Shown: positions 1-64,000 of the stretch, in pieces
Layout: each line of letters begins with the position of its first letter
Position numbering within the stretch: the first letter of the stretch is position 1
Assembly (NCBI GenBank): GCA_963789265.1
Contig: CAWBKB010000005.1
Coordinates: 640,001 to 704,000, forward strand
Source of the DNA: an uncultured delta proteobacterium
GTDB taxonomy: Bacteria; Desulfobacterota; Desulfomonilia; Desulfomonilales; Desulfomonilaceae
Reading direction: 5' to 3'
Length of the DNA stretch: 64,000 nt
The notes under the pieces: generated by a model
What the model was told of the DNA's origin: nothing
Databases searched by the model: none
The model's input: only the letters and a program-made list of their open reading frames with translations
Position numbers and translations under genes: made by a program

Positions 1-34
1 GCCGGACCGAGCCCAAGCGCAACTGGCGAGAAAG

Positions 35-1228
35 TTGCACCGACAAATTCAATACTTTGGAACACGGAGTGATGCACTTCCGGAGTGGCGCGAGGCGGCT
101 AAAATACAAAATCCCGATGAATTATGGCGCGTGTGGGCGGATCTTCCTATCCTGTCGAAACAGGATTTGCAGAAGCGTTTTCTTCCCCACGAAATAAGCC
201 GCCAATTTGGTGTCAAAGGAATTATGGCTTCAACAGGCGGCTCCACAGGTGAACCCACAAAGTTTCTTCATGATACCGACATGCAGCAGGCCACCAAGGC
301 GACTAGTGTCTACTGTCGATTGAAGATAGCTTGGAGACCGGGCCTGCCGACGATCGTTGTCTGGGGGTCGGAACGGGACATAGGAAAGCAACAAGCATTT
401 AGCCGGAGAGTTCTCCTCCGCCTTGCAAATCTGCATCTCATCGACGCGTATGAACTGACCTCGGATACGGTGGACAAGGTCTTGGAACTGCTGGAATTAC
501 ATCCATCGGTGGCCATGTACGGATTCAGCAGTATGCTGGAATACATAGCGCGAGAGATCTTAGCAAGGAGAGCTCAGCCACCCCTCGGACGCGTGGTCGC
601 CGCTTGGAACGGCGGTGAAATGCTTTATGAAAGCCAGCGTCAGTGTTTTCACGACGCCTTCGGAGTTTCTATCCTCAATTATTATGGAGCACGAGAGCTT
701 TCTTCTATGGCCTATCAGCCCGGAGTCGGCAGACCATTGCTGGTACTTCGCCCTTTGCTTTTTCTGGAAATTGTTGACGAGCAAGGCAAACCCGTCGCTC
801 CTGGTGAGATTGGCCGACTGATTTGGACGAGCACCGTGTGTAGAGGCACCCCGTTCCTTCGGTTCGATGTAGGGGACGTGGGCAGCTATGATTTCACGGA
901 TTGCGACGAATCCGGCATCCGGGCCATAAAGCAGTTGGAAGGCCGTTTCGCCGGGTTGCTTAGACTGCCCAATGGAAAAACAATCAATTGCATATATTGG
1001 AACCATATCCTCAAGGAATATTCGGAAATCAAGCAATTCCAGATTGTTTTGCAAAGCGATCAGAATATACTGATTCGCCTCAAAGGGCCACCTTTTTCGC
1101 CGGAAAGGGAACAGGATCTCCGACAGAGGTTGCGAATTGTTCTTGGCGATATTCCCGTTTCGATGTCTTGGGTGAAAGAGATACCGCGAACTCCTCAGGG
1201 AAAGCTGGTACAAGTCGTAACAGAATGA
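35..1228 (+). CDS. Phenylacetate-CoA ligase/CapK-like adenylate-forming protein; may begin upstream of the window
   Basis: STGGSTGEP loop, YGARE, PFLRFDVGD and C-terminal IPRTPQGK motifs. Confidence 0.85.
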   Translation: MHRQIQYFGTRSDALPEWREAAKIQNPDELWRVWADLPILSKQDLQKRFLPHEISRQFGVKGIMASTGGSTGEPTKFLHDTDMQQATKATSVYCRLKIAWRPGLPTIVVWGSERDIGKQQAFSRRVLLRLANLHLIDAYELTSDTVDKVLELLELHPSVAMYGFSSMLEYIAREILARRAQPPLGRVVAAWNGGEMLYESQRQCFHDAFGVSILNYYGARELSSMAYQPGVGRPLLVLRPLLFLEIVDEQGKPVAPGEIGRLIWTSTVCRGTPFLRFDVGDVGSYDFTDCDESGIRAIKQLEGRFAGLLRLPNGKTINCIYWNHILKEYSEIKQFQIVLQSDQNILIRLKGPPFSPEREQDLRQRLRIVLGDIPVSMSWVKEIPRTPQGKLVQVVTE

Positions 1229-1257
1229 TATCTTGACCTTTTCTTAAAGGCATTAGC

Positions 1258-1285
1258 CACCGCGGAGAACGCAGAGATCGCAGAG
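1258..1285 (+). repeat. Short intergenic repeat CACCGCGGAG-(NNCGCWGAG)2; second copy at 46029-46056
   Basis: caccgcggagaacgcagagatcgcagag vs caccgcggaggtcgctgagttcgcagag. Confidence 0.6.
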
Positions 1286-1386
1286 AATTCTGTTTTGCGT
1301 GGCGTCTACTCGATGGATCACGACAAATTCCGGTCTATGACAGTGAAGCCAATTCCGTCCGTGAAGTGTAGGGAGAACCCCGATAA

Positions 1387-2572
1387 TTGACGAATGTCGA
1401 TGGAACATTACAACCGGTGATTCGCGTCTTGCACGTTCTCAATTGGTTCCGACAGGGAGGACTGGAAACACAAGTTTTGCACATTTTGCGTACGTACGAT
1501 CGTCGCGCGTTTTCATATGGATGCATGTGTTATCGGGGCCGAGCCCGGAGACCTTGCTGAAGAGGCAAGAGGTTACGAAGCCGAAATCCTCGTTTGTCCC
1601 AAGTCACCGAATCTCTACGCATTCTCCCGCAATTTTTTCCGGATGCTCACGGACAAAGGTTATAATGTCGTGCACTCTCACGGCGAGACTTGGAGCGGTG
1701 CAACCCTGAGGGGAGCGGTGCTGGCAGGGATACCCATAAGAATTGCTCACATCAGAGACATCGGGCATGTAGGATCTGAAGATGATAAAACTGCCCTGCT
1801 AAGAGCCGGTCGAGCTGTTGTCACTGCCTGGGGGCGTCACTGGGTCCAATGTCATGCGACTCATGTTATGGGAGTGTCCGAAGCAGCCTTGGACCAACTA
1901 TGGCCCGAGTGGCGAAGCCAGCCGGATCGCTTTCTTGTATGGACGGCAGGAGTGGACACCGGAAGATTCTCAGAGGTCTGCAACGTTGAAAGACGTGAAA
2001 CGGCTTCTGCGCCCGTTATCATTTGCGTGGGAAACTTTTTCCTGCGATCCAAGCGACAGGATATGGCAGTGAGAATTTTCGCAACCGTACGCGCTGTGGT
2101 CCCTCAGGCCCGTCTAGTCTTCGTGGGAACGGGAACTCATGAATCTGCGTGCCGTTACTTGGCATCCGAGTTGGGAGTGTCCGACGCGGTTGATTTTCTT
2201 GGACCGAGAAGCAGGGCAGATATACCTGAACTGCTGAGATCTGCCGGAATCTTCTTGTGTTGCTCGGAATCCGAGGGGCTTCCTAACGTGTTGCTTGAGG
2301 CTCAAGCTGCGGGGTTACCGGTAGTGGCAACTGACATAGCTGCACATCGGGAGGCGTTGTCACCCGTCCTGTTCCCTTATCTTTTCGGCCGCGAGAATCA
2401 GCATGAGGCGGCAAGTAAAATCACTGCAATTCTGACTAATCCGGACTTGGCAAATAAACTCGGCAAAGCGGGAAGGGCTTATGTATCCCATCATTACAGC
2501 GCTTCATCGCGCATTAGGCTTTTGGAAGATCTCTACGTTTCCTGGGTAAATTCCGAGAAGGAATCGTTGTGA
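1387..2572 (+). CDS. Glycosyltransferase family 4, frameshifted near 1505
   Basis: N-terminus IRVLHVLNWFRQGGLE lies in another frame upstream of ORF 1517-2572; EGLPNVLLEAQAAGLPVV motif. Confidence 0.85.
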
Positions 2573-3849
2573 ATTCAAATGACGTTTTCTTTTTGATGTT
2601 GCTGGTAACCGGAGTTCCTCTGCTGGTGACTCATTACCTTCGATCATCCTCATTCTCTAACGAGTTTCGTGGCTGGGTCATATTGGGTGGAATGTTATGG
2701 ATGGGCTATGCTGTTTTCAGCGATACCTTCTCCGGAGAAATGCTGGGAGTTTGGAAAGCGGACGGTTGGGCCCATGCATACGTCGGTCAAATCCTAGCCG
2801 GTTACATGCGCACCGGCAAATGGAACCTGGTGTGGGAGCACATGGTTATCGGCAACAGCATGTACCAGTGTTATGTGGGCTTCCTAATGTATCTCACAGG
2901 CGCAAGCGACACTTTCGTTACAGCACTTAACGGATGGTTTGGATTTTGGGGGGGACTGGTTCTCCTTCGCCATTTCAATCAAATCTTCCCCAATGCCAGG
3001 AAAGACTCCCCCTGGTTGCTTCTCATCATTTTTTGCCCGTCGGTTATTTATTGGACGACCATGGACGTCAAAGAGGCGCTGATGTACTGGTCTATTTGCC
3101 AAGTCTTCGCGAACAGCTCTCCACGCCGGGGCAGTTCGTTCTTAATGGGCATTCCAATGGTAGCCGTCGGTATTGCCGTAGGCTCTGTTTTGCGACCTCA
3201 TATAATGATTCCGTGGATGGTAGCGGTTACGGCGATAGGCCTGTTTCAGAGCGGTCAACGTTTGTATGCCGTGTTGACACTGGCGCTGCTTCCGTTAATT
3301 CTGCATTCATTTCAAACAAGGTGGGGTGTTCATGTTTCCGTTGACGCGCAGCTTTCCTTCGCTCAACAACAGGCACGGGTCTTGGAAGGAACCGGCGGAG
3401 GATCGAATTTTGACTATGGCGCTGGTGGACCGACTTTTTTTCTATCAGGTTTTATAGCGCTGTTTTTCAGACCTTTCCCATGGCAACTCGGGAGCTTGCG
3501 AATGATTTTGGCTCTGGCAGACACCTGGACCACTACAATCTTACTGGCGGGGTCGACCTTCTGGATTATAAAAACCGAAGGTCGGTCCTGCTTAAAAATC
3601 TCCGAAGTGCAGGTGGCAATTCTGGCTGCGATCCTGTTCTGCGTCTTCTTCAGCTATCTCCCGAATGAAGGATTGATTTTTAGGCAGCGCGTTCAAGCGG
3701 TTCCCGCGCTGCTCGCTCTGGTGGTTTTGCCGCGCTGGCACCGGAAAGATGTGCAACTCAAGATGCAACTCCAACTAAGGGCTTTGCTTGCCCGGCGTTT
3801 CGCTTATCTGAAATGGCTGCATTATTCGCGGTCCAACTTGAGTGCATAG
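2569..3849 (+). CDS. Polytopic membrane protein, putative Wzy-type polysaccharide polymerase
   Basis: About 10 hydrophobic segments, FRPFPW and NEGLIFRQR motifs, located among GT genes. Confidence 0.6.
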   Translation: MNSNDVFFLMLLVTGVPLLVTHYLRSSSFSNEFRGWVILGGMLWMGYAVFSDTFSGEMLGVWKADGWAHAYVGQILAGYMRTGKWNLVWEHMVIGNSMYQCYVGFLMYLTGASDTFVTALNGWFGFWGGLVLLRHFNQIFPNARKDSPWLLLIIFCPSVIYWTTMDVKEALMYWSICQVFANSSPRRGSSFLMGIPMVAVGIAVGSVLRPHIMIPWMVAVTAIGLFQSGQRLYAVLTLALLPLILHSFQTRWGVHVSVDAQLSFAQQQARVLEGTGGGSNFDYGAGGPTFFLSGFIALFFRPFPWQLGSLRMILALADTWTTTILLAGSTFWIIKTEGRSCLKISEVQVAILAAILFCVFFSYLPNEGLIFRQRVQAVPALLALVVLPRWHRKDVQLKMQLQLRALLARRFAYLKWLHYSRSNLSA

Positions 3850-3853
3850 TATT

Positions 3854-5135
3854 ATGCCGCTTCGGATAATCTGTAACTCCGTAAAAGCCAAGGCTTCGAA
3901 TAACAGCCTTGCACATGGAAAAAAGCCAAGACTAGTGCTGGTGACAACGGTCCCTCTCACGCTGAAAAGTTTCTTTCCGGGGCAGATAACGTATTTGAAG
4001 AATAAAGGATTCGATATCTATGCAGTGTCATCGCACGGCCGCGATTCTCGAGGAATTTGCCCGAAAAGAGCAAGTGCCTGTGCGCGGCATAACCATGACC
4101 CGAGGCATTTCGCCTTTTGCTGACGTTATAGCTTCTGTTCGTCTCTGGATCTTGTTCATGAAAATAAGGCCTACTGTGGTTCATGCTTCTACTCCAAAAG
4201 CCGGAGTCTTGAGCATGGTCGCCGCCGGTTTTGCGTGGGTCCCGGTAAAATTTTATACTTTGCACGGCATAATGACCGAAATACGGAGCGGACCGACGCG
4301 AATAATACTGAAGATTTTGGAATGGATCGCGTGCGCACTGGCCGACCAGGTATTGGCAGTAAGCCGTTCGGTAATGGACGGTGTTGTTTCTCAGCGCCTT
4401 TGTCCACAAAGGAAGATAAAGGTTATTGAGTACGGGAGTTGCAACGGCATAGATGCGCTTAACCAATTTAATCCGGCAGCCCCGAATAAGACAAAGAGGC
4501 TAGAGCTACGGTCGCATTTTTCTTTTGATGAGAACGCGATTGTCATAGGTTTCGTGGGTCGATTGGTGAAGGACAAAGGTGTTGTCGAATTGGCATCTGC
4601 GTGGAAGCTTATCAAGAACAGGCACGATAACGTCCGCCTGCTGATGATAGGCCCCAAGGAATCTCAGGATGCCGTTCCAGCATACATTTTGGAAGAATTA
4701 GGTTGCGATGATCGAGTCTCGATGCCGGGTTTTGTGGCAAATGAAGAATTGCCCTCCGTTTATGGCATTATGGATATAGTGGTTCTTCCCACGTACCGCG
4801 AAGGTTTTCCGTACTCGATACTTGAAGCGTCTGCTATGGGGCTGCCCGTAGTAGCATCACGAGTCACTGGCTGTGTCGATGCGGTCATCGGCGGAGTTAC
4901 GGGAATGCTTGTCCCCCCGAGAGATGTCCAAAGCCTGGTGGAGGCAATCTGCACTTATGTCAAAGATCCTGAGCTTCGTGTGAAACACGGCCAAGCAGGT
5001 AGGGAACGCGTGCTCGCACACTTTAGACAGGAGCCGATCTGGAAAGCGTTGTCCGAAGAGTATTTTTTCCATATTTGCCGCAAAGGGCTTTCCTTTTCAT
5101 CGGCTATCCGGCCTGAACAAGGACCCGAGCCGTGA
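3854..5135 (+). CDS. Glycosyltransferase family 4, frameshifted near 4035-4050; start uncertain
   Basis: LVTTVPLTL N-terminus in ORF 3842 continues as ORF 4020; REGFPYSILEASAMGLPVV motif. Confidence 0.85.
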
Positions 5136-5746
5136 GCAAGGTGATTAAACGCGTCCTGGATGTGGTCCTGGCCGCGGCTGCACTGACGGTTCTCTCTCCG
5201 ATGCTGTTGCTGGTTGCGGCTGCTATTCGACTCTGCATGGGCCGGCCGGTTCTCTTCCGCCACCAACGTGCAGGCTTTCTCGGGCAACCCTTTGTCATGT
5301 TGAAATTCCGCACCATGAGCGATGAAAAGGGTGAAGACCGTCTTCCTCTGCCGGATGTGAAGCGCCTCACTCGATTGGGAAGAGTGCTTCGTACAACGAG
5401 TATTGATGAGCTGCCGCAACTATGGAACGTCTTAAAGGGTGAAATGAGCTTTGTGGGCCCCCAACCTTTACTCATGGAATACATCCCCAGCTATACTCCC
5501 GATCAACGTCGGCGTCACAATGTACTGCCTGGGATTATAGGATTACCTGCTGTTAAAGGCCGGGGAAAAAATCCCTGGGAAGAACGGCTGGCAATGGACA
5601 CTTATTACGTAGATAACTGGTCCTTGCTTCTCGATATCAAAATCGCCTTCATGGCCATTCCGGCCGTGTTCAATTTCGGGGCCGTGAATGAAAAGGGCCA
5701 GGCAACTTGCAGCAAATTCTGCAGTTCGGAGAAAGTTGAGCATTAG
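5132..5746 (+). CDS. Priming sugar transferase (PglC/EpsL-like phosphoglycosyl transferase)
   Basis: KRVLDV, KFRTM, RTTSIDELPQLWNVLKGEMSFVGP motifs. Confidence 0.92.
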   Translation: MSKVIKRVLDVVLAAAALTVLSPMLLLVAAAIRLCMGRPVLFRHQRAGFLGQPFVMLKFRTMSDEKGEDRLPLPDVKRLTRLGRVLRTTSIDELPQLWNVLKGEMSFVGPQPLLMEYIPSYTPDQRRRHNVLPGIIGLPAVKGRGKNPWEERLAMDTYYVDNWSLLLDIKIAFMAIPAVFNFGAVNEKGQATCSKFCSSEKVEH

Positions 5747-5753
5747 CAGCCAG

Positions 5754-6722
5754 ATGCATTCCGAAGGGAACATTTTTGAAGATGGCCGTTTTGTTTACAA
5801 GCTTGTCGATCCCGTGAGTAACAAAGAACTGGTCCTGGCCTTGCTTTCGCAAGTGTTCGAGACGGATTTCGACCGAACTGAGTTCGAATGGTACAAATTG
5901 AAACATCCGTACTCAACGAGCAGAATTTACCTGGCCGTTGAAAAAATCAGCAAGCGCCAGGCCGGAGTGATATGTTGCCAAACGTTCCCATATCGCATCG
6001 GATCCGAAATAAAGAAAACCAATTTGTTAGTGAGTGGTGGTACTCACCCGGAATTCCGAAGAATGGGTGTATTCGGAAGGCTTTCCAACGTCATCGTTGA
6101 TCACGGATCACGGATCGGCGTTCAGCACACCGTGACATTCCCTAATCCGTACCTCAGACGATCTTTCACAGCATTCCTGAAGGCCGGTTGGCACGCGCCT
6201 ATAGAGTACAGGTTCTTCGAGAAAAGGCGTTTCCGAAGACGCTCGGTCGCAGATATCAGAATCAAGCGGTTTGATCAACGATTTGATGCTTTGATGCAGG
6301 AAACTGCCAAGTCGTTCGATTTCTTTCAGGTCAAGGATCACCATCTCTTGAATTGGCGCTACCTTGAGAGACCAAATTCCGGATACGACTGCTTTGCAGT
6401 GTATTATGGAGACATAAAAGGACTGATAGTTCTGAAAAAATTCTCCATTCAAGACGTGGTCAAAGTTCATATAGTCGATTTCGCGGCTTTGACCAATGAT
6501 ATTGCCGATCAGCTTATTTCCATAGCGGAAAATTATGCTCAGGACAGTTCGCTACTTAATGTGGTACTTACACCAGGCAACGCTTTTGAGCCACTTTTTC
6601 TGGAACGAGGATTTTCACCGACTGCCGACCCTTTCCCTGTGGTCATGAAAACTGCCGGCGACGTCTGTATCCCAAGGTTCTCGGCCCCTTGGGTGGCGCT
6701 AGGAGATTCTGACGTTTATTAA
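5754..6722 (+). CDS. GNAT-family N-acyltransferase
   Basis: THPEFRRMGVF acetyl-CoA motif, FPN, C-terminal GDSDVY. Confidence 0.8.
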   Translation: MHSEGNIFEDGRFVYKLVDPVSNKELVLALLSQVFETDFDRTEFEWYKLKHPYSTSRIYLAVEKISKRQAGVICCQTFPYRIGSEIKKTNLLVSGGTHPEFRRMGVFGRLSNVIVDHGSRIGVQHTVTFPNPYLRRSFTAFLKAGWHAPIEYRFFEKRRFRRRSVADIRIKRFDQRFDALMQETAKSFDFFQVKDHHLLNWRYLERPNSGYDCFAVYYGDIKGLIVLKKFSIQDVVKVHIVDFAALTNDIADQLISIAENYAQDSSLLNVVLTPGNAFEPLFLERGFSPTADPFPVVMKTAGDVCIPRFSAPWVALGDSDVY

Positions 6723-6737
6723 AGGAGGCGATTTGGG

Positions 6738-7397
6738 ATGCGAGTACTGTTCGTTGCACCCCATCCGGACGATGAGGTTTTCGGCCCGGGAGGGACCGTT
6801 GCAAAATATGGTCAAAGCGGAGCCGAAGTGCATGTGCTGGTGGTGACCAGGGGAGATGACTTATTTGACCAGGATTTAATTACGAAAGGACGTGAGGAGG
6901 CTCTCAGGGCCCATGAATTACTCGGTGTCACCAAGACGCACTTCGCGGACTTGCCCGCGATCAAACTGGATACACTGCCCCAGCATAAGATCAATGACAT
7001 GCTTCTTGACTACTTCCAAGAAATTCAACCGGACCTCTTGTTCTTGCCCTTTCCCGGGGACATTAACCGTGATCACCAAATAGTGCATGCCTGTGCTATG
7101 GTAGCGGCTCGCCCGGTTGGTGTAAGAATTCGCGGTATATATTGTTATGAGGCAGTATCGTCAACTAACTGGAATTCTCCTGGTATTTACCCGGCCTTTA
7201 CCCCAAATTGCTTTACTGATATCTCGGAAACTATTGATCTTAAAATCGAGGCTGCCAAAACTTATGCATCCCAATTAAAGCAATCCCCTCACGAGCGTTC
7301 TGTGGAGTCCATACTGGCGTTGAGTCAGTACCGGGGAGGATTCGTAAACCTTCCCCATGCTGAGGCCTTCATGTGCATTAGGCAGTTTCTTCTTTGA
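6738..7397 (+). CDS. PIG-L/LmbE family deacetylase
   Basis: APHPDDE and DH motifs; RBS AGGAGG. Confidence 0.92.
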   Translation: MRVLFVAPHPDDEVFGPGGTVAKYGQSGAEVHVLVVTRGDDLFDQDLITKGREEALRAHELLGVTKTHFADLPAIKLDTLPQHKINDMLLDYFQEIQPDLLFLPFPGDINRDHQIVHACAMVAARPVGVRIRGIYCYEAVSSTNWNSPGIYPAFTPNCFTDISETIDLKIEAAKTYASQLKQSPHERSVESILALSQYRGGFVNLPHAEAFMCIRQFLL

Positions 7398-7548
7398 GAC
7401 CTAGTGAGAGGCATGGCATCGGGATGGAGTCGCAACATACGGCCATGAGCGTCAGACTGATGAATTTGCGTAGGGCATAAAAAAGGGCAACAGGACCGAA
7501 CACTTTGGAGTAAGCCCTTCTACAAGACGATTAGAAAACGCGAGGACC

Positions 7549-9309
7549 ATGCTGAAAGATCGTAAACTACTGACTTTGCTCAAAACCTTTGCACGTGCGT
7601 ACCCCAGGGAATCCGCCCTGGTGACGGTGACCTTATTCCTTGCAGGTTTGGCCGAAGGGCTCGGTATAGCCACGCTGCTACCGCTGTTGGGGCTGGTGGC
7701 CGGCGGTGGAACCGGCAATAATACTGAGTTGGGGCGGATAATAGTCCACATGTTGGGCACGGTAGGGGTTCAGCCTACCATCGGCGTGCTCATTCTATTG
7801 ATACTGGCCCTGATGACGGCAAGGACGTGCCTGGTATTGTGGGCAGCTCACTTGTGGGGCATGTACGCTGCCCGCGTAGAAATGGATTTTCGGATGGACT
7901 TGATCCGGGCGCTCATGGGAGCGCGGTGGGAATATTTCATCTCACAGCGACAGGGTAGTCTTGCAAATTCAATAACCACGGAAGCTAGAAATGCTTCCGA
8001 GACCTATCTTTTGGCATGTCGAATCATGGCCGCGGGCTTGCAGGCAGCCATGTATATAGCTATTGCTCTCTTGGTTTCCTGGAAGGTTACCGTGGTTGCC
8101 CTAGTTGGAGGGGCTTTGACGCTGAGTCTTTTGAACGGCTTTGTCGTTATGGCGCGCCGTGCTGGCGAGCATCAGACTGATCTACTCAGAGAAGTATCAG
8201 CTAGATTGCTCGATGGCGTGCAGGGGATCAAGCCGCTTAAGGCTATGGCTTGCGAGGAGCGGCTGGTTCCGCTTTTAGAAAAAGACATGCTGGGTCTTTA
8301 CGAGGCCAGGCGAAAGGAGGTGCTCAGCGGCGAAGGCTTGAATACGGTGAGCGAGTTCGCATTGATCTGTCTCGTGTCCGTGGGAATTCTTGCGGCTTAT
8401 TCCTTTTGGGGCGCGCCGCTGGAAACTGTAATGTTGTTTGCGGTTCTTGCATGGCGCACGTTCGGGAAGATGCGACTTGTACAACAGAATTATCAGTGGC
8501 TTACCCGCATGCAGAGCGCCTTTTGGTCCTTGAGGAAAGCCACGGATCGAGCCCAAGCAGCCGCTGAACGTGCCTTGAACGCGAAGAGGCCTACACTGAA
8601 TTTTGGCATAACATTTCGAAATGTCAGCTTTTCATACGGGGACAAACCCGTGCTGAGAAATGTCTTTCTGACCATTCCGGTAGGCAGCTTTATCGCGCTC
8701 ACCGGTCCCTCCGGCGCTGGTAAGACCACGATCGCGGATCTTATAATCGGTTTGTTTCACCCTCAAGGGGGCCAAGTCGACATAGATGATGTCCCGGTAT
8801 CTGACTTGTCCCTGAAGATGTGGCGAAGCATGATTAGTTATGCACCTCAAGAGACTATCATGTTTCACGATAGCATACTTACAAATGTCACTCTTGGAGA
8901 TCCCGCGCTCAGTCGTGCCGATGCGGAACAAGCTCTGGCCGCAGCAGGAAGTTGGGATTTTGTATGTTCTCTGCCGGGGGGCATGGATTGGGTAGTCGGG
9001 GAAAAAGGGGCAAGGCTCTCAGGCGGCCAACGCCAGCGTATCGCCATTGCACGGGCTCTCGTGCGCGGTCCGAAGCTCCTAATTCTCGACGAAGCCACTA
9101 CCGCTCTTGATCCTAAGACTGAAGCGGCGGTCTGTTCAACTCTGCAACAACTTCGCGGCAGCGTCACTATTATCGCCATCTCCCATCAACCGGCATTGCT
9201 TAGCGCGGCCGACGAAGTCTACCGCGTAGACAATCTGACCCTGATCAAAGACCCCTTTCCGGCTTTACGAGCGATTGACGGGATGCTGGCTCATTCACGG
9301 ACGGAATAG
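7549..9309 (+). CDS. ABC exporter (TMD+NBD; MsbA/PglK-like glycan flippase)
   Basis: GPSGAGKT, LSGGQRQR, LILDEAT; N-terminal TM helices. Confidence 0.9.
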   Translation: MLKDRKLLTLLKTFARAYPRESALVTVTLFLAGLAEGLGIATLLPLLGLVAGGGTGNNTELGRIIVHMLGTVGVQPTIGVLILLILALMTARTCLVLWAAHLWGMYAARVEMDFRMDLIRALMGARWEYFISQRQGSLANSITTEARNASETYLLACRIMAAGLQAAMYIAIALLVSWKVTVVALVGGALTLSLLNGFVVMARRAGEHQTDLLREVSARLLDGVQGIKPLKAMACEERLVPLLEKDMLGLYEARRKEVLSGEGLNTVSEFALICLVSVGILAAYSFWGAPLETVMLFAVLAWRTFGKMRLVQQNYQWLTRMQSAFWSLRKATDRAQAAAERALNAKRPTLNFGITFRNVSFSYGDKPVLRNVFLTIPVGSFIALTGPSGAGKTTIADLIIGLFHPQGGQVDIDDVPVSDLSLKMWRSMISYAPQETIMFHDSILTNVTLGDPALSRADAEQALAAAGSWDFVCSLPGGMDWVVGEKGARLSGGQRQRIAIARALVRGPKLLILDEATTALDPKTEAAVCSTLQQLRGSVTIIAISHQPALLSAADEVYRVDNLTLIKDPFPALRAIDGMLAHSRTE

Positions 9310-9339
9310 CATAGCGTGTGTGATCACAAAAAGAAGCGC

Positions 9340-10070
9340 AAGATGGCCTTCAAATTGCGCGAACACATGATGCAGCCACTTATCTGTCTGAAGATCGCCA
9401 GGAACAACAAAGGAGATATTTAAAGGCCTGGCGAAATTCGTGGAGCTCGGGAGCAAATGGAAAGAAGAAGTATGATATACGCTATAGGGTGAGCCACAGG
9501 GGATTTCCTCCATTTTCTGAAAAAACCGATTCCTGGAGCCGCGGTTTTTGAGCTTTGATGTCTTACCGGCTCTTATAACCAAAGCCAAGGAGCAGGTTCC
9601 GGGCATGCAGTTTGTGCTAGGTTAGTTGTCGGATCGTTTCATTCTTCTGCCTTCATCTGCAGATGTGTTTGTTAGGGCGTGGGTGCATGCCAACTTTGAT
9701 GAATTCAAAACCTGGATTTCCATTTTGTTGCACAGAATCCGACCTGGTGGGCAACCAGTGGAATTCGGGCTGTTCAACCAACTTCTGTGGATGTGTAGGT
9801 GAAGCATCGGCCGGCCGACGATCCTGATCTCGATCACGGTGAACCCGGTCGGAGTATCTTTCCTGAGCCTCAATCAGTAGCATCCTTGACAGGAAGCTAG
9901 GCAGTGGGAAGCACACGTCCTCTCTCTTTGAATTACCGATCAACATCGAGCCGCATTCGACGGATGTGATCAGAACGTGGACATTTGCCGATGTCCCGGG
10001 CCGCCGATTGGTCACCAGATGGTCTCTTACTTTTCTCTAGCCAGCAGATACTCCAGATCAACCCTTTTCA
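9340..10070 (+). pseudogene. Decayed putative class I SAM methyltransferase; boundaries approximate
   Basis: Protein-like fragments across frames (DVLPALITKAKEQVPGMQFVLG; ILLHRIRPGG; DVIRTWTFADVPGRRLVT) interrupted by stops. Confidence 0.4.
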
Positions 10071-10247
10071 TTGCATCGTGGACCGGCACGACGCGGCTGC
10101 CTGGATTCGCAGGAGACTCTCTATCGTCCTTAGTCGGTGTACGGACTTCCCCACGAGTTTTTGCGTTCCTGACGGCTTGCCGGATGACAAAACAAAATTG
10201 CCAACGCGGAATGCGGTGCAATATTATCATCTCAATGGAGCTTTTGC

Positions 10248-11132
10248 ATGAGATTTCGCCCAATTCCCAGAGGCCGGACGATAGCGCGCTTGCTTTGCCA
10301 TGCGAGGCTTGATCGTATTCTCTTGGGCATGCAAAAAATGGCCTTAGGCAACAGGTTCATTCGCGCTATATATTATCATGATACGCCCTCGAGCAGCGCC
10401 AACAACCTCGATCTTCATTTCCAGTTTTACTGTGAACACTTTTCTCCTGTGTCTCGCTCCGATCTCATGGATTTCCTGGGAAATAAGACTTGGGAAAAAG
10501 ACCGCCCAGGCCTTATCGTAGCCTTTGACGATGGATTGCGCTCCAACTACGACACAGCCTTGCCTATTCTAAAAAAATATGGATTCGTCGGTTGGTTTTT
10601 TGTGCCAACCGATTTTATCAGCGAAGATGCTTCGAGTGCGGAGGATTGGGCCTTATCCCACTCCATCGCTTCCCACAAGCGATACGATGACGGGCGTGTC
10701 GCATTGTCGTGGGGTGAAGTTCGGGAATTGGATCGAAGTGGCCACATTGTAGGATGCCATACCAGGACACATCGTCGCTTGACTTCCGAGTTGGGTCCGG
10801 AAACTATTAATGACGAAGTCTTCAACGCAAAAAGGAAATTGGAAGCGGTGCTCGGTCATCCCGTTGAGACTTTCTGTTGGGTCGGAGGTGAACCAAATAC
10901 ATACAACCCCCGGGCCTTTGAACGGATTCGCGACAGTGGTTATCACTATTGTTTTACGACTCTTGTGGCCCCGATTGTGCCCCGCAGCGACCCTTTGTTC
11001 TTGCACCGTACCGGAATATCAGCCGAAGCCGCCACGGAGACGGTAAGATTCCAGCTCAGCGGCTTAATCGATCTGCTGTTTACTCCTCGGAGGATGCGTA
11101 TACAAAGAGAGTTGGGCCTAACGGGTTATTAA
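10248..11132 (+). CDS. Polysaccharide deacetylase (CE4/NodB-like)
   Basis: YYH, AFDDG, GCHTRTH motifs. Confidence 0.9.
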   Translation: MRFRPIPRGRTIARLLCHARLDRILLGMQKMALGNRFIRAIYYHDTPSSSANNLDLHFQFYCEHFSPVSRSDLMDFLGNKTWEKDRPGLIVAFDDGLRSNYDTALPILKKYGFVGWFFVPTDFISEDASSAEDWALSHSIASHKRYDDGRVALSWGEVRELDRSGHIVGCHTRTHRRLTSELGPETINDEVFNAKRKLEAVLGHPVETFCWVGGEPNTYNPRAFERIRDSGYHYCFTTLVAPIVPRSDPLFLHRTGISAEAATETVRFQLSGLIDLLFTPRRMRIQRELGLTGY

Positions 11133-11190
11133 TATGTGGTAAAATGTGCTGCCGTAGAACTACAGTCGAACCTGGGCACTTGGTAAATAA

Positions 11191-12300
11191 GTGGGGCATC
11201 TATACGACCAGATTGATGACAAACGGGAAGGAGTGATCGTGCCGACGAGTGGCCCGACATTACGGCCGTGGTGCGATGAAGACCAAGTCGGCATGTTGGC
11301 TCTGCAAAAAGAGGTCTTCAGTAACGGGGGAATCCTCGACCCGGCCTTTTTTGACTGGCAGTATCGCCGAAATCCCGAAGGTCGGGCCATCATCTTTTGC
11401 TTCGAAGATTCTGACGGAAGGATCGTAGCGCAATACGCTGTAATCCCCATTCCTCTTCGAGTGAAAGGTACGCGTATCGCAGGGAGCATAAGCCTCAATA
11501 CTGCTACTCATCCCGATTATCGGCGTCAAGGCATGTTCATCAAAACAGCAATGGCGGTTTATGAGAAGCTCGAAGAACTAGGGATTGCGTATACACTTGG
11601 ATTCCCCAATGAAAACAGTTATCCCGGTTTTGTCAGAAAACTGGGCTTTTCAGACTTAGGTCGTCCGACTTTTTTAGTCCATATCTTCGAGCCGATGGCA
11701 TTTGTAGCCGGTAAGGACGCGGCTGATGAATGGCCAAGACTTGCTGCGCTGAGTAACAAGCTGACGAACAGTTTCCGCGGGACACTGGGTAAGGCAGTAT
11801 CCACAAGCGAACTGCTTACTTTCGAGCAATTACGCGTGCAAAACCTTTGGGAACCGAGTCATGTCATCATAGCAGCGGACGCAAAATGGCTAACCTGGAG
11901 ATACACGGACAATCCTATTGCCGATTACAAGATAATCGTAGCCGGTGATAGAACAGACCCGGATGGCCTGGTGGTATTAAGAAGTTTTGTGCAAACTCCG
12001 AGAGGCCGAATCGGGTACATTATGGAACTTATGCTGAAAAGAGAAACCGGATCTGATGTCGTTCAAGCGCTTATCAGCCAAGCAATTTCCTATTTTAAGT
12101 CCGCTGGTTGCACGGCTATTTGTTTTCTCGCCAGCCCCGGATCAAGAAAAGTCAGCTTGTTGAAACAAAGTGGCTTTTGGGAGGTCCCAAGAAAATTCAA
12201 CAGAATTCACCCTCTAATCCTTCGAAAACATTCAGCAGACGCCAGCAAAATACTTCTTAGAGACGTGGACGTCTCATTTGGGATGTTCGATACCCTATGA
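11191..12300 (+). CDS. GNAT-family N-acyltransferase (start probably near 11233)
   Basis: ATHPDYRRQGMF, GFPNENS motifs. Confidence 0.85.
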   Translation: MGHLYDQIDDKREGVIVPTSGPTLRPWCDEDQVGMLALQKEVFSNGGILDPAFFDWQYRRNPEGRAIIFCFEDSDGRIVAQYAVIPIPLRVKGTRIAGSISLNTATHPDYRRQGMFIKTAMAVYEKLEELGIAYTLGFPNENSYPGFVRKLGFSDLGRPTFLVHIFEPMAFVAGKDAADEWPRLAALSNKLTNSFRGTLGKAVSTSELLTFEQLRVQNLWEPSHVIIAADAKWLTWRYTDNPIADYKIIVAGDRTDPDGLVVLRSFVQTPRGRIGYIMELMLKRETGSDVVQALISQAISYFKSAGCTAICFLASPGSRKVSLLKQSGFWEVPRKFNRIHPLILRKHSADASKILLRDVDVSFGMFDTL

Positions 12301-12481
12301 CGTTACCCTGGGTTGAATCGGGCAGCGGCACGCTCCAAGATGATCCTTTTGGGACGGTTACTCAGTCTTTTGGAGCCGAGGTCCTTGCGTCAGGACCCGG
12401 GATGCTAGGTGAGCCTGTCGCTTAACATAAGATTTGAAAATGTTTTCGGAGCCTGAATCGTGATAGAAAGTAGCAGAGGCT

Positions 12482-14075
12482 ATGAAAGTTTTCTTGGTGT
12501 TTGACAATGTTTTTTCAGAGTGGCCCCTCGGAATAGCTACCGAGCTGAAGGCTCGTATCCCGGAAGCCCAGATCGGTGGTTTAGCTTGGCACCGGGACGG
12601 TGTGACTTAAACGGGTGGCGAGCTATTCGAATCCTGTCATATCCCCGTTGGATTCTTTGGATGAGCAGGAGCGCAAGTGGCTCGCAACTCCCTGGGATGA
12701 TAAACGTCTCGCTCAATACGAGGCAATGCTAGGCCCCGGAGTGACCAAGAGAATCGTAACCTCGGATCGAAATATCAGCGATGGTTTTATCACCGGCGCG
12801 AGGCCGTTCAGACACTGCCATCTTACTGATGTAACCAGCGACGATGAGATGTTACGCCGCTATATTTACGGTCTGTTGAATTACTGGTTCGAGAGATTGG
12901 CCAGCCTTAAGCCGGACCAAGTAGTAGTGGGTTACGTGGACAACGCGATCTCATATACTCTCGGGCTATTCTGTAATCATCTTCAAATTCCGTTTGTCCA
13001 GATATACTCCGCCAGACTCGGATCTCGCTTCGTTCTGGACGATTCTATTGACGGAAGTTTGGCGCCAGTTCGGAGAACTTTTGAGCGAGCCCTGGCTTCT
13101 CCTTCACTCTTGGCTCATCAAATGCCGGCGGCCCGGGACTACCTTAAGCGATTTAAAGATAGGCTTCAGTCTTACGAGGCTTTTTTCGACGCCTACGAAA
13201 ATGTTGGCTTGAGAAAAGCTTCGTCGTTGGCCGATGCCATGCGAAGGCTTACTGCATACTCTACCAAGGCAGTCCGTTTTCTCACGAAGGACCGACGAAC
13301 TTCCCTTCGGGCTATGCCGAAATGGGACGAGATTAAGCACCGCATTTCCGTGCCCGTTCGGGCGCGTTGGGGCTTACTCGATGGTACGTTTCGGGCTCCC
13401 GGGAATTTGCCCTCCGGTCGTTTTGCTTATTATCCGCTTCACCTGGATCCTGAGGCTTCCACCATCGTAAGTGCTCCCATGTACACGAATCAACTGGCTG
13501 TAGTGGAGGCCTTGGCCAAGAGCCTCCCTCTCAGCATGACCCTCCTGGTTAAAGAGCATGTCCCGATGCTAGGCCAAAGACCTCCCGGATTCTATGCCCG
13601 TATAAAGAGCATGCCCGGAGTCATGTTGGTCTCACCGTTTGAGGAAAGCATGCATCTCATCAAACGCTCCGCTTTCACTTGCGTGATTAACGGGACCGCG
13701 GGCTGGGAAGCTATATTGCTTGGGAAACCTGCTATTGTGATAGGGCAACCTCATTACGTGGCATTGGAAGAGGGGCTTGTCCGATGCCCAGATCTTTCAA
13801 GTCTTCCCGAGGCTGTACATCAAGCCTTAAACCTGAAGCCGATCAATGAAGAACGGCTGCTGCTCTATATCGCCGCTATATTGAATGAATCGTTTGACTT
13901 TCCCGCGCAACTCAGAGACGGAGTAGTGACCGAGGAGACTGTTCGCAGCCATCCGGAAATTGTTGCGGCTATTTGCGATCGTCTCTTGGATATGCGCGGC
14001 TCGCATAAGCAAGTAACCCACGACACTTCCGCTCGCGATTTCAAGGACGGAGCGCGATGCACCGGACGCGTTTGA
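12482..14075 (+). CDS. KpsS/KpsC-like capsule polysaccharide biosynthesis protein, frameshifted near 12600
   Basis: YYPLHLDPE, VKEH, INGTAGWEA motifs; N-terminus MKVFLVFD in another frame. Confidence 0.75.
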
Positions 14076-14370
14076 TTCTCGGGGATCGTACTGTTAGCCG
14101 TTGGACTTGCCATGCTAAGTTTGACAGTTTTGTTCTGAATATTCAGAAGAAGGTGTTCGGGAACAATTTCATTCGGCTATCTACTATCATGATACCCCCG
14201 CGAGTGCCTCAGATAATCTTGAAAGTCATGTTCACTTTTTCAGCAAGCCTTTTCTGCTTTGAGATACTCTGACTTTGCAAATTTTCGGCATTGCGAAATA
14301 GGGAACAAATTAAGAGCGGGCCTTACTGTGGCTTTAGACGATGGATTATGTTCAAATTTCGACACAGCCG
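14057..14370 (+). pseudogene. Degenerate N-terminal paralogue of the deacetylase at 10248
   Basis: CHAKFD..GNNFIR/IYYHDTP..NL..GLTVALDDGLCSNFDTA aligns with CHARLD..GNRFIRAIYYHDTP..GLIVAFDDGLRSNYDTA. Confidence 0.8.
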
Positions 14371-14421
14371 ATTGCCTGCAGGGATGAAGCGGTGTGGGCC
14401 AGATGTCCCGGAAATGACACG

Positions 14422-15369
14422 ATGGCTATCATCAGTACGCGTTACTCGTTCATTCTGACAATTGCCATTTTTGTTGCGGCTATATCTCTCGCAACCACTG
14501 TAGAATACTTCAGAATACCGGATTGGAGTCCTGCTAATCCGGCGAACATAATCTCCGGAAATTCGCGAGCCCCCAACCAATACAGAGTACTAACCCCTCT
14601 TATCTATAGTCTCGGCACCGAAATTATAAACAAACCCGAACTCGTTGATCGCCTCGTCGTATTTGCCTCGATATTGTTTTGCTACATAGTGTGCGCTATC
14701 TGTTTTAGGAGGTCGACCAGGTCACTTGGGATTGCCATGGTGTGTCTTCTCGCTTTACTTGGAAGCTTTCAGACAGGATTTATGTACCGACATCGGCAAG
14801 AGTTTTGGGAAACCGGCTTTTTAGTTTTATGCGCCAAGTGGATTCATGATGAAAATCCAAATTGGAAGGGGTTTATATTCATAACCTTTTTGGGTTCTTT
14901 GAATCGGGAAACCTGGATATTCGTGATTATGGCTGCTGCAGTCTGTCGCATATTCCATCCTAGACCGGGAAAGGATTTTCCTATCAATAAGTCGGATCTT
15001 ATCGGCCTGACAGTGAGCTTTGCCATTTATACTGCGGTTTATGTGTCGGTCAGATATTATGCTTATACTCACTATGGCACAGTTCCATATTATGAATTTT
15101 GGTCGTTTGAGCATAACCTGGCCAATTTAGGATTAAATCTCAACAATCGGATTTGGACGCTTGGGGCTGGCCTCATTTGGATATATAGCTTGTCAGTAAT
15201 CGAGGGAAACAGAAGATATTTGCAATTTATTCTGGGTTACCTGATACCCCTTCTAACTGTAAGTTTCTGGATTTCCAATTGGAGTGAGCAGCGCATTTTT
15301 TTCCCTATTTATCCTGTGTTGATAATCGCTTCAGTTGAGCATTTTCTTGAGTGTAGTCAAAAGACTTAA
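14422..15369 (+). CDS. Polytopic membrane protein, possibly GT-C fold
   Basis: APNQYRVL, LNRET, EQRIF motifs; many TM segments; AT-rich. Confidence 0.55.
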   Translation: MAIISTRYSFILTIAIFVAAISLATTVEYFRIPDWSPANPANIISGNSRAPNQYRVLTPLIYSLGTEIINKPELVDRLVVFASILFCYIVCAICFRRSTRSLGIAMVCLLALLGSFQTGFMYRHRQEFWETGFLVLCAKWIHDENPNWKGFIFITFLGSLNRETWIFVIMAAAVCRIFHPRPGKDFPINKSDLIGLTVSFAIYTAVYVSVRYYAYTHYGTVPYYEFWSFEHNLANLGLNLNNRIWTLGAGLIWIYSLSVIEGNRRYLQFILGYLIPLLTVSFWISNWSEQRIFFPIYPVLIIASVEHFLECSQKT

Positions 15370-15600
15370 GTGCAACTACAAAACGCTTGCGGTGAGCGAT
15401 GAACTGATTTCATTGTCCTTCACATCGGGGCATGAGTTCGGTAAAGTGTAAGGAGGGATGGTCATAACAAAAGGGACTCCATGTTCATGCTCGGTACGGT
15501 GCAAGCGGCGAATCATCGAGGTTTAGTCTGAGCAAGAAACTATTTCGGCCATTTGCGATCGTTTGCTTGCACGTGAGTCCATGAAAAAGGCCTGCTAAAA

Positions 15601-16572
15601 ATGTTGATCCGCAATCCGCATTCAAATAGGGAAAATTCTTTCCGTGCCATTTATGACAATGCTGATTCTATATCTCTTCTCCAAGATAAGGATAAGTTGC
15701 CTGACTTTCCCTTCCTGGTGGATGTTGAGCTTACCAACCACTGCAATCTTAGCTGCATCATGTGTCCCAGACATGCAATGAAAAGGGACAAAGGTTTTAT
15801 GTCGGAAGAAATTTTCAAGGGGGTCGTAGAAGAATGTGCACAGCGTAAGACTCCCATAAGATTAATAAGATTTGGGGAACCGTTTTTGCATCCGAAAATT
15901 GTGGAATTCTGCCGGCACGCCAAGTCCAATGAGCTTATGGTTCATGTCACAAATAATGGGCTTGCCATAAATGAAGCGGACATGCAGGCTTTAGTTGATC
16001 TTGCCGTAGATTCGGTGATTTTTTCCTTCCAGGGTACAACAAAAGAGCGGTATGAAACAATACGGAACAATTGCATGTATGACAAGCTCGTCCATTCTAT
16101 AAAGCGACTCTTGAAAATAAGGGGCGATCGAGATAAGCCTTTTATCCATGTCTCCACAACCGTGCTGGATGATTCAAAGACTGAAATCAGCCGGTTTGTC
16201 GATTATTGGGCAAGTATGGTTGATTCGGTGGGAGTAGGTAAGACGCTGCTGTACACAGTCCCGACAGATGATCTGGAGCCATCTTTGGCAAGAAAGATTC
16301 GAGAGCTGAGAAGGAGCGAGACCATAAAAAGAGTATATGGGCCCTGCAAAGAGGTATTCCAAAAACTTAGTGTAGATTGGGATGGAAGAATAACCTGTTG
16401 TTGTGGGGACTTTGACCAATTCTTGACGGTGGGCGATATAAGAGAATCTTCTCTTTCGCATGTCTGGAATAAGGGCAGGCGTCTCGCTATCTATAGAGAA
16501 CTTCTTGGGGCAGGACTACACAAAAGTTTGAAGCTATGCAGTTCTTGCTATCCCACTTACGAAGAGATTTAG
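15601..16572 (+). CDS. Radical SAM enzyme with SPASM/twitch domain
   Basis: CNLSCIMC, GEP, C-terminal PC..CCGD..CSSC. Confidence 0.92.
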   Translation: MLIRNPHSNRENSFRAIYDNADSISLLQDKDKLPDFPFLVDVELTNHCNLSCIMCPRHAMKRDKGFMSEEIFKGVVEECAQRKTPIRLIRFGEPFLHPKIVEFCRHAKSNELMVHVTNNGLAINEADMQALVDLAVDSVIFSFQGTTKERYETIRNNCMYDKLVHSIKRLLKIRGDRDKPFIHVSTTVLDDSKTEISRFVDYWASMVDSVGVGKTLLYTVPTDDLEPSLARKIRELRRSETIKRVYGPCKEVFQKLSVDWDGRITCCCGDFDQFLTVGDIRESSLSHVWNKGRRLAIYRELLGAGLHKSLKLCSSCYPTYEEI

Positions 16573-16639
16573 GATAACACAGTATGTAGGGCCGTAATAC
16601 ATTCGGATTATTCTTCCAAGCCACGGGGTCAGTCATTCG

Positions 16640-18535
16640 ATGCCGGAAATGTATATGGTTTCAAAAGCCGAGGTAGCGAGATCCTCACTCCTGAATACGC
16701 GGACGCAGACCCTATTAATTCTAGCTTTTTGTATAATCTATGTGCCCTTTTTCGCTAATAAGAACTTGTACTGGGATGATTGGACCTACTTTTGGGTGTT
16801 TTGGGTCGATGGCCCGGGCATGTTATTGGAGTATTATAAGCAGGTGGGCCATATCGGCCACTGGTTGCCGATGGCACTATATTACTGGCTCGGCGGCGAA
16901 TACGCCGGATTGTTCGCCAGGGTTGTAGCTGTAGGATGTCACATTGGCGCAACCCTGCTCTTGCACCGGATATTTCTCCAAATTCGGTTCACAAAACCGC
17001 TAGCGGTATGGATTGCAATATTGTATGCGTTGTCGCCATTTTATTACGAGCGGGGGGTGATGGTCGCCACTGTTAGCGATCTGTTTCTGTTTTGCTATCT
17101 CTTGTCGGTGTGGGTCATGTCCCGGCCTGGCTTAGCGTCAAACTTTTTGGCACTGTTTCTATTCGGTATATCCTTGGGTTTTGAAACTTTCATGATGCTT
17201 GAGCCGTTGCGTGTTTTGTTTGTAAATGAATTCCGGAAAGATCTCAAGAAAACAGTGCAACAGTGTGCCCCAATCTGGGTTATGGCCCTTCTCTTCGTGA
17301 TTCTTCGCTTTACTTTATTAAAGCCGTACGGATGTTATAAGGGTTATAACTCGTTGAATTTTGATGTCTTGGGCATTGGAAAATGCTTAGCAATGAGCAT
17401 TATGTACTACCCTCGAGTCATCTGGCTGATCATCTCTCAGTCCGCGGATTTAGTGACGTGGTACGGTTTGGCCGTTGCTGCTTCGTTCTGCCTGGTTATA
17501 TCACGAGTCTTGACGTATAGCAGTGCAGAGGGCCTTATCGCCGGTCCAGCCGACCTTAGTATCACGCTTCGCCGAGTGACGATCGGCGTCGCCCTCACTG
17601 TATCGGGAGCAGTTCCGTACATTCTGGCCGGCTTATATCCGGCTCCCCACAATTTCTCGTGCCGCTATGCCGTAGTCTCTATTCCTGGGGCTTTGCTCGT
17701 CATTGTGTCCTTGATCGCGGCATTTCGCAGCTCTTTCCTAAGGACGTACGCTTACGTGCTCTTCTGTACAGCTTCAATTCTATTTTCTCTGCAGATTACG
17801 AAATGGTACCTCTACGAAGCAGCAGTTAAACGAGACTTGATAATGCAGATCCACCAGATCACTTCAACAGGCTCTATGGAACAAACAAAGATCTTCGTAA
17901 GAATGATTCCGGATTCAACGAAAATTCTTATACTCGGGAAACGCATATCGGTCTGCGAACTGGCTGTACCGGTCAATCTGCTACGCGACCCTAAACGACC
18001 ATTGCTCTTTTTGCAGGAGAAGTGGAAAGGTGCCGGCCAGGAGTGGACCGGGCCCTGCACGATTGACGAAAATGACCGCTATCCTTGTCCAAGCAATACA
18101 GTAACTCTCGAGTATCGACTGCGACCGGAATATGCTTCGGTTGGCAAGATGTCTTATCTGTATTTGCTGAAATCCGTTTTCACGACCGTTGATGAACCTC
18201 CAGGGCTGGGGATTTTGACAGATCCCTCGGGTTCACTGTCCGCCGGCCAAGCGATAAAATCAGTGAGAACTGAAGTTTCAATCAGGAAAGCGGGGAAAAT
18301 TGCTGCCGGCATCCTCAATATTAGTATGCGGTTTTTGCAGAGTCCCACGACTTATGGAGAAACCTTGGGGCGAAACAGAAACCGAATCCGTCATGTGCGC
18401 TTACCTCCTGAAATGCCGTTTCTTGAATTTGTGCTCCATTCTCCTTGCCCTGATGGTTTTTCAAGCCATAAACGGATAGTGGGGAATCTCTTTCTTCCCT
18501 TCCAACCCTGCCGCAAATTCAAGGTTACCGGATAA
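16640..18535 (+). CDS. Polytopic membrane protein, putative GT-C glycosyltransferase
   Basis: YWDDW after first TM helix; about 11 TM segments; C-terminus may be artefactually extended. Confidence 0.6.
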   Translation: MPEMYMVSKAEVARSSLLNTRTQTLLILAFCIIYVPFFANKNLYWDDWTYFWVFWVDGPGMLLEYYKQVGHIGHWLPMALYYWLGGEYAGLFARVVAVGCHIGATLLLHRIFLQIRFTKPLAVWIAILYALSPFYYERGVMVATVSDLFLFCYLLSVWVMSRPGLASNFLALFLFGISLGFETFMMLEPLRVLFVNEFRKDLKKTVQQCAPIWVMALLFVILRFTLLKPYGCYKGYNSLNFDVLGIGKCLAMSIMYYPRVIWLIISQSADLVTWYGLAVAASFCLVISRVLTYSSAEGLIAGPADLSITLRRVTIGVALTVSGAVPYILAGLYPAPHNFSCRYAVVSIPGALLVIVSLIAAFRSSFLRTYAYVLFCTASILFSLQITKWYLYEAAVKRDLIMQIHQITSTGSMEQTKIFVRMIPDSTKILILGKRISVCELAVPVNLLRDPKRPLLFLQEKWKGAGQEWTGPCTIDENDRYPCPSNTVTLEYRLRPEYASVGKMSYLYLLKSVFTTVDEPPGLGILTDPSGSLSAGQAIKSVRTEVSIRKAGKIAAGILNISMRFLQSPTTYGETLGRNRNRIRHVRLPPEMPFLEFVLHSPCPDGFSSHKRIVGNLFLPFQPCRKFKVTG

Positions 18536-18540
18536 CCCTG

Positions 18541-19377
18541 ATGGAGCCGAGAATCAACTGGGATAAAATAGAACTCAAGTGCCTCAAGTTATTTACCCGG
18601 AGGCTGCCAAGGATCCGGGGAGCCGATTATGTATTACGTAAAGCATGGGAGTTGTACACGCGTAAGACAAGACCTCCTGTGATGACCTCGTGCTTCGGTT
18701 TTAAGATGATTCTGGATCCGATGGACCGCGGTGAAGAGCAGTTACTGCTCGGCTGCCAGCTCTATAACTATCGCGAAATGAGCTTCATAAAAGAATACTT
18801 AAGCGAAGGAGACGTATTCGTCGATTTGGGAGCACACATTGGGGCATTCACCCTGGTTGCTTCCCGGGCGGTAGGAGAGAATGGACAAGTGGTCTCCCTC
18901 GAACCGCGTTTACAAAGCTATCACAGACTTTGTCAGCATTTGGAGTTGAATTCGATCACAAACGTTCTCGCTTTGAATGTGGCAGCATCCGACAAGGAGG
19001 AAACCTGTACGATGGGTTTAGCCCAAGAGGGACAGGCGGGCACAAACACCCTCCTGCTCCATCATCTCAACCCACAGGAATTTTCAGGTACGAGCGTTAA
19101 ATGTTATCCGCTGGCTAATATTCTCCATAGGTACAACATCACTTCCATCAGAGGAGCCAAAATCGACATAGAGGGTTATGAGTACAGGGTACTGAAAGAA
19201 TTTTTCTCAAGCACAAAAAAGGAATTTTACCCTGAATTCATAATCGTGGAATATATTGATTTCATGAAAGAGCTAGCCGGCGGAAGCACTCTTGACCTGC
19301 TTCTCGACAGGGGTTACCAGATCCGCTGGCACGACCGGGCAAAACGCAATTTCCTAGTGGTGCTGGAAGCCAGATAA
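18541..19377 (+). CDS. FkbM-family methyltransferase
   Basis: VDLGAHIG and KIDIEGYE motifs. Confidence 0.92.
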   Translation: MEPRINWDKIELKCLKLFTRRLPRIRGADYVLRKAWELYTRKTRPPVMTSCFGFKMILDPMDRGEEQLLLGCQLYNYREMSFIKEYLSEGDVFVDLGAHIGAFTLVASRAVGENGQVVSLEPRLQSYHRLCQHLELNSITNVLALNVAASDKEETCTMGLAQEGQAGTNTLLLHHLNPQEFSGTSVKCYPLANILHRYNITSIRGAKIDIEGYEYRVLKEFFSSTKKEFYPEFIIVEYIDFMKELAGGSTLDLLLDRGYQIRWHDRAKRNFLVVLEAR

Positions 19378-19476
19378 TTGCAAACCTCATGCTCCAGTGT
19401 CTCCTCCGGGCACAATTCTGCTCTCCCTCGTATCTGAGGAAACACCCTTCAGTGCATTTAACGCCGAATAATTCTT

Positions 19477-20896
19477 TTACCAACCGCTTGGCATGCGGAA
19501 TCGTCGATGGTTGGGAGACCAGTTTTTAAGTAGATCCAACTGGTCGTCCTGAATCTCTATCTCTTTCGGTCCGCCGCCGAATAGTGGCAAAGATGACAAG
19601 TTAAAGCCCTGCTTCAGCAGCGGTATTTCATCGACAGTCAAGCCCATGAAGCGAGCCGCGGCTGCATCAACAACCAAAGGCCTCGTTCCGGCAAAAACCG
19701 CTCCACACCGGAGGGCAGAAGGTTCCAGCGGCCCCTCACCTTCGCCGGCGATCACGGCATCGAGTACACAGAAAATCGCCCGCTGAGGCGAGGGCTTGAT
19801 GCGTCCGTCCAGGTCGGCGTAGCGAGCGATTCGATTCAAATCCAATATAGTTCGCCAGAGAGTGTCATTGCCAAACCATGAACCCTCTGAAATGCGATCC
19901 CCGAAAGCTAAAACCAAGTCTGGAATTTTGCGAAAAATTGAAAAAAGGACCTGGCCTCCGCGACTTGAAGTCACATCTCGCAACTCCTCTAATGAAGTGC
20001 GTACAGATTTCAAGACATTGGCGCTGGGATATTCGTCGTGGCCCAGAGAAGCCGGGCCGCGTCGATGGTGCGGCAAGAAACTTTTGTGTCCGTTGATACC
20101 GACAAGGTTCTTTAGGCATCCTGTGATCCCGGCTTTGCGATGCGTCTTCAATTTGGCCGCGTTCAAGATGACATCAGCTTCAAGGAGCCGGCGAGAAACG
20201 CAATATTCGTGCCGGCCTGGACGATGGTGCTCCCAAAGCGCGGCAGGGTTATAGTTGGTGACCCTAAAATTTCCGTAATCGTGAGCCACAGGTTCAAGTA
20301 AGCTTTCCATGCCGAGATCGACCAAAGCGTAACGCTCATCCGCGACTCGCAGTTCTTTCCTGAATGTCAACTTGCTGTCCCGGTGGTAGAGTTCCAACCG
20401 CCAGTCTTCCAAGACGACCTTTAGGTTGCTGTGCGCTTCATAAAACTTCGTGACAGCGAGCCAGTCCTGGGATTCCCATAATAAGCCGATGTTACAAGAC
20501 TGAAGAGGCGCGTCGCCTACCACCACAGTCCCTTCTCCATTCAAAGCAATAAAAACAAAATCGAGGAGCGCGCGGTACTATTGACGGATGAGTCACCACC
20601 GCATCGAGTCCGCCAGGTCCGCGATTTTCATGCATGACCCAGTTAGGTTTAATCACGACCTTGTTTCCCGGCCTTATGAAGTCGGCCAGTGGATTCCACA
20701 GTCGTGTCCCCATATTCTCTTTGTCCAGATTCAGCCTAAGTAAAGCTTGACGTACCAGACGGTAGACGGGATTAGGCGTCGAAGACAAGTCTTCGAAGGG
20801 ATATTCAGGGTATTGCTCACTCGGGGAAAACGGAGAACTCGGATAGACGTTAACGTTGTAATCCCTCGCGAAAGCAACCGAGTTCGACCTGTTCAT
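19477..20896 (-). CDS. DUF362 family protein, frameshifted near 20575
   Basis: VVIKPNWV, THPS, KLKTH, GCLKNLVG, GEGEGP motifs across ORFs 20492-20896 and 19477-20544. Confidence 0.85.
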
Positions 20897-21097
20897 AATT
20901 TAATGTGTCTCCTCGCATACATTGGTCTGCTTTGGCAGGCCTACCGAGTTGGTTTTTTCTACCACATTTGTCGTGTGAGGCAAAAGTCGGTCTGATGAGA
21001 TGGATTAGGTCGAATTCCTATACGACCATTTCTCTCGCAAAATCATTGACCGGTGCGTTTTAAGCATCCTTTGTAATTACCGGCAGTTGGGATTGAT

Positions 21098-22205
21098 TTG
21101 AAGATTGCTCTTTTTATGTCTTCCCTGGGCGGAGGCGGCGCCGAACGCGTCACGCTGAATCTAGCACTAGAATTCTGCCGATTAGGGCACCAGGTCGATT
21201 TGCTGGTTGCTTCGTCGAAAGGGCCACTTCGCTCTGAGGTACCCGCTTCCGTTGGATTTGTAGATCTCTCCGCGTCTCAGAACTGTTCGTGCGATTCTGC
21301 CTCTCGCTGCATATTTGCGCAGTGACTTGCCGGACGTGCTTTTGTCTACGATGGGTCATTGCAATATCATCGCTCTTCTGGCCCGTAAAATCGCCCGAAC
21401 TACTACGCGTGTAGTTATAGGAGAAGCAAGTCTTCTGAGTATCAGCACAGCGCGTGCGCATCTTTTTCGAAGTCGTTTAATCCCTTTTGCCGCCAAGTGG
21501 CTGTATCCGAGAGCACACGAGATAATCGCTGTATCAGAAGGCGTCGCCGATGATTTGTCTCGTCTCCTACACGTGCCGCGTTCCAGAATTGAGGTCATTT
21601 ACAACCCTGTGGTCACCCCGGCCTTGTACGAAAAAGTTGCATGTCGCCTCGAGCATCCTTGGTTCCAAAGCGACGCTCCACCTGTGATTCTCGGTGTTGG
21701 GCGACTGGACCCTGAAAAGGACTTCACTACTTTGCTCAGAGCCTTTAGTGTAGTCAGAAAGAATCGCAATGTCCGATTGATGATTCTGGGAGAAGGACCG
21801 GAGCGATCTCTTTTAAACTCACTAGCTCTAGAGCTGACCATTAGTAGTGACGTGGAATTTCCCGGTTTCGTCGAAAATCCGTTTCCTTATATTTCCAGAT
21901 CAGGGTTGCTCGTAGTGTCGTCTCGCATCGAAGGTTTGTCCAACGTTCTCATCGAAGCCTTGGCTTGTGGAACTCCTGTTGTGGCCACGGATTGCCCATG
22001 TGGCCCAAGAGAGGTACTTGAGCAGGGCCGCTATGGGATGTTGGTCCGGGTTGGAGATGTCGAAGCACTGGCTAGGGCAATCGAGCAAACTCTGGACAAT
22101 CCCCCTGACCCGACATTCTTGAAAAGCGCTGCGGAGAGATTCTCGGTTGACGTAATTGCAAAGCAATATCTTGAAGTTCTCATTGGGGAAGTCCGAGAGA
22201 AGTAA
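21098..22205 (+). CDS. Glycosyltransferase family 4, frameshifted near 21275
   Basis: GGGGAERV N-terminus; EGLSNVLIEALACGTPVV motif. Confidence 0.88.
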
Positions 22206-22208
22206 ATT

Positions 22209-23681
22209 CTAGGCCGGGCGCTTCTTGAACTTGATTCCTTTTACCTCCGTTAGTTTTGCGCCTTTCATGTTGGTCTTGGCAATTCTGACACCGGAAAAAT
22301 CAGCAGCGTTTATGAAGGCCCACGAAAAATCGGTTCCGGAAAGATCGGCCTGAACAACGCTGGTCCCTGTCATCTTGACGCCGGAAAAATTTGCGTTTGT
22401 CAAATTGCTTCCAGAAAGGTCTGCTTCATCTAGGCAAGAATTCTGAAGATTCGCGGCAGAAAAGTTGGCCGTGGAAGCGCTGGCTCTCGTCATGTCCGCA
22501 TCTGCCATCATGGCTCCACTAAGATTTGCCCCTCTTAAATCCGTATTCACCAACTTAGACCTTTGGAGATTGGCATCCGTCATGTCCGCCCCTGCCATCG
22601 TGGCTCCAGACAGATCAGCCCCTTCCAGGGTTGCGGACCGGAGATCCGCTTCTTCCATCGTCGCTCCTGCCAGATTTGCCATAGATAGAGCCGCTTTAGT
22701 CATAACCGTCTTGCCCAATTGACTATTGGTCAAATTGATGCCGACCATGCGTGCCTCGGCCATGTTCGCTTCATTTAGACAAGCACCTGAAAAATTTGCC
22801 CCTTCCAGGTCCGCAGCCGTTAGGTCGGCCTGAGTCATGTCCGAAGAGCGGCAATCGCTTCGGGTGAGCTTCGCTCCGTGCAACTTGGCTCCAGACATGC
22901 TCACCTTGGCCAAGTTCGAGCCGCTCAGGTTAGCATCGGTTAACACAGCATCATCCAGAACCGCCCCGGACAAATCCGCCCCTTGAAGGCTTGCCTCCGA
23001 CAGGTTAGCATGACTGAGGTTGCTCCCGGTGAGCTTGGCTTCGGACAAGTCCGCTCTCTCGATATTGGCCCCGGATAGGTTTGCTCTCTCGATCTTTGCC
23101 TTGGACAAAATTGCCCAAGATAGATCGGCTCTAGCCAAGTTATTCCCACTTAACTGTGCTCTTGACAAATCTGATGAAGTCAGCTTGGCCCCTGAAAGAT
23201 TGGCTCCGGACAGATTGGCTTTGGTCAATCGTATCCCGGATAGATCGGCTCCGGACAAAACCGCACCAGTAAAATTCGCGGTATCTACCTGAGCCTTCCT
23301 TAAATCCGCCCTTGAAATATCTGCTTCTGAGAAGTCGGTTTCACTGAGCGTTGTCCGCGTAAGGTCAGCCTTGGCCAGATTAGATCTCGCAAAAATTGCC
23401 TTTTTAAGGCATGAGCCTGCCAGATTACACCCTGCCAGGTCCGCACCGGAAAAATCTCCACCGGTCAGATCAATCTCTGAGAGATCTGCACCGTGTAAGT
23501 CCGCTCCATAAAGTCGAACTTTGGCCGCTTTCTTCAAACCGAGCCGCTTAACTACGAGTTGTGACAGGGAGGCGTCGGTTCCTGATATGACTGCGGCCTG
23601 CACGAGCTCTTTCAGAGAGCCGGCTTTACCCTCGAAAATGACTGCTCCGGTCTTTCTGTGTTTGATTTCAAATTTCGGCAA
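22209..23681 (-). CDS. Pentapeptide-repeat protein
   Basis: About 420 residues of continuous A(D/N)LXX repeats. Confidence 0.95.
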   Translation of the reverse strand: MPKFEIKHRKTGAVIFEGKAGSLKELVQAAVISGTDASLSQLVVKRLGLKKAAKVRLYGADLHGADLSEIDLTGGDFSGADLAGCNLAGSCLKKAIFARSNLAKADLTRTTLSETDFSEADISRADLRKAQVDTANFTGAVLSGADLSGIRLTKANLSGANLSGAKLTSSDLSRAQLSGNNLARADLSWAILSKAKIERANLSGANIERADLSEAKLTGSNLSHANLSEASLQGADLSGAVLDDAVLTDANLSGSNLAKVSMSGAKLHGAKLTRSDCRSSDMTQADLTAADLEGANFSGACLNEANMAEARMVGINLTNSQLGKTVMTKAALSMANLAGATMEEADLRSATLEGADLSGATMAGADMTDANLQRSKLVNTDLRGANLSGAMMADADMTRASASTANFSAANLQNSCLDEADLSGSNLTNANFSGVKMTGTSVVQADLSGTDFSWAFINAADFSGVRIAKTNMKGAKLTEVKGIKFKKRPA

Positions 23682-23815
23682 GACCTGATACTCCTGGATA
23701 TTGGGACTTGCGTAATTATATCATAAGAGTGTGATGGGTCGTTGTTCTTACTTGATACAAATTTTGTCATTCGCCGCAGTTTTTCCAAAGCTGATCTATG
23801 CTCTGGAGGTGAACA

Positions 23816-24208
23816 ATGAAATACGGAGTGAGCCGGACGGACGCGAAAACTTCGCACACCTTAGCGATACTGACATTCTGCGCGTTCTTTGTTCTGCTTT
23901 TCACTTTGGATTGTCGATGCCAGGCAACCGAGAGGACAGTAAAGGTGAACAAAGAATTCACGATCTCTCTAAAGTCCAACCCCAGCACGGGCTATAAATG
24001 GGCACTCTCGTTCGACAAAGCTTTTCTCAAGCTGAAGGCTGACCGTTTCAACAGACCCACCAAGGCGCTCATAGGGGCTGGGGGGACACAAACATTTGTT
24101 TTGCTTCCAGTCAGAGAGGGAGAAACAGAAGTTCACCTCGTCTATAAGAGGTCTTGGGAAAAGATCATAGCCAGAGAAAGGACCTACAGACTCCATATAA
24201 CGCGCTGA
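23816..24208 (+). CDS. Protease inhibitor I42 (chagasin-like), exported
   Basis: SNPSTGYKW, IGAGG, YKRSWE motifs; hydrophobic N-terminus. Confidence 0.9.
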   Translation: MKYGVSRTDAKTSHTLAILTFCAFFVLLFTLDCRCQATERTVKVNKEFTISLKSNPSTGYKWALSFDKAFLKLKADRFNRPTKALIGAGGTQTFVLLPVREGETEVHLVYKRSWEKIIARERTYRLHITR

Positions 24209-24293
24209 CTCGCTCCCAAGGAATTCCTTAGAGTACGGAAGCAAGGCCGGTGCCTTGAACGCGCACTGGGGCCAATCCTTGTGCTCTGCTGCC

Positions 24294-25571
24294 TCATCTG
24301 CGTGCTTGGGTCCAACACCTCAACGAGCGACCCAAGCTCCTTGCGAGTACCCCGGCGATAACTTTGTTGCCCATGGGTGTAGCATGGCCATTGAACCACT
24401 TGTCGAGTTGCGCCCTGGTGGGCTTCATGTCAGCCATGGCCTGAACCATGTCAATAACCCTATATTGTTTCTTTTTGAGGTAGCTCAGCAGCTTAGCAAC
24501 TCTACTCACTCGGTAGTCCATGATCTCCCGGACGAAGTCTGTGTGAGGCATGATTACAATTATTGGCGTGGACCCGCGGGCCAAAGCCGTCTTTACAAAG
24601 ACATCAACAATGTGACACATAATCGCAAGTGGTTCGGCTTCGTCAAATAGATTCCATGGGTAATGAATCTTCGAGTGAAACGGCAATATTCGGCCGGCGT
24701 CAAAAGTCAATTCATCGAGCATAGGCTCTCGCCAACGCACCAGCGATAAAACATAGGGGAATTCAAGGGGGGGCAACTTTTCGTCCAGCCGATACCAGTA
24801 ATCCAGCTTTCCCAATCGTTCAATGAACGTAGGATCGTCAAGTTTTCTTACATCCCACACGTTCTGCAAGGAATTCGGCAACAGTTTGAAGCTGCGCCCA
24901 TCTCGAACAAATAATGGTTTCGTTAAGGCCAGAGGATCGTTGTACTGATAGAATGGGCGGTAGATATTTACTATGCGGTTGATATTTTCCGGCAGAATAC
25001 ACAGCATCACAATCTTTGCCGATGTCCGGGCGTGAAGCTGATACTTCAGCAGTGCCTGGTCGGTTCCATAACCTCCTACGCCGAAATTGAGAACATTGGT
25101 TCCAAGTTTTTCGGCGAGAAATGTTTGCCATGTCTGATCGTCCCGGACTTGACTACAATAGGTGAAAGAATCGCCGTACGTCGCGATTGCAGTAGTCGGA
25201 AATGACGTGCACGTAAGTCTTTCGCCGGCAGGACCGTGACGGTAGAGAACACCGTCGAAATCTCGGTAGACAATGTCGGGTGGGTAATCCCATCCGAGGA
25301 CGGAATTAAACATCAGCAGATCCGACTGTGTGGACATTGCGCGGCTTCCCGCGGTTACAGCGCTCTTCACTAATCGCGTTTGGAAGAAATGCACCTGACG
25401 CCTGTGCGCCACATGGAACTCCACACTCCCGCGTCCCGTCCGTCCTCGTATTCTGGTTGGAACAAGGTTCATGCTCGCGACATAGGAAGTAACCTCCACC
25501 AGAAGCAACACAGAAATCAAGGTAATAGCCCAAAAAGCCAGAACCTTCATCCTTGCATTCAATTTCGTCAC
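24294..25571 (-). CDS. Membrane-anchored SGNH/GDSL-like protein
   Basis: GDSFT, NFGVGGYG, GH near the C-terminus. Confidence 0.75.
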   Translation of the reverse strand: MTKLNARMKVLAFWAITLISVLLLVEVTSYVASMNLVPTRIRGRTGRGSVEFHVAHRRQVHFFQTRLVKSAVTAGSRAMSTQSDLLMFNSVLGWDYPPDIVYRDFDGVLYRHGPAGERLTCTSFPTTAIATYGDSFTYCSQVRDDQTWQTFLAEKLGTNVLNFGVGGYGTDQALLKYQLHARTSAKIVMLCILPENINRIVNIYRPFYQYNDPLALTKPLFVRDGRSFKLLPNSLQNVWDVRKLDDPTFIERLGKLDYWYRLDEKLPPLEFPYVLSLVRWREPMLDELTFDAGRILPFHSKIHYPWNLFDEAEPLAIMCHIVDVFVKTALARGSTPIIVIMPHTDFVREIMDYRVSRVAKLLSYLKKKQYRVIDMVQAMADMKPTRAQLDKWFNGHATPMGNKVIAGVLARSLGRSLRCWTQARR

Positions 25572-25986
25572 AACCTATCCCTCCTATAAGCCAAGTGAAT
25601 CTAAAAGATTGAAACTAATCCCTGGGGCTCACTATTATATAGGCTTAGCGAATGCAACATTTTTCTGGGCCAAATATGATTTTTTTAAAATCACGGTTGA
25701 ATGTCGGCTCACAACCTAAAGATGCACTATGCTCTGTCTCCGGCAGGAAGCCAACGATATAGGAGCGTGATTGCTCCAATAAAACCTGATCGGTAAAAGT
25801 GGTACACAAAGAGCCTATTAACTAACCTTTAATATACTAATAATTGCTTGATTTCACAGCATGATCCAACAAGCTGCTCGTCACGTGCAAGCACTTATCG
25901 CCTCCAGGTTTCCGATGTTATTAAACAATTCCTTTCAGATCGGTGGTATGTTTGGCCCGAGCGCATACGCCTCGATGACTCCAGCA

Positions 25987-27550
25987 CTACCAAAGTTGAT
26001 TTTCAAGTGCCGCCTCTCTTTCCGACTCCGCCGAATCTTTCGGTATAATCGCAGAGGGCTTGGGCGGGTGAACCGTCTGGAGGCGCTTCTCTACCGCATC
26101 CAAAAGACGGGCGACCTTTACGATTCGGGGCTTCTCCTTCAAAAGAGACAATGCTTTGCGAAAATCGTGTGCAGCCTGTGCGTAGTCTCCCTTTTCGTTA
26201 TACGCCACGCCGCGGTTCGCATACGCCAAACCGTAAGAAGGCTGCTGTTGAATCACTTTGGTCAGGGTGACAATGGCGTTGTCAAATTCTCCATTGAGAA
26301 GACAATTCTTCCCGAGATTGTAGTACATCTCCGCTGTGGCGGAATCTGGATCGATTTGTATAGCTCGCGAAAAATCTTTTATGGCGCTCTTATAATTTTT
26401 CAGAGCCTCGTACGCCTTCCCCCGGCAAGAGAGCGCCAGTGGATCGTCAGGATCTGACTCCAGCCCGAGTTTCAAATCTTTTAATGCCTCTTTGTACTGC
26501 CCTGCCATTACTTTGGACCGGCCTCGAAGCCTAAGTATCGAAGCGTCTGCCGGTCGGTACTTCAGTGCCTGGTCAAAATCTTTAACGGCTTCTTCCGCTC
26601 GTCCCAAATCCAAAAACATATTTCCTCTTGCCACATAGATCGCTGAATCCGGACCCTTCAATTCAAGGAGCCGCGTGTAATCGGCCAGGGCAGCATCATT
26701 TCGATCCATTTTCCGGTAAACCGCCGCCCGATTTGACAAAGCCCGGGCAAACTTCGGCTTCAGTTCAATGGCCCGCGTAAGATCTGATATAGCCTCATCC
26801 AGATCTCCTAACGCTGCTTTCGCCCAGCCGAGATTGTTAAACGATTCAGCGTTGTTAGGATCAATTTTGATCGCCTTATTATAATCCCCCACAGATCTCT
26901 TTGTCTTGCCTTCGCTAAAAGAGAGGTTCCCGCGCTTTACCCATGCACGGACGTTCTTCGGGTTGAGCTCCAAACTCTTATCCAGATCTTCCAAGGCTTT
27001 GCCAGAATTCTTCTTGCCCAGATAGGCGCTTGCTCTGAGGAAATATGTTTCACTGTCGGGCGGGTACAGTTTCAGGGCTTCATTTAGATCGGCCAGCGCT
27101 GCATTAAAGTTTCCCAGACCAATTTGCGCTTCCCCACGAACGCGATAGGCGCCGGAATGCTTCGGATCCAATTGTATAACTCTGTCCATGTCCGCACGTG
27201 CCTTGTTATATGCTTTACCATGCAGGTAAATAAGGCTGCGGCCGTACAAGGCATCCACAAGTTCAGGGTCCTTTGTGATCGCTTGCGTGAAATCTGTAAG
27301 GGCACGGTTTCTCGTCTCCCTTAGAACGGTACGCGACGCCTCGATTGAAATAAGCGCGTGCGTTATTCGAGTCAAGCGCGATAACGCGCGTGTAAAGTTG
27401 AATGGCTGTATCCAAGTCCCACTTCCAATGGGCCTCTATCGCCTCAGAGAACAGCGTTTTTGCATCATCCGACGCCCGCGGGGACATGGGCTCAACAAGA
27501 GCAGTGATAAGCATCAAGAGTATCAGAAGGTAGTTTCGAAATGAGCCCAC
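25987..27550 (-). CDS. Exported TPR-repeat protein, frameshifted near 27310
   Basis: Signal peptide in ORF 27263-27550; tandem 34-aa TPRs in ORF 25987-27375. Confidence 0.88.
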
Positions 27551-27641
27551 TTCAGTTCCTTATGAGCTCGATGGATTCGAGCCTGAGGTTAGCAAATTCG
27601 GATGCAAGAGTTCCTCTTCCTCAGAAGAGGCAGCCTACAAC

Positions 27642-29114
27642 TTAGCGAGCCGACATCATCTCTTTTACATGCACGGTGCTCACCCGCGGTCTGAGCGACG
27701 GGGAGGTTCGCTTGTCTTCCGGCAGGCGAAGGGCCGCGGTAAAGTCGGCTCGGGAGCTTTTGTTGTCGCCCAAGAACTGGTAAGCAATGGCTCTTTCTAA
27801 CAGGGCTTCTCTGTTCTGCGGGTCCAATCGAAGGCATTTGGTCAATTCCCGGATCGCGTTTGAAATACGGCCTTTCTTCCCCAACGCTACGCCCAGATTC
27901 AGGTGTGCATTCGGGTCCTTGGGCCGAAAAGAAACGAGCGAGCCGAAGATTTTGATGGCGGCATCGTAATCGCCGGACTTCTCTTTTAGCAGTCCTAGTT
28001 GCAGTAGAGCTTTCGGATCGCCCGCATCCAGGCTGACTGCTCGCTCGAGGTCTTTCATGGCCGCTTCTCGCTGATTTGCTTCCAGGTAACAGCTTGCGCG
28101 AAAAGTGTAAACAGCCGCAGATCCATTTTCAAGTTTCAGCGCACGAGTGAAATCCTGAATAGCATTGGCGCATTCTCCGCGACTCTTGTAAACCCAGCCT
28201 CTATTTGCGTAGGCCCTTGCCAGATTAGGATTCAAGGAGATAGCTTTTGACATATCGCGAAGGGCTTGTGAAATGTTCCCCTTCTTAAAGAAGGTCCAGC
28301 CCCGGTTATTGTACACGTCCGCAATTGCCGGGTTAATTAGAACGGTATGGTTGTAGTCGTTAATAGCTCGATCAAAATCGGCTTTTTTGAAGTAGGCATT
28401 ACCCCGTTGAAAATAGGCAAGCGCGTATTTGGGATTCAATTCAATTGCCTTGGAAAGATCTTTGATGGAACCTTCACTATCTCCAAGCTTGAGTCGAGCG
28501 TTGCCGCGATTGTAATAAGCGAGGGTATATTCGGGATCGAGTTGTAATGCGGAGTCGAAATCTTCGATGGCTTGACCAGGCTTATTCTTTTGGAGCAGCG
28601 CCCAGCCGCGATTGTTATAAGAGTCGCGATCGTTAGGATTGATTTCAATCGCCCGAGTGAAATCTTGAATGGAACGATTAAAATCCCCTTTTCCGTAATA
28701 GGCGTTGCCGCGGTTGTAGTAAGCGAGCGCGTATGATGGATTAAGTTTGATAGCTTTAGTATAGTCTGCGATGGCCTGATCAAATTTGCTCTGCCTGTAG
28801 TAGGCGCTTCCCCGATTGTTAAAGGCTGTTTCAAGATGAGGATTGAGTTGAATGGCTCTGGTATAATCGTTCACTGCCTCTTTCGCATTTCCCACCTTCT
28901 CGTACGCGAGCCCTCGCCGGAAGAAAACGTCTGCATTTGTAGGGTCTAGACGTATTGCCTTCGTGAATTGATCAACAGCTTTACTGTAGTCGCCGTTACT
29001 TTGAGCTGTTTTTCCATTTTCTAGGTAATTCTCGGCTTTTTTGTCCATGGCGATAGACTGAGTGGCCAGGAACGCCAATGCTAGGGTCGCTGCGATCATC
29101 CACGTAGATCGCAT
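27642..29114 (-). CDS. Exported TPR-repeat protein
   Basis: Signal peptide and repeated AYYNRG..AI.DY..AI.LNP. Confidence 0.93.
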   Translation of the reverse strand: MRSTWMIAATLALAFLATQSIAMDKKAENYLENGKTAQSNGDYSKAVDQFTKAIRLDPTNADVFFRRGLAYEKVGNAKEAVNDYTRAIQLNPHLETAFNNRGSAYYRQSKFDQAIADYTKAIKLNPSYALAYYNRGNAYYGKGDFNRSIQDFTRAIEINPNDRDSYNNRGWALLQKNKPGQAIEDFDSALQLDPEYTLAYYNRGNARLKLGDSEGSIKDLSKAIELNPKYALAYFQRGNAYFKKADFDRAINDYNHTVLINPAIADVYNNRGWTFFKKGNISQALRDMSKAISLNPNLARAYANRGWVYKSRGECANAIQDFTRALKLENGSAAVYTFRASCYLEANQREAAMKDLERAVSLDAGDPKALLQLGLLKEKSGDYDAAIKIFGSLVSFRPKDPNAHLNLGVALGKKGRISNAIRELTKCLRLDPQNREALLERAIAYQFLGDNKSSRADFTAALRLPEDKRTSPSLRPRVSTVHVKEMMSAR

Positions 29115-29374
29115 TTTTAAAAACTCCCTTTTTCACAGGCAGATGCTTGTCTTAATGTTACCACAACATGAGGTTACTTGTCTACCACGATGTGACTCAT
29201 CCGATTTTTAAGAAAAAGACGGCAAATTTCTCTGCCCGATGATGTGCTCGGCGTACCGCATAAATTGTCGCCTACAGCCTCATTATTGAGGACAACTTGT
29301 TAGAAACAACGTTCCATGAGTATAATCTTGCACGCTTTTGCGGAGCGTCATGAAAGCAGGAAAGGACCTCTCTT

Positions 29375-30745
29375 ATGGATGAAGGTCTTCGCGAAAGACT
29401 GAACAGAATGTTTGCTCCGCGGTCGGTGGCGGTAATTGGAGCCGGAGATAGCCCGGACAAAGTTGGTCATGCGATCATGGACAGCATTGTCACAGGAGGA
29501 TTCCCCGGGGCTGTGTTTCCGATTCACCCGCGGCACAAGACAATCCTGGGACTACCGGTGTACCGCGACCTCGACGAGCTTCCCGAGGTCCCGGATCTGG
29601 TGGTGGTGGCTTTGAATCAGCACTCCACCGTAAAAATGATCCAAAAGTTGCGGAGACTCGGCGTGGCGGGCGCAGCCGTGATAGCCGGTGGTTATGCAGA
29701 GATGGGAACTGACGGCTTGGATCTTCAGAATAAATTAAGAGATGCTGCCGGTGATATGCCGGTGGTTGGCCCAAATACGTTAGGATTTCTCAACGCGCAA
29801 GCCAAGCTCAATGTCACCTTTTATCCGCGTGTAATGCATGCGGGCAATGTATCGTTCCTCAGCCAGAGCGGAGGAATCGGGTTAGGCATCAAAGGGCGAG
29901 CCGATGATGAAGGGATGGGCATAGCCAAGTGGGTAGGTGTTGGAAACAGAGTCAACCTGGAATTTCAGATCTTGCTGGAATACCTGAAAGATGATCCTGA
30001 TACCAAAGTCATTGGAATTTTTACGGAAGGTTGCGCCGAGCCCCGGGCGTTCATGGATCAAGTAAGTAGTATCGCACCCGACAAACCGGTGGTTGTGTAT
30101 AAGGGGGGGGTGGGTGAAGATGCGGATCGAGTTACGATCACCCACACAGGAGCCGCGGCGGGGGCTGCTCGGATATGGGAAGGTGCTCTGCGCCAGGCAG
30201 GTGCTCATACAGTCGCCTCTATTTCAGAAATGATCAGCGTATGCAAAGCTCTTGCCGTCGGCAAAATACCTAAAGGCAAAGGACTGGGGATTTTCACCCA
30301 CACCGCCGGGCCGAGTATCGTGGCCTGGGACATATTGCGTACCGAACCAGGGTGTGTATTGGCTGAACTGGACGATAACACCGTTCGGCAGATAGCTGAA
30401 ATCCTTGGTCCGTCCGTGCCGGTCGTTTACAAAAACCCTGTGGACGGTGCCGCCGGCGCTTTTCTGACAAAACCTTTCCACGACATTGCAGAAGCGGTCC
30501 TGCAAGACAAATCTGTGGACGCGCTTCTCGCTATCTTCTGCGAACACAAGAATTGGCCCTATCCTTCAGAAGCCCTCATTTCGTTGGCCCACCGCTTCTC
30601 CAAGCCTATTGTCGTGTGCTTCATCGGGTCCGTCCGAAGAATTGAACCAGACCGATCTAGATTGCACGAAGCAGGAGTACCAACATACGTGCTGCCCGAG
30701 GATGCAGCCCTTGGCCTCAAGGCCTTGCTGCGACGGACTAGGTAA
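29375..30745 (+). CDS. ADP-forming acyl-CoA synthetase alpha subunit-like (CoA-binding)
   Basis: PRSVAVIGA, GPNTLG, SQSGG, THTG, NPVD motifs. Confidence 0.88.
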   Translation: MDEGLRERLNRMFAPRSVAVIGAGDSPDKVGHAIMDSIVTGGFPGAVFPIHPRHKTILGLPVYRDLDELPEVPDLVVVALNQHSTVKMIQKLRRLGVAGAAVIAGGYAEMGTDGLDLQNKLRDAAGDMPVVGPNTLGFLNAQAKLNVTFYPRVMHAGNVSFLSQSGGIGLGIKGRADDEGMGIAKWVGVGNRVNLEFQILLEYLKDDPDTKVIGIFTEGCAEPRAFMDQVSSIAPDKPVVVYKGGVGEDADRVTITHTGAAAGAARIWEGALRQAGAHTVASISEMISVCKALAVGKIPKGKGLGIFTHTAGPSIVAWDILRTEPGCVLAELDDNTVRQIAEILGPSVPVVYKNPVDGAAGAFLTKPFHDIAEAVLQDKSVDALLAIFCEHKNWPYPSEALISLAHRFSKPIVVCFIGSVRRIEPDRSRLHEAGVPTYVLPEDAALGLKALLRRTR

Positions 30746-30789
30746 GAAGCTGGCAAGGGCTACCGCATCCGGACCCGTCTATACAGACT

Positions 30790-31614
30790 TTAGGAGATAA
30801 ATCCGGTTACAGCTACGTGGCGTCCTGAGTAGGTTCCGTCTCTCCTATATGAGAAAAATAGGGCGGGATTGCAGAAAGTACAGAGTTTTGCTGAATGGAT
30901 GTTCCTCGAGGATACCCCTTCCTGGATCAATTCAAAACGATTCGCACCGATCAGATCTACGCGAAGGCTAGGACGAGACTTGTTTTCCGATTCGACCCTC
31001 ACAATAAATTTTTCAGCTTGAGGAACGTTTTGTCGGAATGGCTCTAAGACCACTTCGTCCACCTCGTAGCAGCACGGTCCGATGGCGGGGCCGAGACCTG
31101 CCAACAGATCCGCCGGAGAGGTTCCAAAGCGCCTTTTCATTATTCTAAGTACCTTGCGAGAAATTCTGAGGACTGTTCCCCGCCAGCCCGCGTGTATAGC
31201 CGCCGCAACTCGATGCACCGGATCCAACAGCAGGATGGGAAGGCAATCTGCCGTCTTGACAGCCGGATAAATTCCCGGGACGGCAGTAACGATCGCATCG
31301 GCTTGGGGAAGAATTTTAGGAACCGTCTCGACTATTTCGACATTATCTCCGTGCACTTGTCGGCAAGACGCAATACCGGCGGCATCGATTTCCATGCGTG
31401 TCGCAAGAACCGAGTGATTAAATCGCACATTTTCAGGCAGATCTCCCCGACCTATCGCGAAATTCAGAGAATCAAAAGGTGTTGGAGAGTAGCCGCCAGT
31501 CCGCAAGGAAAAAGCCATGATGGCCCGATATTGTTCGGCTTTATTCACGGAAAGCGCTACAAACCCGTTGCCGGTGGTTACCGCCGAGTTACCGCCGGGG
31601 AAATCTTCGTCCAT
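30790..31614 (-). CDS. pgeF: PgeF/YfiH purine nucleoside phosphorylase
   Basis: QVHG, TADCLP, HAGWRG, GPAIGPCCYEV, FFSYRR motifs. Confidence 0.93.
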   Translation of the reverse strand: MDEDFPGGNSAVTTGNGFVALSVNKAEQYRAIMAFSLRTGGYSPTPFDSLNFAIGRGDLPENVRFNHSVLATRMEIDAAGIASCRQVHGDNVEIVETVPKILPQADAIVTAVPGIYPAVKTADCLPILLLDPVHRVAAAIHAGWRGTVLRISRKVLRIMKRRFGTSPADLLAGLGPAIGPCCYEVDEVVLEPFRQNVPQAEKFIVRVESENKSRPSLRVDLIGANRFELIQEGVSSRNIHSAKLCTFCNPALFFSYRRDGTYSGRHVAVTGFIS

Positions 31615-31620
31615 CTCCGT

Positions 31621-32088
31621 TTATTCCCCTGACTTCTTGAAGTATTCGAGCCATTCTTCTACATCTATACGGCCTGCCTGACCGGGCCTCTCCTTCGAGC
31701 TTGCCAACTTGCAAGATTCTTCAATCAGGCTCCGGAACCGGCCCGAAGGTATGACGTGCGCGCCCCGGCTCCTGACAAATGAACCCAGCTCACGGTCGGA
31801 GGACACTACAATTAAGTCACGTTTGTAAGAGGCTGTCGCCACGAGTTCTTTGATTCGTGAATCCGCATCCGAGCCTCGGCGGGCATACAGCACCTGGACA
31901 CCTTTATATTTGCTGCCGTCAGGAAATTGCTCGTCCGGTGCTCCGTCGAAGACCACTTTTAACTTGACCCTGTGCACAGCGACAAAGTGAACCAGATCGG
32001 GGATGAGTCTTCTGCGAGCCCCTGCCATGTCGCGGTGCCATCCCACTGACTGGGCCATTACATTGTTTCCGTCCACCACGTAAGGCAT
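31621..32088 (-). CDS. NYN/YacP-like PIN-fold nuclease
   Basis: VDGNN, VVFDG, DADSRI, VSSDREL motifs. Confidence 0.85.
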   Translation of the reverse strand: MPYVVDGNNVMAQSVGWHRDMAGARRRLIPDLVHFVAVHRVKLKVVFDGAPDEQFPDGSKYKGVQVLYARRGSDADSRIKELVATASYKRDLIVVSSDRELGSFVRSRGAHVIPSGRFRSLIEESCKLASSKERPGQAGRIDVEEWLEYFKKSGE

Positions 32089-32222
32089 GATGTGCTCCCG
32101 CCAGGACTCTTGCGGGCAGGCAGGCTTCGCCGTAATGAGAAGGCGGGACCGGGTCCGTCACGCGCTTCTCTCCGGGGTTCCGCAAGGCAGGGCTACATCA
32201 CCCGGGCAAACCCAGGCGCCTC

Positions 32223-32519
32223 TTACTCGCGAATAAAACCCATATAGACTAAAAAAAGGGCCAAGGCACCCATTGCGCCGATAAATGTGAGCAGCGCTCC
32301 CAAGTCAGAAGAATTCTCCGGGTAAAGGTAGTGAAATATTAGAGTTCCCCCCATCAAACCGGCAATAGACAGGGCAAAATACTTCATTCGCGTGGCCACC
32401 GCATAAATGAAGACCACGACGCAAAAACCTATGAACACGGGATGTACAACCAGTTCGCCGGGCCCTTTTACTCCGAGCAGTCTGTTGATTGATTCGAAAA
32501 AGTTGGCCAGGGATTCCAT
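32223..32519 (-). CDS. Small membrane protein (about 3 TM)
   Basis: Hydrophobic 98-aa ORF in line with NYN and pgeF. Confidence 0.65.
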   Translation of the reverse strand: MESLANFFESINRLLGVKGPGELVVHPVFIGFCVVVFIYAVATRMKYFALSIAGLMGGTLIFHYLYPENSSDLGALLTFIGAMGALALFLVYMGFIRE

Positions 32520-32820
32520 CGTCCCACCACGTGATTCACGGAAAGTGCTATGCGTACGAATGCCACTTTATCATGCGCGGAAGGAAAAGGCAAACCATAT
32601 TAATATGGTAAGTCTCTTGACAACATTTGAGGAAGATGCGTAATCTGTGTTTACATTCGCTGAGGCCCCCCGGAGCTGCCAGGATAGGACGAAGAGCCTT
32701 GTCTTCTCTGGCGGCCGATTTTCATGTATTTCAGGTGGGCCGTACAACCCCGGCCAACAGCTCCCCGAGTTGAACGACCTGCGGTTCACTGTCGTACCGA
32801 GCGATGCAGGTGGAGTAATC

Positions 32821-34851
32821 GTGGCACAAAACCTATCCATGGTCAGAAACATAGGGATTACGGCTCATATTGACGCCGGAAAGACCACTCTGACTGAAAG
32901 AATCCTATTCTACACCAAGAAAATTCATAAGATAGGCGAAGTGGACGAAGGCTCAGCTACTATGGACTATATGCCCCAAGAACAAGAAAGGGGTATAACG
33001 ATAACATCTGCCGCCACTGTTTTTTCCTGGGAGGGTTATGAGATTCATTTAATCGACACACCGGGACACGTGGATTTCACGATTGAAGTGGAACGTAGTT
33101 TGCGTGTTCTCGACGGAGTTGTCGCTGTTTTATGCGGAGTTGGCGGAGTAGAACCTCAGACGGAAACCGTGTGGCATCAGGCCGAACGCTACAAAGTTCC
33201 TCGAATCGCATTCGTTAACAAGCTTGACCGGATAGGAGCGAATTTTCAGCGTGCTGTTTCGATGATGCGTGAACGATTGGGCGCATACCCTGTGCCCGTA
33301 CAAATCCCGATGATGGCGGCGGATGAATTCCTTGGAGTCGTGGACCTTATTCGAATGAGAGGAATTATCTGGGACCAGGCAACGCAGGGGCAAGAATACG
33401 AATATATCGAGATTCCGTCTGAGTACCTGGAAGAAGCGCAGCAAGCGCGAAGGTTTATGATAGAGACAGCAGCGGAACAGAATGAAATACTTTTGGAACA
33501 CTACCTGGAGCATGACGATCTGGATGAAAAACAAATCATCCAGGGCCTACGGGAAGGGACGATTAGGAATAAGATTGTCCCCACCTTGTGCGGCTCCGCC
33601 CTCAAAAATCAAGGAGTACAACCCGTTATCGAAGCCGTTATCGATTTTCTTCCGTCTCCAATCAATGTTCCACCGATAGTTGGGGTTAACCCGGAAACAG
33701 GCGCTCAAGAACAGCGATCGCCAAAACGGGGCGAACCGCTGTGTGCATTCGCGTTCAAAGTTATGATGGATCAAGGGCGGAGAGCCACGTATCTGAGAGT
33801 TTATTCAGGTGAGCTTGAAGCTGAAAAGGAAGTTTATAATGCCACACGCGGGATTCGTGAGCGTGTAGCGCGCCTGTTCCTTATGCATGCAAACAAACGT
33901 GAAAAGATCAAATCGGCGCCGGCAGGCAGTATTGCCCTTGCTGTAGGGCTCAAGCAAGCCAGAACGGGAGATACGTTGACCGATGCCTCGGCTCCACTGG
34001 TTCTCGAGCCACTCGACCTGCACGTCCCGGTGATTTCCATAGCCATCGAACCCAAGACTCGCAGCGATCAAGAGAAGCTCCTATCAAGCTTGGAAAAGAT
34101 AGAGATCGAAGATCCGACCTTTGCCTTTAAAGAGAATGAAGAGACAGGCCAGTTGCTCATCTCAGGCATGGGCGAGCTGCACCTGGATATTGTCCTAGAT
34201 CGCCTCAGAAGGGAGTACGCTGTCGAGGTCCAGACCGGGAGGCCACAAGTAGTTTACAAGGAGACTGTCCAATCCTCCGGCAGGGCTCATCTAATATTCG
34301 ATCGTGAAATTCACGACGTCCGCCATGTCGGAGAGGTTACTCTTCGAGTGGAATCGGCAAATAGAGGAGAAGGCGTAACCTTCAGAGTGGGACCGGGTCT
34401 GGATGCTGTACCTCAAGAGATGATAAGCGCCGTGGAACAAGGCGCGAGAGAGGCCACTTTGGCTGGAGTCCTTGGCGGCAATGAAGTAGTGGACACTAAG
34501 ATCACGCTCGAGGCTGTCGGCCAGGACCTTTTGTCCATGACCCCACTAGGATTGAAAGTTGCCGCGTCACAAGCCTGTAAAGAGGCTTGCGAAAAGGCTT
34601 CGCCGCTCCTACTGGAGCCTTACATGGGCGTCGAGGTGGTTGTCCCCGAAGAATTCGTTGGGGAGGTGATAGCGGACTTGAACAGCAGACGCGGAAGGCT
34701 CGAGCATGTTTCTCCCCGAGGAAGAACCTCCGTTCTGAAGGCTACCGTCCCGTTGGTTACCATGTTCGGGTATTCCACCGCTCTACGTTCTATCACCCAG
34801 GGAAGGGGCATATTCACAATGCAATACTCACATTATGATGCAAAGATTTAG
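32821..34851 (+). CDS. fusA: Elongation factor G paralogue outside the str operon
   Basis: [37 protein letters not shown] start after GGAG. Confidence 0.93.
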
Positions 34852-34872
34852 TCTTCGGATAAGGTAAAAAGC

Positions 34873-35493
34873 CTACCCGGCCCAATCGCCCTGGAAGAAT
34901 TGTCTTGGACCACCCACATTGCGGAACGCTGAATTGAAGTTGCGATAAAATGCATGATAATTCGGAAATCTGTGCCATTTTTTGAGAAATCCGTCCGGCA
35001 GATCATCCCGTTCTTCAACCTTTTGCCACCCTCCTGGAACAGGGTACGCGTAGTAAGGCAAATCTTTTGGAATTCCTCTAATGAGCACCACTTGAGGAAT
35101 TACCCATTCACGTAGCGCCATGTACACTCGGTGCATTCCGTCGTTTATTATGAAGTGTACGGTCCCGTCCTTCTCAATTGATTCTTCAACTATTGGGGGC
35201 AAAAGATCGATCGGCTCGTCGTAGCCTTCAAAAACCAACCGCACAAATCCATTGAGAGCGAAAAGATCCACCTCATGTTCTTCCAAAGACCATTTTAACT
35301 CTCGGACCTTCTTCAATTCCTCCCTCAGGATGTAATTCTGCGGTGGGGAAAGACTGGCCGGCGAGACTTTCTCAAGAGAAATAAAGGCTCGGCTATAAAC
35401 CTTAATCTCTGGTGCTTTAAGCATGCTAACTTCCCGGAGCCTATCAATCAACTGATTCTCGGAAAACTTTTCCACGGTAGCAATCCTCATCAC
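34873..35493 (-). CDS. Hypothetical protein with a ParB/sulfiredoxin-like motif
   Basis: LPPIVE...IINDGMHR resembles the ParB/Srx PI.V..IDGHHR motif; RBS GGAGGAGG. Confidence 0.7.
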   Translation of the reverse strand: MMRIATVEKFSENQLIDRLREVSMLKAPEIKVYSRAFISLEKVSPASLSPPQNYILREELKKVRELKWSLEEHEVDLFALNGFVRLVFEGYDEPIDLLPPIVEESIEKDGTVHFIINDGMHRVYMALREWVIPQVVLIRGIPKDLPYYAYPVPGGWQKVEERDDLPDGFLKKWHRFPNYHAFYRNFNSAFRNVGGPRQFFQGDWAG

Positions 35494-35566
35494 ATGCCTC
35501 CTCCTTTGCCGTCAAAGGGCCCCTTCCTCACTCATCTTCCGAGCGGCCGCTATCCAGGATCCGCAC

Positions 35567-36229
35567 TCACATCTTCATCTTCCGCTTAATCTTCGGGCGA
35601 TGAGACTCCTGATTTTCCGACGGACCGTGATCCAGGATACGCACTAGCCCTTCCATGTTCATTTCCGCGGAATCATGTGGCGAAGTCGCCGCCATCTTTC
35701 GGGCTGACGAATCCGTAAGTACGCGCAGTACCATTTCTAAAGATTGCTCGGACAGTGAAATCTGCTTGAAGACGCGGATGCTCTCATGGGATTCCATGAT
35801 TTGACGCCAGTAAAGGTCGAATTGCTTGTTTTGAGAATCATAGGATTCCTCAAAGTAAATCTCCCTAATCCCGGCTTGGATCAATTGCTTGAAACACCAG
35901 TTGCACGGCTCGAGCGTGCAGTAAAGAACAGCCCCCTCCAAAGAAATGCCGAACCGGGCCGCTTGGTCAATGGCATTCACCTCTGCATGGCTGGAAATAC
36001 AGTAGTTGTATTTGTCCGCATCGTGGGCCCCGATGGAACGCCTCAAGCAGAAGTCCGGCCCTTTATCAATGCAGTGGGGAGCCCCATGTACAGCGCCGTT
36101 ATATCCTGTGGTCAGTATCCTATTGTCTCGTACTATGACCGCACCTATCTTACGGGAATTGCAGGTCGATCTTGCACTCACAAGCTTTGCCAGCATCATA
36201 AAGTATTCGTGCCAGGAGGGTCGGTTCAT
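35567..36229 (-). CDS. dCMP deaminase (ComEB family)
   Basis: RPSWHEYFM, TGYNG, HAEVNA, PCNWC motifs. Confidence 0.92.
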   Translation of the reverse strand: MNRPSWHEYFMMLAKLVSARSTCNSRKIGAVIVRDNRILTTGYNGAVHGAPHCIDKGPDFCLRRSIGAHDADKYNYCISSHAEVNAIDQAARFGISLEGAVLYCTLEPCNWCFKQLIQAGIREIYFEESYDSQNKQFDLYWRQIMESHESIRVFKQISLSEQSLEMVLRVLTDSSARKMAATSPHDSAEMNMEGLVRILDHGPSENQESHRPKIKRKMKM

Positions 36230-36284
36230 TTCAGAATTTCCTTTTAATGGTCCGGAAGGAGCCGTCTGACAGCTCATCCGTATC

Positions 36285-37355
36285 TCAGAGCGGCCGAACC
36301 AGGTCCTTGATCCGGTTGGATTCCACAGCGTCCATGAACTCTTCGCCCAGAACTTCGCTCAAGCGAGATACTTCATCCCATCTACGGATTCTCTCCCAAG
36401 GTCTATTTACGAAGGTGGTAAAATCTTTGCGATCCGGCAACCGTCTGCCGGGCAGCATTTTTGCAAAATCCGGACCAGGATATACTTGCAGGACTGTCCG
36501 GAGAGAGCCCTCCGGCGGCCGCCTCCACTTGAGGCGCTTGTCAAACCATCCCGGAACTATTTGCTCTTGATAGTGAAAAAACAGGGTGATCGTTCCCTCG
36601 GGAGGATGATAGTCCTGATTTAGCTGGTAGTCTATCAAGCCACCGTCCCTGTACACACCAGGGGGTGCTTCCGGGATGCCCCGAACTCCGCGAACCAGGT
36701 ATGGGAGCGAACCTGTGGCCAGCGCAGCCATGCGCAAATTATCTCTTGTCAATCTAACTGCGGCTCCGTTGAAAGATCCCAGGAAAAAGGGGTCTTTTCG
36801 ACCACAAAAGAATACGACCCTTTCAAAGAAAATCTTCATTCCGGCGGAAGAGATAGCATTCATGAAGGCAGCTACTAAGAGAGCGCTTCCCTGCACGGCG
36901 CGCGTCTCGGAAGCCTGCGGGCCCTTTACCTCTCACTGTATGCACGGCCAGATCGAAAACAGGATGGTCCAAAATATAAGGGACGTCCTCATCCGCTATA
37001 AAGTCACCAACATTCTTCCGCAGAGCAGCGGCCACAGTTATCGGGGTGTCCTGTGTCGTAAACTGGTTTCGTGAGTACGCTATTCTGAGGTTCTCGGTAC
37101 GCGCTCAAAGGATTCCTGCACGCCATAGCGAGACACCTCCACGCGCCCGCGGACGAGCCGGCCAAAAGAAACTCGCCCTCCGGCTATCTGCAGGAAACTA
37201 CTCCTCATTAATGCCTTGTCAAATCCCACTGAAACGAACCACTTCGGCCCCCCGGCGGGGGCTGCAAACACGCCCACCCTTTCGGGCTTTAACCCTTCCT
37301 CTCGCACAATATCCAGAGCGGCCGGGCCGGCCTTGTATTCCAAGTAGCGTTTCAT
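36285..37355 (-). CDS. Patatin-like phospholipase family protein split by several frameshifts
   Basis: PAGGPKW, GSSAGAW (alternate frame), ATGSLP, YRDGG motifs. Confidence 0.75.
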
Positions 37356-38102
37356 GCTTTGACAAGGATAGCACTGGCCCGCGTTTAATCCAAGAGATGC
37401 TTCTCGTTCCAGGTTTGCCAATTTATTATTGATATTTTAGTGTATTACGTGTGCAACCTCAGACAACATTGATTCTGCTTGTTGGTTATTCTCTTAACTA
37501 ATTTAAATTTTAGAGTACTTTTCTCTTGACATATTTCTAAACATAGGCAATTCAGTGAAATCAGATATTTTGACTTGGAGGAAGGGTATGTTGAGAAGTA
37601 ATACCTTTATCCATCCGTTTTACCTGAAATTTCCAATACAGACACGTCCACGCCACCCCACGCGTACCAAGCCTCTTGATTTAGACCTAAGGCGGTTTTC
37701 TACGGAGTAAGTACCTGCCGCGGTGCGTGGATAGCGTCTGTTCATAGGCATTTTCGTCCCAGCTCACGGTGCTCTGTTACTGGCGGAGGGGGGGAACAAT
37801 CCGGTTCAATTTTGCGCGCGTCGCGGTTCTTTTGTAACCGGTGCCGCGCGGGGGGGCGGCGTGCGCCCCGACGTTTTTAAATGAATATTATTTGATATAA
37901 GTGTATTAATACTATTATAGAATTCTATACATTATTTATTTGCATCAACATATTTATTTTAATGATTAAATATACATATAGTGATTGATTTTCTCGAAAA
38001 GAACCGAAAATTAGTGAAATACTGCACTATTTTTTCTTGACAACTGTTACAGAAAAGATGTTTAAGCGATCCCAGTTAGTTCGAGCTGGGAGGAAGGGTT
38101 CA

Positions 38103-39158
38103 ATGAGAAGATGCCCTTTTACGGTACTGGTATGTTTGTTCTTTTTAATTTTGAGTTGTCGCGTATTCGCATTCCAATCAGACAACTTCATTAACGTAAT
38201 CATCAAACCTGCCACCAATGGAGCAGATGCTTCCGGACCCAAAAACCTTTGGGCCCCGGGCAAGGCCTTGTCATCGGAACCTGTTTCGTATGTTCAGGCT
38301 TCCGCCCGGCCAAGGATCGGATTCAGACGGTATCGTGCCGCACAATTCACCAAACCTATTGTCAAGTGCAAAGTGCCGGTGTGTGCGGCTCATCAACCGT
38401 GCTGTCCGAAATGCATTGTTCCAAGGCGCATGCCCGGTCAGTGGCAGCTAGGCATTCAAGTATTCTTTGCCAGGGTCGGCGGAACGGTTCGATCACCGGC
38501 GACAGTGTTCGGTTTACCCACCACAGATGTAGATTTCAATGACGACCTGGGGTTGCCGTCTCATCAAACTTTGCTGGAATACTCGGCTTGGTACCAGTTT
38601 CGCCCCCACTGGGCTCTGTTTTACTCGATCATGCCCATACATCTAGAGGGGGACCATGTCACGAATAGGAATCTATATTTTGGACAATTCATCATCCCCT
38701 TCGGCACCTATGTGCACACAGACTGGGATTTTACGTACCAGCGAGTTGGCTTGGTTTATCAGCCCATTTCCAACTGCAATGCAGTGGTATCCATTTACAA
38801 TAGTTGGCTTTTCAACGACCAGAGATTGGACGTGTCAAGCGCTATATGCACGGGCCGCTGCGATAGGGTAGATCGAACCAGGAACATGGTGATGTCGGGG
38901 ATCGAAGTGCAGAAGTGCATTCGTACCCTTTGTAATGGCGGTAATTTATCCTGCGACAACAGAATTGATCTCGGGTATCTCGATGGCACCTTCGCTTTGG
39001 ATCTTCAGGTTGGATTACAGTTCACCGTTCCCATGGGGGGACGGTGGGGTTATGCAAAAGGCGGGTACAGGTTGATCAACTTCACCGAGGACCGAAACGA
39101 CCTTGAGCTGAACACCCACCTTGAAGGCGGATTTGTAGAAGCAGGTCTGATTTTCTGA
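38103..39158 (+). CDS. Exported Cys-rich putative outer-membrane beta-barrel protein
   Basis: Signal peptide, amphipathic strands, C-terminal GGFVEAGLIF ending in Phe. Confidence 0.7.
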   Translation: MRRCPFTVLVCLFFLILSCRVFAFQSDNFINVIIKPATNGADASGPKNLWAPGKALSSEPVSYVQASARPRIGFRRYRAAQFTKPIVKCKVPVCAAHQPCCPKCIVPRRMPGQWQLGIQVFFARVGGTVRSPATVFGLPTTDVDFNDDLGLPSHQTLLEYSAWYQFRPHWALFYSIMPIHLEGDHVTNRNLYFGQFIIPFGTYVHTDWDFTYQRVGLVYQPISNCNAVVSIYNSWLFNDQRLDVSSAICTGRCDRVDRTRNMVMSGIEVQKCIRTLCNGGNLSCDNRIDLGYLDGTFALDLQVGLQFTVPMGGRWGYAKGGYRLINFTEDRNDLELNTHLEGGFVEAGLIF

Positions 39159-39614
39159 TTCCTTTCCAACCCTTTTGAATGGCGCCGGCATTGAATGTCC
39201 TAAACACAGGGGCTTTAGAGACCCTCACCTTGATTGAATGTCCACTCTCAGGGAATGAGGGGTCAGAAAAAGCCTCCCTCCACCGGCGCCATTCCTTCTT
39301 TACCTCAACTCCACAAAAACGAAAAGCCCGAAAACGGCTGAAATCAGCCGCCCCTTTCAGGGCTTTTCATTGAAAACGAAAGGGTATGTTGAGAAGTACC
39401 CCTTTCCTATCACATTTTTGCTCTCTGGCAAGAACTTTTTTTTCGAGATGAAAACGCCGCTCATTTTCCTTGTTTCTTTCATGCCATGATCGACATGACA
39501 ACTCCCCACATTTAGTTTGGTTCGCTACTTTCTGAGTGTAAATTTTTTTGCTATTGCCGCGCAAAAATTTCAAACTGCCCCACTACCAAGCAGCTTATAT
39601 GGGCTATAAATATT

Positions 39615-39879
39615 TGGTGGAGGCGGCGGGAATCGAACCCGCGTCCGAGAACCTTCGGCACAAGATGTCTACATGCTTATTTCGAGTTTTGTGTCTCGTC
39701 CGGAAAGACCCCCTCGAAAAAGGTTCTTGCCAGACCAACCCGCTTGGTGTTTCGCCTTGCCTCCAACAGGCACGAAAGCTTGGCTATCCTGCTGACCTGC
39801 GCCTCTTCCGCCCCCGCGGGAGAAAGACATAGAGACGCAAGCCTTACGCGGTTAGAGCGTGCTCGTAGTTATTGGCGAG
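39615..39879 (-). repeat. 5'-truncated tmRNA copy (265 nt) with variant tag ANNYEHALTA
   Basis: Aligns to 45095-45360; the 3'-terminal 113 nt are identical, then 11 substitutions and 1 indel by manual count. Confidence 0.95.
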
Positions 39880-40175
39880 CACAAATGGGATCAGGTCTTG
39901 TTTTTTGCAGCAGCGAGATCGCGGCACGTGCCGCGCCCCCGTCGCATGACAATGAGCAGGACTTTACGGCGCAAAAAGAAGAAGTCATCGAAATAGACCT
40001 TTCAGCGCGTGAACCCAAGATCCGAAATCGCTGATTTAGCCTTGTTGAGAAGCTCCTTTCGTGAATCTTGAGGATTTGCCCCGACAGCATGGATCGCTAT
40101 TCTCCCAAGGATCTTTGCCCTATTGCCAGTTGTTACGTTTAGTAGTACATTAAAAAGTACTATAGGAGGTGTCGC

Positions 40176-40457
40176 GTGGGAAAGATAGCCAACATGATTC
40201 CAATCAGTGATCTCAGACGAGATGCCGCCAAGGTTCTGAAAAAAGTCCGAGATTCCCGAGAACCCCTCGTAATCACTCAAAGGGGGCGTGCGGCAGCGGT
40301 GATGCTCAGTGTGGAGGCTTACGAACGTTCGGAGCGGGAAAAGGAGCTTTTGCGCCTATTGGCCAAGGGAGAGAGAGAAATCGAGGCTGGTAAGGGACAT
40401 GATTTGGACTCAATTCTTGCTGAAGCCGATGCGCTCCTTGCGGATGAACCGTCGTGA
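40176..40457 (+). CDS. Phd/YefM-family antitoxin
   Basis: IPISDLRR..EPLVITQRGRAAAVMLSVEAYE; RBS AGGAGG. Confidence 0.9.
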   Translation: MGKIANMIPISDLRRDAAKVLKKVRDSREPLVITQRGRAAAVMLSVEAYERSEREKELLRLLAKGEREIEAGKGHDLDSILAEADALLADEPS

Positions 40458-40540
40458 AAATACGTTTTACCCCTTCGGTAAGAGTCCAATTCCTCTCCGC
40501 TCTGGCTTATATCTGTCAGGACAATCCTCACAGAAAATGA
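40454..40540 (+). pseudogene. Truncated RelE/ParE-family toxin (28 codons)
   Basis: GTGA overlap with the antitoxin; MKIRFTPSVRVQFLSALAYICQDNP then a stop. Confidence 0.8.
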
Positions 40541-40965
40541 CTCAGGTCGTGCCTTTTGCAGCAGCGGGATCGCTGCGCATATTTGGCTCCATTACATGAA
40601 AGTGAGCAGGACTGTACAAAGCGAAAGAAGAAGTCAAGAAACAAGACCTGCCCCCCTGACTACGTCGGCGTTTCCCAGATTCGCTCACCTGTCAGAAATC
40701 CTCTTTTCCATGGTGCCGCGGCACAAATACACGGCCAGCCTCTGTCCCCACCCTGAAACAAATGTAATCCGGTTCCCGCAAGAATTCGAGACCAGTGGGA
40801 GCTTCGATCTGGCTCTCGTCCAGAAGAAACGAGTGGAGCATTTCATTTGCCCAATAACCTTACAAGTACCAGGCTGCGGTACGATTCCAAGATTTTGAGG
40901 CAAAGTCAGACATGGTTTTACTTGATTCTTGTTATGAACTGGCAGGGGGACACTCGCCACAATTT

Positions 40966-41859
40966 TCATTCCCGCGTGGCAACAATAACTCCGGTCAAGA
41001 TCAGAACACCACTCAGTACATGGACCCAACGGACCGGCTCGTTCAACAATAGAAAAGCCTCAACGCCGCTAAACAAAGGGAGACAATAGTATACAAGGCC
41101 GGCCCGCACCGGTCCAATGATCTCGATACCTCGGTTCCAACAGAAAAAAGCCAACAGCGACGGACCAACACCCAGATATATGATGGCTCCGATAGCAGTT
41201 GGAGAAAAGTTGATGGATTTGACCCCAGTTAGCTCCCAGAGGAACCACGGAACCAAAAATAGCCATCCCAGAATAAACATGGAAGAGAGGAATACGCTCT
41301 GACTAAGTTCCGCAGGTTTGACCTGGACGAGAATACCGTACACAGCGAATGTTGCTGCCTGAATCAACATCCACACATCACCCTCGGAAAGGGTCAAATT
41401 CATCAGACGACTAAGCTGGCCGTTCGTGATCAACAGGACAGCTCCCAACGCGGCTGTGATAAGACCGACGATTCTCCGCAACGTAAAAGTGTCGTGAAGG
41501 AACAGTCGAGCAAACACTGCCAGAAAAATAGGCGAGCACAAGGCGATCAATGTCATATTCAGGGCGTTCGAGCTGTGGGCGGCTATGTAAATAAGGGTGT
41601 TGCACACAGTCAAGCCGAAGAACCCTGTCAAAGCAAGATAACCAAGGTGTTTACGGACCGTCTTCATGTCGCGGCACAAGGGGCGTATCCCAAAGGGAAT
41701 TAGCACAACTACTGCTATAAGGCCGCGTAAGAATGCAATCGTCACCGGTGGTATGGAATCTGACAGTCCCCGAGCAACAATAAAATTACCAGACCAAATC
41801 AGCGTTGCGGATAAGACGAACAAATAGCCGGTGGTAGATTGTGTTTGCCTCGGTATCAA
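40966..41859 (-). CDS. DMT/EamA transporter
   Basis: IWSGNFIVAR, two EamA repeats, about 10 TM. Confidence 0.92.
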   Translation of the reverse strand: MIPRQTQSTTGYLFVLSATLIWSGNFIVARGLSDSIPPVTIAFLRGLIAVVVLIPFGIRPLCRDMKTVRKHLGYLALTGFFGLTVCNTLIYIAAHSSNALNMTLIALCSPIFLAVFARLFLHDTFTLRRIVGLITAALGAVLLITNGQLSRLMNLTLSEGDVWMLIQAATFAVYGILVQVKPAELSQSVFLSSMFILGWLFLVPWFLWELTGVKSINFSPTAIGAIIYLGVGPSLLAFFCWNRGIEIIGPVRAGLVYYCLPLFSGVEAFLLLNEPVRWVHVLSGVLILTGVIVATRE

Positions 41860-42181
41860 GTATCACGTATCCCCATGCCGTAAAGAAATTCCGAGAAAAC
41901 CGCTTCATTATGTAGCAGATCGCTGCCCAACGCGCCACACCTGGCCGGATGGGCCTTTGGTTTTCCCTGGAACAGGACGAGCACCGGACTGCGGAGGGAT
42001 TCCAGGATCTTACAGTGGGGGGTGGCCGTAGTTTTCTTCGGACGGTCTGCAGAGGAAGGTCCCGCGCGTTGGAAAGAAAGCAAAACAGCATTGGCCGAAA
42101 TGCTTGGGGTGCAGTTCTGGGGTGTGCATTCGTTTGCACCCCCATTTTCGTCAACAAAAGTCAAAAATATCGCGGAATTAC

Positions 42182-42212
42182 TGGTGGAGGCGGCGGGAAT
42201 CGAACCCGCGTC
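42182..42212 (-). repeat. 31-nt tmRNA 3'-end copy (att core)
   Basis: tggtggaggcggcgggaatcgaacccgcgtc identical to 45095-45125. Confidence 0.95.
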
Positions 42213-42719
42213 GTGAGTTATTAAGTCTCGGCATATCAATATGTCACCTCTGCGCCAGAGTCAATTGCATCCAATTTGCATCCAATGTAGATCTTGTCCA
42301 TTCACTCCACTGAAATTCCCTCAACCGTTCAGCGTTCATATGATAAATCCGAGTGTTTTCAGCAATCTTGATGTTCGACGATTTCACGATGTTGTTTGAC
42401 TGACTGGATAAAATCGGCTAACCTTATAAGCGTGTCATTTGTGATCAAGCCTCAAGGCAAATAAAGCAATTGGTGTTGCGTTATTTAGTAATTGTATTCG
42501 ACCATTAAATTCTTTATTTCGTGATCCCCTCTTTATCCGATGCTGCAAAAGTACAGGGAGGGACAACAAGCCGATAATCAGAAGACAAGTTAATTGTGAA
42601 AGTAGAATTGACCCACTTTTTTCAGGGAGGAGTTCCATGCAAACGCTGTAAAGAAATCGTGGTGTTACGGGGCCAGAACCACCCAAAAGCAAATCCTTAT
42701 CTTAAGGGAGGGAGAAAAA

Positions 42720-43733
42720 ATGTCGAACCATTTTACCGGACTCAGTCTCGGTCCACCTCTCGGGGACCAAAAACTCGACCTGTGCGACCTCTACGCGTTC
42801 CAGTCGCCCACTGACCCGTCGAGGACTGTGATCATCCTCAATGCAAATCCGAATGCCGACGCGCTCCATCCTGACGCCATCTATCGCCTCAACATTGACA
42901 ACGACGAAGACTGCCTGACGGACATCGCGATCAGTTACGTGTTCTCGCCACCGCAAAACGGTATCCAGACCGTGAACGTCTTCGTGGCAAAAGGCGCGGA
43001 ATCCCGCTCGGTCGAAGCTGTTGGGACTAAGATCATCGCCGATGCTGAGGTCTCCTTCGGCGCCAACCCCAACATTGTCAAGTCCGGCGCCTACACTTTC
43101 TTCGCCGGTACTCGCAGCGACGCTTTCTTTTTCGACTACGACGGAATCAAGAATCTGTTCGATACCTCGGGCGGCAGAAATTTCACCGCACCTCACCTGG
43201 GCGGCAAGTCTCCGTGGACCGGCGTGGATTCAAATATGGAAGGCAATGTGTTCTCGACAGTGATCGAGCTGCCGACAAGCGAGCTGGGTGCGAACCCGGA
43301 GATCCGGATCTGGGGGCGGTGCAGCGTGCGCAAGGACGGCAAGCTGATTCATGCCGATCGCGCTGGCCACCCGAGCGTCAGCAGCTTCTTCAATACCGAC
43401 GACACCAAATTGGAATACAACGCCAGCGAGCCGGTCAACGATCGCAAACGTTGGACGGATCAGTTTGTTCACTTGATGGGGCATACGGGCAATTACACCC
43501 GCGAAGAAGCAATCGCCGCGATCGATGCTGACCGCATTCTGCCCGACATGCTGTGCTTCGATCCTTCGAAGCCCGCGAAGTATCCAAACGGCCGCGATTT
43601 TACTGACGACGTCATCAATCATCGCCTCGCCTTCCTCTCCAAGGGCGATATTCCCCCCACCGGCCTCAAGCCGCACACCGACATTCTCAAGGAGTTCCCG
43701 TACATTGGCACGCCGCACCAGAAGAAGAGCTAA
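42720..43733 (+). CDS. DUF4331-like protein
   Basis: DLCDLYAF, FAGTRSDAFFFD, DRAGHP, YPNGR..DDV, FPY motifs. Confidence 0.8.
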   Translation: MSNHFTGLSLGPPLGDQKLDLCDLYAFQSPTDPSRTVIILNANPNADALHPDAIYRLNIDNDEDCLTDIAISYVFSPPQNGIQTVNVFVAKGAESRSVEAVGTKIIADAEVSFGANPNIVKSGAYTFFAGTRSDAFFFDYDGIKNLFDTSGGRNFTAPHLGGKSPWTGVDSNMEGNVFSTVIELPTSELGANPEIRIWGRCSVRKDGKLIHADRAGHPSVSSFFNTDDTKLEYNASEPVNDRKRWTDQFVHLMGHTGNYTREEAIAAIDADRILPDMLCFDPSKPAKYPNGRDFTDDVINHRLAFLSKGDIPPTGLKPHTDILKEFPYIGTPHQKKS

Positions 43734-43789
43734 CGGCGCGCGACGGATCCAGTGTTTTATGCCAAGGCGCATTCAAAGAAGTAAGATTA

Positions 43790-43953
43790 GGGGAAACTTC
43801 TTTGTAAAGAGTTTCCCCCCAAACCCCCTTCCAGAAACTTCTATTATTTGCCGGAACCCCCATTTCCTACAGGGAAATTCGGGATTCCGACGAGTGCTAA
43901 AAGTTCTTGAGGTGGGGTTCGGGGAGGAACTTCTTACAAGAAGTGTCTCCCCG
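43790..43953. repeat. Palindromic MITE/REP-like element
   Basis: Terminal hairpins GGGGAAACTT..AGTTTCCCC and GGGGAGGAACTTCTT..AAGAAGT..CTCCCC around a central palindrome. Confidence 0.7.
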
Positions 43954-44295
43954 ATTCTTCCTTGTTTGAATGCGAATCCTCGCCGACAGGAGTTGGCGTC
44001 GAGCTAGCCCCTGTTGACGAGGATGCGATCAGGAGTCGGCGGATGATGCTTGCTGACTTTGTCTTTGAGGCAATCCGTTCTTTCAACTATGCGGAATCGC
44101 TTTTTCAGTGGAGCTGATCATCAGGATGCTTCGGGATGCTGGGGTACATCTGTCTCAGGTCAGGAGTCTCAAGTTTTGCGTGTAGACGGATGGGCGGAAG
44201 GATGCGGTGTGGGAACGCGGTCGTCAAAAGGAAGGAATCTCCGCCCGCGCAGAATTTGCAGACACTTTTGGAGGGGTTTGTATCAGTAAGTTAAT

Positions 44296-44389
44296 TGGTG
44301 GAGGCGGCGGGAATCGAACCCGCGTCCGAGAATCTTCAGCACAAGATCTCTACATGCTTAGTCCGTGTTTTGTGTCTCGTCCGGAAAGA
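44296..44389 (-). repeat. 94-nt diverged tmRNA 3'-end copy
   Basis: Aligns to 45095-45188 with about 6 substitutions. Confidence 0.93.
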
Positions 44390-44413
44390 GCCCGCCGAAA
44401 TTCACTTCTGATC

Positions 44414-44640
44414 TCAGTCTCGGAGCAGGCGAAAGTATTCTTCTCTCGAAATCCCTAAGGTACCATAATGTTTTTTATTATTGAAACTGGTACTTCCGAT
44501 CTTTCCGGTATGACGACCGGTCACGCCAAACCCTGCCTTATGTAAGATCTATGGCTTCCCTTCTGTCTCGCAAATTTGAGTCCGCTACGAATTACGACCT
44601 TTTCAAGCTCTCGCCAATGTATAGGGACGAGACGGGGCAC
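44414..44640 (-). pseudogene. hicA: HicA toxin pseudogene
   Basis: MPRLVPIHWRELEK..RQKGSH..GLA*PVVIP..IIKNIM; TGA at 44521-44523; 1-nt shift before TLGISREEYFRLLRD. Confidence 0.85.
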
Positions 44641-44642
44641 GA

Positions 44643-44906
44643 TCAAATACTCAGGCTCATTTCGCGGCGTTCCGGTTTATTCACAACAACCCATCTTCCA
44701 CCAACGGGTGAATAACCAGTTTCCGCAAGAATGTCCTGAAGTGTCTCCATTTCTTGGGCGGTTTCCAGAAAAAGCTCTACGGCTTCCAGCAGAGATTCCT
44801 CGGCTTCCTTCCGAGTGTCACCGCAAGATAGAACGTTCAATGGATTAGCGCGGGCAACGAATTTGCCTCCTTCTTTCCAGACTTCGGCTTCAAACGTAAA
44901 TTCCAT
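44643..44906 (-). CDS. hicB: HicB-family antitoxin
   Basis: SCGDTRKEAEESLLEAVELFLE; directly upstream of hicA. Confidence 0.85.
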   Translation of the reverse strand: MEFTFEAEVWKEGGKFVARANPLNVLSCGDTRKEAEESLLEAVELFLETAQEMETLQDILAETGYSPVGGRWVVVNKPERREMSLSI

Positions 44907-45035
44907 CGAGGTCACCTTTCGATGCAATTCTAATCATGGATCTGGCCAAATGCAACCATGTTTTATGTAGAAATACACAGATGGGCAGTGAAATCAGGAG
45001 GGAGTTAAGCACTTGTCGGACAGTCTGATAGCTGT

Positions 45036-45062
45036 ATTACAGGGCTTCATTCGCCCTGTAAT
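45036..45062 (-). terminator. Hairpin downstream of ssrA
   Basis: 10-bp stem ATTACAGGGC/GCCCTGTAAT; no clear U tract. Confidence 0.4.
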
Positions 45063-45094
45063 GATAGAAGCAGCTAATATTGGCTATAAATATT

Positions 45095-45451
45095 TGGTGG
45101 AGGCGGCGGGAATCGAACCCGCGTCCGAGAACCTTCGGCACAAGATGTCTACATGCTTATTTCGAGTTTTGTGTCTCGTCCGGAAAGACCCCCTCGAAAA
45201 AGGTTCTCACCGAGACCAACCCGCTTGGTGTTTCGCCTTGCCTCCAACAGGTACGGAAGCTTGGCTATCCTGCTGACCTGCGCCCCTTCCGCCCCCGCAG
45301 GAGAAAGACGGAGAGACGCTAGCCTTACGCGGCTAGAGCGTACTCGTAGTTATTGGCGAGTATTTTTTGATACCGGCGGTTTAACGAGTCACCGGAGTGC
45401 TCGGCATGCAACCTTGACCTCAACTATCCCCGTCGAAACCAGGGCGCCCCC
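45095..45451 (-). ncRNA. ssrA: tmRNA; tag peptide ANNYEYALAA
   Basis: 5' GGGGGCG pairs with 3' CGCCTCC-ACCA including G3.U; T-arm GTTCGATTC; tag ORF; adjacent to smpB. Confidence 0.98.
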
Positions 45452-45540
45452 TTTCGAAAATCAGATGAGATCTCATAGGACATATTAGAAGACAACCATC
45501 ACCGCTTTTGGTTTCACTCTCGGTTGGAAAGACACGGCGT

Positions 45541-46014
45541 TCAGGACTGTCGTTGCCGGTACTTTACCAATCTCTCCATCTCGCGGCGCTGGTCCTTCTT
45601 CTTCATGGCTTCGCGCTTGTCATAGGTTTTCTTGCCCCGGGCAAGCGCCAACTCCACTTTGACCATACCATTCTTGAAGTAGAGTTTCAATGGGACTAGT
45701 GAAAAACCTCTCTCCGCGACTTTGCCCAGCAGCTTCTTGATTTCCCGTTTATGAAGAAGCAGCTTGCGGTCTCGGAGAGGTTCGTGATTTTCCCTGCTTG
45801 CCTGTTCGTAAGGAGAAATGTGAGCATCTACCAGGAATAATTCGCCGTTTCGGAATTTGCCGTACGAATCGGATAGATTAGCCTTGCCGTTCCTGAGAGA
45901 TTTGACTTCCGATCCCCAAAGGCTGATGCCCGCTTCAAAGGTGTCCTCGATCTCGAAATTGAAGCGAGCTTTTCTGTTCTTGCAGATTATCTTCACGTGG
46001 TTGTCTTGGGTCAT
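45541..46014 (-). CDS. smpB: SsrA-binding protein
   Basis: NRKARF, EAGISLWGSEVKSLR, RKLLLHK, GKKTYDKR. Confidence 0.98.
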   Translation of the reverse strand: MTQDNHVKIICKNRKARFNFEIEDTFEAGISLWGSEVKSLRNGKANLSDSYGKFRNGELFLVDAHISPYEQASRENHEPLRDRKLLLHKREIKKLLGKVAERGFSLVPLKLYFKNGMVKVELALARGKKTYDKREAMKKKDQRREMERLVKYRQRQS

Positions 46015-46238
46015 AGAAGGTAATTATTCACCGCGGAGGTCGCTGAGTTCGCAGAGGATTCTGTCCTTTTCTGACTGTCTTTCCAAATGAACTATGGCGC
46101 TTCAGATCTGCGACAGTAAGGCTATGCGGGCCAAACTTTATATCCCCGTGGCTTATATGGTGGCGTGTCAGCCATTTTTCGTCTCTGCATTCTCGACGCA
46201 TCCCGCGTCCCGCGGGGCGATGAATAGCGCCTGTCCTA

Positions 46239-48074
46239 CTAAGAGTGGTCAACGAAGTAATCTTTTGGAAAGCGTTGCTTGATCCAAGAATCTAGAAACC
46301 CGTGGATTTCATGAGCTTCTTGCATCTCAAATGCTTGCCAGGTCAAATCACGGCATTCCTCCATGCTTATGGAGCGAATCAACTTCTTTACCATGGGAAT
46401 GGCTAGAGCGTTCATAGAAAGCTCGTCGATTCCCAAGCCCAAAAGAATCGGAATATTTACCGGATCGCCGGCCATCTCGCCGCACATTGCAACCTGGATG
46501 CCCCTGGCCTGGCCGGCATTGATGATTTGACGTATCAGCCGGAGGACGGCAGGATGAAGCGTATCATACAAGTAATTGACGTGCTCGTTGACCCGGTCGA
46601 TAGCCAGTGCGTACTGGATCAAATCGTTGGTGCCGATGCTGAAAAAATCGACCTCTCTCGCCAGCATGTCCGCAATAGTTACCGCAGAAGGGACTTCCAC
46701 CAACACGCCGAGCTTGAGTTGATCGTCGTAAGGTTTGCCCTCCGCTATCAGCTCGTCCTTTGCCTCTTGGATCATTTCTCTGGTGGCGTGAATTTCGGAC
46801 AGGCACGAAATCATCGGGATCAGCAGATGGCACTTGCCGTGTACAGCCGCCCTGAGGATTGCCCGAAGCTGGGTCTTGAATAGGTCTTTTCTCGTGAGAC
46901 ACAGACGAATAGCCCGAAGGCCTAATGCCGGATTTGATTCCGGTGAAGTGTTGAGACTGGTGGCAATCTTGTCTCCACCCACATCCAAGGTGCGGATGGT
47001 TACCGGATTCGGAGCACTGTTCACCAGAACGTAACGGTAAGCCTCATACTGTTCTTCTTCGGAAGGTAGGTCATTCCTGCCCAAGAAGAGGTATTCGGTC
47101 CGGAATAGGCCGATGCCTTCAGCTCCATGCTCGATAGCGAGCGCGATTTCGTCCACGAGTTCCACATTGGCTGTTATTTTGACGGATCTGCTACCATCGC
47201 GAGTCACTGCCGGGAGACGCCCGAAAGGCAGAAGAGATTGATGGTACTTCCGGTAAACCTCGTGCCTTTGCCGGTACCGCAGGATCGTTTCCGGATCCGG
47301 GTTGAGGATCACAACGCCGGTGCTACCATCAATTACGATCGTATCCCCTGTCTGAATCTGGTGACTGACATTCTGCAAGCCGGTCACCGCGGGAATCTTC
47401 AGCGACCGAGCCATGATGGCAGTATGCGAAGTCCTACCGCCCATGTCCGTAGCAAAGCCGAAGACACACTCACGCTTAATCTGCGCAGTATCCGCGGGGG
47501 AGAGATCGTGAGCGATGATGATCGAATTCGGAGGGAGTTGGTGGATCTTGCTCTCTGAGGAGATACCCATAAGGATCCTGAGGACTCGTTCCCCGACGAA
47601 GTGGATGTCCCTCGCGTGTTCCTTTAGGTATTCATCGCCAATGGTGTCGAACGCGGAGGAGATCTTTAAGATGGTCTCCGAAAGGGCCCATTCGGCATTT
47701 TGCCTTTCCAAGGCTATAGCTGCCTTGGTCCCTTCGAAAAACATTCGGTCTTCCAATAGAAGAAGATGGGTGTCAAGCAGGTAGACGTGTTCTCCCAGTG
47801 GATGACTGGAGTCTATGTGGCTCTTGATCTGCTGAAGCCGCTCTTCCGCCTCTTTGACTGCGACTTCGAATCTTTGAATCTCGGCTGGAATTTCTTCGGG
47901 TTTGAGCACTCGCTTGGGGCAAATGTCAGTCGTCAGACGCTCGATAAGCACTACCTGCCCGATGCCCACCCCACCGGAAACGCCTATCCCCTTCATCATT
48001 CTGTTTATTCCGTTATTGTTGGGCTTGGGTTGGTCAGCCGCTTTCTTTTTATTAGCTTTCTTCGGGATCTTCAT
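46239..48074 (-). CDS. ptsI: PTS enzyme I
   Basis: GGRTSHTAI, GIGLFRTE, SIGTNDL, CGEMAG motifs. Confidence 0.96.
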   Translation of the reverse strand: MKIPKKANKKKAADQPKPNNNGINRMMKGIGVSGGVGIGQVVLIERLTTDICPKRVLKPEEIPAEIQRFEVAVKEAEERLQQIKSHIDSSHPLGEHVYLLDTHLLLLEDRMFFEGTKAAIALERQNAEWALSETILKISSAFDTIGDEYLKEHARDIHFVGERVLRILMGISSESKIHQLPPNSIIIAHDLSPADTAQIKRECVFGFATDMGGRTSHTAIMARSLKIPAVTGLQNVSHQIQTGDTIVIDGSTGVVILNPDPETILRYRQRHEVYRKYHQSLLPFGRLPAVTRDGSRSVKITANVELVDEIALAIEHGAEGIGLFRTEYLFLGRNDLPSEEEQYEAYRYVLVNSAPNPVTIRTLDVGGDKIATSLNTSPESNPALGLRAIRLCLTRKDLFKTQLRAILRAAVHGKCHLLIPMISCLSEIHATREMIQEAKDELIAEGKPYDDQLKLGVLVEVPSAVTIADMLAREVDFFSIGTNDLIQYALAIDRVNEHVNYLYDTLHPAVLRLIRQIINAGQARGIQVAMCGEMAGDPVNIPILLGLGIDELSMNALAIPMVKKLIRSISMEECRDLTWQAFEMQEAHEIHGFLDSWIKQRFPKDYFVDHS

Positions 48075-48339
48075 CTTGAATAATTCGACCTATCTCCTGA
48101 ATGGCTTCCATGCAATCGGGTCCCTGGGCACGGACAACGATTGCGCTCCCCGGAGAAGCTGCCAACAAGAGCAGACCCAGCACGCTCCGAGCATCGACTT
48201 CAACGCCATCCTTTGTGAGAGTAACCTGACAAGAGTAGTTTCGCATGGATTGAACCATCATGGTCGCTACCCGGGCATGCAGGCCCAATCGATTCCCCAC
48301 TGTCAGGGTTTTTTCAACGATTTCCTTTCCAACCGTCAT
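48052..48339 (-). CDS. ptsH: HPr phosphocarrier
   Basis: LGLHAR (His15) and DARSVLGLL (Ser46). Confidence 0.94.
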   Translation of the reverse strand: MTVGKEIVEKTLTVGNRLGLHARVATMMVQSMRNYSCQVTLTKDGVEVDARSVLGLLLLAASPGSAIVVRAQGPDCMEAIQEIGRIIQDEDPEES

Positions 48340-48453
48340 CGAGGCAAGATTCTCCGGTAATTTACCCATATCACCTTTACAGGTCCGACCCAGAGTTTTT
48401 GTATATAGTCAAAGTAAACTACCAACGTAGATGTGTCAACGTCAGGAGTTCAC

Positions 48454-50302
48454 CCATAATCCACCACCTCATTTGGCGGAGGATCTCTTGATGTCCCCTT
48501 GGACCGAAAATTTACCCTTGGTTATGTCCCCCGCCCATGCGAACCGGACCAGGTAGCACGTCGGACCGATTCGTATGCCGAATTCCCCCTGCTCGGGCGG
48601 ATTTCCGGCACACTAACCCCCCCCGGTCAGTCTATTTCCACCCGTCTGCGCCTCATTTCCCCCGTCGGCGGCGCTCTCTAGCCTGACTCGCAAAGGCTCA
48701 GAATTCTCCTCCTCATTTCAAATAGTGTCTCGTTCGACGCATGCCCCCCAACCAGTCGAACACGCAGCATCCGAGCACGCTTGAGCACGCGTCCCGGCAG
48801 CTTGATCAACCAGAACCTTATGGCCTTCATGCGCTTGCCCACCCATGTTTCTCCCAGAACCAGGCGCTTCATCGCCGAGTTCAGGTTCAAAGCCAAGATC
48901 ATGATGTGCCACCATGCTGCGTTTACCCCGAAATACCCTGAAGGAAGTCTGCCCCCTGCAAGATCTTCCTTCATAACCGAATGCGCCTCTTCAGATTTAC
49001 CGCAGCGCTCTCTGTACCACCAAATCAGCTCGTCCCCAGGAATGTCACGATTCGTGACAATCCCGAACACCTTGTACTTCATCGACCCAAAATGCATGGT
49101 AGGAAACGGCAATGAAACTTGCCCATCCATCTCCGGAAGTTCCGGCTGCTCCAAAACCTCGCGAATAGCCAGGTACCGGAAACATGGACCATCTTTCTTG
49201 CGTGCGAGCTCATCGGGAACGAAACAGACCTCCGCGTACTCTTGACCCCTTGTAACCAAGCCATTCTCAGTCTTGCGATACAAACTATGCCAATCCGACT
49301 CCTCAACCTCGCGAACAGCCTGCCTGAACGATTCGGTTACCTTGGCCCCTATGGCAAACTCGATGACACCGAAACGCAGCTTCTTCGGCTCCGCACAGAA
49401 CCTCATCAGCTCATGCTGATATCCTGCCGTATCCGACCGCAGATATACCTTCGACACCCCCGCAGGCAGGAACCCCAAGGCCTCTTCAAAGACGCGAAGA
49501 TTGTCCTTACCGGCCCAGACGTTGCCGTCTCGGAACTCCGAGTGCACAATGAGATCCTGTTCCGCCCAGTACACCTGCAAAGGCTGATACGCCTTGTGCC
49601 CCTTGTAGCAGTAGAGAGCCTCTCGCTTGTTCGTCTCCACCACCGTCGCATCGAGATCCAGAGTCGCTACCTCCTGAGGAGACCGCTTCTGCACCGAGCC
49701 CAGAAAATCCTCGTTCACCTGCATCATCGCTCGCAAACGGGGGGTCGGCATCGGTATGAAAGAAGTGCCCGCCTCCCTGAGCTTCTCCTGCTCGGGATCG
49801 TGAAACTGATACAGATACCGGCTGGCCGAAGAAGGAGACGGCACCGACCTCTTCTGCCCCTTGCGCAGCCTCTTGCTCAGGACTCGTCTCTCCTGTCGCG
49901 GTTTTCCAAACCCCATTGACTCCCGAAGTACCCGACAAAATCCCTCGTCTCCTTCCAGTATCTCCAGGTCGCTGATCCCTTGACCGTCCGCCAGATTCAG
50001 AAGTATCAGAGCCATTACTGTCTCGGAGTCAGACCACCCCTGGGCACCTGATCGCACCTTGAGCCGATTCTCTATGGCCCTGCTCAACCCCATCACATAC
50101 CCGAATTCCAGGTATGTCGGCAATCCGGCCAACGCCGTCATCCCCCCAGGCTTCTTCTCAACCTCATACTGGAAAGGGAAAATGCCTTGTGCCATAATCA
50201 CTTCACCTCGTTGGTGATAGATCCTTGTTGCAAACCGGATTCTATCCTCTTGATTCCTCAAGAACAACGAGGTTTTTCACTTTTTTTGATGCGCAATCAA
50301 GG
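48454..50302 (-). mobile_element. IS1380-family insertion sequence with 5-bp TSD TTCAC
   Basis: TTCAC at 48449-48453 and 50303-50307; imperfect IR CCTTGATTGCGCA / CCATAATCCACCA. Confidence 0.85.
48678..50195 (-). CDS. IS1380 DDE transposase
   Basis: TLDLDAT, FRDGN, LRSDTAG, YRERCGKSE, LPSGYFGVNAAW motifs. Confidence 0.92.
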   Translation of the reverse strand: MAQGIFPFQYEVEKKPGGMTALAGLPTYLEFGYVMGLSRAIENRLKVRSGAQGWSDSETVMALILLNLADGQGISDLEILEGDEGFCRVLRESMGFGKPRQERRVLSKRLRKGQKRSVPSPSSASRYLYQFHDPEQEKLREAGTSFIPMPTPRLRAMMQVNEDFLGSVQKRSPQEVATLDLDATVVETNKREALYCYKGHKAYQPLQVYWAEQDLIVHSEFRDGNVWAGKDNLRVFEEALGFLPAGVSKVYLRSDTAGYQHELMRFCAEPKKLRFGVIEFAIGAKVTESFRQAVREVEESDWHSLYRKTENGLVTRGQEYAEVCFVPDELARKKDGPCFRYLAIREVLEQPELPEMDGQVSLPFPTMHFGSMKYKVFGIVTNRDIPGDELIWWYRERCGKSEEAHSVMKEDLAGGRLPSGYFGVNAAWWHIMILALNLNSAMKRLVLGETWVGKRMKAIRFWLIKLPGRVLKRARMLRVRLVGGHASNETLFEMRRRILSLCESG

Positions 50303-50596
50303 TTCACCGCACAGAGTCTCCACTATGAGTCAAGAGAAGTCATTCCGGAAGCGCGCACAGGGACGGCACGGCAAAGTCGCCTTACCGATGGGTTTCAGAG
50401 GCAAAATGTTTCGGAATTATCCTCTTAACAAACCCATGCTGCCCGCGTAACGCCTTTCCTATAAAATACATGTCAGTCGCGAATCGTTTCTCCATTCTGT
50501 GCGTCTAAAGGCTAGGAAGCAAGAGCGAAGGAATAAGGACTGTTTTTTCAACGAGGTAATCCTTCCCTTGCTGACAATATAACGTGGAGAGCGGTC

Positions 50597-50866
50597 ATGA
50601 ACACAAAGCAAGTATTTATCGTTCTGGTCGCGACCTTGTTCCTTGCCGTTCCAATCATAGGGGCTCAGGCAGCGACTACTATTAGGTCCTCCAAGAGCAA
50701 TTCGAGCGATGTTTCCTCTTCGAGCACGAGCAGCGCTGGCAATACCTCTCCGAGCGACACTACCACTATCAATAACTCTAAGAGCAACAACTTTCGAGGG
50801 AAAGGGCAAGGGCAAGACCCCACAACAAACAATTCCATCCCTTTGAATTCCTCTAGGAGCAATTAG
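50597..50866 (+). CDS. Small secreted Ser/Asn-rich peptide with three [IL]xxS[KR]SN repeats
   Basis: RBS GGAG; signal peptide ending AQA; IRSSKSN, INNSKSN, LNSSRSN. Confidence 0.75.
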   Translation: MNTKQVFIVLVATLFLAVPIIGAQAATTIRSSKSNSSDVSSSSTSSAGNTSPSDTTTINNSKSNNFRGKGQGQDPTTNNSIPLNSSRSN

Positions 50867-51261
50867 GAGTAACGTCCGAGCGCAGGACCCCAAAACAAAG
50901 CGAACCCCAGGAACTTCTTCAGGAGCCCGCTGAAATTGGATCGTGGACGCGGGAAATCATCGCACCTGAGCCTTGTGGGGTAGGTGTCGGAGGATAGAAC
51001 CTTATATCACACTGAGTTTTCCTCAATACAAGTAAAAAGAATTAGATATTCTTGTGGGTGGAGCCGCACCCCACCGATGGGTTTGTTAAGAGAATAATTC
51101 CCAAATGTTTTGCCGCGGCAGTCGTATAGTCTAGAGTACATCTATTGGTTCCGAACGGCTTAATTGGACTGAGCCTTGCACATCCCCTCAAGAACAGCCG
51201 GTCCGGCCTGCGGCCGAATGACTCGTTTGGCTGAGCCCCGGTATCCAGCGCTTGATTCTAT

Positions 51262-51450
51262 TCAGCGCTCGACAGGCCCCGCGCCGAAGTCTTGAACGGT
51301 AGGCGGAAGAGGGACTCTTCTCTTCGCATAGGTTTCTTGAGGGCTTTCGGTATCAGAGAGCTGTGTGTCCAAGAACTGGCTCAAAGAAGAGCATGACACA
51401 GTCAAGAAGCCGAGGCAAAAAACAAGACCTATTGCCACTATAGTTCGCAT
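51262..51450 (-). CDS. Small putative lipoprotein
   Basis: Hydrophobic leader ending LTVS-C. Confidence 0.55.
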   Translation of the reverse strand: MRTIVAIGLVFCLGFLTVSCSSLSQFLDTQLSDTESPQETYAKRRVPLPPTVQDFGAGPVER

Positions 51451-51727
51451 CTTCGCTTTGACCCGTCCCGCTCCCGGTCGTTGTTTGTCCAGGGACCCTA
51501 GACCGACCGATGTAAATAGCTGAACGATTTACGGCTATAACTATAATACTCAATAATTTGCTTAATGTAAAGACTGCAATAATATCAATTAACGTTGAAA
51601 CATCATCACGGAACATCTTGGCCTCAGTGGCCGCCGGATCGTTTGCATGAAGGCTACCTGGTATGAGTAGCACTTATCAATAAAAAAAGCTTGAAGTGTG
51701 GCACGATGAACGATAACATAACATGAT

Positions 51728-52549
51728 GTGTTGGATCTCGCTTTACCAACCGGGAGGGACAGCTTGAAAAAGCTCTTTATGTCGAGTGCTTGCGCAGCTC
51801 TCATCGGGTTGATCGTCGCTGGGCCTGCGCCCGCTCATTTTGCAATGGTAATTCCCTCCACTGATGTGGTGGGACCAAACGGTGCCAAAGATATTTCTCT
51901 TTTACTTCAATTCACTCATCCATTTGAAGGCGGTCCTCAAATGGATCTGGAAAAGCCGGAGGCGTTCGGCGTAGTTGTGGGAAGCAGGGTCACAGACCTG
52001 ACTGAGACCCTCAGAGAGAAGAAAATACAGGGAAAGAGCGCCTGGGAAATTACTTTCAAGATTACCAGACCGGCAGATTACATCTTCTTCCTTCGTCCAA
52101 AACCGTACTGGGAGCAGGCAGAGGACAAGTTTATCATTCAATACACGAAAGTGATTGTGGATGCGTTTGGAGCGGAAGAAGGGTGGGACAGGCCCGTTGG
52201 CAAGCTAGCCGGCATGCAGGCAGAGATTGTTCCTCTGAGCCGGCCTTACAGTCTATACGCGGGGAATATCTTCACGGGGCAGGTGCTGAAAGAGGGAAAG
52301 CCGATGCCTAACGTTGAAGTGGAAGTGGAATGGTGGGGTAAAGGGAAGACCAAGGCCCCGACAGCCTCTCACGTGACTCAGGTGGTAAAGACCGACGCAA
52401 ACGGCGTCTTCTCTTATGCCATGCCCAAGGCAGGATGGTGGGGGTATTCGGCCGTGATGGAAGGCTCCAAAATGATCGAACATGAAAGCCGACCCAAAAA
52501 GGTGGAAATCGACGCGGTTATCTGGGTGCATGCGTATCCAATGGAGTAG
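51728..52549 (+). CDS. DUF4198 (NikM-like) periplasmic Ni/Co uptake protein
   Basis: Signal peptide then AHF..IPS, FTHPFE, EIVPLSRPY, AGWWGY. Confidence 0.88.
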   Translation: MLDLALPTGRDSLKKLFMSSACAALIGLIVAGPAPAHFAMVIPSTDVVGPNGAKDISLLLQFTHPFEGGPQMDLEKPEAFGVVVGSRVTDLTETLREKKIQGKSAWEITFKITRPADYIFFLRPKPYWEQAEDKFIIQYTKVIVDAFGAEEGWDRPVGKLAGMQAEIVPLSRPYSLYAGNIFTGQVLKEGKPMPNVEVEVEWWGKGKTKAPTASHVTQVVKTDANGVFSYAMPKAGWWGYSAVMEGSKMIEHESRPKKVEIDAVIWVHAYPME

Positions 52550-52557
52550 TTCAACAA

Positions 52558-53160
52558 ATGCATATATCCGAAGGTGTCCTCAGCGCACCGGTGCTAGCTG
52601 CCGGGGCAGCCCTCACAGTTGCCGGGACCGCTGTGGGGCTAAAAAAAATGGATTATGAGCGGCTGCCGCAGGTGGCTGTGCTGGCTTCTGCCTTCTTTGT
52701 GGCGTCCCTTATTCACGTTCCTCTTGGGCCGGGCGCAGTTCACCTAGTTTTGAACGGTTTGTGCGGCTTGATACTTGGATGGCTGGCATTTCCAGCCATT
52801 CTGGTGGGTCTAAGTCTTCAGGCCCTTTTGTTTCAGTTCGGGGGCCTGACGACACTGGGGGTCAACACGTTTAATATGGCTTTTCCTGCCGTATGCGTCG
52901 GATATGCTTGCGGTAGAGGCACACGAAGTCCCAGTCGCCTGGTCAGGGGTTTTGCTGAATTCACCGCAGGCGCCGGAGCAGTTCTATTGTCAGGGTTGCT
53001 GGTCGCACTTGCCCTCATGGCCACAGGGGAATCGTTCAATGCAGCGGCAGAGCTCATCGTAGCAGCCCATGTGCCGGTCATGATAATCGAAGGAATATTA
53101 ACCGTGTTCGTTGTAGAGTTCGTGAAACGAGTCAGGCCCGAGATGTTGGAAAATACCTGA
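52558..53160 (+). CDS. cbiM: ECF S component CbiM/NikM
   Basis: N-terminal MHISEGVL; QALLFQFGG. Confidence 0.93.
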   Translation: MHISEGVLSAPVLAAGAALTVAGTAVGLKKMDYERLPQVAVLASAFFVASLIHVPLGPGAVHLVLNGLCGLILGWLAFPAILVGLSLQALLFQFGGLTTLGVNTFNMAFPAVCVGYACGRGTRSPSRLVRGFAEFTAGAGAVLLSGLLVALALMATGESFNAAAELIVAAHVPVMIIEGILTVFVVEFVKRVRPEMLENT

Positions 53161-53236
53161 CATAAGCAAATCAGGGAGGGTTTGAGAGGTTCGCCCAAAG
53201 CATTCTTCGTGCAAAAGAACCAGCGGCACAAACTGT

Positions 53237-53282
53237 TTGACAAGCTTCTGATCTAGTGCTATTTTTTAGGAAATCATGGCAT
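53237..53282 (+). promoter_or_regulatory. sigma70-like promoter with overlapping NikR-like box
   Basis: TTGACA-N17-TATTTT; GTGCTA-N15-TGGCAT at 53256-53282. Confidence 0.4.
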
Positions 53283-53358
53283 GATCCGCATACTGAAATC
53301 ATAGTGTTGTTATCTAAAGATTCCTCACAGAGTCGAACTCCGAGCAGAAGGAGCCGAA

Positions 53359-54045
53359 TTGACGTCTGAACTAGAGAGTTCCCTCACCAATCAACTGAGA
53401 AAGTGCGGCGCGTTATTGGCTATGCTCGCTATCATGTTGTCTTTCACCCCCTCGGCCTGGGGGCACAAGGTGAATGTATTTGTGTACGTGCAAGGCGACA
53501 AGGTTATTGTTGAGGGCTATTTCAGCGGCAATGTAAAGGCTCAGGATTCCCCGGTAGAAGTCCTCGATTCCAAGGGGGAGAAAATCCTGCAAGGCAAAAC
53601 GAACACCGATGGCATGTATTCCTTTAAGCTGGCAGATCTTCCTCCCATAAAGGGCGATATGAAAATCGTCCTGGACGCCGGCCTGGGGCATAGGGCGGTC
53701 TATCAACTTAGTGCAGACGAAGTGCACTCTCCGACTAGGAAAACGAGAGCTTTGAGCACTGGAGTGGGAGTGACAGAAGCGAAGGTCGCGCGTGAAGCCG
53801 GTACACGTAGTATCCGACCCGTCCGGGTCGAAGATGCTTCTGTGCTGAAAAGAGCTGTGGCGGAAGAGCTGGATAAAAAGATTCAACCAATTTTGAGGAT
53901 GCTTGGGGAACAACAGAAGCTCCTGATGGAGCAGAAGTTGAAGGGCCCCGGTATTACGGAAATCATCGGAGGAATTGGTTGGATTTTCGGCATTGTTGGG
54001 GTTTGGGCTTACCTGATAAGTCGGAAGCGAACTGAAAAGCAATGA
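53359..54045 (+). CDS. CbiL/NikL-like accessory component
   Basis: Signal peptide, HKVNVF, GLGH, C-terminal IIGGIGWIFG TM helix. Confidence 0.8.
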   Translation: MTSELESSLTNQLRKCGALLAMLAIMLSFTPSAWGHKVNVFVYVQGDKVIVEGYFSGNVKAQDSPVEVLDSKGEKILQGKTNTDGMYSFKLADLPPIKGDMKIVLDAGLGHRAVYQLSADEVHSPTRKTRALSTGVGVTEAKVAREAGTRSIRPVRVEDASVLKRAVAEELDKKIQPILRMLGEQQKLLMEQKLKGPGITEIIGGIGWIFGIVGVWAYLISRKRTEKQ

Positions 54046-54057
54046 CCTTACCGGAGT

Positions 54058-54810
54058 GTGTTGGCAATGGACATTGAAGAATTTGCTCTGGGTGAATCAT
54101 TCGTTCACAGGGTCGATCCTCGTGTTAAAATTGTTTGTACGTTTGTCTTTTCCACGGTTGTGGCGTTAAGCCAATGGATTCCTGGAGTGGCGGCGGCAAT
54201 TGTTTTCCCGATGGTTCTAATCCTTGGGGCCGGGATCAATCTAAGGCGTGTGCTCTCAAGGCTGGCCGTTGTCAATACGTTTATTCTGTTCCTTTGGTTG
54301 TTTCTGCCTTTCACATTTCCCGGCGAAGTAATCCATCGCCTGGGTCCTCTGGAAATTCACAAAGAAGGTCTGCTGTACGCCTTGCTTATCACCCTTAAAT
54401 CCAACGCCATTTTGTTAATGATAATAGCTCTCCTGGGAACTTCACCCATCTTCAATCTTGTGCACGCGCTGAGCCACATGGGAATTCCGGACAAGCTGGT
54501 GCATATATTTTTCTTCTGCTTTCGTTATATCCATGTGATCCATGAGGAATACCATAGACTTGCCAATGCCATGAAGATAAGAAGCTTCCGACCCCGGACC
54601 GACATCCACACCTATCGAGCGTATGCATATCTGGTGGGGATGATCCTGGTCAAGAGCTTCGACAGATCCAAGAGAATATTAGCCGCGATGAAGTGCCGCG
54701 GTTTTAGGGGACGTTTCTACATACTGCACCATTATGAGATGAAAAAATGCGACTATCTCCTGGCACTGTCGAGCCTCATATTTACCGCTGCTCTCCTGGT
54801 GGTCAAATGA
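54058..54810 (+). CDS. cbiQ: ECF T component
   Basis: HRVDPRVK, RYIHV, AMKCRGF motifs. Confidence 0.92.
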   Translation: MLAMDIEEFALGESFVHRVDPRVKIVCTFVFSTVVALSQWIPGVAAAIVFPMVLILGAGINLRRVLSRLAVVNTFILFLWLFLPFTFPGEVIHRLGPLEIHKEGLLYALLITLKSNAILLMIIALLGTSPIFNLVHALSHMGIPDKLVHIFFFCFRYIHVIHEEYHRLANAMKIRSFRPRTDIHTYRAYAYLVGMILVKSFDRSKRILAAMKCRGFRGRFYILHHYEMKKCDYLLALSSLIFTAALLVVK

Positions 54811-55448
54811 TTCGTTTGAGAAATATCCGTTTCAAGTACAACTCCGGATATATTCTAGACGGTTTGGATTTAAACGTAACTCCCGGTGATCGCATAGGCC
54901 TTGTGGGCCCTAACGGATCGGGGAAAACTACGCTGTGTCAGATCATCATGGGCCTGTTGACTCCGGAGTCCGGCGAAGTTGAGATTTTCGGTAAGGTCAG
55001 AGTTGGAGAGCCTGATTTTCAGCAGATACGTGGAAAGATAGGCTTTCTCTTTCAGGATGCGGACGATCAACTGTTCTGCCCGACCGTCCTTGAGGACGTG
55101 GCTTTCGGACCGCTAAACCTGGGAAAGAGTCCTGCTGAAGCCAAGCGCATTGTAGCAAAGACGTTAGACTCGCTGAGTTTGAAAGGGTTCGAGGACCGCA
55201 TTACCTATCAGCTTTCAGGCGGTGAAAAGCGGTTGGTCTCTTTGGCCACGGTGCTGGCGATGGAGCCGGACATGCTGATACTTGACGAGCCCACTGGCGG
55301 CCTCGACGATGAGACCATAGAAAGGCTCATACACATACTTAACGAGTCGAATCTTACGTTTATTCTTGTGTCCCATGACCGAGAATTTCTCGAAAGGACT
55401 ACCAACAAGTTATTGAGAATCAAGAACGGGATGATTGCCGAGGCATAA
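54807..55448 (+). CDS. cbiO: ECF ATPase
   Basis: GPNGSGKT, FQDADDQLF, LSGGEKR, LDEPT motifs. Confidence 0.92.
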   Translation: MIRLRNIRFKYNSGYILDGLDLNVTPGDRIGLVGPNGSGKTTLCQIIMGLLTPESGEVEIFGKVRVGEPDFQQIRGKIGFLFQDADDQLFCPTVLEDVAFGPLNLGKSPAEAKRIVAKTLDSLSLKGFEDRITYQLSGGEKRLVSLATVLAMEPDMLILDEPTGGLDDETIERLIHILNESNLTFILVSHDREFLERTTNKLLRIKNGMIAEA

Positions 55449-56147
55449 TCAAGCCGCCGGATTCATATCCACGTATTCCTCTCTCTTATCCTCGCGATGG
55501 TCCACCATGTACAGCATTTTAGCCTTCCCTTTAAGCTGCTCAGTAAGCTGAGACATCTTCTCGCGATCAATATCGAAAGCCCTTATGTACACGTTCCTGA
55601 AGCCGTCAGGGGCTCGCTCATAAGAGCTGAGAATGCTCACCAATCGGCCGCCGTAATCGCGAATGACGTCAGTTACGTCCTTGATGGATCCCGGGCGATC
55701 TTCGAGTTCAAACGCGAATTGCACGCCTCGCTTTTCTAGGCCGGTCAAGGAAATCAATGCCCGGAACAGGTCCAGTTGCGTGATGGACCCTATGATGCGC
55801 CCCTGCGTGTCTACCACGGGAGCCCCCGATATCTTGTTCCGGAGCAGCACGGCTGCTGCCTCCTCCAGAGTGTAATCCGGCGGGACCGTGATGGGGTTCT
55901 TAGACATTATGTCTCCTATTCTAATGCGAGAAAGGAGATATATCAGTTCGTGGACATCCAGTGACGTTGCGTCGGAAGCCGAAGCCCTCTTGAGGTCGCG
56001 ATCAGTTATGATGCCCACGAGTCGCCCATCTTTAAGCACCGGAAGCATTGGCATCTGATGTTCTGTGATAAGGTTTGTAGCGTGCTGCATTGAATCGTCG
56101 ATGTCAACTGTGACTACGTCTTTTCTCATCCAGTATTTTACGAGCAT
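55449..56147 (-). CDS. CBS-pair + ACT domain protein (AcuB-like)
   Basis: LVGIITDRDLK, SDATSL, DRPGSI motifs. Confidence 0.9.
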   Translation of the reverse strand: MLVKYWMRKDVVTVDIDDSMQHATNLITEHQMPMLPVLKDGRLVGIITDRDLKRASASDATSLDVHELIYLLSRIRIGDIMSKNPITVPPDYTLEEAAAVLLRNKISGAPVVDTQGRIIGSITQLDLFRALISLTGLEKRGVQFAFELEDRPGSIKDVTDVIRDYGGRLVSILSSYERAPDGFRNVYIRAFDIDREKMSQLTEQLKGKAKMLYMVDHREDKREEYVDMNPAA

Positions 56148-56326
56148 GGTTCTTACTCCCGTTGATCGTATTGCTTGAAACGTTATTCTGGTAGTAGGTC
56201 CATGAAAGGTCGCCTTTAAACCCTTTTGTTATTGGCCCGTCTCAAATCGCTCAGCACCACGCTCCTATTTCTCGTGGTTTGGTTGAACGGTTAGAGGAAC
56301 TAAAGGCGTCACCGAATCACTTGTTA

Positions 56327-56343
56327 AGCAACGCGTGTGCCAA
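56327..56343 (-). promoter_or_regulatory. sigma54 -24/-12 promoter for the CBS-ACT gene
   Basis: Minus strand TTGGCAC-ACGCG-TTGCT matches TGGCAC-N5-TTGC. Confidence 0.8.
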
Positions 56344-56659
56344 CTCTTTCGATCCGCAAGAACGCCATAGCGATCTGGAAAACATAAGGGGTATATGAAA
56401 CGAGTCTGGTTCGCTCGTTCTCCCGTCCAACGTTCGCGAATGTCAGTGTTTTTTACATGTTGTAAAACTTGTCAGGGGAGGAAGCAAACCTTACATTTCA
56501 GTTCGACTCTTCATTTCCAGCGGGTACCGGCTGTTTCGGGATGATATCTCCTGCTGTTGAACGAGGGGGGAAAGGCGTGTCGGCATTGACTATTACTCTG
56601 ATCAGAGATAGGTTTGTTTCACGACTTCATCAACAAAACAGGAACGATGGAGGCCATAT

Positions 56660-58148
56660 ATGACGTGGAAGAGGCTGAGCCTACGTACGCGCATTCTTCT
56701 TATGCTGTCAGCACTGGTCTCAATAACTGTGGCCGGCGGTCTGATTACCATAGGATATACATATATTATGAATCATTTTTTCACTGAGGTGACGGAGTCT
56801 GATGTCCTGGCCCTTCACGCTTCCCGCGAGCTCGAGACCGCTCTAGTCATGCAAAAGGGATATGTTACCTATTTCTCGCAGGACAGGGATCCTCAGTGGC
56901 TCGAGCAACTCGATAAATATCATGCGACCTTTGATGAATGGCTGAAGAAGGGGAGACGATGGGCCAAAACGGACAACGAAAGGCTAATTTTGAACCAACT
57001 TGAGTCAGGGTACATTCGTTACGCTAACTCGCGGAACGAAGTAATAAAACTTTACAAAGAGAATAAGACGAATGAGGGGCTTGACCTTCAGAAGCGCGTG
57101 CGCGGCCAGTTCCTTCAAATTATGGAGCTTTGTCGACAGGTACAGGAAGGCTTCCGAACAAAGGATATCCAGTGCACGTGAAAGAATCAAAGATCAAGCT
57201 GCTTTAATCAGCGTGTTGGCGGGGTTTGCTTTGGTCAGTGTAGTTATCCTCGGTGTATTTTTGGCCTATAGTTTAATCAACGATGTGCTAAAACCCATAC
57301 GACAATTGGCTTTGGCAACAGAAGGGCACAAGGGCGATGCCACCGTGGACGACGAAGTTAAAGCCCTCAGCCGCCGATTTCAGAGTCTTATCAATGACGT
57401 GGACCAGACTAAATCAAAGCTCAAATGGAGCACGGAACATCTCCAGCAAGCGGAGAAGTGGGCGCTGATCGGGAAGCTGGCCGCCGGCGTGGCTCACAGC
57501 ATTCGCAACCCGTTGACTTCAGTCAAGATGCGCCTATTTTCCATGGAACGAACATTGGCCTTGGCCCCCAGCCAAAAGGAAGATTTCGAGGTAATCTCTG
57601 AAGAGATCCGGCATATCGACACGATAGTCGGAAATTTCTTGGAATTCTCCAGACCCCCGAAGCTGAAAATGCAAAAAATAAGTCCTTCGGATTCAGTTGA
57701 CGTGGCACTCCAACTTCTCCGTCATCGGCTGGAAAGTTACGATGTGAAAGTCCAAGTCAAACGCGAGAAACGTCTCAGGGAGATCCTGGCCGATCCGGAT
57801 CAGCTAAAGGAGGTTCTCGCGAATCTTATCGTAAATGCTTGCGAGGCAATGGTGGATGGTGGTTCCATTTCAATCGTGGAAGAGGAAAATTCCTCGGACG
57901 ACCTATGCCCGGTGGTTGTGATGAAGGTAAGTGACACTGGGCCAGGTGTCCCGGCCTCCATTCAAGAAAAGCTCTTTCAGCCTTTTTTCAGCACGAAAGA
58001 GGAAGGTACGGGGCTTGGACTGAGCATAGCAACGCGCATAGTAGAAGAACATGGCGGTTCGCTGGATCTCGAATCCCAGGAAGGGCATGGAGCCACTTTT
58101 ATTATATCTTTGCCGGCAAGAGAGGGACAGACGTGGGAACAATCGTGA
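56660..58148 (+). CDS. Sensor histidine kinase (4HB-type sensor), frameshifted near 57135
   Basis: Two TM helices; AHSIRNPL, N box, DTGPG, GTGLGL. Confidence 0.88.
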
Positions 58149-59563
58149 TAGTCGATGATGACGCTCAGTTAAGACATAGCTTCGAAAAACTTTTGGCGGC
58201 TGAAGGCCACACCGTTCGAACTTCCCCTACCGGGGAAGGGGGATTAGAGATAGTCCGCGGGGGAGTGCCCGATCTGGTAATCATGGATGTGCGTCTGCCG
58301 GGAATGAATGGTCTGCAGACGTTTCAGGTCATGCACGAGATCGAGCCCAAGCTACCGGTCATAGTGATGACTGCTTATGGCACGACTGACACAGCCATCG
58401 AGGCAACCAAACTGGGGGCGTTCGATTATGTTCTCAAGCCGTTCGAAATCCCCGAGATGCTCTCTACAATCGAGAAGGCCCTGGAAGCAGGCCGATTTAT
58501 GCGCTCCCGAGTTGAGATGGCCGTCGCGCCGGAAGAAAGCTCAACCGATGGAATATTCGGTCAGAGCAGGGCCATGCAGGAGATTTACAAGGCAATCGGC
58601 CGTGTCGCCTCCACTGAGGCCACGGTGCTCATTCGCGGAGAGTCGGGCACCGGCAAAGAGCTTGTGGCCCGAGCACTTTATCAACACAGCATACGCTCCA
58701 ACAAACCCTTTCTAGTTATAAATTGCGTTGCGATACCGGAAACCCTTCTGGAAAGCGAACTGTTCGGATACGAAAAAGGAGCCTTTACCGGTGCCGTGAA
58801 TCGCCGCGTAGGAAAGATAGAGCAGGCCAATGGCGGAACCGTGTTTCTGGATGAGATCGGGGACATGCCGTTTAGTATTCAGGCCAAAATCCTCCGGCTG
58901 CTTCAGGAAAAGAGCATAGAGCGCCTTGGCGGCCGTTCCCCCATTCCCGTGGATGTTCGAGTCCTCGCGGCCACCAACCGGAACCTGGAAGCTGCTCTGG
59001 CAGAAGGGAGATTTCGCGAGGATTTGTATTATCGTCTTAAGGTGGTAACCCTCCAATTGCCGCCCTTGCGTGAACGATCGGGGGACGTGCCGATGCTCGC
59101 AGTATACTTCCTCAAAAGATTTGCCGGAGAGATGAATGTGGCCAGCCCGGGAATTACCGAAGAAGCAAAAGCTATCCTGGCTTCATATTCATGGCCCGGA
59201 AATGTCCGGGAACTAGCCAACACCATGCAGAAGGCCCTGATCTTCAGTCGAGGTGCGCCGCTCACCGGTGAGGAGATCACTCAGGCCATCCGCGGAGAAA
59301 GCGTGGCCAGAGAGGTGGACCGGGAATCCGGGGACCAGGCCATACGCCAGTGGGTTCGCCGGGCTTTATCCGGTGGCGAAGCTGAAAGGACATTCAGTGA
59401 AGTCACGGATCGCTTTGCCGGCTACATTATAAAGGAAGCACTAAATCTGACCGGCGGGAATCGTTCACAGGCAGCGAAACTTCTCGGTCTCTCGCGTCCC
59501 ACACTCTTGGCGAAAATTGAGAAATACGGAATCAAGATCGAAACCGCGGTCAGGAGTGAATGA
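58133..59563 (+). CDS. sigma54-dependent response regulator (NtrC family)
   Basis: REC domain, [14 protein letters not shown], Fis-type HTH. Confidence 0.95.
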
Positions 59564-59635
59564 AGTGTCGTGAATGAAAGCCGCGAGGTGCCGTGCATGC
59601 CGATGCTAAATTTAGCTCTCAGGCCTGCATCTTCA

Positions 59636-60006
59636 GTAGGACGGGCATCCTGCCCGTCGTTTGTCACCCCGGACTTCGATCCGGGGGTAGCGCCGGCGTC
59701 CCGAAACTGTCTCAAAAACAATGAAGCGGTCGGAATCGTAGCACGAATCCCTCACCCTGTGTCCCTCTCCCAGAGGGCGAGGGAAGTGCAAAACTGCCCT
59801 GGATCTACTCCCTCTCCCTCTGGGAGAGGGTTGGGGTGAGGGCGACGACTATACGAATGAGCCTGAATCGTGGCACGATTCTGGTCATCAAAATAGTTTT
59901 GAGACAGTTTCTCCCTGCCGGCGATTCGCCAACAACCGGCACGGAGGCCGGTCCTACTGGATGACCGCGTACGCGGGCATGACGATAGGCAAGATGCCTG
60001 TCCTAC
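59636..60006. repeat. GTAG-type REP cluster
   Basis: GTAG-hairpins at 59636 and 59687; inverted hairpin-CTAC units ending near 59957 and at 60006. Confidence 0.75.
59703..59911. mobile_element. 209-bp MITE with 15-bp perfect IR and 4-bp TSD TCCC
   Basis: GAAACTGTCTCAAAA...TTTTGAGACAGTTTC; TCCC at 59699-59702 and 59912-59915. Confidence 0.85.
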
Positions 60007-60023
60007 TAAAGAAAAGCCATGAT

Positions 60024-61328
60024 TCACGGCTTCACCACTCGCCCCAGGAACAGTATGCACCTCGATGGCTTATGCCAAATCAGGTAAACAAACGGATGAT
60101 CCGCACGAAATACCGGGATCGGCTTTGACCTTCGCATCGCCATCCCTGTGGGCCTCATACTCAAGCTTGTTGCTGCGGTCGCCTCAGTCCCCTTTTCCTT
60201 AACATCAACGAAAGCCTTGTGGACGGCTTTCTCAATGAATAAATCCCTGCCACCAGTCATTCCGGAGAAATCCGCGTCTGACTGGGAAAAGGCGTCGGTT
60301 ATCCCTAGCCTCACAAGCATGGCTGGCAACTGATAAGTTGAAGTCATCCTAAATTTGGGGAAGTGAACCTCGACCACTCGTGTTCGGAGGTTTCCGGTCC
60401 ACTGAAGAAGCTTGTCCAAGGTTAGAGATTGTTCGAAATCATCAAAACTCCTTTGCTTCGATGGAAGCAGAATCACCATAGCCAGTTCCTGGCCTTTATA
60501 CGGCATCTCAAGTATCTGCAATTCCGCTTCTTGCGCATAACCGAACGGTTTTGTCTGCCTCATCATCGGAACTCTGATTTCCGTGCCATCGAGCAAAGTG
60601 AATTTGTCTTGCTTTGTCCATTTCTTTTTGAATTGAAAATCCCATAATCCCTTGAAATAAATTGCATTTGTGATCACAAGCCTGGTATCGGAACTGATAC
60701 TGCCTGGACCCATGAGGTCTTTGATCTTGTTTCTGGTCTGTTTTTCCACCCAGGAGTTGATGGCCTTTCGCGCTGATTCGGGAGCATGTCGGAAATCCAT
60801 CTGTCGGAGACATCCAGGATCGCCGGGCCAGATCAACGCCACTGCTTCTGTCACGAATGGAATCCGCGGAAACCATCCGTGACTTGGAAGGAAATTGATC
60901 CGTACAGTTTCCAAGAATTCCTTTTTGAATTTGAATGACTTCTCCGCCCACAGAGCATTGGCGATGTTCAGCTCAATACCTTTCTTGCCACCTGCGGCCA
61001 GCACCTGCTCATTGAGAGCACGAAAGGACCCGCTGATTTTGGCTTTTTCCAGGCTGAAATGAAAAGCCTTGGCCATCTGGGATTCTGTCTTGCCGCGGGC
61101 TCCAGCGTAGGCAATTGCGAGAGATGCTGAAATGCTATAAGGAGAGAAAAAGATGTTGCCTTCAGATTTTGGGAGCTGTCCATACAAATCAATGGCAAAG
61201 GCATTCACCGCCTCAGCCGCGGCATCCCCTTCGGACTCGGCCGCGGAGCATGGAGCCGGCCCCGGAGAGAAAAGGGTAAGAGATAATAGAGCAACAAAAG
61301 CTGCAAAAATTATTGGCGATCTCTTCAT
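60024..61328 (-). CDS. Secreted serpin
   Basis: NIFFSPYSI, NAIYFKGLW, EKGTEATAAT hinge, FRADHPF. Confidence 0.96.
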   Translation of the reverse strand: MKRSPIIFAAFVALLSLTLFSPGPAPCSAAESEGDAAAEAVNAFAIDLYGQLPKSEGNIFFSPYSISASLAIAYAGARGKTESQMAKAFHFSLEKAKISGSFRALNEQVLAAGGKKGIELNIANALWAEKSFKFKKEFLETVRINFLPSHGWFPRIPFVTEAVALIWPGDPGCLRQMDFRHAPESARKAINSWVEKQTRNKIKDLMGPGSISSDTRLVITNAIYFKGLWDFQFKKKWTKQDKFTLLDGTEIRVPMMRQTKPFGYAQEAELQILEMPYKGQELAMVILLPSKQRSFDDFEQSLTLDKLLQWTGNLRTRVVEVHFPKFRMTSTYQLPAMLVRLGITDAFSQSDADFSGMTGGRDLFIEKAVHKAFVDVKEKGTEATAATSLSMRPTGMAMRRSKPIPVFRADHPFVYLIWHKPSRCILFLGRVVKP

Positions 61329-61358
61329 GGAATTCCCCCGGAGAAGAAAACTACACGC

Positions 61359-61790
61359 TCATGTGATTATCTGCTGTTTTAACCACTTGGCATGCTGCAT
61401 CTCATCAAGCAACTGCTCTTCGAGCATTTCCACGGTGACCGGGTCATCCACAATGTCCGCGACAGCCTGAGCGTATTCCTTGATGGCTTCTTGTTCGAGT
61501 CCCAGTTCCACTTTCAACATGGCCTGAGTGCCTTGCTGCCGGGACATTGCGGCCAATTCTCTTCCCAGCATCGACGCCTCTCCCCCCGGCCTGACAGGAC
61601 TGCCGCCAAGTTCGCTGATCCTCGTTGTCAGGGCGACCGCGTGAGCATGTTCCACGGGGATGATCGCTTTTACTCCGTCCGCAATTTCAGGCTCCGAAAT
61701 CGCAGAAGCGTGTGTACGATAACATTCCAGGGCAGTGAATTCGGATTCCAGAAGATGGTTGAGCAAATCTATTTTATCTTCAGGGCTCAT
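61359..61790 (-). CDS. Ferritin-like di-iron protein
   Basis: E..EHAH..E..EMQH ligand pattern. Confidence 0.85.
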   Translation of the reverse strand: MSPEDKIDLLNHLLESEFTALECYRTHASAISEPEIADGVKAIIPVEHAHAVALTTRISELGGSPVRPGGEASMLGRELAAMSRQQGTQAMLKVELGLEQEAIKEYAQAVADIVDDPVTVEMLEEQLLDEMQHAKWLKQQIIT

Positions 61791-61857
61791 GGGTTATTTC
61801 CTTAAAGAATTATATACCTTGCAAAGCCTCGGGAATTTGGCAATGATTCCACGTGAA

Positions 61858-61940
61858 TCACCTTCCCCTTTTTCCCCTCCCGTCGAGGGAGGGGATTCAA
61901 AAACCCTCTCCCTTGGCGGGAGAGGGAAGGGTGAGGGGGA
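61858..61940. repeat. Palindromic CCCTCTCCC/GGGAGAGGG repeat element; related copy at 59749-59842
   Basis: Two nested GC-rich hairpins with TCACC..GGTGA ends. Confidence 0.75.
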
Positions 61941-62089
61941 CGTAAGGTTTGTCAAGTGAACAATTCCCTCCTACCAGGGATCAGCCATAAAGTCATATGC
62001 TTCAAAACCAATTCAGCCGCGGAAATGTTGTCCGTCAAACCAATATAGCCAAAGCAGGAGCTTGGATAAGACTCCCTCACAACAAGTTG

Positions 62090-63902
62090 TCATTCTGGTA
62101 CGATTGCAAGCACTTCTTGTCCTGTACTCGTCAGTTACCGGAGTTTTGATCTGATAGAGCTTGTACCATTTTCTGATCGCTCCCGCGACGACTATTGCCA
62201 TTAGGACCATGACCATGATGGACAAGCCCGCCAAAAGATAGAGCCTCTGAGGAAGATAGTTCCAGAATATGTTCTCGTACCCGGCAATCATAGTAACAAA
62301 TACCATGAAGATCCCCGGCACGGCCGTAATCCATGCATATTTGGCTTTATTCATTCGGAGTATCATAGTCGTCCCGATAATCAGTGCGCTCGCCGCGAGC
62401 AACTGGTTACTCATTCCGAAAAGAGGCCATATAGTGGTTATATTTCCGGTATAGACCAGGTACCCCCAAGATCCTGTGAAGAGTATACTTGTTATTACGA
62501 TGCCCGGTATCCACCTATTGTCCTGGAATTTGGGACTTAAGTGCCCCAGCATTTCCTGAAGAAAGAATCTTCCCACCCTGGTTCCCGCATCAACGGCAGT
62601 CAAAATGAATACTGACTCAAACATGATTGCATAGTGATACCAGTAGGCCATGAGGCTCTTCAGGAATGGCACGGAAGAAAAGATGTAAGCCATACCCACA
62701 GCCAGGGATACCGCCCCACCCGGTCTGCCCTGGAGGGTTTCGGCTACCTCTTGGGAAAGGGCCCCAAGGTGGACAGGGGTCATCCCCAGCTTCGCAAAAG
62801 CCGCCGGAGCCGCGTTGATCGCAAAATAATCGGCCGGGACAAGAACACAAGCTGCAGTCAGAGCCATTATGGCCACAAATCCCTCGACAAGCATTGCGCC
62901 ATATCCGACAAACAGCACATCACGCTCACTCGCTATCATTTTTGGGGTGGTGCCGGATCCGATTATCGCGTGAAATCCGGATAGCGCTCCACATGCGATC
63001 GTGATGAACACAAATGGGAATACCGGGCCTGGGATTATCGGTCCACCACCGCTCACGAATTTGGTGATCGGTTGCATCAAGAACTCAGGTCTGACGAGGG
63101 CTATCCCCGTTGCCAGGACGGCAATGGTGCCGATTTTTAAGTAAGTGGACAGATAATCTCTCGGGACCAAAAGAAGCCACACAGGCAGCACTGAAGCAGC
63201 AAATCCGTAGATGGGAACAATGATTGAGAGCTGTTTCTTTGAGAGAGTGAATATGGAGGCAAGCATGGGGTGCTTCACAATATAAGGACCTGCAACTATC
63301 GTCAGGGCAAGCAACGCCACTCCGATCACACTCGCGCCTTTCACGTCGCCGTCACGCCACACGTGCATGTAAAGACCCATAAGGATCGCGATAGGGATTG
63401 TTGCAGCCACCGTAAATGTTCCCCAGGGGCTGGAGAACATTGCATTGACCACCGCTATGGATAGCCCTGCCAGACTAAGAATGAGAATGAAGAGTATCGC
63501 CACCGAAGCGACCGAACCAGTGCCCGTCCCTATTTCATATTCAGCTATTTTCGCCAAAGATTGGGCCTTGTGCCTGACCGAGGCAAATAACACGACCATA
63601 TCGTGAACTGCACCGGCAACAACACAGCCGATTATGATCCACAGTGCCCCGGGGAGATAGCCGAACTGAGCTGCCAATACCGGTCCTAAGAGCGGGCCTG
63701 CTGCAGCAATCGCGGCAAAATGGTGCCCGAACAATACGTACTTGTTCGTCTTGACGTAGTCCAGGCCGTCAGCCATTTTTACGGCAGGTGTAAGGCGGTC
63801 CCCATTGAGACCCAGCACCTTGCGGGCTATGAACAGGCCGTAGAACCTGTATCCGATAGCAAAAACACACAGAGTAACGAAAACCAGGGTCAGGGCGTTC
63901 AT
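62090..63902 (-). CDS. cstA: Carbon starvation protein A family transporter; probable 1-nt insertion near 62123
   Basis: FGHHFAAIA, GAVHD, PRDYLS, IACGALSGFH, WPLFG; corrected end DEYGQEVLAIVPE*. Confidence 0.93.
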
Positions 63903-64000
63903 AGTGGACTGTCTCCTTTGTCCGGGCCAATAGGGGTAGGGTGAAAAGAGCGCATGTCACAATCCGGTAGCTCGTATAACGATTTAACCCTGAAGCATAA

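What the first reader, a model, noticed from the sequence alone, without database searches (positions are those of the whole stretch)
39588..45451. Tandem array of small integrase-less cassettes separated by tmRNA 3'-end copies
Seen: ssrA is followed by three more copies of its 3' end, all in the same orientation (44296-44389, 42182-42212, 39615-39879). They delimit units of about 0.7 kb (hicB-hicA*), 2.1 kb (DUF4331) and 2.3 kb (EamA, phd-relE*). I could recognise no tyrosine or serine recombinase in any unit. Established: ssrA is a common attB for tyrosine-integrase islands, and tandem islands occur. Inference: units this small with preserved att cores suggest either a cassette array mobilised in trans (integron-like accretion at ssrA) or heavily reduced islands.
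Basis: partly seen in the sequence, partly recalled or inferred. Interest (0 to 1): 0.8.

Follow-up and report, generated by a model that had tools for sequence, protein, structure and literature searches.

The report
Worn-out mobile islands behind tmRNA gene
Behind the tmRNA gene of this soil deltaproteobacterium lie leftovers of several mobile DNA islands that have lost their own insertion enzyme, a familiar fate at this well-known insertion hot spot.

Summary
ssrA (45095-45451, minus strand) is followed by three same-orientation copies of its 3' end (about 105, 31 and 265 nt). They bound a broken hicA pair, a DUF4331 gene, and an EamA plus phd/truncated-parE block. I found no recombinase remnant in any frame.

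The integron-like reading is not supported; "reduced islands" fits best.
- The DUF4331 unit ends in a conserved integrase-arm sequence. In three relatives the same arm lies next to an HTH_17 plus tyrosine-integrase module.
- The order unit B, core, unit C is fixed in three genomes of two genera and continues at least 52 nt into unit C on a short contig of a third. It is never shuffled, and the core is decaying in two of them.
- Unit A is strain-specific.
- The 265-nt copy sits 161 nt from the breakpoint of a 44-kb inversion.
- The genome has no ssrA-type integrase; its nearest homologue (54-58% identity) sits beside tRNA-Met.
- In the family, 0 of 12 units bounded by two cores carry an integrase, so such relics are the rule.

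Tandem ssrA islands, about half without integration genes and proposed as cis-mobilisable elements, were described in Dehalococcoides (PMC3146451). This scan has noted the same pattern in at least 31 other genomes. Verdict: real, ordinary, a new member of a known kind.

The parts
45541..46014 (-). smpB, the conserved upstream neighbour of ssrA
   Evidence: PF01668 SmpB, E 1.2e-62
45095..45451 (-). Functional tmRNA gene (ssrA), tag ANNYEYALAA; the integration target
   Evidence: ARAGORN; Rfam RF00023, 181 bits, model positions 1-374
44401..45094 (-). Unit A (0.69 kb). A 159-nt leader with a hairpin, a DUF7387-like small ORF in the HicB position (44643-44927), and a hicA pseudogene (44418-44640) with two in-frame stops. 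Strain-specific insertion.
   Evidence: It is absent between ssrA and unit B in G001 and in a contig of run X2. Among the four runs laid, only X1 covers it.
44296..44400 (-). Copy of the ssrA 3' end, about 105 nt, 91% identical to the resident ssrA; exact over at least the last 31 nt. The far-end site (attR) of unit A.
   Evidence: It is closer to the ssrA of G004 (93.7%) and G005 (93.0%) than to the genome's own (90.8%).
42213..44295 (.). Unit B (2.08 kb). Contains a terminator-like leader (44078-44295), a 206-nt palindromic repeat element (43759-43964), the DUF4331 gene (42720-43733, plus strand), and an integrase-arm region (42213-42320) with a tandem GGATGCAAAT motif at 42264-42283.
42182..42212 (-). 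31-nt exact copy of the ssrA 3' core; the far-end site (attR) of the element that brought unit B
   Evidence: The core and both flanks are conserved in six genomes (alignment A1). The arm motif is shared with loci that carry an integrase (alignment A4).
39880..42181 (.). Unit C (2.30 kb), a mosaic rather than one cassette. Contains a conserved flank (about 42060-42181), EamA (40966-41859, minus strand) inserted between about 70-nt diverged duplicates (41948-42011 and 40855-40918), a 115-nt dispersed repeat (40522-40659), a parE stump (40454-40540, plus), phd (40176-40457, plus), and a second copy of the 115-nt repeat (39881-40002).
39588..39879 (-). 265-nt copy of the ssrA 3' part, including a tag frame reading ANNYEHALTA, plus 27 nt that match the first 27 nt of unit A. 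It marks the outer end of the array.
   Evidence: The 3' 140 nt are 99% and the 5' 148 nt 94% identical to ssrA. The Rfam match to the 5' part of the model is mostly unpaired.
39453..39454 (.). Right breakpoint of an inversion of about 44 kb, specific to this genome, 161 nt beyond the 3' end of the 265-nt copy
   Evidence: Synteny with G001, G002 and G006. Contigs of runs X2 and X7 leave the window sequence at 39453 (tables 7 and 8).

Best explanation
The ssrA gene of this Desulfomonilaceae genome is an integration hot spot. The 5.5 kb behind it is a stack of eroded integrative elements, not an active cassette system.

Shown:
- Each boundary is a direct copy of the ssrA 3' end.
- The 31-nt boundary of unit B carries a conserved arm with a tandem GGATGCAAAT motif about 60 nt from the core. 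In relatives the same arm lies 0.04-3.5 kb downstream of an HTH_17 plus tyrosine-integrase module.
- Units B and C lie in the same order in relatives of other genera.
- Unit A is present only in this strain.

Inferred:
- A tyrosine-integrase element inserted into the ssrA 3' end long ago. Deletions later removed everything except a cargo gene (DUF4331) and the arm.
- A second element inserted into the regenerated ssrA later and shrank to its toxin-antitoxin pair, whose toxin then broke.
- Addiction modules (hicBA, phd-parE) survive longest because losing the antitoxin first is lethal. This would explain why both toxins are broken while both antitoxin-position ORFs are still open.
- The 265-nt copy marks the outer end of the array.

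The relics could still be moved passively if a matching integrase arrived. Nothing in this genome can do so now.
For: 1. The repeats are real and unique to this locus.
2. The arm, core and flank of the B/C junction are conserved in G000, G001, G021, G019, G005:C631 and G004:C44 (A1).
3. The tandem motif at a fixed distance from the core is shared with three loci where a tyrosine integrase lies just upstream: G005:C631, G063:C57 and G064:C317. These integrases are 61-76% identical to each other.
4. Fixed layout. In G001 (same genus) ssrA is followed directly by B and C at 93% identity, against 92% for the flanking core genes. In G021 (another genus) ssrA-B-C is collinear at 83%.
5. Non-coding parts of unit B diverge like smpB: G021 74% against 76%, G010 79% against 73%.
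6. Decay:
   - The core has 4 of 31 mismatches in G001. In G021 it is not found at <= 3 mismatches in 24 nt.
   - hicA has two in-frame stops.
   - parE is cut to 28 codons here but is an intact 79-aa ORF in G001.
   - A 206-nt repeat element is inserted in B. It is absent from G010, G019 and G021.
7. Unit A is an exact insertion between ssrA and B. G001 lacks it, as does a contig of run X2 (joint 44400 to 45213). Its 105-nt repeat is more like the ssrA of other species than the genome's own.
8. No cognate integrase. The best homologue of the ssrA-linked type is 54-58% identical and lies 250 nt from tRNA-Met.
9. Family survey. 60 of 70 genomes hold the core and 16 hold two or more copies. None of the 12 units bounded by two cores on one contig (0.8-9.2 kb, 9 genomes) has a PF00589 match.
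10. Precedent. McMurdie et al. 2011 (PMC3146451, passages read) describe tandem ssrA islands in Dehalococcoides, 16 with and 15 without integration modules.
Against: - No integrase pseudogene was found in any unit, so the lost integrases are inferred, not seen.
- In this genome all four 31-nt cores are identical and the arm motif of unit B is intact. That is also what a still-usable site would look like.
- The non-coding part of unit B is 87% identical in G019:C10, a genus whose ssrA is only 83% identical. This hints at a more recent transfer. However, that contig is 4.3 kb long, in a MAG with 6% contamination.
- Every unit seen between two cores lacks an integrase (0 of 12). This is more extreme than the roughly half reported for Dehalococcoides.
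- Whether unit C is an old island or the native flank could not be settled.
- The 105-nt and 265-nt copies lack the arm motif. They may have arisen by another integrase type or by homologous recombination.
Confidence: 0.7

Rival explanations
1. The units are working cis- or trans-mobilisable elements (CIME-like). They keep functional attachment sites and are excised, transferred and re-inserted by an integrase supplied by a neighbouring or incoming ssrA element, so the array grows by accretion.
For: - Core copies are perfect and the arm motif of unit B is intact in this genome.
- The same arm motif is kept in integrase-less units of G003, G004, G063 (unit b) and G070.
- G063:C57 has an element with an integrase followed by two integrase-less units of 8.7 and 0.84 kb.
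- 0 of 12 two-core units carry an integrase.
- Unit B in G019:C10 is 87-97% identical, although it comes from another genus.
- The idea was proposed for Dehalococcoides (PMC3146451).
Against: - No shuffled order was seen. B is followed by the same flank in G000, G001, G021 and G019.
- The core is decaying in G001 and G021.
- Unit A and the 265-nt copy lack the arm motif.
- This genome has no matching integrase.
- The leader of unit A was not among the 150 rows listed for 70 family genomes (40 further matches were not listed).
- The ssrA/unit-A junction 28-mer has no exact match in the metagenome collection.
- Non-coding divergence of B in G021 and G010 tracks smpB.
Confidence: 0.17
2. The two long copies (105 nt and especially 265 + 27 nt) were not made by an integrase. 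They arose by RecA-type Campbell insertion, or by a segmental duplication of a piece that already contained part of ssrA and the first bases of unit A.
For: - The 27 nt after the 265-nt copy match the first 27 nt of unit A in 25 of 27 positions. The copy therefore looks like a duplicate of the ssrA/unit-A junction.
- Identity is 99% over the 3' 140 nt and 94% over the 5' 148 nt.
- The copy is closest to this lineage's own ssrA: 95% to G000 and 94% to G001, against 90-91% to G002, G003, G005 and G006 and 82% to G004.
- It has no arm motif.
- It abuts a dispersed 115-nt repeat and lies 161 nt from an inversion breakpoint.
Against: - Long identity blocks between element and target sites are also usual for tRNA/tmRNA integrases (general knowledge; the Islander abstract, PMC4383910, was seen in the listing).
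- The 105-nt copy is closer to foreign ssrA genes than to the resident one, as expected of an element-borne arm.
- In the pre-inversion order the 265-nt copy lies exactly where an outermost attR should lie, between the array and the conserved isochorismatase/kinase block.
Confidence: 0.25
3. The array, or its distal 265-nt copy and the inversion, is an assembly artefact of a metagenome-assembled genome at a repeated sequence.
For: - The genome is a MAG with 6% estimated contamination.
- No laid contig of the same-strain run X1 covers 39722-39932.
- Contigs in relatives often break at ssrA.
Against: - The locus lies inside an 838-kb contig.
- ssrA-B-core-C is independently assembled in G001 and G021.
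- X1 contigs match units A, B and C with few or no differences (table 8).
- The inversion breakpoint at 39453 coincides with the point where contigs of two other runs diverge.
Confidence: 0.04

Closest known systems
Dehalococcoides ssrA-specific genomic islands (McMurdie et al. 2011, PMC3146451; passages read)
   Same: [quoted passage not shown] About half (15 of 31) have no integration module, and the authors proposed them as cis-mobilisable elements or fixed relics.
   Different: There the recombinase is a large serine recombinase (DsiB), placed next to the ssrA-proximal end, and the repeat is 20 bp. Here the linked enzyme in relatives is a tyrosine integrase with an HTH_17 partner, placed near the distal end, with a tandem arm motif. 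The repeats are 31, 105 and 265 nt and the units are much smaller (0.7-2.3 kb).
Cis-mobilisable elements (CIMEs) of ICE families. The concept is recalled; the term appeared only in the search listing and abstracts (e.g. ICEberg 2.0, PMC6323972).
   Same: DNA flanked by attachment sites, without recombination or transfer genes, lying in tandem with or derived from an autonomous element that uses the same site.
   Different: Mobilisation has not been shown here. This genome has no autonomous partner, and two of the three distal sites lack the arm motif.
tRNA/tmRNA-integrated genomic islands of tyrosine integrases, as in the Islander database (PMC4383910; abstract seen in the listing)
   Same: The target gene is regenerated and a displaced 3' fragment marks the far end. 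Tandem arrays are known.
   Different: By definition these islands carry their integrase. None of the three units here does.
Integron cassette arrays
   Same: Small gene units lie in a row, separated by a repeated recombination site, and toxin-antitoxin cassettes are present.
   Different: There is no IntI gene at the head of the array. The separators are ssrA ends, not attC hairpins. Genes point both ways, and the units have their own leaders. This is a resemblance in layout only.

Membership tests
tRNA/tmRNA-integrated genomic island (tyrosine integrase type) | Intact target gene plus a displaced 3' fragment in direct orientation at the far end | tested here: met
   Four same-strand copies of the 31-nt core and none elsewhere in the genome
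tRNA/tmRNA-integrated genomic island (tyrosine integrase type) | Integrase gene inside the island | tested here: not met
   No PF00589 hit in the window. No recombinase family in 105 six-frame segments. tblastn best E 2.1.
tRNA/tmRNA-integrated genomic island (tyrosine integrase type) | Arm-type repeat motif beside the core, shared with elements that carry the integrase | tested here: met
   Met for the 31-nt copy only. The tandem GGATGCAAAT motif at 42264-42283 is shared with G005:C631, G063:C57 and G064:C317. It is absent beside the 105-nt and 265-nt copies.
tRNA/tmRNA-integrated genomic island (tyrosine integrase type) | Presence/absence polymorphism among close relatives | tested here: inconclusive
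   Unit A is absent in G001 and in a contig of run X2. Units B and C are present in the same order in G001 and G021.
Cis-mobilisable element (CIME) | Attachment sites on both sides and no recombination or transfer genes | tested here: met
Cis-mobilisable element (CIME) | Excision or transfer when a cognate element supplies the integrase | not testable with these tools
   Only Logan contigs were available, and no circle junction was seen. No cognate integrase exists in this genome.
Integron | IntI-type integrase with attI at the head of the array | tested here: not met
   The head of the array is smpB-ssrA. There is no tyrosine recombinase in the 64-kb window.
Integron | Cassettes separated by attC sites and read in one direction | tested here: not met
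   The separators are ssrA 3' ends. Genes lie on both strands. No attC model was run. A 115-nt dispersed repeat beside phd has 14-nt terminal inverted repeats and gave no consensus fold.
HicAB type II toxin-antitoxin pair | HicA toxin domain in an open frame | tested here: not met
   PF07927 matches only profile positions 1-28, at 25.7 bits (cut-off 27). Two in-frame stops follow. Intact orthologues in G018 and G081 score 46 and 38 bits.
Phd/ParE type II toxin-antitoxin pair | Antitoxin and toxin both intact | tested here: not met
   phd is intact (PF02604, 68 bits; TIGR01552). parE is cut after 28 codons, whereas G001 has a 79-aa PF05016 protein.

The most novel reading that the evidence does not exclude
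In Desulfomonilaceae the small integrase-less units behind ssrA may not be random wreckage. They could be a standing pool of one- to few-gene cassettes that keep a conserved arm motif and are shuffled between genomes by the HTH_17 plus integrase module of the ssrA-proximal element. That would be a tyrosine-integrase counterpart of cassette accretion. The DUF4331 gene would be one of its most successful passengers.
Probability: 0.1. Interest if true: 0.6.

Novelty: new member of a known kind. Interest (0 to 1): 0.25.

Why it matters
The result shows how an ssrA hot spot ages. Elements insert, lose their integrase and most cargo, and leave toxin-antitoxin stumps and single cargo genes between attachment-site scars that are then inherited vertically. 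It adds Desulfomonilaceae, with a tyrosine-integrase arm motif, to a pattern published for Dehalococcoides and noted repeatedly in this scan. For annotation it gives a practical warning: extra tmRNA hits (Rfam at 39615-39940, ARAGORN at 44430-45187) are scars, not genes. It does not open a new mechanism.

Tried and rejected
- Integrase or transposase remnants in 39400-45100: none found.
- A second working tmRNA at 39615-39940. Rfam scores 82 bits over model positions 1-374, but the 5' third is unpaired filler and one strand of the long helix is missing. Rejected as a fragment.
- ARAGORN's permuted tmRNA at 44430-45187. Its 'tag' is simply the broken hicA reading frame. Rejected as an artefact.
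- The exact ssrA/unit-A junction 28-mer in metagenome contigs: 0 matches.
- Circles or empty sites within this strain. Only Logan contigs could be laid and none shows a circle junction. The one X1 joint (39647 to 45317) rests on 30 nt of the shared core and has higher depth than the strain, so I set it aside. Contigs drop rare forms, so this says nothing about absence.
- A repeat shared by the two inversion breakpoints: none.
- The hicBA homologues of G018, G084, G081 and G012: none lies near an ssrA core.
- tRNA 3'-end repeats on the far side of DUF4331 in four loci where it abuts a tRNA gene: none within 5 kb.
- The 115-nt repeat as an attC or a structured RNA. Single-copy folds are unremarkable (z from -1.7 to +0.9), and my alifold run on 30 copies gave no consensus fold (the script then stopped on a division by zero).
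- Fold of the DUF4331 protein. The model is confident (pLDDT 89.4). Foldseek hits have TM about 0.1 and the best VIA Z is 7.5, to a starch-binding beta-sandwich, within the range the tool calls common.
- Earlier notes on this genome: none.

Full report
**Observation.** The window is G000:C5:640001-704000 of a 6.06-Mb, 9-contig metagenome-assembled genome. Titles of close relatives place it in Desulfomonilaceae. smpB (45541-46014, minus strand) is followed by ssrA (45095-45451, minus). The last 31 nt of ssrA occur four times, all on the same strand, at 45095, 44296, 42182 and 39615. None is expected by chance, and there is no further copy in the genome.

Homology to ssrA runs for 109 aligned nt at 44292-44400 (91%), for 31 nt at 42182-42212, and for 265 nt at 39615-39879. 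The last copy carries on for 27 nt beyond the tmRNA end (39588-39614), and these match 45068-45094; the whole 293-nt alignment is 95% identical.
- Unit A has a small ORF in the HicB position and a hicA with two in-frame stops. Intact orthologues exist in G018 and G081.
- Unit B has DUF4331.
- Unit C has EamA, phd and a parE stump of 28 codons.

**No recombinase.** A six-frame PF00589 search of the genome gave 12 hits, none in the window. All 105 stop-to-stop segments of 35 aa or more between 39400 and 45100 gave no integrase, resolvase or transposase family at E <= 0.1. tblastn with the proteins of an ssrA-linked element of a relative gave nothing better than E 0.23 (integrase: E 2.1). G+C content across the array (0.46-0.57) does not stand out from its surroundings.

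**What relatives show.** I searched 40 relatives with ssrA and 70 family genomes (G000 included) with the whole array, then fetched the loci.

*Same order in other genomes.* In G001 (same genus, ssrA 99% identical) ssrA is followed directly by unit B and then unit C. Identity is 93% over 3.9 kb, against 92% for the core genes upstream. Unit A is missing. In G021, another genus, ssrA, B and the start of C are again collinear at 83%. On G019:C10, B lies between two cores, with the same 52 nt of C behind it. In G010, DUF4331 and its upstream region lie at the far end of a 5.2-kb integrase-less unit with a different arm. No genome shows the units in another order.

*Decay of the core.* The B/C core has 4 of 31 mismatches in G001. 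In G021 it is worn further, escaping a search at <= 3 mismatches in 24 nt (visible in A1). Non-coding DNA of unit B diverges about as much as smpB: G021 74% against 76%, G010 79% against 73%. G019:C10 is the exception at 87%. It is a 4.3-kb contig of a MAG with 6% contamination.

**The arm.** About 110 nt upstream and 120-230 nt downstream of the 31-nt core are conserved in six genomes (A1). About 60 nt upstream of the core lies a tandem GGATGCAAAT motif (42264-42283). The same motif at the same distance is present at three loci where a tyrosine integrase, preceded by an HTH_17 protein in G005 and G063, lies 0.04-3.5 kb upstream of the core. These loci are G005:C631, G063:C57 and G064:C317, and their integrases are 61-76% identical to each other. 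The motif is also present beside integrase-less units of G003, G004, G063 and G070.

I read it as the arm-type binding site of that integrase family. The reading is an inference from position and conservation, not a tested function. Unit B is therefore what remains of such an element: the arm and a cargo gene. The 105-nt and 265-nt copies have no such motif. Their upstream parts are ssrA-like sequence instead, so they come from another element type or another process.

**Unit A.** It sits exactly between ssrA and the leader of B. That leader follows ssrA directly in G001 and G021, and in diverged form in G006. Among the four runs laid, a contig of run X2 joins 44400 to 45213, which is ssrA straight into B. 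Units B and C are covered in all four runs, but unit A only in X1, the run whose contigs match the window with few or no differences. The 105-nt repeat is closer to the ssrA of G004 (93.7%) and G005 (93.0%) than to the resident gene (90.8%), as expected of an element-borne copy. Homologues of the hicBA pair in four other genera (68-79%) lie nowhere near an ssrA core. The 159-nt leader was not among the 150 rows listed for the family search (40 more matches were not listed). The junction 28-mer has no exact match in metagenome contigs.

**Unit C is a mosaic.**
- EamA lies between two diverged copies of a roughly 70-nt segment. G021 and G004:C44 lack it and carry that segment once.
- phd/parE is bordered by two copies of a 115-nt dispersed repeat with 14-nt terminal inverted repeats. 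The genome has 33 copies.
- G001 has an intact parE and an extra zinc-ribbon/HTH_8 gene where G000 has a 916-nt deletion.

Whether the conserved flank after the 31-nt core is the native chromosome or an older element could not be decided.

**The 265-nt copy and the inversion.** G000 carries an inversion of about 44 kb (C5: about 634850 to 679453) relative to G001, G002 and G006. Contigs of two other runs leave the window sequence at exactly 39453. No repeat is shared by the two breakpoints. Undoing the inversion puts the 265-nt copy between the array and the isochorismatase/kinase/glycosyltransferase block that follows the array in G001. That is where an outermost boundary should lie.

The 27 nt behind the copy equal the first 27 nt of unit A in 25 of 27 positions. 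Identity to ssrA is 99% in the 3' 140 nt and 94% in the 5' 148 nt. Either the incoming element carried a long identity block that ran past the tmRNA end, or the copy arose by homologous recombination or duplication of the ssrA/unit-A junction. I cannot tell which. The Rfam hit (82 bits) is a fragment, because its 5' third does not pair.

**Is there an integrase that could move the units?** The 12 tyrosine recombinases of G000 include none of the ssrA-linked type. The best homologue (54-58% identity) lies 250 nt from tRNA-Met. A second ssrA-linked type, found in G005:C692 and G063:C12, has a 41-43% homologue with no tRNA gene within the 3.5-kb locus fetched.

**Family survey.** The 25-nt core, allowing up to 2 mismatches, is found in 60 of 70 genomes. 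16 genomes have two or more copies, and G000 and G063 have the most, with four each. Twelve units are bounded by two cores on one contig: G000 (3), G063 (2), and one each in G003, G010, G019, G043, G068, G070 and G084. They measure 0.8-9.2 kb. None contains a PF00589 match. One holds an IS200-type transposase. Integrases appear only in units whose ssrA-side boundary is off the contig, or in the unit next to ssrA.

**Comparison with what is known.** McMurdie et al. 2011 (PMC3146451; I read passages through, not the whole paper) describe tandem islands behind the Dehalococcoides ssrA. They are bounded by 20-bp repeats of its 3' end. Sixteen carry a serine-recombinase integration module and 15 do not. 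The authors proposed the latter as cis-mobilisable elements or as fixed former elements. The Islander abstract (PMC4383910, listing) states the general rule of a regenerated target plus a displaced fragment. The present case has the same architecture with a tyrosine-integrase arm and smaller units. Notes of this scan list at least 31 other genomes with integrase-less units stacked behind ssrA. I did not test those.

**Verdict.** The best explanation is a stack of eroded integrative elements at an ssrA hot spot (confidence 0.7). A still-mobilisable CIME-like state is possible for unit B (0.17) but unsupported by any sign of movement. An integron-like system is not supported. Novelty: a new member of a known kind. 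Interest: 0.25.

**Side observation.** The DUF4331 protein of unit B is 81-99% identical in amino acids in the 80 loci kept (of 347 relatives found). These come from Desulfomonilaceae, Acidobacteriota, cyanobacteria, Legionella, Streptomyces, Chloroflexota, Ignavibacteriota and others. Its coding sequence is 93-98% identical in the relatives' loci compared (G001, G021, G019, G010), including genera whose smpB is only 73-76% identical. It has no conserved neighbour in 71 loci. In 6 of 60 loci it lies tail to tail within about 0.8 kb of a tRNA or tmRNA gene. It gives a confident model with no clear structural relative. It has no PDB sequence match and no paper in the library searched.

Noticed in passing
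window 42720-43733 (+): The 337-aa DUF4331 protein is 81-99% identical in amino acids in the 80 loci kept (of 347 relatives found). These come from many phyla, including Desulfomonilaceae, Acidobacteriota, Nostoc, Legionella, Streptomyces, Chloroflexota and Ignavibacteriota. Its coding sequence is 93-98% identical in the relatives' loci compared (G001, G021, G019, G010), including genera whose smpB is 73-76% identical. It is a solitary gene with no conserved neighbour in 71 loci. The AlphaFold model is confident (pLDDT 89.4) but has no clear structural relative. There is no PDB sequence hit and no paper. It looks like a very widely exchanged single gene of unknown function.
   Followed up: partly
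L028, L029, L038, L046, L048, L080 (loci): In 6 of the 60 DUF4331 loci scanned, the gene lies tail to tail within about 0.2-0.8 kb of the 3' end of a tRNA or tmRNA gene (Pro, Leu, Met, Glu, and tmRNA twice). No tRNA-end repeat was found on the other side within 5 kb in the four tRNA cases.
   Followed up: partly
window 39453/39454, and G000:C5 634843-635408 (about 5 kb left of the window start): This genome has an inversion of about 44 kb relative to G001, G002 and G006. The two breakpoints share no repeat.
   Followed up: yes
window 39881-40002 and 40522-40659: A 115-nt dispersed repeat family with 14-nt terminal inverted repeats has 33 copies in the genome, often in same-strand pairs or clusters 0.3-1.8 kb apart. 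It matched no Rfam family at gathering score in 30000-55000.
   Followed up: partly
window 43759-43964: A 206-nt palindromic repeat element is inserted downstream of DUF4331 in G000 and G001. It is absent at that spot in G010, G019 and G021, and copies occur in many family genomes.
   Followed up: partly
window 40855-40918 and 41948-42011: EamA is flanked by two diverged copies of a roughly 70-nt segment that begins with an ATG. G021 and G004:C44 carry the segment once and lack EamA.
   Followed up: partly
window 44430-45187 (-): ARAGORN calls a permuted tmRNA here. Its 'tag peptide' is the reading frame of the broken hicA, so this is a false call.
   Followed up: yes
L133 (G063:C57:16000-31511): A parallel array in another genus. 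An HTH_17 plus integrase is followed by a core, then an 8.7-kb unit holding a 1262-aa NACHT/HEAT/metallophosphatase protein, a second core, a 0.84-kb unit with one 121-aa ORF, and a third core.
   Followed up: partly
window 34873-35493 (-) and 35567-36277 (-): A ParB CE-domain protein (PF24392, E 7e-73) lies next to a cytidine/deoxycytidylate deaminase-family protein, just beyond an EF-G-like GTPase.
   Followed up: no
window 48678-50267 (-): A DDE_Tnp_1_4 transposase (529 aa) lies upstream of the ptsI-like gene, about 3 kb from ssrA on the smpB side.
   Followed up: no
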